From Clostridia bacterium (GTDB lineage: Bacteria > Bacillota > Clostridia > Oscillospirales > Acutalibacteraceae): 21,106 nucleotides of DNA. Positions within the stretch are counted from its first letter, which is position 1. Each line of letters starts with the position of its first letter. The notes below the pieces were generated by a model. The model did no database searches. It worked only from the letters and a program-made list of their open reading frames with translations, and had not been told where the DNA came from. Positions 1 through 21,106 of this stretch are shown one piece after another. Position numbers and translations under genes: made by a program. The DNA is taken from assembly GCA_017624735.1 (NCBI GenBank), contig JAGAMK010000052.1, forward strand, positions 1 to 21,106, written 5' to 3'.

Positions 1-65
1 ATGTTTGAATAAAACTCAAAATGTTCTTTTCTTTCCCAAGTATTTATATCAATTTCTTTTCTCAT
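1..65 (-). CDS. cat: 5' end (21 codons) of a type-A chloramphenicol O-acetyltransferase-like gene, truncated by the window edge
   Basis: Hand translation of the minus strand from ATG (65..63) gives MRKEIDINTWERKEHFEFYSN. This fits the conserved CAT N-terminal signature (ID-x3-W-x-RKEHF-x2-Y). GGAG at 77..74 lies 8 nt upstream. It is missing from the ORF track only because fewer than 60 aa fall in the window. Confidence 0.5.
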   Translation of the reverse strand, partial: MRKEIDINTWERKEHFEFYSN

Positions 66-264
66 ACAACCATCTCCGTAATAACTAATTTGTTTATATC
101 ATTATACCACACAAGTCCACTAAATTTCAATCTGTTACATACACCTGTTACTTCAAAAGTAGCAGGTGCTTTTTTTATGCCTAAAACCGTGAATTTGGGT
201 ATATGAATACTGCGTCACATTTTTCGCAGTACAACTAAAAATTTCAAGAAAGGAGGTACCCATT

Positions 265-660
265 ATGCAAACAATCAACCTTACCCTTAAGCAATTTGCA
301 GAAATCAAGACAATGATTAAAAGCCGATGCTGTAACTGTTATCAGGGCAACTGTCTGCTTCTTGATGACGGTGACACTCACACCTGTCCTCAGCTCATAA
401 CACCGAGCCATATTATCTGCAGATATTTTCTTGACTGTGTGTTGCCGAGTGATAAAGCCCTTATGAAAAGCGTTACGGGTCAGATACCTGCCGAAACGGT
501 TGTCTGTGCTTTATGCGGCAGGAAAACTGAACGGACGGGCAGAAATCAGAAGTTCTGTCCCGACTGTGCAAGGAAGAAACAGCGACAGAGAAATGCAGAA
601 TATATGTCTGCAAAAAGGTCACGGGTGGATGTTTATGATGTCCTGAAGCCGCCAAAATAA
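265..660 (+). CDS. Cysteine-rich 'VLP' family protein with C-terminal zinc-ribbon-like CxxC...CxxC; function unknown, typical first gene of clostridial mobilizable elements
   Basis: AAGGAGG at 250-256 precedes the ATG. The protein has CCNC and C-x-L-L-DDGD-x-H-x-C near the N-terminus, the 'DCVLPSD' VLP motif, then CALCGRK...CPDC and a basic tail. Confidence 0.7.
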   Translation: MQTINLTLKQFAEIKTMIKSRCCNCYQGNCLLLDDGDTHTCPQLITPSHIICRYFLDCVLPSDKALMKSVTGQIPAETVVCALCGRKTERTGRNQKFCPDCARKKQRQRNAEYMSAKRSRVDVYDVLKPPK

Positions 661-760
661 AGGCTTAAAAAGTGCAGAAGGACAGAAGCAATATACTTTT
701 ATGTTGTTGCGTTTTAAAACATCCACACACAATGGGTAAACATTTTACAACAAAAATCTG

Positions 761-916
761 AAACCCGAACAACCGAACAAATAGCTGTACAGCCCTGTGC
801 TATTGACTTATGCTGTTCGTATTTGTAGCGTACACTGTGGCACATTGTACGGATAAAACCCGAACAGATAAAAGCTTTGTGCTGTTGGTTTATGTGCGTA
901 TTGTACGGATGTTCGG
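761..916. repeat. Iteron-like short repeats upstream of the helicase gene: (A)ACCCGAACA/ACCGAACA at 761-771, 772-779 and 855-866; inverted TGTTCG(G) at 814-819 and 910-916; ATTGTACGGAT at 844-854 and 900-910
   Basis: Read directly from the sequence. The repeats cluster in the 285-nt non-coding gap between the Cys-rich gene and the SF3 ATPase gene. Confidence 0.45.
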
Positions 917-944
917 AAAATAAATCCATTAATGAGGTGAAAAT

Positions 945-2801
945 TTGGAAAACTATTTATATTATTCAGACCCGTTCTTTGCATATAACAACTCGCTGTA
1001 TATTGAAAGGACTATAAACGGTAAGCCGGTAAACATCAAGCTCAGTAATTTTCTTGCAAGAATAACCGAGGATGTTACCTGCACCAACGGAGCCGAGAAC
1101 GAAAGATTTCTTTCTATTGTCGGCACAGACGAGAAAGGTAATGACCTTCGCAAAATAACGGTACCCCTGAAAAACTTCGCACAGCTTGATTGGGCTCAGG
1201 AGCATTGGGGTATCAACTGCGTTATTGAATCAGGCTACGGCAACCGTGATAATCTTCGTCAGGCGATTCAGTCAACGGCAAAGTACGCAGAAGCAAAAAC
1301 TATTTACGGTACAACAGGCTGGTGGGAAACTGCAACGGGCTGGCAGTTCTGTATGCCGGGCAACAGCAACGCAGAGGTTGAGTTGTCGGAAAAGACAAAG
1401 GGTTATTCATTTAAAACTGATGCTGATGTAACAGAAACAATGAACCTGATGAAAGTCTTACCGTACTCCGTTGCACCTAAAAAGATTATGTTTCCTATGC
1501 TCGCTTACACATTAGTCAGTATACTCGGAACCTTTATGGCAAAGGCGGGTAAGGAAACTAAAACGGTTATTATGCTTTACGGTAAAACAGGCTCAATGAA
1601 AACAACGCTGTCACTTTTAATCAATTCCCTTTTCGGCAGGTTCAATGAAGACAATATCCCGATGAATTTCCGTGACACACCGAAAAGCATTCTGAACTAT
1701 TGCTTCACTCTTAAGGACTGTGCAGTTATCATTGACGATTATCATCCCGGCTCAGGCAGAGAGCAATCGGCACAGGATGCAACCACTCAGGCGCTCATAC
1801 GAGGAATATGTAACAGAGAAGCAAGAGGTGCTCTTGATAAAAGCGGAAGACAGAGAGCAGCCAAAAGACCGCAGTGTAATGTGATAATGACTGCAGAGTA
1901 TCTTCCTAATGTTGGTGAAAGCGGTGTTGCAAGATTTCTTTCTCTTGAGCTTAAGCCCGGTGACATTAACCTTAATGAGCTGACAAAGTATCAGAAGGAA
2001 GCAGAGGAAGGAACCTTATCACACTTTACTTTCCTTGCAACTGAAATGCTGAAGGCAAAATTTCTTGACAAAGAAAACGGAGTGAAAGAACTTTTAGAAA
2101 AACTCAAAAGAGGTTTTCTTTCTAACAGAAAGTTTTACAAAGCCAAAGCTGATGAAATGAATTTTCATATCAGACCGAGATTATGTGACGACCTTGCAAA
2201 TTTAAGAATCGGTTTTGAGCTTTACTGTGAAACTCTTTTGTACTATGAAGGCATCACCAATGAAATGAAAACAGCAATGTTAGATGAGCTTGATGAAATT
2301 TTATTAAGGCTCGCTGTGTCACAGCAGGCACTCACGGAAACGGAACAGCCGACAGAAATATTTATCCGTAAGCTTCGCTGTTTGATGGATGTGGGTAAAG
2401 TAAATCTTGTTGAGCGTATGGTAAGACCTATTGATATGCCGAGAAACCTTGTCGGTTATTATGACGATGAAAACTTTTATTTCGAATCTGATGCAGCTTA
2501 TGCGGCGGTAATAAAATCCTGTTACGATGTCGGTGAGCATTTCCCATTAACACAGAAGGCGTTAATCAAAGCTCTAAAGAATGAAGGTGTCAGTATCTGT
2601 TCGAAGGGAGAATGCACAAGAAATGTCAGAGTGTTCGGTACACCCAAAAGGCTTATTTGTATTTCAAAGGAAACATTTAATAAAAGCTTACCGCCCGAAG
2701 AAGAAACTGATGAAGACTTACCTTTTGGTCCCGGTAAGATAATAACTACTGAAGAAAGCGAGCCTGAACAGCTCGCCTTTTCTTATGCGGCAGGCAATTA
2801 A
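945..2801 (+). CDS. DUF927-like superfamily-3 helicase / P-loop ATPase, putative replication-initiation protein of the element
   Basis: TTG start with GAGGTG at 934-939. Walker A is 'GKTGSMKT' (nt 1581-1604) and Walker B is 'VIIDDY'. The N-terminal region resembles DUF927 proteins of integrative elements. I recognised no TOPRIM/primase motif. Confidence 0.65.
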   Translation: MENYLYYSDPFFAYNNSLYIERTINGKPVNIKLSNFLARITEDVTCTNGAENERFLSIVGTDEKGNDLRKITVPLKNFAQLDWAQEHWGINCVIESGYGNRDNLRQAIQSTAKYAEAKTIYGTTGWWETATGWQFCMPGNSNAEVELSEKTKGYSFKTDADVTETMNLMKVLPYSVAPKKIMFPMLAYTLVSILGTFMAKAGKETKTVIMLYGKTGSMKTTLSLLINSLFGRFNEDNIPMNFRDTPKSILNYCFTLKDCAVIIDDYHPGSGREQSAQDATTQALIRGICNREARGALDKSGRQRAAKRPQCNVIMTAEYLPNVGESGVARFLSLELKPGDINLNELTKYQKEAEEGTLSHFTFLATEMLKAKFLDKENGVKELLEKLKRGFLSNRKFYKAKADEMNFHIRPRLCDDLANLRIGFELYCETLLYYEGITNEMKTAMLDELDEILLRLAVSQQALTETEQPTEIFIRKLRCLMDVGKVNLVERMVRPIDMPRNLVGYYDDENFYFESDAAYAAVIKSCYDVGEHFPLTQKALIKALKNEGVSICSKGECTRNVRVFGTPKRLICISKETFNKSLPPEEETDEDLPFGPGKIITTEESEPEQLAFSYAAGN

Positions 2802-2833
2802 ACGAGGACAAACCAATGCTTACTATTACTTTT

Positions 2834-2902
2834 TGGATTTTGGTCCGAAGTTTAGCAAGCATTGGATTTGTATCCTCAAATCCGTAAAAACAGAGCGTTT
2901 TT
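2834..2902. promoter_or_regulatory. Candidate oriT / relaxosome binding region upstream of mobC-relaxase
   Basis: Direct repeat TGGATTT at 2835-2841 and 2863-2869. Inverted repeat GGATTTG(2864-2870)/CAAATCC(2877-2883). Second hairpin AAAAAC(2886-2891)/GTTTTT(2897-2902). The position immediately 5' of mobC is where oriT usually sits. No nick-site consensus was recognised. Confidence 0.3.
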
Positions 2903-2945
2903 ACCACCACACCCCAACACAAAAATCAAAGAAAGGAAAATTCTA

Positions 2946-3284
2946 ATGTCAAAACGAAAAAGAGAAATTGATTTTCATGTCTATCTAAGTGAAGAAGAAA
3001 ATGAAGTATTGAATAAATTTTGTAAGGTTATGAAAACTGACCGAAGCAAAATTATCAGAGCTATGATTTTAGGTACGAGGCTTGTTGAAGCTCCGCCTGT
3101 TGATTACAAACAATTTATCATTGAGCTTCGCCGAGTAGGTACTAATCTTAATCAGCTTACAGCCAAAGCTAATGCAATCGGTTTCATTGACCGTGCTGAA
3201 TGCAGAGAAGTTTTATCAGATATCCGTTCACTTGAATCGGATATCGCAAAATATTTTAAACCCGGCAAAGGGAGGTTTGTTTAA
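2946..3284 (+). CDS. mobC: MobC-family relaxosome accessory protein (ribbon-helix-helix type)
   Basis: Contains the MobC hallmark 'RRVGTNLNQLTAKAN'. Start moved to the internal ATG at 2946 (MSKRKREIDF...), which follows GAAAGGAAA. Its TAA stop overlaps the relaxase ATG (TAATG at 3282-3286). Confidence 0.8.
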   Translation: MSKRKREIDFHVYLSEEENEVLNKFCKVMKTDRSKIIRAMILGTRLVEAPPVDYKQFIIELRRVGTNLNQLTAKANAIGFIDRAECREVLSDIRSLESDIAKYFKPGKGRFV

Positions 3285-4747
3285 TGGCGGTTACAAGAAT
3301 ATGGCCGATAAAAAATAACATTCATCAGGTTGTGTCTTATGCTGCTAATAAAAGCAAAACTGATTTATCAAAATATTCTGACCTCGTTTCATCGCTTCAC
3401 TATGCCGCCGACAAGGATAAAACAAATCTTGAAAGTGAACAACGACTTCTTGTTGACGGTATTAACTGTGACCCTGACATTGCTGCACAGCAGATGATTG
3501 ATACAAAAGAAATGTATGGAAAGACGGGAGGCATTGTTGCCTATCACGCATATATTTCTTTCAAGCCTGGTGAAGTTTCACCTGAAGAAGCACAGCAGGT
3601 TGCAATGGAGGTTGCGAACAAAATGTGGGGAGCTGATTACGAAATGGTTGTTGCTACCCATCTCAATGCTAATTGTGTTCACTGTCATATCGTCATTAAT
3701 TCTGTTTCAATGACTGACGGAAGAAAGATGAATGAAGACAGAGCGATGTACCGACTGTTCAGAAAGACGAGTGATGAAATCTGTCTTGAGCACGGATTAT
3801 CTATTATTCAAAATCCTAAAGGCAAACGCATACCCTACAATGTTTACAAAGCAAAGCAGAAAGGTATCAAAACAAAATATGACTATATGCGTGAAGATAT
3901 TGATTACGCTATTCCGAGAAGCAGAAGCATAAAACAGTTTTTCAGAATAATGAGTCAGAAGGGTTATTGGTTTGATGACGGAAAGATAGCTTACCGTACC
4001 GACAAGCACGGAGTTAAGCTTTCAAATCTCGGCGATGATTACACCTATGAAAGTCTTTGGGATAGGATTAACCATCAGAGTCTTTATGAGGTGGATGAAA
4101 ATTTTTATAACTATACCCGTGCAAATAACTATCTTAAAAATCAAATCTTTGTTTTCAATTACAGAGGTTATGAGTTTAAAGAATCAGCAGAAAGCTACCG
4201 TCACCCTGAAAATTTCAGCAGAACTGTTTCAGATTTTTCAAAACTGATTGTGGGCGGTGCTGTACTCGGTGCACCTGTTGTTTCACTTTTCTTTCTTGCT
4301 CTCTTGTTTGTTGGAGCAATAGCAGAAAAGAATAACTGCAATCCTCATCCTTTCTCACCGAAGATGAAATACTCTGCACCGAGAATTGAGTTTATGAACA
4401 AGCAGATTGAGCTTGCAATCAACGAAAAGCTTTACGACTTTGCAGAGGTTGATAAATTCATTTCAAGAACAGATATTCGTATGGAGGAGCTTAAAACTCA
4501 GCGTAACAAAATTTACAACCAGATAAGAAGATGCAAAGACCCGACGGCTAAGGAAGACCTTATTGACCGTCGGGATTTTCTTACGTCTGAAATCGGCACA
4601 CTGCGTGAAAAGATTAACATTGCAAAACGAATTATCAAAGACAGACCGGGGCTTGAGGAAAGCCTTGAAGCGGAGAAAGCACTTATCCGTGAATGGTACT
4701 TCCCCGAAAGAGCACAGGTCAAAGAAAAACATTATGAAGGGAGGTAG
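3284..4747 (+). CDS. Relaxase/mobilisation nuclease (MobA/VirD2-type relaxase domain) with an internal hydrophobic segment and a coiled-coil C-terminus
   Basis: Histidine triad 'THLNANCVHCHIVINS' is typical of the Pfam Relaxase family. It is translationally coupled to mobC. A predicted TM-like stretch 'LIVGGAVLGAPVVSLFFLALLFVGAIA' lies at nt 4244-4324. Confidence 0.85.
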   Translation: MAVTRIWPIKNNIHQVVSYAANKSKTDLSKYSDLVSSLHYAADKDKTNLESEQRLLVDGINCDPDIAAQQMIDTKEMYGKTGGIVAYHAYISFKPGEVSPEEAQQVAMEVANKMWGADYEMVVATHLNANCVHCHIVINSVSMTDGRKMNEDRAMYRLFRKTSDEICLEHGLSIIQNPKGKRIPYNVYKAKQKGIKTKYDYMREDIDYAIPRSRSIKQFFRIMSQKGYWFDDGKIAYRTDKHGVKLSNLGDDYTYESLWDRINHQSLYEVDENFYNYTRANNYLKNQIFVFNYRGYEFKESAESYRHPENFSRTVSDFSKLIVGGAVLGAPVVSLFFLALLFVGAIAEKNNCNPHPFSPKMKYSAPRIEFMNKQIELAINEKLYDFAEVDKFISRTDIRMEELKTQRNKIYNQIRRCKDPTAKEDLIDRRDFLTSEIGTLREKINIAKRIIKDRPGLEESLEAEKALIREWYFPERAQVKEKHYEGR

Positions 4748-4752
4748 ATGCT

Positions 4753-4938
4753 ATGAATGCTGAAGAGCTTTGCAAGAAAATGCAGGAAGAGAAAAAGGCT
4801 GACAGTGAAAATTGTTATGAGAAAGAAATGTCATCAAGTGAATATTTTTCCAAGTATTCGGGTACACCTATGTACTCTGTCAGAAAACACTTACAGATTA
4901 TCAGAAATGAACAAAAAAAGTATAAAAGAAATTATTGA
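4753..4938 (+). CDS. Small hypothetical protein (61 aa), charged/lysine-rich
   Basis: The ATG is 6 nt after the relaxase stop and GGGAGG at 4739-4744 lies upstream. It stops just before the ParB-like gene's RBS. No recognisable motif. Confidence 0.4.
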   Translation: MNAEELCKKMQEEKKADSENCYEKEMSSSEYFSKYSGTPMYSVRKHLQIIRNEQKKYKRNY

Positions 4939-4956
4939 TTTTTATGGAGGTAAACT

Positions 4957-5799
4957 ATGTTTAATCAAAACATCAAATCACCGGTTAATATACCGGTATC
5001 AAAAATTCATCCCTTTGAGGGAAATCCCTACAAGGTGCTTGACAATGAGGAGATGAACTTTCTCATTGAAAGCATACAGCAGCAAGGTATTCTTACACCC
5101 ATTGTTGTAAGACCGTTGGAAAACACAAAAGATGAATATGAGGTTATAAGCGGACACCGACGCTTACACGCAACAGTTAAAGCAGGGATGAAAGAAGTCC
5201 CTGCTTTTATTTATGCCGTCACCCGTGACGAAGCGGCTATTATGCTTGTGGACAGCAATCTGCATAGAGAGCATATTCTTCCGTCGGAAAAGGCGTTTGC
5301 TTACAAATTGAAGCTTGAAGCAATGAAGCATCAGGGTATCACTTGTGGACAAGTTGGCCACAAGTCACGAGATGAAATTTCAGATACAGACAGCGGTAGA
5401 CAAATTCAACGTTATATTCGTCTGACTTATCTCATCCCCGAATTACTTGACCTTGTTGATGAAGAAAAAATCGCACTCACACCTGCGGTTGAGCTTTCAT
5501 ATCTCAATGAGGTGGAGCAGGCTGATTTGGTTGAAGAAATCTCTGCTTGTGATGCTACACCTAATTTATCTCAGGCGCAAAGGCTTCGTGCAATCAGCAG
5601 AGAGGAAGGTTTAACACCTGAGGATATAGGTGAAATATTGGCAGAGGAAAAGGCGAATCAGCGAGAGAAAATCAAAATCCCTGCTGAAAGAATACGAAAA
5701 TACTTTCCGAAAAGCTATACGACTGAACAGATTGAAGAAGCAATCATAAAAATCTGTGAGAGTAGATACAGAGCCCGTCAGGGCAGAGATGCGAGATAA
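4957..5799 (+). CDS. ParB/Srx N-terminal domain protein (ParB-like partition/nuclease family)
   Basis: GGAGG RBS. Motif 'VISGHRRLHA' (the GxxRxxA box) lies in a ParB N-terminal context: 'IHPFEGNPYKV...QQGILTPIVVRP'. Confidence 0.85.
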   Translation: MFNQNIKSPVNIPVSKIHPFEGNPYKVLDNEEMNFLIESIQQQGILTPIVVRPLENTKDEYEVISGHRRLHATVKAGMKEVPAFIYAVTRDEAAIMLVDSNLHREHILPSEKAFAYKLKLEAMKHQGITCGQVGHKSRDEISDTDSGRQIQRYIRLTYLIPELLDLVDEEKIALTPAVELSYLNEVEQADLVEEISACDATPNLSQAQRLRAISREEGLTPEDIGEILAEEKANQREKIKIPAERIRKYFPKSYTTEQIEEAIIKICESRYRARQGRDAR

Positions 5800-5812
5800 A
5801 GGAGGTTGAAAT

Positions 5813-6028
5813 ATGGGAGAAGAAAACAATAAGAAATATTATGTGCCTATATGGAAAAAGTCTAATCTTACCATAGAGGAGGCGGTTGCATATTCGGGTA
5901 TCGGCAGAGATAAGCTGCGTGATATGACGAGCAGAGAGGACTGTCCTTTTGTGTTATGGATAGGCAACAAAAGAATGATAAAAAGACGTGTATTTGACGC
6001 TTATATAGATAAAATGTACTCAATTTGA
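5813..6028 (+). CDS. Excisionase-family / HTH_17-type small DNA-binding protein, paralog 1
   Basis: AAGGAGG RBS. The pattern 'PIWKKSNLTIEEAVAYSGIGRDKLRDM...CPFVLWIGNKRMIKR' matches Xis/MerR-like HTH proteins that sit upstream of Tn916-type integrases. Confidence 0.75.
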   Translation: MGEENNKKYYVPIWKKSNLTIEEAVAYSGIGRDKLRDMTSREDCPFVLWIGNKRMIKRRVFDAYIDKMYSI

Positions 6029-6036
6029 TGTGTGCC

Positions 6037-6081
6037 GTGCGGTGAGAATCCACACATTGGTCTTGCCGCACTTTTTGTTTT
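6037..6081 (+). terminator. Rho-independent terminator between excisionase paralogs 1 and 2
   Basis: An 11-bp stem GTGCGGTGAGA(6037-6047)/TCTTGCCGCAC(6061-6071) includes two G-U pairs. The loop is 13 nt and is followed by TTTTTGTTTT. Confidence 0.6.
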
Positions 6082-6117
6082 ATGATTTATGTACACTTAT
6101 AAAAAGGAGGTACTTTT

Positions 6118-6321
6118 ATGAAAAAGGAACTTGTGCTCCCGGTATGGCAAAAAATGAATATTACTTTGGAGGAGGCTGCAGAGTATACGGGTATAGGCAA
6201 AACCAAGCTCAGAGAGCTATCTGACAAAGAAGATTGTCCTTTTGTGTTATGGAACGGAGCAAAGCGTCTTTTTAAACGCAAAAAGCTAGAAGAATACCTT
6301 GAAGAAACAAACTGCTTATAA
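6118..6321 (+). CDS. Excisionase-family HTH protein, paralog 2
   Basis: AAGGAGG RBS. 'PVWQKMNITLEEAAEYTGIGKTKLRELSDKEDCPFVLWNGAKRLFKR' aligns colinearly with paralogs 1 and 3. Confidence 0.75.
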   Translation: MKKELVLPVWQKMNITLEEAAEYTGIGKTKLRELSDKEDCPFVLWNGAKRLFKRKKLEEYLEETNCL

Positions 6322-6335
6322 CAGGAGGCCTAACA

Positions 6336-6566
6336 ATGAATAACAATAAAAATATTGAAACAGCAGTTAAAGAAAATGACGTTCCCATATGGGAAAAGAA
6401 CAGCCTAACCCTTGAAGAAGCGGCAGCTTATTCGGGGATAGGCAGAAACAAATTAAGAGAATTATCACAGCAGAAAAACTGTCCCTTTGCGGTATGGTTG
6501 GGCGGTAAGCTTTATATCGTAAGGGAAAAGCTTGATGATTTCACAGATAAACAATTTAAAATATAG
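6336..6566 (+). CDS. Excisionase-family HTH protein, paralog 3
   Basis: AGGAGG RBS. 'PIWEKNSLTLEEAAAYSGIGRNKLRELSQQKNCPFAVWLGGKLYIVRE'. Confidence 0.75.
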   Translation: MNNNKNIETAVKENDVPIWEKNSLTLEEAAAYSGIGRNKLRELSQQKNCPFAVWLGGKLYIVREKLDDFTDKQFKI

Positions 6567-6577
6567 GAGGAATTTTT

Positions 6578-7816
6578 ATGTCGACAACAAAAAGAAAAGA
6601 CAAATCAAGGGTTGTTCTCCGTAAGGGCGAATATCAGAGAGCTAACGGCACTTACAATTATTCATGGACTGATAGTAACGGCAAAAGACATTTCGTATAT
6701 GCAAAAACATTAGAGGAACTCAGAATAAAGGAAGAGCAGATAGAAAAAGACAAAAGTGACGGTATAAAGGCTGAGGCTAGATATACTACGCTGAATGACC
6801 TGTTCGATTTATGGAAAACACTGAAAAGAGGTCTTAAGGATAATACCTTTCAGAACTACACTTATATGTATGACACCTTCGTAAGACATGTTATCGGTGA
6901 TGAATTTGTAACGAAATTCAAGAAATCTGATATTAAACGTTTTTACAATTATCTTGCAGATGAAAGGTGCCTGAAAGGTTCTACCATAGACAGCGTTCAT
7001 ACTGTTCTACATCAGGTGTTTGATATGGCGGTTGATGATGACTATATACGAAGTAATCCTTCAGATAATGTATTGAAAGAACTGAAACAGACGCACTTAG
7101 CTAAAAGTGAAAAGCGAATGGCACTTACAAGGGCTGAACAGGACCTTTTTCTTGATTTTCTTAAAAACAGCAGAGTGTATAATCATTGGTATACTATTTT
7201 TGCGGTAATGATTGGCACAGGTCTCAGGGTAGGAGAGGTAACGGGCTTACGATGGTGTGATATTGATTTAGATAAGGGAATTATTGATATTAACCATACT
7301 CTTGTGTATTATTCTCATAGAAGCGAAAACAGTAAGCAAGGGTGTTATTTTAATGTGAATACACCTAAAACTGCCGCAAGTAACAGACAAGTGCCTATGC
7401 TTGATTTTGTAAAAGAAGCCTTTATTAAGGAAAAAGAGGTGCAGGAGCTACTTGATATAAAATGTGAAGCGATAATAGACGGCTATACAGATTTTATATT
7501 TGTTAACCGATTCGGTAATGTCCAGCATCAGGGTACGCTTAATAAGGCTATCAGAAGAATCATAAGGGACTGCAATGATGAGCAGTTTCTGAAAAGTGAT
7601 AATCCAAAGGTGCTTCTTCCTCATTTCAGTTGCCATTCTCTTCGTCACACCTTTACAACGAGAATGTGCGAAGCTGGGGTTAATGTGAAAGTGATACAGG
7701 ACACACTTGGACATACGGATGTTTCTACCACTCTTAACATTTATACCGATGTTACAAAGGAGTTGAAGAGGGTGGAATTTGAAGGCCTTGATAAGTTCTT
7801 TAAAAATGAGTCTTAA
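6578..7816 (+). CDS. int: Tyrosine recombinase / integrase, Tn916-type with N-terminal arm-binding domain
   Basis: GGAGG RBS. The N-terminus 'VLRKGEYQRANGTYNYSWTDSNGKRHFVYAKTLEELR' resembles the Tn916 Int arm-binding fold. Catalytic residues appear in 'GLRVGEV' (Arg), 'HSLRHTF' (HxxR) and 'LGHTDVSTTLNIYTDV' (His...Tyr). Confidence 0.9.
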   Translation: MSTTKRKDKSRVVLRKGEYQRANGTYNYSWTDSNGKRHFVYAKTLEELRIKEEQIEKDKSDGIKAEARYTTLNDLFDLWKTLKRGLKDNTFQNYTYMYDTFVRHVIGDEFVTKFKKSDIKRFYNYLADERCLKGSTIDSVHTVLHQVFDMAVDDDYIRSNPSDNVLKELKQTHLAKSEKRMALTRAEQDLFLDFLKNSRVYNHWYTIFAVMIGTGLRVGEVTGLRWCDIDLDKGIIDINHTLVYYSHRSENSKQGCYFNVNTPKTAASNRQVPMLDFVKEAFIKEKEVQELLDIKCEAIIDGYTDFIFVNRFGNVQHQGTLNKAIRRIIRDCNDEQFLKSDNPKVLLPHFSCHSLRHTFTTRMCEAGVNVKVIQDTLGHTDVSTTLNIYTDVTKELKRVEFEGLDKFFKNES

Positions 7817-7845
7817 TTGATTTTTTTGTATCTTTTTGATATAAT
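7817..7845 (+). promoter_or_regulatory. SigA/sigma70-type promoter for the orphan gene downstream of int
   Basis: TTGATT (7817-7822), a 17-nt spacer ending in TGA (extended -10-like), then TATAAT (7840-7845). AAGGAG at 7863-7868 and the ATG at 7880 follow. Confidence 0.55.
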
Positions 7846-7879
7846 TTAAATGCCACTAAAAGCAAGGAGTTAATGTATT

Positions 7880-8512
7880 ATGAACAGGATGGAGTTAACA
7901 AGAAAGTATTGGAAATATTATTTGATGCTTGAAAAAAGGTTTATAGATTCCGCTGAGTATGTTGAATTTCACAAGGATAACTTTGAAGTGTTTTCTAATG
8001 GATATGCATTATTGATAGAAGCAATTGGTGCGGAATTGGATACGGTTTTCAAGGAGTTTTGCGGATTTAATATGGATGAAAGAAAGACAATAGCTGATTA
8101 TGCACAATTTGTCCTGTCTAATAATTCAGATATTGTAAATATTAAGATAGACCTTAGAGAGTACGATATAGAAATACAGCCATTTAAAAATTGGAACACA
8201 CAACAACCCGCACAAACTTTATTTTGGTGGTCGGCCTTTACAGATATAAAGCATAACCGTTATGATAATAAAACAAAAGCTAATTTAGAAAATGTCTTAA
8301 ATATCTTAGGTGCATTATATTTGATAGAAATGTTATTTTTGAAAAAAGCAACTGATAACACAACGGAATTAGATGTATTTGATGAATCTTCAAATTTGTT
8401 TACGCTGAAAAACTGGACAACAAAATCCATACCTTTGGAACGAGCTTTTGATGTTTTAGCAGATATGATCGAAAGAGATGATGGAACAACAGGTTTAGAG
8501 TTTGATGCGTAA
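7880..8512 (+). CDS. Hypothetical alpha-helical protein (210 aa); possibly a HEPN-like/abortive-infection-type protein
   Basis: Clean ORF with RBS and its own promoter, and visibly AT-richer than the flanking int. The motif 'LFWWSAFTDIKHNRYDNKTKANLENVLNILGALYLIE' (His codon at 8252-8254) reminds me of the WW-x-x-Y/F-N/T-x-I/V-KH-x-R signature of a HEPN-like family. This rests on recall only. Confidence 0.6.
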   Translation: MNRMELTRKYWKYYLMLEKRFIDSAEYVEFHKDNFEVFSNGYALLIEAIGAELDTVFKEFCGFNMDERKTIADYAQFVLSNNSDIVNIKIDLREYDIEIQPFKNWNTQQPAQTLFWWSAFTDIKHNRYDNKTKANLENVLNILGALYLIEMLFLKKATDNTTELDVFDESSNLFTLKNWTTKSIPLERAFDVLADMIERDDGTTGLEFDA

Positions 8513-8519
8513 AACAAAT

Positions 8520-8582
8520 CTTACTACACTTACTACAAAACTTACTACAATTAACACGGCGAATACAGTAGTAAGCAGTAAG
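8520..8582. repeat. Cluster of 9-bp repeats: CTTACTACA direct at 8520-8528, 8529-8537 and 8541-8549; inverted partial copies TAGTAAG (8569-8575) and CAGTAAG (8576-8582). Candidate integrase arm-type sites.
   Basis: Read directly. The cluster starts 8 nt after the stop of the orphan gene, about 700 nt from int. A further CTTACAGTAG lies at 8633-8642. Confidence 0.55.
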
Positions 8583-8649
8583 ATACAGGAAAAAGCGAAA
8601 AAACGGTTGTACTTTTTCAAAAGTTATAGTAACTTACAGTAGGTTATAA

Positions 8650-8676
8650 ATTGTGGGGAGCCGGGCTCCCCACAAT
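8650..8676. repeat. 27-nt GC-rich near-perfect palindrome ATTGTGGGGAGCC-G-GGCTCCCCACAAT (hairpin or dimeric protein site)
   Basis: 13-bp arms read directly. No U-tract follows on the plus strand, so it is not a canonical terminator there. TTTATAACC follows on the minus strand. Confidence 0.5.
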
Positions 8677-8743
8677 GAAACCTTTGGACTAAGAAAAACC
8701 GCATAAACACTGTGTTTTTCGAGGTTTTAAACCGCTAAAATCG

Positions 8744-8768
8744 TAAGCCATAAGCCAAACTTAAGCCA
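8744..8768. repeat. Three direct copies of TAAGCCA (8744-8750, 8751-8757, 8762-8768), the same heptamer that forms the base of the downstream terminator stem
   Basis: Read directly. The heptamer recurs at 8838-8844, and its complement TGGCTTA is at 8870-8876. Confidence 0.5.
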
Positions 8769-8836
8769 ATGCATGTTTTTGTGCAAAAAATGACGGTTTT
8801 AAGTGGGCAAGGCAAGAGCAAAAGTTCCAAAAATCT

Positions 8837-8883
8837 TTAAGCCATTTACACTTGAAACCGAGTGTAAATGGCTTAATTTTTTT
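8837..8883 (+). terminator. Strong rho-independent terminator/attenuator immediately upstream of the RBS of the transglutaminase-like gene
   Basis: Perfect 16-bp stem TTAAGCCATTTACACT(8837-8852)/AGTGTAAATGGCTTAA(8861-8876) with an 8-nt loop, then T7 (8877-8883). GGAGG at 8884-8888 and the ATG at 8896 follow directly. Confidence 0.65.
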
Positions 8884-8895
8884 GGAGGCTACTCT

Positions 8896-9753
8896 ATGAA
8901 AATTCGGCTATTTGGCTTTGCCGTTTTAACGGCAATCAACATTTACGTTACCTATTTCTTGTGGGACACACTTTTAATCAGTACACTGCCTGTGTGCTTA
9001 ATTCTGCTGTCTATTATTTGTAGTGGCTTATTTTTAGTTAATGTAAAATCAAAGTTGCAAAGAACGATAACCTATTTCCTCGCAGTCGTGATTATGGTTA
9101 TAGGTCTATACTTTGCAATTTACTATCGCCGTCCACTTGGTTTTCTTTCGGTATTTTCGTCAGCAACAGTAATAGTTAAGAACTTTATCTGTGGACCAAA
9201 TTCCAAAGAAAAACTCTTGACTAAAATTATCAGCACGATATTGCTTCTGGCGATTGCTCTGACAATTGTATTTACGGGATTGACATTTTCGTACACAAAC
9301 AAATCCCTTGTTAACGGAACTGGCGTCCTGTGGGATGCTAACCACGAAAAACAGTTTGATGAAATCTGCTCAGGGACTTTAACGGATGAAGAAAAAGCAA
9401 AAGCGGCATATACTTGGGTTTTGAACAACATTACATATGACTATGACTGCAACCCATTTTATCAGCATTCTGACCTCGATAAAACTTCGCAGACGAAAAA
9501 AGGCATCTGTTACGATATTGCGAATCTCTTTACTGCCATCTGCCGCAGTCAAAATATCCCTTGCTATTCTGTAGATGGTTACCGCAAGGACGATTATCAA
9601 TACAAACATACTTGGAATCGAGTTTGTATTGACGGTGCGTGGTACAATGTGGACATTACCGCGGATCTAACGAACTCTATACCTTACGGGTTTTGTAAAA
9701 TCAATTCTTACGACTCTTCCGAAGAAGAGTTTAACATTACAAGACTATACTAA
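8896..9753 (+). CDS. Polytopic membrane protein (about 5 TM) with a C-terminal transglutaminase-like cysteine protease core
   Basis: Start moved to the ATG at 8896 (GGAGG 8 nt upstream), because the longer ORF from 8803 would include the terminator hairpin. Hydrophobic segments span aa 5-135. Cys-His-Asp triad context: 'KKGICYDIANLF' (C205), 'YKHTWNRV' (H238), 'WYNVDIT' (D253). Confidence 0.75.
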   Translation: MKIRLFGFAVLTAINIYVTYFLWDTLLISTLPVCLILLSIICSGLFLVNVKSKLQRTITYFLAVVIMVIGLYFAIYYRRPLGFLSVFSSATVIVKNFICGPNSKEKLLTKIISTILLLAIALTIVFTGLTFSYTNKSLVNGTGVLWDANHEKQFDEICSGTLTDEEKAKAAYTWVLNNITYDYDCNPFYQHSDLDKTSQTKKGICYDIANLFTAICRSQNIPCYSVDGYRKDDYQYKHTWNRVCIDGAWYNVDITADLTNSIPYGFCKINSYDSSEEEFNITRLY

Positions 9754-9756
9754 CGA

Positions 9757-9787
9757 AAAACACTTTGCTGTTACGGCAGAGTGTTTT
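9757..9787. terminator. Bidirectional intrinsic terminator between the convergent genes at 8896-9753 (+) and 9801-10136 (-)
   Basis: Stem AAAACACTTTG(9757-9767)/CAGAGTGTTTT(9777-9787) has 11 bp with one G-U pair and a 9-nt loop. A/T runs on both flanks give U-tracts on either strand. Confidence 0.5.
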
Positions 9788-9800
9788 CAACATTTTAAGG

Positions 9801-10136
9801 TTATTTATTCTTCAAAACAGATTTGGTAGTCTTAATTACTTCGGCAATAGATTTTAATTCTTCAGGAGAACAATCAGCAAGAATCTCATCAATCATCTTA
9901 ATTGAAACATGCGAGCTCTTAACTAAACTGCCGTATGCAATTTCGTCAAGAGTAACGCCAAGAGCGTTCGCAATATTAACAAGTGTCGGCAAGCTGAGCT
10001 TAGTTGCAGCACGTTCAATATGCGAAATGTTAGACGGTTCTACACCGGACTCTTCTGCGAGTTTGGCTTGTGTCCAACCTTTCGTTGTTCGAATTTCTTT
10101 TATACGATTACCAATTGAAATATAATCAATACCCAT
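9801..10136 (-). CDS. XRE-family helix-turn-helix transcriptional regulator (111 aa)
   Basis: 'IGNRIKEIRTTKGWTQAKLAEESGVEPSNISHIERAATKLSLPTLVNIANALGVTLDEI' is a canonical HTH_3/XRE pattern. Start set at the internal ATG (10136..10134), which is preceded by GAGGTGGA. The upstream 45 codons of the longer ORF are low-complexity AT-rich sequence. Confidence 0.85.
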   Translation of the reverse strand: MGIDYISIGNRIKEIRTTKGWTQAKLAEESGVEPSNISHIERAATKLSLPTLVNIANALGVTLDEIAYGSLVKSSHVSIKMIDEILADCSPEELKSIAEVIKTTKSVLKNK

Positions 10137-10170
10137 AGTATCCACCTCATAATTTACATTAATATTATTG

Positions 10171-10189
10171 TATATCCCATTCGGATATA
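10171..10189. promoter_or_regulatory. Candidate operator palindrome in the XRE/SLOG divergent intergenic region
   Basis: TATATCC-cattc-GGATATA has 7-bp arms. A further direct half-site copy TATATCCCA lies at 10203-10211. Confidence 0.35.
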
Positions 10190-10272
10190 TTAAAATAACG
10201 CATATATCCCAATAGGACACATAATAATATTTTTGGGGTTTTATTTTGCAAATTATGCGTGAGGTGAGCATA

Positions 10273-10761
10273 TTGATTGAAAATACCTGTTGCTTCTTCG
10301 GTCACAGAACGATAAACGAAACCGAGGAACTAAAATCAAAAATTATTGAAATTATTGAAAAATTAATTGTGGACGAAAATGTTGATACCTTTCTTTTCGG
10401 GAGCAAGAGCCGCTTTAATAGCCTGTGCCTTGAACTCGTGACCAAAATAAAAGAAAAATACCCGCACATAAAGCGAGTCTATGTACGGGCGGAATATCCA
10501 TATATCAGTGAGCACTATAAAAATTATCTGCTTGAAAGCTACGAGGATACATATTATCCTGAACATATTATTGGTTCAGGCAAGGCGGCTTATGTCGAGC
10601 GCAATTATGAGATGATAGACAACAGCCAATACTGCATCGTCTACTACGACGAACAAAATGCTCCTACTACTCGCAAAAGCGGCACCAAGATCGCGCTTGA
10701 CTATGCCATTAGAAAACAAAAGCACATTATTGTATTACCAACAGAAATAACAAATATGTAG
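10273..10761 (+). CDS. SLOG-superfamily protein, YpsA/DUF1273-type
   Basis: The N-terminal 'CCFFGHR' signature and 'YVERNYEMIDNSQYCIVYY...SGTKIALDYAIRKQKHII' match clostridial DUF1273 proteins as I recall them. The start is ambiguous: TTG 10273 (GAGGTGA 6 nt upstream) is preferred over ATG 10246 or 10255. The usual Gly-rich loop (GGAxGxD) is replaced by 'FGSKSRFNS'. Confidence 0.65.
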   Translation: MIENTCCFFGHRTINETEELKSKIIEIIEKLIVDENVDTFLFGSKSRFNSLCLELVTKIKEKYPHIKRVYVRAEYPYISEHYKNYLLESYEDTYYPEHIIGSGKAAYVERNYEMIDNSQYCIVYYDEQNAPTTRKSGTKIALDYAIRKQKHIIVLPTEITNM

Positions 10762-10857
10762 AAATACGCAAAATTGTTCGATGTAATATTGACTTGCAAG
10801 TAGGGATATGCTATAATAAGAGCGTAAAAATGCGTAAATACGCAAAATTATTCGATG
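10762..10857. repeat. Pair of 22-bp direct repeats, AAATACGCAAAATTGTTCGATG (10762-10783) and AAATACGCAAAATTATTCGATG (10836-10857), bracketing a promoter; embedded palindrome TGCGTAaaTACGCA at 10831-10844
   Basis: Read directly, 21/22 identical. The first copy begins at the nucleotide after the SLOG stop codon. The second ends at the ATPase RBS. Confidence 0.7.
10789..10817 (+). promoter_or_regulatory. Consensus SigA/sigma70 promoter of the ATPase gene
   Basis: TTGACT (10789-10794), a 17-nt spacer, then TATAAT (10812-10817). This is one mismatch from the full consensus, 52 nt upstream of the ATG at 10869. Confidence 0.7.
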
Positions 10858-10868
10858 AGGTATGCGTT

Positions 10869-12167
10869 ATGATTGAAAGAAAAAAGTATCTCGAAAAATT
10901 GATCAGCAAAAAGGAGAACGGCTTAGTTAAGGTTATTACCGGTATCAGACGATGCGGTAAATCTTATTTGCTGTTCAATATATATAAGGACTATTTGAAG
11001 TCAATCGGAGTAGAAGACGAGTGTATTATTTGCCTTGCTCTTGATGATGACGAAAATATTCAGTATCGTAATCCCCTTGAACTCGGCAAACATATCCGCA
11101 GCTTGACTGCCGATGAGAGCAAAACTTACTACGTTTTCCTTGATGAGATTCAAAAGGTTGTTACCATTCAGAATCCGTATATCGAGGGTGTTGAGGATAA
11201 GATCGGTTTTGTCGATGTTGTGCTTGGTCTTATGAAGCACGACAATATTGACGTGTATGTTACCGGCAGTAACTCAAAAATGCTGTCCTCCGATATCCTC
11301 ACCGAGTTCCGTGGCCGTGGCGATGAAATCAGAGTTAATCCGCTTTCCTTTGCGGAGTTTTATAATGCTTTCGAGGGAGAAAAGCGCAATGCTTGGCAGG
11401 AGTATTACACCTATGGTGGTCTTCCCCTCGTAATGACTAAAAAGAGTCATGAAGAAAAAGCGAAATATTTGCAATCGCTTTTTGATGCAATCTATATCAG
11501 CGACATTATGGATAGAAACAAGCTTGTGTACGAAAAAACGGTGCTTGACGATATTCTTAACATAGTTTCGTCTTCGGTTGGCTCACTTACTAATGCTAAC
11601 AAGATTACCAACACCTTTAAGAGTGCGAAGCAGATGAATATCGGTGCGCCCACCGTTAACAGATATCTGGACTATTTCATTGATGCGTTCCTTCTCTACA
11701 AAGCCGAACGTTATGACGTTAAGGGAAGAAAGTATATCGGCTCGCCGCTTAAATACTATTTCAGTGATGTGGGACTTCGCAATGCGCGACTTAATTTCCG
11801 TCAGCAAGAAGAGAATCACATTATGGAAAACATTATTTATAACGAGCTTTGCGGTCGTGATTTCAGCGTGGATGTCGGCGTGGTCGAGTATTGCTATAAA
11901 GATGCAGAAAAGAAGAGCAAACGTACCCAGCTTGAAATCGACTTTGTTGCGAATAAGGGTAGCAAAAAATACTATATTCAGTCGGCATTGACCGTCGCAG
12001 ACGAGGAAAAGCGTGAGCAAGAGATCCGTTCCTTAAAGCGTGTCGGCGATTCTTTTAAGAAGATTGTAGTAGTTAAAGACAACATCATCCCCTGGCACGA
12101 TGACGACGGCATCCTCTACATCGGCATCGAACAATTCCTGCTTGATGAGAATGCAATGGATATGTGA
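10869..12167 (+). CDS. AAA_14 P-loop ATPase with C-terminal DUF4143 (restriction-endonuclease-like fold) domain
   Basis: Start at ATG 10869 (GAGG 8 nt upstream); the longer ORF would begin inside the promoter. Walker A is 'GIRRCGKSYLL' and Walker B is 'VFLDEIQ'. The C-terminal 'LEIDFVANKGSKKYYIQSA' sits where DUF4143 proteins usually carry a D...E-x-K motif, here Q-S-A. Confidence 0.75.
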   Translation: MIERKKYLEKLISKKENGLVKVITGIRRCGKSYLLFNIYKDYLKSIGVEDECIICLALDDDENIQYRNPLELGKHIRSLTADESKTYYVFLDEIQKVVTIQNPYIEGVEDKIGFVDVVLGLMKHDNIDVYVTGSNSKMLSSDILTEFRGRGDEIRVNPLSFAEFYNAFEGEKRNAWQEYYTYGGLPLVMTKKSHEEKAKYLQSLFDAIYISDIMDRNKLVYEKTVLDDILNIVSSSVGSLTNANKITNTFKSAKQMNIGAPTVNRYLDYFIDAFLLYKAERYDVKGRKYIGSPLKYYFSDVGLRNARLNFRQQEENHIMENIIYNELCGRDFSVDVGVVEYCYKDAEKKSKRTQLEIDFVANKGSKKYYIQSALTVADEEKREQEIRSLKRVGDSFKKIVVVKDNIIPWHDDDGILYIGIEQFLLDENAMDM

Positions 12168-12258
12168 AAACTTTGCTGTAATCTTTAGATTGAAACGCTT
12201 TAACTATTAATGTGAATTTCGTAGATGCTTAAGATGTGATAACTAAGGAGGTCTAACG

Positions 12259-14619
12259 GTGATCTTAAATAAAAAACAGATGACTGAAGAAGACATAAAG
12301 TTACAATATATAACCCCTGCAATCCAAGCAAAATGGGGACTCGATCGTATTACAATGGAAACTAAGATTACTGATGGTAGAATCAATCTTAAAGGTAATA
12401 TTGTAACTCGCGAAAAACCCAAGAAGGCGGACTATGTATTGTACTTGACAAATAATAAACCTATTGCAATTGTTGAAGCCAAAGATAACAATCATTCTGT
12501 TTCTTATGGCCTTCAACAAGCAATCACCTATGCCAAGATGCAGGACATTCCTTTTGCGTATAGTTCTAATGGTGACGGTTTTCAAGAACACGATCTTTTG
12601 ACCGGCTTGGAGCGCACCTTATCTATGGACGAGTTTCCAACGGTTGAGGAACTTACTGCACGTTGGGAAAGCGAATCAAACGGTGGCGAAGGAATCTCTG
12701 CAGATGAAAAGAAAATAATCGTACAGCCGTATTACTCTAGCCAAAATACGTATGATCCAAGATATTATCAGCGTAACGCAATAAATAAAACCGTTGAGGC
12801 AATTGCAAGGGGAGAAAAACGTTTGTTGCTGGTAATGGCAACAGGCACCGGCAAAACCTATACAGCTTTCCAAATTGTTTATCGCTTATTGAAAAGCGGA
12901 TTGAAGAGAAAGGTGTTATATTTAGCTGACCGCAATATTCTTGTGGATCAGTCTATTCAACAAGACTTTGCACCTCTTGAAAAAACTATACATAAAATCA
13001 ATTTTGCAAAAGATGATCCTATTACCATCACTTCTCACGAGGTTTATTTCTCCCTTTATCAGCAACTTGCAGGTAATGAGGAAAACGAAGATGATAGCGC
13101 AGAAGAAACCGTTGAACGCTTCGCTAAACTCTTTAATAAGGATTTCTTTGACCTTATTATTGTAGATGAGTGTCATAGAGGTTCTGCAAAAAAAGATAGC
13201 AACTGGCGTAAAATTCTTGATTATTTCACTTCGGCTACTCAAATTGGTATGACTGCCACGCCAAAAGAAACCAAATATATTTCCAACATTGATTACTTTG
13301 GCGAACCTGTATATACCTATAGTCTGCGCGAAGGTATTGAGGATGGCTTCCTTGCTCCTTTTAAGGTCATCAATATTAAAACGGATATTTCGGATGGTTG
13401 GCGCCCTTGCAAAGGTCAGCTTGATAAGTTTGGCAACGAGATTGAAGACCGTATCTATACCAACAGCGACTTTGATTACAACATCATTTTGGAAGATCGC
13501 ACCTATGAGGTCGCCAAAGAAATTACCGAATACTTAAAGAACACTGATAGAATGCAGAAAACTATCGTATTTTGTGCAACCGAAGATCATGCCGAGCGTA
13601 TGCGTATTGCGCTGAATAACCTCAATGCCGATATGGTTAAGGAAAATCCCGATTATGTCGTACGCATTACAGGATCCGACACCTACGGCAAGAGCAAGCT
13701 TGATTACTTCATTTCCGTTTCTGCCCCCTATCCGGTGATTGCAACCACATCGAAACTGCTTTCTACCGGTGCAGACTGCAAAATGACAAAACTGATCGTC
13801 CTCGATGAAATGATCAGTTCTATGACCGAGTTTAAGCAGATCATCGGCCGTGGTACACGTTTGCGTGAAAAGGAAGGCAAAAATTACTTTGTGGTTATGG
13901 ACTTCCGTAATGTTACAAGACTGTTCTCTGATCCCGATTGGGATGGTCCAATTGAGGTGGTGGACGGTTATGATCCGGAACATAAACCAACACCAAAAAC
14001 ACCAAACCCTGGAAACGGTGATAATCCCGTTACACCTCCAACAGTGGATAAATATATCGTAGATGAAAACGGCTGCGATGTTCATATTATCGGAAAACGA
14101 GTTGAAGTTTACGATGTAGATGGTAAACTTCTCCGTCAGGAAAGTATCGTAGACTATACAAAGTCGAATATCCTTGGCAAATACGCTTCCCTTGATAACT
14201 TCATCCTTAGATGGACATCCGAAGAAAAGAAAGAAGCCATTCGAGAACTGCTGAAAGAGCAAGGCATCGACCTTGAGCAAATGAAAGCAGATCAAGAAAT
14301 GACCGATGTCGATGACTTTGACTTTATTTGCCACGTGGCTTTTGATCAAAAGCCACTCACTCGTCGTGAGAGAGCGAACAATGTCAAAAAGCGTGATTTC
14401 CTCAGCAAATACAGTGGTGTTGCAAGAGAGGTGTTGGAAGCCCTTCTCGATAAATATATGAATACCGGTATTTACGAAATTGAGAAAACCGAAATTCTTC
14501 AGCTTGATCCTTTCAAGAAGTTCGGTAAGCCTTCCAAAATTGCCACCTATTTTGGTGGCAAAGCGGGTTATCTCCAAGCCATTAAGGAATTGGAAGAAGA
14601 ATTATATAAAGCAAGTTAA
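12259..14619 (+). CDS. hsdR: Type I restriction enzyme R subunit (HsdR) with EcoEI-R-like C-terminal domain
   Basis: GTG start 7 nt after AAGGAGG (12245-12251). N-terminal PD-(D/E)xK: 'ADYVLY...IAIVEAKD'. Helicase motifs: 'LLVMATGTGKTYTAF' (I), 'IIVDECHRG' (II), 'GMTATP' (III), 'QIIGRGTR' (VI). Confidence 0.9.
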   Translation: MILNKKQMTEEDIKLQYITPAIQAKWGLDRITMETKITDGRINLKGNIVTREKPKKADYVLYLTNNKPIAIVEAKDNNHSVSYGLQQAITYAKMQDIPFAYSSNGDGFQEHDLLTGLERTLSMDEFPTVEELTARWESESNGGEGISADEKKIIVQPYYSSQNTYDPRYYQRNAINKTVEAIARGEKRLLLVMATGTGKTYTAFQIVYRLLKSGLKRKVLYLADRNILVDQSIQQDFAPLEKTIHKINFAKDDPITITSHEVYFSLYQQLAGNEENEDDSAEETVERFAKLFNKDFFDLIIVDECHRGSAKKDSNWRKILDYFTSATQIGMTATPKETKYISNIDYFGEPVYTYSLREGIEDGFLAPFKVINIKTDISDGWRPCKGQLDKFGNEIEDRIYTNSDFDYNIILEDRTYEVAKEITEYLKNTDRMQKTIVFCATEDHAERMRIALNNLNADMVKENPDYVVRITGSDTYGKSKLDYFISVSAPYPVIATTSKLLSTGADCKMTKLIVLDEMISSMTEFKQIIGRGTRLREKEGKNYFVVMDFRNVTRLFSDPDWDGPIEVVDGYDPEHKPTPKTPNPGNGDNPVTPPTVDKYIVDENGCDVHIIGKRVEVYDVDGKLLRQESIVDYTKSNILGKYASLDNFILRWTSEEKKEAIRELLKEQGIDLEQMKADQEMTDVDDFDFICHVAFDQKPLTRRERANNVKKRDFLSKYSGVAREVLEALLDKYMNTGIYEIEKTEILQLDPFKKFGKPSKIATYFGGKAGYLQAIKELEEELYKAS

Positions 14620-14633
14620 AATCAGGTGGTTTT

Positions 14634-15254
14634 ATGGAACATAAGCACATTTGCGATCTGACACCAATAGAATTTGAAAGGTATTGTTATAACTTTTTGA
14701 ATGGATATGCCAAAAAGGAAGGATTGCAGGATTTCAAGATAACTCACAACACAAGAATCAAAGCTTCCGATGGCAAATACCAGATAGACGTTTATGCTGA
14801 GTTTACCGCTATGGGCTCCCGATTCAAAGTTTTGTGTGAATGTAAGAAATACAAAAACAGAGTGAACAGAGATAAAGTCGCCATTCTCCACCGCAAGCTT
14901 GAAAGCATCGGTGCACAAAAAGGCATTTTGATTTCAACAAGCGACTTTCAAAGCGGAGCTGTTGAATACGGAAAAGCACACGGAATTACTTTGATTAAAG
15001 CCGAAGATTATCATTTTGAATATCTTTCCCATTCCAGCGGTCAGCAGCAAAATGATGACAATGATCCGTTCCTTTATGCTGAAAAACATATGCCTCCGTA
15101 TGTTGCATTTGATTGCACTGCTGATACCGAGGAACCTCTTAAAATATATCCCACACGGGAAATGATTAAAGAACTCCTCATAGAACAAAGCCACAAGATT
15201 AAAGAAATATTAGGTATTGACGTACCACTTGATTTTTCAGATATAGATACATAA
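14634..15254 (+). CDS. Mrr-cat-type restriction endonuclease domain protein (206 aa) nested between hsdR and hsdM
   Basis: AGGTGG RBS, 14 nt after the hsdR stop. 'LTPIEFERYCYNFL...DGKYQIDVYAE...FKVLCECKKYKNRVNRDKVAILHRKLESIGAQKGILISTSDFQSGAVEYGKAHGITLI' fits the Mrr_cat D...E-x-K pattern. The C-terminal 70 aa or so are unassigned. Confidence 0.8.
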   Translation: MEHKHICDLTPIEFERYCYNFLNGYAKKEGLQDFKITHNTRIKASDGKYQIDVYAEFTAMGSRFKVLCECKKYKNRVNRDKVAILHRKLESIGAQKGILISTSDFQSGAVEYGKAHGITLIKAEDYHFEYLSHSSGQQQNDDNDPFLYAEKHMPPYVAFDCTADTEEPLKIYPTREMIKELLIEQSHKIKEILGIDVPLDFSDIDT

Positions 15255-15274
15255 GAAAGCGCAGGTTAAATTAT

Positions 15275-16795
15275 ATGAGTAATTTATCAGGATTTGTAAA
15301 AAGAATTCGTGACATTATGCGAAATGATGCAGGTATCAACGGTGATGCCCAACGTATTGAGCAGATCGCATGGTTGCTCTTTTTAAAAGTATATGATGCC
15401 AAAGAGCAGGATTGGGAATTCGATGATGATAGCTATACATCGATCATTCCTGAAGAATGCCGTTGGGCAAATTGGGCAGTAGATGATAAATCCGGTTCGG
15501 CAATGACCGGCGATAGATTGCTTGATTTTGCAAATAATACTCTTTTCCCTGTGCTTAAAGGTAATGATATCAAAGATACTAATGGTAACGTGTTGATAGG
15601 TGGCGTAAAAGTAGATGCATCAACCCCTATTAAAAAAGCTATTGTTCAGACTACCTTTGCTGATGCAAACCAATATATGAAAGACGGCGTTCTTCTTCGT
15701 CAGGTAATCAATGTCATTGATGAACTTGACCTTTCCGACTATGAAGAAAGCCATGCATTCGGTGACATTTACGAGTCAATCTTGAAGGAACTTCAAAGTG
15801 CAGGTAGCGCAGGTGAGTTTTATACTCCTCGTGCTGTTACTGATTTTATGGCACAGATGATTCAGCCGAAAATTGGTGAAGCAATGGCAGACTTTGCTTG
15901 TGGTACCGGCGGTTTTATCACAAGCTGGCTCAAAGAATTGCAAAAGCAAGTGTGCAGTACAGCCGATGCAGAGAAATACGGGAACTCTATTTACGGTATT
16001 GAGAAAAAGCAGTTTCCGTATATGCTTTGTATTACCAACTTGTTATTGCACGGTTTGGATATTCCTCGTGTATATCACGATAACTCTCTCTTAAAAGATG
16101 TTTTGGACTACACAACGGATGACCAATTTGACGTTATCCTTATGAACCCTCCCTACGGTGGTAGTGAAAAGGTAGATGTGAAAAATCACTTCCCGTCCGA
16201 CCTTGCAAGTTCTGAAACTGCCGATCTCTTTATGTCGGTCATTATGTACCGCCTAAAACAGAACGGCCGTGTTGCGGTTATTTTGCCCGACGGTTTCCTG
16301 TTTGGTACAGACAATGCCAAGGTGAACATCAAGAAAAAACTGCTATCAGAATTCAACCTGCATACCGTTATTCGTATGCCGGGTAGTGTTTTTGCGCCCT
16401 ACACATCGATTACTACCAACATTCTGTTCTTTGATCGTACCAAACCCACAGAAGAAACTTGGTTCTACCGTCTTGATATGCCGGAGGGCTATAAGCATTT
16501 CTCCAAAACCAAGCCGATGAAGCTGGAGCATTTTGATCCCGTGGTGCAGTGGTGGAACAACCGTCAGGAGATCACCGTAGATGGTTTTGACAAGGCGAAG
16601 AAATTCACGGTGCAGCAGCTCACCGAAGAACTGGGTTACAACCTTGACCAGTGCGGCTATCCTCACGTCGAGGAAGAAATCCTCGACCCTATGGATCTGA
16701 TCCAGCGGTATCAGGAGGAGCGTGCCTCTCTGAACGCAGAGATTGATCGTGTGTTGGCTGATATTACCGCTATCCTCGGAGGTGGTCAGGAATGA
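15275..16795 (+). CDS. hsdM: Type I R-M N6-adenine DNA methyltransferase subunit (HsdM)
   Basis: HsdM_N-like N-terminus 'IRDIMRND...IEQIAWLLFLK'. Motif I is 'DFACGTGGF' and motif IV is 'NPPYGG'. The stop overlaps the hsdS start (ATGA at 16792-16795). Confidence 0.92.
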   Translation: MSNLSGFVKRIRDIMRNDAGINGDAQRIEQIAWLLFLKVYDAKEQDWEFDDDSYTSIIPEECRWANWAVDDKSGSAMTGDRLLDFANNTLFPVLKGNDIKDTNGNVLIGGVKVDASTPIKKAIVQTTFADANQYMKDGVLLRQVINVIDELDLSDYEESHAFGDIYESILKELQSAGSAGEFYTPRAVTDFMAQMIQPKIGEAMADFACGTGGFITSWLKELQKQVCSTADAEKYGNSIYGIEKKQFPYMLCITNLLLHGLDIPRVYHDNSLLKDVLDYTTDDQFDVILMNPPYGGSEKVDVKNHFPSDLASSETADLFMSVIMYRLKQNGRVAVILPDGFLFGTDNAKVNIKKKLLSEFNLHTVIRMPGSVFAPYTSITTNILFFDRTKPTEETWFYRLDMPEGYKHFSKTKPMKLEHFDPVVQWWNNRQEITVDGFDKAKKFTVQQLTEELGYNLDQCGYPHVEEEILDPMDLIQRYQEERASLNAEIDRVLADITAILGGGQE

Positions 16796-18207
16796 CACCG
16801 CAAGAATTGAAAGCAAGTATTTTGCAGTTGGCAATACAAGGAAAACTTGTTGAGCAATGTCCACAAGAAGGTACAGGTGAAGAATTGTTCCAGCAGATTC
16901 AGGTAGAAAAGCAGGCGCTCATCAAAGCCGGCAAAATCAAAAAAGAAAAGCCACTGCCTGAGATTCAAGAGGATGAGATTCCTTTCGAAATACCAAATAG
17001 TTGGGTTTGGATTAGGTTAGGCACTATAGTTAAAAGCATTTCTGCTGGCGGCGATAAACCTAAAATCTTTTCAAAAAGCAGAACCGCAGAATGTTCAGTG
17101 CCTGTAATATCAAATGGAGAAACCAATAAGGGTATATTCGGATACACGGATAAGGCTGAAATTACAGAGCGAAGTTTAACTGTTTCAGGAAGGGGCACCA
17201 TTGGATATGCCGAGATAAGGACGGAACCATATGTGCCGATCGTAAGACTTCTTGTTATAACGCCACTTGGCCATACATACTTGGAGTATATTAAGATAGC
17301 AATTCAGGCCTCTACTGAATATGGCGTAGGTTCGGCTGTGAAACAACTTACAGTACCTATGCTTGTTCCAAAGTTGATTCCGCTTCCGCCATTAGCCGAA
17401 CAAAAACGGATTGTGGCAAAGATTACGGAACTGATGCCCTATATCGACCGCTACGAACAAGCATGGAATAAGCTAGAGGACTTCAACACGCGTTTCCCTG
17501 TGGAGATGCAGAAATCCATCCTCCAGATGGCCATTCAGGGCAAACTGGTGGAGCAGCGCCATGAAGAAGGCACCGGCGAAGAATTGTTCCAGCAGATTCA
17601 GGTAGAAAAGCAGGCGCTCATCAAAGCCGGCAAAATCAAAAAAGAAAAGCCTCTTCCCGAAATTACAGAAGATGAGCTTCCGTTTGATATTCCGGAGAAT
17701 TGGCGTTGGGTACGGTGGGGTGATTTGTCGCAATCTATCCAGTACGGATATAATGCACCGGCTCAAGAAAAAGGTCGCATCAAAATGGTGCGAATCAGTG
17801 ATATTCAAGATGGAAAAGTGTTATGGGATACAGTTCCGTATTGTGATATCAAAGAAGATGACATCCCCACATACCTGCTTGGTGCAAACGATATTCTTTT
17901 TGCAAGAACAGGTGGTACAGTCGGCAAGTCTTATTTGGTGAAAGAAGTTCCAGAAGAAGCAATATATGCAGGATACCTTATTCGGACACAGTATAGTTCA
18001 CTTTTGTGTCCCGAATACATGAAGTATTTTATGGAGAGCCAGCTGTATTGGGATCAATTGAGAAACGGAACAATTGCAACTGCACAGCCAAACTGTAATG
18101 GCAAGACTTTGTCTAAAATGATCTTGCCACTCCCACCCCTTGCAGAGCAGAAGCGCATTGTTGCCAAACTGGAAGAAATCCTGCCGCTGTGCGAAAAGTT
18201 GAAATAA
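16792..18207 (+). CDS. hsdS: Type I R-M specificity subunit (HsdS), two target-recognition domains
   Basis: Duplicated conserved helices: 'ILQLAIQGKLVEQ...GEELFQQIQVEKQALIKAGKIKKEKPLPEI' (N-terminal and central) and 'PLPPLAEQKRIVAK' (central and C-terminal). These flank two dissimilar TRDs. Confidence 0.92.
   Translation: MTPQELKASILQLAIQGKLVEQCPQEGTGEELFQQIQVEKQALIKAGKIKKEKPLPEIQEDEIPFEIPNSWVWIRLGTIVKSISAGGDKPKIFSKSRTAECSVPVISNGETNKGIFGYTDKAEITERSLTVSGRGTIGYAEIRTEPYVPIVRLLVITPLGHTYLEYIKIAIQASTEYGVGSAVKQLTVPMLVPKLIPLPPLAEQKRIVAKITELMPYIDRYEQAWNKLEDFNTRFPVEMQKSILQMAIQGKLVEQRHEEGTGEELFQQIQVEKQALIKAGKIKKEKPLPEITEDELPFDIPENWRWVRWGDLSQSIQYGYNAPAQEKGRIKMVRISDIQDGKVLWDTVPYCDIKEDDIPTYLLGANDILFARTGGTVGKSYLVKEVPEEAIYAGYLIRTQYSSLLCPEYMKYFMESQLYWDQLRNGTIATAQPNCNGKTLSKMILPLPPLAEQKRIVAKLEEILPLCEKLK
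16879..16952 (+). repeat. 74-nt perfect direct repeat, copy 1 (hsdS N-terminal conserved region)
   Basis: Identical base for base to 17578-17651, an offset of 699 nt (233 codons, in frame). Confidence 0.85.
17578..17651 (+). repeat. 74-nt perfect direct repeat, copy 2 (hsdS central conserved region)
   Basis: Identical to 16879-16952. The flanks encode the same amino acids but differ at most synonymous positions. Confidence 0.85.
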
Positions 18208-18289
18208 GATATAAAGTTGACGATTTTTTGATTTATAAGTAAGGTCTATATAAACAACTAATTTTGAGAAAACAAGGAGATTTAAATTT

Positions 18290-21106
18290 ATGTGGGGAGA
18301 AATAATTTTAGCATTAGGACCTTCCGTTTTAGAAGCTATTGGATCTAAATTGTTAGATCGCAAAAACAAAGTTAAGGTGCAAAATAAACTAAATGATATT
18401 GTCAGCAAGCAATTTGATTGTTTTGCCGATTCTTCTTTGGATAGCGATAGTTTTTATACTCTAATTAAAAGTACCCGCTTTGTCGAAATTATTCGAAATT
18501 ATTTCTTTATGGTTAGAGACAATCAAAGTATCGAAGATTATCGCGCAAATATAGAAGCCTTGATTTGTGACGAATGTAAGTCTGCGAATATCCTCGATGT
18601 AAAAGAATTTGTCAGAAAAATAGAGGCATTATACATAGATTTCTTGAGTAAAATAATAGAAGATTACCCTGGAATCTATGTGGCTTTTCAATTGATGTCT
18701 ATTTCTCACAGAGAGATTATATCCAATATCCGAGGTAGTCAAAACGAATTAAAGAGGTATTTAGCGACATTGGAAAACAGAAAAGTTACTATTAGTGATG
18801 AAAATATCAGGCAGTACCATACAGTTACGGAAAAAGAATTTGGAGAAATTCGATTTACTGGAATTGCAGGTGCGGAACGTCGCAAAGCACAAAATATTAA
18901 CGAATTCTATGTTGAAAATACCTTCTCTTATTTTGGGAAAGAAATCGATCGGCTATATGAGTACAATGATGAAGAAATCGAATCAATAAAATTAAAAGAT
19001 TTTTTTGATTTAGGAAATAAAATTATATTGATAGGTGGGGCCGGACTTGGAAAATCCACTACGCTTAACTATCTTTTTTGTAACTATGAAAAATTGTATG
19101 ATGCCACTGCTTTAAAATTAAAGATAGATTTAAAAGAATATGCCGAAGAAATAGGCGAAAAGAAAAAAGGCGTATTATGGTGTGTTGCCAATGAATTTAG
19201 AAAGCGAATAAAGTATGCGGGTCAAACCACAGAAGAACTTCAGGCAGTAGTTGCTGAAAAACTGAATTCAGGGGCTTGCTTGGTTATATTAGATGCTCTT
19301 GATGAAATTCCTACACAAGCGCTTCGTGATACTGTAAGAAATGAAATCGAAACTTTCACATCGGTGTATTATCTTAATAGGTTTATAATTTCAACAAGGG
19401 AAGCTGGATATTTAAAAAATAGGTTCGATGAAACTTTTCTGCATATAAGAATCAATAAGTTTAATTCTGAGCAAATAAAAAAATATAGTAAGAATTGGTT
19501 TTTGTCAAATTATGAAGACTCAACTGATTTTGATGAGTTTTGGAACAAATTTGAAGATGAAGTTAAAAGAGCAAGATGTCACAACTTGATAAGAAATCCT
19601 ATCATTCTAGTGTTAGCATTGGTAATATTTAATTTTGAAAGTAGTTTACCTACAAGAAGAATAGAATTTTATCAAAAATGTATTGATACCTTTTTGACCG
19701 AACGCGAAAACCGAAAAGCTGCTGTTAAACTAAGTGATAAAACTAAAAGCATTTTGGCAATGAACTTAACTGTTCCTAAAATTGCTTTTTATAGACACAA
19801 TAAATTAATGAAAAACAGTAGTTTTCGGTTTGATTATTCTGAGCTGGAAAAGGCTATTAAGGAAGCAATATCCGTCGAGGATGAAATTAATTGGGCAACT
19901 GCCATAAAACAATATTCCGAATATTTAGTCGAAAGAACAGAGTTAATTCAAGAAATAGACGAGAACCATCTTGATTTTGCACACAAGACCTTTTATGAGT
20001 ATTTCTTGGCCTTTTATTTTTGTAAGATGTGTGATAACAAGGAACTAGTCAATTTGCTTCACAAGTGGATTGGAGATCCAAACTATGATGAGTTGGCTCG
20101 ATTGATTATCGAAGTTGTCATCCAAAATAATGAACCAAAACAGCACGATAAGATAATTGAGTGTTTATTTGAAATGCTCTCCCATAAAAACAGAGATAGA
20201 ATAGAAGGACCGGATACGCGTGATGTGTTTGCGGTTATATCTGACCTCTATACTCACAACTTGTTACAACCTAAATATCAATACAATTACCACAAATTCG
20301 TTTTATATAATCCTCAAATTATAGATCACATGAATTTTAGATACAGACGAAGAGAAGTTAAGAATAATTTGGCTTTATATGATCCTCAAATTGTTAAGGA
20401 TTTATTCTTGGCGGATTATCAAAATGGAAAACTTGTAGATGTGATTGATACTATCGCTTATTTGAATAATGAGTTTAAAAAAGCGGTCATCCCATTAGAT
20501 GCATCAGGTTTGCTTTATAATACTAACGAGTTGTTTATGACCCTTAGGGAGAAAAATAAGAAATCTAAAAATGATATGGATATTATTAAATATTTCACAG
20601 AGGATGGTATCAAATACACCTTAAAGTATCCTCAAATTTTTGTGGCTCTAATATCTTTATCAATAAAAACAAAGACTGCATTACCTATAGAGCAGTTGCT
20701 TAGATACGATTTTTCTCCAAGAAATGTTTTTTACAACTATACTTCACCTGATATCTTGATATCGTTAGTAGAAAACGCAATGAAAAGTAAAGATGATTTT
20801 GCGTTGTTTCTGACCGCAGTTATTGATTGCGCTCTTCAAGCTGCAAATTCAATTTGTAATTTCGTGATAAGCAACCGAAGCGATAGTCGTGATAAAGCGG
20901 TGAGTTGTTTCTATGCACAGTTGTGGAGGGTGTTGAACGAATCAAACTCTGTAGATGAATTTAAGAGCTGGATAAAAGAATTGGGACTTTTCGATGAAAA
21001 ATATGATTATCTGTACGAAAAAATGTATGCTCATTATTCAAGCACGGAAAAAGGTCTTTATGATGAACGCATTAAAAAATTTATAAAAAAAGAAAACATC
21101 AACTAA
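18290..21106 (+). CDS. NACHT-type STAND NTPase (bacterial NLR-like, 938 aa) with unassigned N-terminal (about aa 1-240) and C-terminal (about aa 600-938) regions
   Basis: AAGGAG RBS at 18274-18279. Walker A 'ILIGGAGLGKSTTL' (nt 19034-19057), Walker B 'LVILDALDEI' (nt 19280-19306), 'IISTRE' sensor-like motif, 'IRNPIILVLAL' (NACHT NPLxL-like), winged-helix 'LDFAHKTFYEYFLAFYF'. The ORF ends at the last base of the window. Confidence 0.85.
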   Translation: MWGEIILALGPSVLEAIGSKLLDRKNKVKVQNKLNDIVSKQFDCFADSSLDSDSFYTLIKSTRFVEIIRNYFFMVRDNQSIEDYRANIEALICDECKSANILDVKEFVRKIEALYIDFLSKIIEDYPGIYVAFQLMSISHREIISNIRGSQNELKRYLATLENRKVTISDENIRQYHTVTEKEFGEIRFTGIAGAERRKAQNINEFYVENTFSYFGKEIDRLYEYNDEEIESIKLKDFFDLGNKIILIGGAGLGKSTTLNYLFCNYEKLYDATALKLKIDLKEYAEEIGEKKKGVLWCVANEFRKRIKYAGQTTEELQAVVAEKLNSGACLVILDALDEIPTQALRDTVRNEIETFTSVYYLNRFIISTREAGYLKNRFDETFLHIRINKFNSEQIKKYSKNWFLSNYEDSTDFDEFWNKFEDEVKRARCHNLIRNPIILVLALVIFNFESSLPTRRIEFYQKCIDTFLTERENRKAAVKLSDKTKSILAMNLTVPKIAFYRHNKLMKNSSFRFDYSELEKAIKEAISVEDEINWATAIKQYSEYLVERTELIQEIDENHLDFAHKTFYEYFLAFYFCKMCDNKELVNLLHKWIGDPNYDELARLIIEVVIQNNEPKQHDKIIECLFEMLSHKNRDRIEGPDTRDVFAVISDLYTHNLLQPKYQYNYHKFVLYNPQIIDHMNFRYRRREVKNNLALYDPQIVKDLFLADYQNGKLVDVIDTIAYLNNEFKKAVIPLDASGLLYNTNELFMTLREKNKKSKNDMDIIKYFTEDGIKYTLKYPQIFVALISLSIKTKTALPIEQLLRYDFSPRNVFYNYTSPDILISLVENAMKSKDDFALFLTAVIDCALQAANSICNFVISNRSDSRDKAVSCFYAQLWRVLNESNSVDEFKSWIKELGLFDEKYDYLYEKMYAHYSSTEKGLYDERIKKFIKKENIN

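Follow-up and report, generated by a model that had tools for sequence, protein, structure and literature searches.

A likely repressor-gated SLOG effector next to an independent ATPase gene in gut Clostridia

The window analysed here, a stretch of 21,106 nucleotides (contig JAGAMK010000052.1) from a member of the Acutalibacteraceae, carries a small XRE-family repressor gene, a divergently transcribed gene for a SLOG protein and, immediately 3' of the latter, a P-loop ATPase gene. The gene and domain calls of a preliminary description of this DNA were all confirmed by Pfam profiles run on the window ORFs, with HTH_3 in the XRE protein (3.4e-16), PF06908 in the SLOG protein, and AAA_14 (3e-27) and DUF4143 (1e-16) in the ATPase. 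The same is true of the setting it gave, between the end of a mobile element and a type I R-M/NACHT cluster: a Tn916-type mobilisable element ends at ~8666, a transglutaminase-like membrane protein gene is all that separates this end from the XRE gene, and hsdR, Mrr, hsdM, hsdS and a NACHT gene follow from position 12259 onward. Scanning the window for Rfam families and tRNA genes gave no hits. Gene limits were set as follows. The XRE ORF of 156 aa is over-extended and was corrected to the 111 aa of its homologues (9801–10136, minus strand; also called as 111 aa in L002–L005); the SLOG gene (10273–10761, plus strand) was started at TTG 10273, with the ribosome-binding site GAGGTGAG upstream, giving 162 aa, the commonest homologue length; and the ATPase gene (10869–12167, plus strand, 432 aa) was started at ATG 10869, the frame from an ATG further 5' (10830) not being open in diverged homologues. 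These are real genes rather than chance ORFs: the SLOG gene has a dN/dS of ~0.10 (153 ORFs), indicating purifying selection, and the ATPase protein remains 99% identical at 92–95% DNA identity.

In the XRE repressor, an N-terminal HTH is followed by ~45 aa of helical tail. A bidirectional terminator hairpin, read from the sequence (9756–9787; A5, stem 9761–9768/9776–9783, T4), forms the left boundary of the regulator–SLOG cassette, where DNA homology between loci stops; a similar hairpin follows the regulator stop codon in other loci, and a hairpin fragment is left in L001. On its other side, the repressor gene is separated from the SLOG gene by 136 bp that contain two palindromic putative operators. 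The first, O1 (10171–10188), is a perfect palindrome (TATATCC-N5-GGATAT) that sits in the spacer of the putative SLOG promoter (TTGTAT at 10168–10173, 17 nt, TAAAAT at 10191–10196), a promoter assignment that is our own reading of the sequence. The second, O2 (10203–10220; TATATCC-N5-GGACAC), is 32 bp or three helical turns from O1, on the XRE-promoter side. Copies of XRE that are 83–100% identical occur divergent from and 5' of SLOG in L002–L005, L032, L060, L064, L069 and L070, and the operator half-sites are kept in eight of nine aligned loci with this XRE type (L060 differs by one base), a match count reached by none of 100 shuffles. Given the position of O1 within the promoter spacer, we propose that XRE silences SLOG transcription; it would bind both O1 and O2 as dimers and would silence its own promoter as well, such that the SLOG protein would be produced solely upon lifting of repression. 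A CapH–CapP regulator pair was considered and rejected: XRE matches PADLOC capH at 7e-13, but the window contains no gene for a CapP-type metallopeptidase, and the capH match probably reflects similarity common to XRE proteins.

The SLOG call itself is borne out by both profile and fold. The protein scores 35.5 bits against PF06908 (YpsA), above the gathering cutoff of 27.7, over positions 21–163 of the 168-position profile, and its AlphaFold model (pLDDT 84.5) has as best Foldseek matches, all at probability 1.0, ShosA (PDB 8zva, E 9.5e-6), YpsA (2nx2, E 1.5e-5), DprA and the ThsA SLOG domain. TM scores are 0.62 for both ShosA and YpsA, and weaker for DprA (0.52–0.58) and ThsA (0.46–0.53). 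A sequence search of the PDB gave no significant match for either the SLOG protein or the ATPase. Numbered from the M-R-E-V start of the 168-aa query, the motifs of the SLOG clade are GHR (16–18), FGSxSxF(N/D) (48–55), RN (116–117) and SGT (142–144). As had been described, the Gly-rich loop is replaced by FGSKSRFNS (residues 48–56), with R-F-N instead of the YpsA signature GxD/E (G53, E55). In an hhalign alignment with B. subtilis YpsA, whose numbering is consistent with published mutants (PMC6459960), R53 falls on G53 and N55 on E55. Among 153 clade ORFs, Gly never occurs at position 53 (R, Q, E, D, A, K, C or N instead), and position 55 holds N in 93 of them and D in the other 60. The label ‘degenerate’ earlier given to this loop is nevertheless too strong, because the clade has its own invariant set of residues (in the same 153 ORFs) and is under purifying selection. 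Longer SLOG-containing proteins, with AAA_22 or a methyltransferase attached (50%-identity representatives), look like products of truncation or chimera formation and were set aside.

On the one hand, the window protein shares with YpsA of B. subtilis (PF06908/DUF1273) the Pfam family and the SLOG fold, both are small and single-domain, and one source labels a homologue ‘phage-like protein YoqJ’ after the SPbeta prophage paralogue of YpsA. On the other hand, the GxD/E signature is not kept in the clade, and where the ‘YpsA proper’ clade has a gpsB neighbourhood, the conserved partner here is a divergent small repressor; gpsB is absent from the window and from the family listings of two flank scans (25 families each; 282 flanking proteins). 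Overproduced YpsA blocks division in B. subtilis, an activity lost in the G53A and E55Q mutants (PMC6459960). Since the window protein has R and N at these two essential positions, the analogy with YpsA may not transfer. ThsA of Thoeris also has the SLOG fold and provides a precedent for SLOG as a sensor of nucleotide signals; however, Thoeris combines a SIR2 or membrane effector fused to SLOG with the TIR protein ThsB, whereas the window SLOG is single-domain, and profile searches found neither SIR2 nor TIR in the window. The likeness to DprA/Smf is structural only, as no DprA family appeared in the Pfam or NCBIfam output for the window SLOG. PADLOC returned no match for the protein.

The best structural match, ShosA of ShosTA, has a YpsA/DprA-like SLOG domain and raises the alternative that the window SLOG has a protective role, like an antitoxin or a DNA-repair factor, with the divergent regulator doing no more than adjusting its amount. 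ShosA is a DNA-binding protein that counteracts a toxin (PMC11961720), DprA is close behind it in structural similarity, and the invariant Arg residues of the clade would suit nucleic-acid binding. However, ShosA is 308 aa long and is partnered by the PRTase toxin ShosT (PMC11961720), whereas the window SLOG has 162 aa and its cassette adjoins neither such a toxin nor any other recurrent partner, a PRTase domain being absent from the window and from the families listed for the flanks. The tie between ShosA and YpsA in TM score and the missing DprA match in Pfam also count against this alternative. Moreover, a promoter that contains an operator, together with a repressor that can be exchanged, suggests tight silencing, as is commoner where the product is harmful. 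We regard a protective role as improbable.

The distribution of the cassette was examined in 161 loci (SLOG 42–94% identical), comprising 80 species representatives (72–94%), from a search seeded with a 14-sequence SLOG alignment, and 81 further loci (42–87%); overall, loci of the clade number >575 in GTDB representatives and >450 in metagenomes. The divergent XRE–SLOG pairing claimed for the window holds well beyond it, as a small divergent regulator is encoded at −1 of SLOG in 60 of 73 assessable loci (HTH_3 in 24, HTH_26 in 21, Arc in 15) and 5' of SLOG in 43 of 56 in a second set, counts that are lower bounds with some error because ORFs in the loci were called by a crude greedy method. 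The regulator, present in ~80% of loci, is interchangeably HTH_3, HTH_26 or Arc; that is, the regulator-plus-operator half of the cassette is exchangeable among three unrelated DNA-binding families, with the window-type XRE adjacent to SLOG in ~6 of 80 loci. On the right, DNA homology between loci ends at the SLOG stop codon; on the left it ends at the SLOG start, except between loci with the same type of regulator. No inverted repeats or target duplications were found at the cassette ends, which are marked solely by the left-hand terminator and the SLOG stop codon. In these samples the clade occurs only in gut Clostridia (Acutalibacteraceae, Oscillospiraceae, Ruminococcus), and several genomes contain at least two copies. 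Among gut Oscillospirales the cassette is widespread, and its boundaries are sharp.

The flanks of these loci also bear on an earlier suggestion that SLOG might be a DprA-like accessory of a mobile element, for which we found no support. Two scans of the flanks gave 169 and 193 different Pfam families, for the most part chromosomal housekeeping ones, and integrases were not enriched. A search of 2.9 million viral contigs (IMG/VR) returned a single SLOG relative, and a phage origin was dropped for that reason. Defence models match ~15% of the genes at +1/+2 of SLOG, and some link exists between the 3' flank of the cassette and defence genes.

In the window, the gene at this 3' flank is the ATPase gene, which brings a control region of its own. 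Box 1, AAATACGCAAAATTGTTCGATG (10762–10783, plus strand), abuts the SLOG stop codon and is followed by a sigma-70-type promoter (10789–10817, plus strand; TTGACT-17-TATAAT, with an extended −10 TG) that matches the consensus at 11 of 12 positions and is the best in the region. Box 2, AAATACGCAAAATTATTCGATG (10836–10857, plus strand), lies in the 5' leader of the ATPase gene and overlaps the palindrome TGCGTAAATACGCA (10831–10844). Two copies of the 22-bp box occur in the window against zero expected, and the two-box layout recurs in stand-alone ATPase loci (L006, L009, L013, L105, L108), as does the promoter in stand-alone homologues. Homologues that are 88% (P0229/P0235) and 90% (P0215) identical to the window ATPase occur without any SLOG in three unrelated contexts, two of them chromosomal and one (L013) with phage-type genes 5', and all keep the box–promoter–box arrangement upstream. 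Genomic evidence of this kind suggests that the ATPase works as a single-gene unit.

The protein has the Walker A motif GIRRCGKS and the Walker B motif VFLDEIQ, and the order of secondary-structure elements in its DUF4143 region (alpha-beta-beta-beta-alpha-beta) is compatible with PD-(D/E)xK. The preliminary description had read Q-S-A at the DUF4143 E-x-K position, and this is correct: the C-terminal region has E320, D358 (in EIDF) and then Q371-S-A. While D358 is present, the catalytic D ... (D/E)xK triad of PD-(D/E)xK nucleases is incomplete, and the same position reads YVQSA or YIQSA in homologues at 88–90% identity, YVQSA at 52% and YIQIT at 29%. The nuclease-fold domain would be non-canonical and may not cleave. 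A weak, sub-threshold match of residues 218–286 to a regulatory protein (E 0.2) hints at a winged-helix-like middle region, and the two boxes might, speculatively, be sites for the DNA-binding region of the ATPase itself. Its AlphaFold model has a pLDDT of only 49.6, from a shallow alignment of rows that are 88–96% identical. Along its whole length, the ATPase ORF matches the PADLOC model PDLC04787 of PDC-S01, a group of COG1373-type AAA_14/DUF4143 ATPases, at E 4.7e-107 (ORF residues 13–452 of 457, model positions 6–409 of 412). PDC-S01 is a single-gene ATPase–PD-(D/E)xK candidate from a set that was first defined by embedding in BREX, DISARM or type I R-M systems, and for most such PDCs validation of defence activity is reported as pending (PMC12988326). 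The window gene resembles it in being a single gene, in joining an ATPase to a PD-(D/E)xK-superfamily domain and in adjoining type I R-M, and no feature distinguishes the two, as the Q-S-A variant is common to relatives at 29–52% identity.

Are the three genes nevertheless one system, in which SLOG senses a nucleotide, the ATPase serves as its effector or scaffold and both are under XRE control, much as had been suggested? The genes are adjacent, an R-M island adjoins, a search for a plus-strand terminator between SLOG and the ATPase found none, and the identical trio occurs in L002, L003 and L005. These three, however, are close relatives of the window that share its greA–lysS–transglutaminase backbone, and among the 80 species representatives the window-type XRE and the ATPase never occur together; L004 has XRE and SLOG followed by genes other than the ATPase. 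Homologues of the trio are not syntenic in the loci surveyed, an outcome that the preliminary description had named as refuting its proposal. The ATPase lies 3' of SLOG in six of 161 loci, always via one identical junction: among the species representatives in L016, L018, L019 and L021 (the contig of L017 ends after both boxes), and among the 81 further loci in L143 only. Moreover, a sequence scan found no XRE operator near the ATPase promoter, which is strong, and ATPases 88–90% identical stand alone. We therefore consider a three-gene conflict system very improbable, and it should not go forward as such; the fallback offered alongside it, an ATPase gene that has no functional relation to its neighbours, is supported.

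A narrower alternative is that SLOG and the ATPase became a functional pair in one sub-lineage, after a single capture at the SLOG stop codon that was then kept through cooperation. The 107-nt junction is 97–100% identical between loci, compared with 84–91% for SLOG DNA and 92–95% for ATPase DNA; it is retained despite 5–8% DNA divergence and next to regulators of four kinds (XRE-111, XRE-77, HTH_26 and Arc), and transcription from the SLOG promoter could read through into the ATPase gene. Against this, three loci keep SLOG with the ATPase deleted, their junction remnants comprising the first 10 ATPase codons (L020, L022) or the promoter only (L078). In addition, the box–promoter–box region, which stand-alone copies share, explains the conservation of the junction, and co-transfer of adjacent genes requires no functional tie. 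We think such a pair unlikely.

Our preferred reading, to which we assign a probability of about 0.72, is that the interval comprises two independent units that are neighbours in one lineage only. The first (~9756–10761) would be a compact two-gene cassette of XRE divergent from a YpsA/YoqJ-family SLOG gene, and the window SLOG is likely, judging from sequence, a repressor-gated effector. Its pocket of GHR, GSxSxF(N/D), RN and SGT may bind a phosphate-bearing ligand such as a nucleotide derivative or nucleic acid, and the outcome, by analogy only with overproduced B. subtilis YpsA, would be growth or division arrest. The second unit (10762–12167) would be a self-sufficient ATPase gene, driven by a promoter that lies between the two 22-bp boxes, that belongs to PDC-S01 at the head of the type I R-M/Mrr/NACHT island and may act as a single-gene NTP-dependent nucleic-acid sensor or defence factor.

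Two kinds of known module resemble the cassette. In the Qin prophage of E. coli, the XRE repressor DicA is divergent from a gene, dicB, whose derepressed product blocks cell division. The window XRE shows weak similarity to the DicA model, but DicB is unrelated to SLOG, and the analogy rests on the YpsA overproduction data. Type II toxin–antitoxin modules are likewise small, dispersed two-gene units with sharp boundaries and several copies per genome, and their DNA-binding partners swap between folds as do the XRE-HTH and RHH/Arc regulators here. They are, however, co-directional bicistronic operons, whereas the cassette genes are divergent (in the window as in the loci counted above), and nothing points to the regulator binding the SLOG protein.

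It is also conceivable, though doubtful, that the cassette is an undescribed stand-alone, transcriptionally gated module for growth arrest or immunity, and that the SLOG 3' end is a landing site for defence genes. If so, the orthogonal repressor-and-operator half of each copy would let several copies coexist per genome, PDC-S01, PDC-M13-like, R-M, Dnd/Pbe and DISARM parts would accumulate at the SLOG 3' end, and the window would be one such landing.

The two-gene cassette of repressor and SLOG is thus widespread among gut Clostridia, whereas the ATPase is an already catalogued candidate phage-defence gene that joined it in one lineage only. In practice, cloning 9757–12200 and ascribing a phenotype to the trio would confound two units. 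The window ATPase is a clean natural example of PDC-S01 genes being self-contained with a conserved box–promoter–box control region, and as such is of use to those who test a defence candidate that is both very abundant and unvalidated. The SLOG clade, for its part, is very common in the human and ruminant gut and lacks the motif that YpsA needs, yet is strongly conserved and as a rule accompanied by a private repressor, which makes it a tractable entry to the roles of YpsA-like SLOG proteins outside Bacillus.

The interval at 9801–12167 consists of two separable units, a cassette in which a small regulator gene diverges from a SLOG gene, and an autonomous ATPase gene; for this reading as a whole we put the probability at roughly 0.7. 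All three genes named in the preliminary description are present, as ORFs and by their Pfam domains: an XRE repressor of 111 aa on the minus strand (9801–10136; HTH_3, 3e-16), a SLOG gene of 162 aa (10273–10761; Pfam YpsA, PF06908, 35.5 bits against a cutoff of 27.7) and an ATPase of 432 aa (10869–12167; AAA_14, 3e-27; DUF4143, 1e-16). The 156-aa XRE ORF listed is too long, 111 aa being the length called in homologues. The SLOG gene starts at a TTG (10273), with GAGGTGAG just 5′ of the start codon, and 162 aa is the most frequent length among its homologues, while the ATPase start was placed at 10869 because a stop codon directly follows the ATG at 10830 in the diverged homologues of loci L006, L009 and L013.

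These genes lie beyond a mobilisable element (265 to ~8666) that encodes Cys_rich_VLP, MobC/NikA, relaxase, ParB_N and Tn916-type integrase proteins, then a 210-aa uncharacterised protein (7880–8512). Comparison with the related loci L002 and L005 identifies the lysS 3′ end as the insertion site, and 8667–8692 repeats the final 26 nt of lysS, as in those loci; an inverted repeat (TTGTGGGGAG / CTCCCCACAA) spans the element–lysS junction at ~8648–8675. The gene order 3′ of the element is a transglutaminase-like membrane protein, XRE, SLOG, ATPase, hsdR, Mrr_cat, hsdM, hsdS and NACHT. The Mrr_cat gene (14634–15254), of restriction-endonuclease fold and placed between type I hsdR and hsdM, gave weak PADLOC matches to PDC-S02 and mREase_IV. 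The large NACHT-type NTPase gene (18290–21106) extends past the window end, and its match to the NCBIfam antiphage EruA model is weak (8.6e-10, far under cutoff).

The preliminary description had proposed the three genes as one candidate conflict module, to be given up if their homologues proved non-syntenic, and non-syntenic they are. Two sets of loci were compared: 80 from GTDB species representatives (SLOG 72–94% identical; hosts mostly Acutalibacteraceae, Oscillospiraceae and Ruminococcus metagenome-assembled genomes), and 81 from metagenomes and one viral contig (42–87% identical). An ATPase homologue follows SLOG in six of these 161 loci (L016, L018, L019, L021, L143 and L017, the last counted although its contig ends after both ATPase boxes), and all six have the SLOG–ATPase junction exactly as in the window. 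The window-type XRE adjoins SLOG in ~6 of the 80 GTDB loci, none of which has the ATPase. In L004, unrelated genes come after the window-type XRE and SLOG. Only the window and the closely related loci L002, L003 and L005, which have a greA–lysS–transglutaminase backbone in common, combine this XRE with the ATPase, and a true trio is very improbable.

The ATPase can be absent where SLOG remains, and the reverse. After the SLOG stop codon, L022 retains a box and the first ten ATPase codons (750–810), L078 box 1 and the promoter (5755–5810) and L020 box 1 alone (2505–2523), remnants from which it follows that the ATPase was deleted and SLOG kept. Conversely, ATPases 88–90% identical to that of the window (P0229, P0235, P0215) stand alone, preceded by a pilin/sortase cluster or by phage-type genes (L013), or flanked by the genes for pyruvate phosphate dikinase and for a beta-helix protein, and tblastn gave no trace of SLOG; the fallback first offered, that the ATPase is an unrelated neighbour, is supported. 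SLOG and ATPase might instead have become a functional pair within the window's sub-lineage, as one junction has long persisted beside four regulator types and no terminator was found between the genes; however, the ATPase has been lost repeatedly and carries its own control element, and we consider such a pair unlikely.

That control element is a near-consensus promoter (TTGACT-17-TATAAT with TG; 10789–10817) bracketed by two direct copies of a 22-nt box with core AAATACGCAAA (10762–10783 and 10836–10857; 0 expected by chance), of which box 2 overlaps the palindrome TGCGTAAATACGCA. The same layout precedes stand-alone homologues, despite ~78% DNA identity (at ~4890–5000 in L006, L009 and L013, and ~3390–3500 in L105 and L108). 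In loci with an ATPase, DNA identity is 97–100% for the 107-nt junction, 84–91% for SLOG and 92–95% for the ATPase (99% as protein). Since the junction is conserved above both flanking genes and its layout is kept in stand-alone copies, the control region is constrained and belongs to the ATPase.

Several loci show further rearrangement around these genes. In L001, a second, partial SLOG copy (7989–8339; residues 48–164, 71% identical) lies directly 3′ of the ATPase; the resulting order, SLOG–ATPase–'SLOG, would fit recombinational insertion within a resident SLOG gene. Compared with 9801–12167, L002 is a mosaic in DNA identity (XRE and intergenic region 99%, SLOG 90%, junction 98%, ATPase 93.5%), which suggests recombination or gene conversion inside SLOG. 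A short distance 5′ of the ATPase control region, P0215-type loci (L105–L108, ~3330–3360) have a sequence that was read by eye as a tRNA gene 3′ end, and in L108 a large serine recombinase gene (820–2601) takes a place upstream of the ATPase that is filled by other genes in the sister loci. The Ruminococcus loci have a tyrosine-integrase element adjoining the 3′ end of the ATPase, and on the far side of this element is a truncated DUF4143 gene (L006, 10290–11198).

The ATPase itself is an ordinary member of an already catalogued family, and along its whole length it matches PADLOC PDC-S01 (E 4.7e-107), a candidate made up of one gene in which an ATPase is joined to a domain of the PD-(D/E)xK superfamily. 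PDC-S01 reportedly ranks as the fourth commonest ‘defence’ of prokaryotes, and most candidates of this kind await validation (PMC12988326). What defined PDC candidates was their location inside BREX, DISARM or type I R-M systems (bioRxiv 10.1101/2024.01.29.577857), and the window ATPase is directly upstream of hsdR. Both Walker motifs are preserved (A, GIRRCGKS; B, VFLDEIQ); the alignment shows E320 ... EID358F ... YIQ371SA across the nuclease-like region, bearing out the Q-S-A first noticed there, and Q371 recurs in relatives 52% and 29% identical. We infer that this is a defence candidate acting as one gene, which would sense nucleic acids and whose nuclease-fold domain may lack cleavage activity.

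The pairing of regulator and SLOG, on the other hand, is sustained across both sets. In 60 of the 73 GTDB loci with a callable SLOG ORF, the ORF directly 5′ of SLOG is small, divergent and a member of one of three families (HTH_3 24, HTH_26 21, Arc 15), several of the other cases being antisense ORF-calling artefacts, and the arrangement recurs in 43/56 loci of the second set with enough upstream sequence; the single viral contig (SLOG 42% identical) also has XRE genes upstream. Inter-locus DNA homology ends on the right at the SLOG stop codon and on the left at the SLOG start when regulator types differ, but, when the type is shared, takes in the intergenic region and the regulator and extends as far as a terminator hairpin; the regulator and operator region therefore act as one exchangeable half. 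Tandem regulators also occur 5′ of one SLOG gene, as XRE-112, HTH_26-80 and Arc-66 in L062 and as three stacked XRE genes in L053. At least six genomes among the top 80 loci carry two cassette copies, and in the two where both regulators could be typed the families differ.

In the window, SLOG faces a gene of repressor type that is accompanied by conserved palindromes. The 136-bp intergenic region holds a perfect palindrome, O1 (TATATCC-N5-GGATAT; 10171–10188), and 32 bp away an imperfect second copy, O2 (10203–10220). Their half-sites are largely kept in nine aligned loci with the window-type XRE, with single-base changes in a few, and no shuffle reached the observed match count. O1 lies inside the 17-nt spacer of a plausible SLOG promoter (TTGTAT ... 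TAAAAT), as read from the sequence. No XRE operator was found near the ATPase promoter; the single other close match, possibly due to chance, is in hsdS (17734–17752; TCTATCC-N5-GGATAT, one mismatch).

Genes flanking the cassette are highly diverse and mostly ordinary chromosomal ones (169 and 193 Pfam families in 132 and 150 proteins), lysS and greA being the commonest, and neither integrase nor relaxase is among the 25 most frequent families of either flank scan. About 15% of proteins at SLOG +1/+2 match PADLOC models at 1e-10 (including PDC-S01, PDC-M13A/B, type I and IIG R-M, DndB, PbeA, DrmMI and SoFic), a share that may exceed a typical genome background. In L004, L025, L029 and L044, an HTH_3-DUF3990 gene and its 138-aa partner are found 3′ of SLOG; three +1/+2 proteins match each of PDC-M13A and PDC-M13B, taken as this pair, which would be a further candidate defence unit.

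By its profile score and fold, the SLOG protein belongs to the Pfam YpsA family, as first called: its AlphaFold model (pLDDT 84.5) matches ShosA (8zva), Bacillus subtilis YpsA (2nx2), DprA and the ThsA SLOG domain, each with probability 1.0. That it is a protective factor resembling ShosA or DprA, both among these matches, we hold to be quite improbable. The GxD/E signature of YpsA comprises G53 and E55, and the B. subtilis mutants G53A and E55Q are non-functional (PMC6459960). An alignment of YpsA with a 61-member profile of the clade has no gaps in the loop region and puts R53 and N55 of the window in their places, which bears out the loop replacement first noticed; among 153 ORFs of the clade, none has Gly at position 53, and position 55 is occupied by N in 93 and by D in 60. 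The loop is not, however, ‘degenerate’ as had been supposed, since other pocket residues are invariant or almost so (G16-H17-R18, G49, S50, S52, F54, R116-N117, G143; T144 nearly) and median dN/dS is 0.10. Judged from sequence, the clade has its own conserved, non-YpsA type of SLOG pocket. The protein lacks the GxD/E signature and has no gpsB context, so it is not YpsA proper. Identity with DprA was rejected, as were ShosA, whose PRTase partner is absent, and ThsA, whose effector domain and TIR gene are absent.

As to function, the XRE protein would repress both SLOG and its own gene, keeping silent a product that would be harmful or needed only conditionally. The SLOG protein would bind a phosphate-bearing ligand and, by analogy with YpsA overproduction, would arrest growth or division, although such a gated growth-arrest role is a tentative suggestion, with the odds against it. 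DicA/DicB provide a functional analogy. The cassette resembles type II toxin–antitoxin modules in size, dispersal and XRE/Arc partner swapping but, unlike them, has divergent genes. No description of it was found in the searchable literature; what is new here is a clade, variant within the YpsA family, whose repressor is private and exchangeable.

What the first reader, a model, noticed from the sequence alone, without database searches (positions are those of the whole stretch)
14634..15254. Stand-alone Mrr-cat nuclease nested between hsdR and hsdM of a Type I R-M operon
The gene is packed into the operon, with 14 nt and 20 nt gaps and its own RBS. It encodes only the catalytic Mrr-type PD-(D/E)xK core (D52, E69-x-K71) plus an unassigned acidic C-terminal 70 aa. 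It has no recognisable N-terminal DNA-binding or modification-reading domain. Type I operons are known to host nested 'restriction-linked' genes, such as the PrrC anticodon nuclease in EcoprrI and the rlo genes in Campylobacter. These act as back-up or guard functions when the R-M enzyme is inhibited. A minimal Mrr-like nuclease in this position could be a comparable guard, or a fourth subunit. It could also be simply a Type IV enzyme sharing regulation.
Basis: partly seen in the sequence, partly recalled or inferred. Interest (0 to 1): 0.6.

Follow-up and report, generated by a model that had tools for sequence, protein, structure and literature searches.

The report
Optional Mrr-type nuclease cassette in Type I operon
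A small, intact DNA-cutting enzyme gene sits between the first two genes of a Type I restriction operon, but relatives show it is an optional single-gene add-on that also lives alone elsewhere, so it is one more example of the known habit of defence genes nesting inside other defence systems.

Summary
ORF 14634-15254 encodes a 206-aa protein with an Mrr_cat PD-(D/E)xK core (residues 9-124). D52 and E69-x-K71 are invariant. It lies 14 nt after hsdR and 20 nt before hsdM of an EcoAI-family (Type IB) operon.

The acidic C-terminal region is a conserved alpha-beta-beta-alpha mini-domain. It is unique to this family and matches no known fold.

Linkage to Type I is real but not obligatory:
- 28 of 80 species-level homologous loci have the same hsdR-X-hsdM order, and one sits in a different Type I system.
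- About 50 are solo genes with no recurring neighbour.
- The nested copies are not monophyletic (AU p = 6e-7).
- Five of ten genomes with a solo copy have no HsdR-like gene.
- In an unbiased sample of 13 related operons, 10 have hsdR abutting hsdM, including the closest one (90% HsdR identity). One has X, and two carry other small genes at the same junction.
- HsdR keeps its own nuclease motif whether or not X is present.

I read X as an autonomous accessory defence nuclease co-expressed with the operon, not a subunit or an obligate PrrC-like guard. How it chooses targets is unknown.

This is a new member of a known kind (TgvAB, rlo genes, "guilt-by-embedding" candidates). An unchecked first-reader note in this scan (e1-3852127) reports the same arrangement in another genome.

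The parts
12259..14619 (+). hsdR, Type IB (EcoAI/FtnUII family) restriction subunit, 786 aa, with its own intact D58...E73-x-K75 nuclease motif
   Evidence: NF046051 at 1085 bits, plus ResIII and EcoEI_R_C. The motif is conserved in 27 X-bearing and 12 X-less operons.
14608..14619 (+). Last codons and stop of hsdR (AAAGCAAGTTAA). This is the left copy of the junction motif that recurs after X.
   Evidence: Empty junctions read ...TATAAGGCAGGTTAA-n5-8-ATGAGC.
14624..14629 (+). Shine-Dalgarno sequence AGGTGG for X
   Evidence: Read directly from the sequence. It is conserved in L001-L005.
14634..15254 (+). X: 206-aa solo Mrr_cat nuclease with a family-specific tail
   Evidence: dN/dS is about 0.08.
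14634..15008 (+). N-terminal PD-(D/E)xK (Mrr_cat) domain, residues 1-125, pI 9.0. Catalytic codons are D52 (14787-14789), E69 (14838-14840) and K71 (14844-14846).
   Evidence: Pfam. Invariant columns. AF2 model with Foldseek hits to the AspBHI, MspJI, AF1548 and EndoMS nuclease domains. Charge.
15009..15062 (+). Acidic, poorly conserved linker, residues 126-143. pLDDT is below 50 for residues 130-139.
   Evidence: (dN/dS 0.27).
15063..15212 (+). Conserved alpha-beta-beta-alpha mini-domain, residues 144-193 (DPFLYAEKHMPPYVA...IYPT...helix). It is an orphan fold.
   Evidence: It folds alone with pLDDT above 90. No PDB fold match, best E 3.5. Only 45 hits among 1.84 billion representative proteins; of three hits whose sequences were read, two are full-length family members and one (P0121) looks like an assembly chimera, and the rest are inferred from length and match position to be family members or fragments.
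15255..15269 (+). GAAAGCGCAGGTTAA: a remnant-like copy of the hsdR 3' end, placed after X and carrying the ribosome-binding region of hsdM
   Evidence: Compared with empty junctions in L081-L084 and with 12 or more nested loci.
15275..16795 (+). hsdM, 506 aa
   Evidence: N6_Mtase and HsdM_N; PADLOC MTase_I at 561 bits.
16792..18207 (+). hsdS, 471 aa. Its start overlaps the hsdM stop by 4 nt.
   Evidence: Methylase_S twice; PADLOC Specificity_I.

Best explanation
X is a catalytically intact, self-sufficient small DNA endonuclease. It belongs to a family that combines an Mrr_cat PD-(D/E)xK core with a family-specific alpha-beta-beta-alpha tail. It behaves as an optional single-gene cassette.

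In gut and rumen Clostridia, one clade of this family has repeatedly lodged at the hsdR-hsdM junction of EcoAI-type Type I operons. There it is transcribed and translated in series with hsdR and hsdM and travels with them on mobile elements.

It does not need the Type I enzyme to function, and the Type I enzyme does not need it. The most likely role is an independent second layer of nucleic-acid defence expressed together with the restriction system.

Shown here:
- anatomy and conservation of the protein;
- purifying selection;
- that X is optional for the operon;
- existence of solo copies;
- multiple transitions between nested and solo states.

Inferred, not shown:
- that it cleaves DNA;
- that it defends against phage;
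- that the tail governs oligomerisation or auto-inhibition rather than target reading;
- that it hits DNA which Type I restriction misses, such as modified DNA.
For: Protein integrity:
- Mrr_cat match with invariant D52, E69 and K71.
- dN/dS about 0.08, and 0.16 for the tail. dS is saturated, so these values are qualitative.

Autonomy:
- About 50 of 80 species-level loci are not next to any Type I gene.
- Their neighbours share no recurrent family; the most common Pfam family covers 3 of 89 neighbours.
- At least some solo copies show their own promoter-like (L017) or terminator-like (L019, L023) sequences, as read by eye.
- 5 of 10 genomes with solo copies have no HsdR-like match at 1e-10, and only 1 has an EcoAI-type HsdR elsewhere.

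Optional for the operon:
- Of 13 EcoAI-type operons from an even sample of 400 genomes of the order, 10 have hsdR abutting hsdM. This includes the closest one, with HsdR and HsdM both 90% identical.
- The nested copy in L037 is destroyed by a frameshifting deletion while hsdR and hsdM are intact.
- L046 and L013/L085 have truncated tails.
- The HsdR nuclease motif is intact with or without X.

Cassette behaviour:
- Nested copies are not one clade (AU p = 6e-7; at least 6 state changes on the tree).
- The same junction holds unrelated small genes in L089 and L090.
- A repeat of the hsdR 3' end flanks X.
- The four-gene unit recurs with varying flanks on elements carrying TnpV or HTH_17 genes.

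Defence setting:
- Neighbours are PADLOC candidates PDC-S01, S04, S15 and S31, plus STAND NTPases, MmeI, AbiH and TIR.

Precedent:
- TgvAB acts independently of HsdR inside a Type I cluster (PMC11411939).
- Embedded genes are mostly defence genes (bioRxiv 10.1101/2024.01.29.577857).
Against: - No activity, phenotype or expression data exist.
- There is no recognisable DNA-binding or modification-reading module, so the basis of self/non-self discrimination is unexplained.
- The position between hsdR and hsdM is kept in every nested EcoAI-type locus where both flanks could be read (L027 and L033 are cut at a contig end), across deep divergence of X (49-95% identity). Start and stop codons often overlap. 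This could reflect functional coupling rather than mere hitch-hiking.
- The strongly acidic tail (net -7 to -12) is confined to the very clade that associates with Type I operons.
- Distant Bacteroidota and Proteobacteria homologs sit among housekeeping genes, so defence is not proven for the whole family.
Confidence: 0.6

Rival explanations
1. PrrC-like guard. X is a latent nuclease held silent by the Type IB complex, for example with its acidic tail docking in the DNA-binding groove of M2S1. It is unleashed when a phage anti-restriction protein (Ocr/ArdA type) disables the enzyme.
For: - The position inside the operon is invariant in 28 loci.
- There is an independent second association with another Type I family in L052.
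- The acidic tail arose in the clade that associates with Type I.
- There is precedent in PrrC/EcoprrI (PMC12707154).
Against: - Solo copies with the same acidic tail are common and under the same conservation.
- 5 of 10 of their genomes lack any HsdR-like gene.
- Nested copies are polyphyletic.
- PrrC is almost exclusively embedded (10.1101/2024.01.29.577857), whereas X is not.
- X does not co-vary with HsdR or HsdM more than those two co-vary with each other (Spearman about 0.31 for all pairs).
Confidence: 0.15
2. Fourth subunit or auxiliary nuclease of the Type I enzyme. X joins the translocating complex and contributes to, or replaces, DNA cleavage.
For: Tight packing and translational coupling with hsdR and hsdM. 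It is a nuclease placed next to a nuclease-motor subunit.
Against: - The HsdR D...ExK motif is intact in all X-bearing operons.
- Operons about 90% identical lack X.
- Decayed X copies sit in intact operons.
- Solo copies exist in genomes without Type I.
- The tail occurs in no other architecture.
Confidence: 0.05
3. Not a defence gene. X could be a structure-specific repair or recombination nuclease, or a selfish stabilising module that merely rides on mobile DNA and was captured by the operon.
For: - Distant homologs in Bacteroidota and Proteobacteria lie beside housekeeping genes such as Tex and E1 dehydrogenase.
- There is fold similarity to EndoMS/NucS and AF1548.
- The four-gene unit sits on mobile elements.
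Against: - In the clade to which X belongs, the neighbours are overwhelmingly defence candidates.
- Patchy distribution, rapid divergence (mean 63% identity against 77-81% for HsdR and HsdM) and cassette exchange are typical of defence genes.
- No antitoxin-like partner is present.
Confidence: 0.12
4. Trans-acting effector nuclease of a neighbouring STAND/NACHT NTPase. The window has a NACHT gene at 18290-21106, and L025 and L054 have STAND genes directly adjacent to X.
For: - Mrr_cat is a common Avs/NLR effector domain (10.1101/2024.07.02.601686; PMC9122126).
- X gives a weak hit to the NACHT-associated iREase family PF22722.
- STAND genes are adjacent in L025 and L054.
Against: Only 3-4 of 80 loci have a STAND gene nearby. 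The window's NACHT homolog recurs only in L001. Downstream neighbours of the same operon vary, for example Kiwa and others.
Confidence: 0.03

Closest known systems
TgvAB, a GmrSD-like Type IV system embedded in the Type I R-M cluster of Vibrio cholerae VPI-2 (PMC11411939)
   Same: It is a nuclease-encoding accessory module inserted between hsd genes and co-located with an active Type I system. Its anti-phage activity does not depend on HsdR restriction activity, although the whole cluster gave 10-100-fold more protection against several phages than tgvAB alone. This is the model for 'two complementary restriction systems nested in each other'.
   Different: TgvAB is a two-gene system with DUF262/DUF1524 (HNH-type) chemistry and a demonstrated preference for hypermodified cytosine. 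X is a single 206-aa PD-(D/E)xK protein with no reader domain and no data.
Embedded defence candidates found by 'guilt-by-embedding' (Payne et al., bioRxiv 10.1101/2024.01.29.577857; PADLOC HEC/PDC models)
   Same: X is a gene nested between core genes of a Type I R-M system, and its homologs are also found non-embedded. Its neighbours in other loci are PDC-S01, S04, S15 and S31.
   Different: X is not itself modelled in PADLOC-DB 2.0. The only matches are weak ones (E 2e-5) to the nuclease part of the longer PDC-S02 and mREase_IV models.
EcoKMrr and the enteric immigration control region (hsdRMS next to mrr and mcrBC; PMC12707154)
   Same: It has an Mrr_cat catalytic domain and classical genetic linkage of an Mrr-type nuclease with a Type I hsd operon.
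   Different: EcoKMrr has an N-terminal winged-helix DNA-binding domain and a PD-QxK site, and it is a separate transcription unit. X lacks Mrr_N, has D...ExK, carries an orphan C-terminal mini-domain, and lies inside the operon.
PrrC in EcoprrI, and the rlo genes of Campylobacter Type I loci
   Same: They sit in a nested position within a Type I operon.
   Different: PrrC and RloC are ABC-ATPase/HEPN-type anticodon RNases. PrrC is almost exclusively embedded and is physically masked by the R-M enzyme. X is a DNA-nuclease fold, is frequently solo, and shows no evidence of masking.
MspJI/AspBHI catalytic domains and AF1548 (PDB 4f0p, 4oc8, 1y88)
   Same: These are the best structural matches to the N-domain of X (Foldseek E 6e-5 to 4e-4).
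   Different: MspJI and AspBHI carry an SRA-like 5mC-reading domain that X lacks. The matches cover only about 115 residues, and the tail of X is unmatched.

Membership tests
Mrr_cat (PF04471) PD-(D/E)xK nuclease superfamily | Profile match above the curated threshold | tested here: met
   58 bits against a cut-off of 21, residues 9-124.
Mrr_cat (PF04471) PD-(D/E)xK nuclease superfamily | Catalytic D...(D/E/Q)xK triad present and conserved | tested here: met
   D52, E69 and K71 are invariant in 22 homologs. The alpha/beta fold matches MspJI and AspBHI nuclease domains.
EcoKMrr-type Type IV restriction enzyme | N-terminal winged-helix (Mrr_N) DNA or modification-binding domain | tested here: not met
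   No Mrr_N or other domain is found, and the nuclease fold starts at residue 9.
Type IV (modification-dependent) restriction enzymes in general | Cleaves only modified DNA | not testable with these tools
   This needs in vitro or plaque assays with modified and unmodified DNA.
Type IV (modification-dependent) restriction enzymes in general | Solitary nuclease without a cognate methyltransferase | tested here: met
   Solo copies have no recurrent methyltransferase neighbour. In the window, the adjacent hsdM belongs to the Type I system.
Type I R-M holoenzyme subunit | Present in all related operons and required alongside HsdR, HsdM and HsdS | tested here: not met
   10 of 13 sampled EcoAI-type operons lack any gene between hsdR and hsdM. 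Decayed X copies occur in intact operons.
PrrC/RloC-type guard of Type I R-M | Near-exclusive genetic linkage to Type I operons | tested here: not met
   29 of 80 loci are nested and about 50 are solo. 5 of 10 solo-copy genomes have no HsdR-like gene.
PrrC/RloC-type guard of Type I R-M | ABC-ATPase plus anticodon-nuclease architecture | tested here: not met
   Only Mrr_cat is detected.
PrrC/RloC-type guard of Type I R-M | Physical masking by the R-M enzyme and activation by anti-restriction proteins | not testable with these tools
   This needs co-purification and Ocr/ArdA/Stp challenge experiments.
Embedded defence candidate (guilt-by-embedding, Payne et al.) | Located between core genes of a multi-gene defence system | tested here: met
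   hsdR-X-hsdM-hsdS in the window and in 28 loci.
Embedded defence candidate (guilt-by-embedding, Payne et al.) | Not a mobilome or housekeeping function, with homologs also found non-embedded | tested here: met
   It has a nuclease domain, and solo homologs lie in variable islands.
Embedded defence candidate (guilt-by-embedding, Payne et al.) | Confers phage defence when expressed | not testable with these tools
   No experimental data were found in the searched literature.

The most novel reading that the evidence does not exclude
In the Clostridial clade, the acidic alpha-beta-beta-alpha tail could be a DNA-mimic latch that docks X onto the Type IB methylase/specificity core. X would then be a DNA-nuclease analogue of PrrC. 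It would stay silent while the Type I enzyme is intact and be released as a non-specific nuclease when phage anti-restriction proteins displace it. Solo copies would be escapees that use another latch.
Probability: 0.12. Interest if true: 0.75.

Novelty: new member of a known kind. Interest (0 to 1): 0.35.

Why it matters
If X is an active defence nuclease, it adds a compact (about 200 aa), reader-less Mrr-type enzyme with an orphan regulatory or oligomerisation mini-domain to the list of genes embedded in Type I systems. It also shows that the hsdR-hsdM junction of Type IB operons in gut Clostridia is an insertion hot spot. At least three unrelated small genes use it, and a two-gene cassette uses the hsdM-hsdS junction.

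That makes these operons a convenient hunting ground for new single-gene defences in anaerobes that are hard to study. It does not change the understanding of Type I enzymes, and the general phenomenon is already published.

Tried and rejected
1. Replacement nuclease for a degenerate HsdR. Rejected, because the HsdR D58/E73/K75 motif is intact in all operons.
2. Fixed partner gene for solo copies. None found. The HTH-Fic neighbour recurs in only 6 loci.
3. STAND/NACHT effector link. Too rare.
4. Identity of the tail:
   - Pfam and NCBIfam give nothing.
   - A tail-only profile against 1.84 billion proteins returns only 45 hits; the three sequences read were two family members and one chimera (P0121), and the rest look like family members or fragments by length and match position.
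   - The tail-only AF2 model against the PDB gives a best E of 3.5.
5. PDB relatives by sequence or profile: none.
6. Phage and plasmid collections: no phage hit, and only N-domain matches of 43% identity or less on plasmids. The viral fold library matches only the nuclease core.
7. Remnants of hsd genes beside solo copies, sought to polarise escape against insertion: none seen.
8. Internal promoter or terminator around X: none above the shuffled background. Composition is the same as the operon.
10. The first dN/dS script timed out and was redone. dS is saturated, so the ratios are only qualitative.

Full report
**1. The observation**

ORF 14634..15254 (+) is the only long frame there. It encodes 206 aa from an ATG preceded by AGGTGG. 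It lies 14 nt after the stop of a 786-aa HsdR and 20 nt before a 506-aa HsdM. The 471-aa HsdS overlaps the hsdM stop.

- HsdR matches NCBIfam NF046051 (EcoAI/FtnUII Type I R subunit) at 1085 bits against a cut-off of 550.
- HsdM and HsdS match the corresponding Pfam and PADLOC models.
- X matches Pfam Mrr_cat over residues 9-124 (E 1.3e-15) and nothing else.
- X gives only weak hits to the nuclease parts of the longer PADLOC models PDC-S02 and mREase_IV.
- No promoter-like or terminator-like site above background separates the genes, and base composition is continuous.

The description is correct.

**2. The protein**

A word-indexed search found 230 homologs, nearly all 200-212 aa and alignable end to end.

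In an alignment of 22 of them, down to 58% identity, several features are invariant: D52, E69, K71, the helix-1 glutamates E13 and E15, and the Mrr-type 'STSxFQxGA' segment. Three prolines in the C-terminal part are also invariant.

AlphaFold2 (pLDDT 79.7, pTM 0.78) gives three parts:
- an alpha/beta nuclease core (residues 1-125);
- a disordered acidic linker (130-139);
- a compact helix-strand-strand-helix unit (145-193).

Foldseek against the PDB matches only the core, to the catalytic domains of AspBHI, MspJI, AF1548, EndoMS and the SPARSA nuclease. The viral library likewise matches only the core, to phage 'restriction endonucleases'.

The tail folds on its own with pLDDT above 90. It has no structural neighbour in the PDB, best E 3.5. 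A profile of the tail alone finds only 45 proteins among 1.84 billion representatives. Their lengths and match positions fit members or fragments of the same family. Of the three hits whose sequences I read, two are full-length family members and the 380-aa hit P0121 looks like an assembly chimera. The tail is therefore an integral, family-specific module, not a shuffled sensor domain.

The core is basic (pI 9.0) and the tail acidic (pI 4.4, net -11). This acidity (-7 to -12) is confined to one Clostridial clade. Sister and outgroup tails are about neutral.

Codon-level comparison among 21 nested loci gives dN/dS of about 0.08 for X: core 0.08, tail 0.16, linker 0.27. HsdR and HsdM give 0.04. 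dS is saturated, so this shows purifying selection only qualitatively.

**3. Where the family lives**

A scan of one genome per prokaryotic species returned 80 loci. tblastn and phmmer with the window's HsdR, HsdM and HsdS show the following:
- 28 loci have the EcoAI-type arrangement hsdR-X-hsdM(-hsdS). X identity ranges from 95% down to 49%.
- One locus (L052) has X inside a different Type I system, in the order R, S, X, DUF2971 gene, M.
- The other roughly 50 loci have no Type I gene nearby.

Solo copies include full-length proteins about 70% identical to X, with the same tail (L016-L023). Their settings vary:
- behind an HTH-Fic gene;
- beside Schlafen-type helicases;
- between an AAA_14/DUF4143 ATPase and a STAND NTPase;
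- next to an MmeI-type enzyme and an FRG-domain gene.

A tally over 89 flanking genes of 27 solo loci found no family in more than 3 of them. The list mixes AbiH, TIR, KAP, Fic, integrases and some housekeeping genes. Several neighbours are PADLOC candidates: PDC-S04, S15 and S31.

Distant Bacteroidota and Proteobacteria homologs sit among ordinary genes. By eye, at least some solo copies have their own promoter-like (L017) or terminator-like (L019, L023) flanks and no hsd remnants.

**4. Phylogeny**

In a maximum-likelihood tree of 72 proteins, a 41-member Clostridial clade contains 26 nested and 15 solo copies, interleaved. At least 6 state changes are needed, and 3 are forced by well-supported branches. 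The AU test rejects a single clade of nested copies (p = 6e-7). Transitions between nested and solo states therefore happened several times. The direction could not be polarised.

Across nested loci, identity matrices of HsdR, HsdM and X correlate only weakly with each other (Spearman about 0.31 for every pair). X is more divergent, with mean identity 63% against 77% for HsdR and 81% for HsdM. The operons are mosaics, and X is not more tightly co-inherited with a partner than HsdR and HsdM are with each other.

**5. Is X needed by the operon, or the operon by X?**

An even sample of 400 genomes of the same order contains EcoAI-type HsdR in 16 genomes, including the window's own. For 13 operons, both hsdR and hsdM could be read:
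- 10 have hsdR abutting hsdM, 8-25 nt apart. This includes the closest relative, L081, with HsdR and HsdM both 90% identical.
- One has X.
- One has an unrelated 170-aa ORF with a weak PDDEXK_5 match.
- One has a 223-aa ORF.

HsdR retains D58...E73-x-K75 in all 27 X-bearing and 12 X-less operons, so X does not replace a lost nuclease.

Some nested copies have decayed. In L037 a deletion throws the frame out. L046 and L013/L085 have altered tails.

Conversely, among 10 genomes with solo acidic-tail copies, only one has an EcoAI-type HsdR elsewhere, and five have no HsdR-like match at E 1e-10. MAG incompleteness applies, but one of the five is an isolate genome.

The identical protein P0008 (94% to X) occurs in 249 blocks of the collection. 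In the six distinct places shown, among the 24 contigs read, it lies in the same four-gene unit with different flanks: Fic genes, Kiwa, a split canonical Mrr, and TnpV- or HTH_17-type mobile-element genes. The four genes therefore travel as a module on mobile DNA. This is consistent with the integrase end noted by other readers of this window.

**6. The junction**

Empty junctions read ...TATAAGGCAGGTTAA-n5-8-ATGAGC. In the window and its crown clade, X is bracketed by AAAGCAAGTTAA (the hsdR end) and GAAAGCGCAGGTTAA (just before the hsdM start). In L011 and L029 the X frame even ends inside that motif. The duplicated hsdR 3' end keeps the ribosome-binding context of hsdM. It looks like the scar of a precise insertion or recombination.

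In deeper branches, stop and start codons overlap (L028, L031, L036), which indicates translational coupling R to X to M.

**7. Interpretation**

These results exclude an obligatory subunit and make an obligate PrrC-type guard unlikely. They fit the published pattern that multi-gene defence systems host embedded, functionally independent defence genes:
- TgvAB inside the Vibrio cholerae Type I cluster protects without needing HsdR's restriction activity, although the whole cluster protected 10-100-fold better against several phages (PMC11411939).
- Payne et al. found 17,432 genes embedded in BREX, DISARM and Type I systems. They note that PrrC is almost exclusively embedded, whereas many systems are only occasionally so (bioRxiv 10.1101/2024.01.29.577857).
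- Mrr_cat is a common defence effector domain (10.1101/2024.07.02.601686; PMC9122126).

I therefore read X as an autonomous accessory nuclease that shares the hsd transcript.

What it cuts and how it spares the host are not known. It lacks the winged-helix domain of EcoKMrr (PMC12707154) and the SRA-like domain of MspJI. My working guess is a homo-oligomeric Mg2+ endonuclease whose tail controls assembly or auto-inhibition. That step is inference.

The residual case for coupling rests on three points: the constant position, the independent second capture by another Type I family, and the clade-specific acidic tail. These keep a facultative guard model alive at about 12-15%.

**8. Novelty and score**

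The family is uncharacterised, and its tail is an orphan fold. The kind of thing, a small defence-type nuclease embedded in a Type I operon, is known. An unchecked first-reader note in this scan (e1-3852127) reports the same arrangement in another genome; I did not check that locus. I class X as a new member of a known kind, with interest 0.35.

Noticed in passing
L090:2861-3532 (hsdR-hsdM junction of another EcoAI-type operon) and window 7880-8512: The 223-aa gene inserted at the hsdR-hsdM junction in L090 is a homolog of the window's own solo ORF 7880..8512 next to the integrase (30% identity, E 5e-28). A second family therefore shows the same nested-or-solo behaviour. It has no Pfam or PADLOC match and carries a 'WW..Y/F..KH.R' motif.
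   Followed up: partly
L089:5498-6007 (minus strand): A different 170-aa ORF occupies the same hsdR-hsdM junction. It has a weak PDDEXK_5 match (E 6e-4), so it may be another small nuclease.
   Followed up: partly
L087:4254-5830; L010:9129-10717; L032:9112-10683: A conserved two-gene cassette is inserted between hsdM and hsdS in three EcoAI-type operons. It consists of a protein of about 322 aa with no match and a multi-pass membrane protein of about 203 aa with a weak PDC-M18B hit. L010 and L032 carry both this cassette and X.
   Followed up: partly
L023:5900-6680: The solo X copy is bracketed on both sides by near-identical hairpin-forming repeats (GACCTCTTGC...GCAAGAGGTC). This looks like a cassette boundary or paired terminators.
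   Followed up: no
L095/L098:4601-5505: Upstream of an X-bearing operon, a canonical Mrr is split into separate Mrr_N (174 aa) and Mrr_cat (124 aa) genes. Downstream lie the Kiwa genes KwaA and KwaB and a metallophosphatase-STAND gene. The same four-gene hsd unit elsewhere has other flanks.
   Followed up: no
L037:3238-3569: A nested X copy is destroyed by an internal deletion of about 280 nt that shifts the frame, while the flanking hsdR (94%) and hsdM (96%) are intact.
   Followed up: yes
window 10794-12167: The AAA_14/DUF4143 ATPase upstream of hsdR matches PADLOC candidate PDC-S01 (E 5e-107). Relatives also flank solo X copies (L017, L018, L025, L041).
   Followed up: partly
P0121 (380 aa, from the representative-protein search): This is an apparent fusion of a coiled-coil N-terminal region to a truncated X that starts after D52. 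It is probably an assembly or gene-calling chimera.
   Followed up: no
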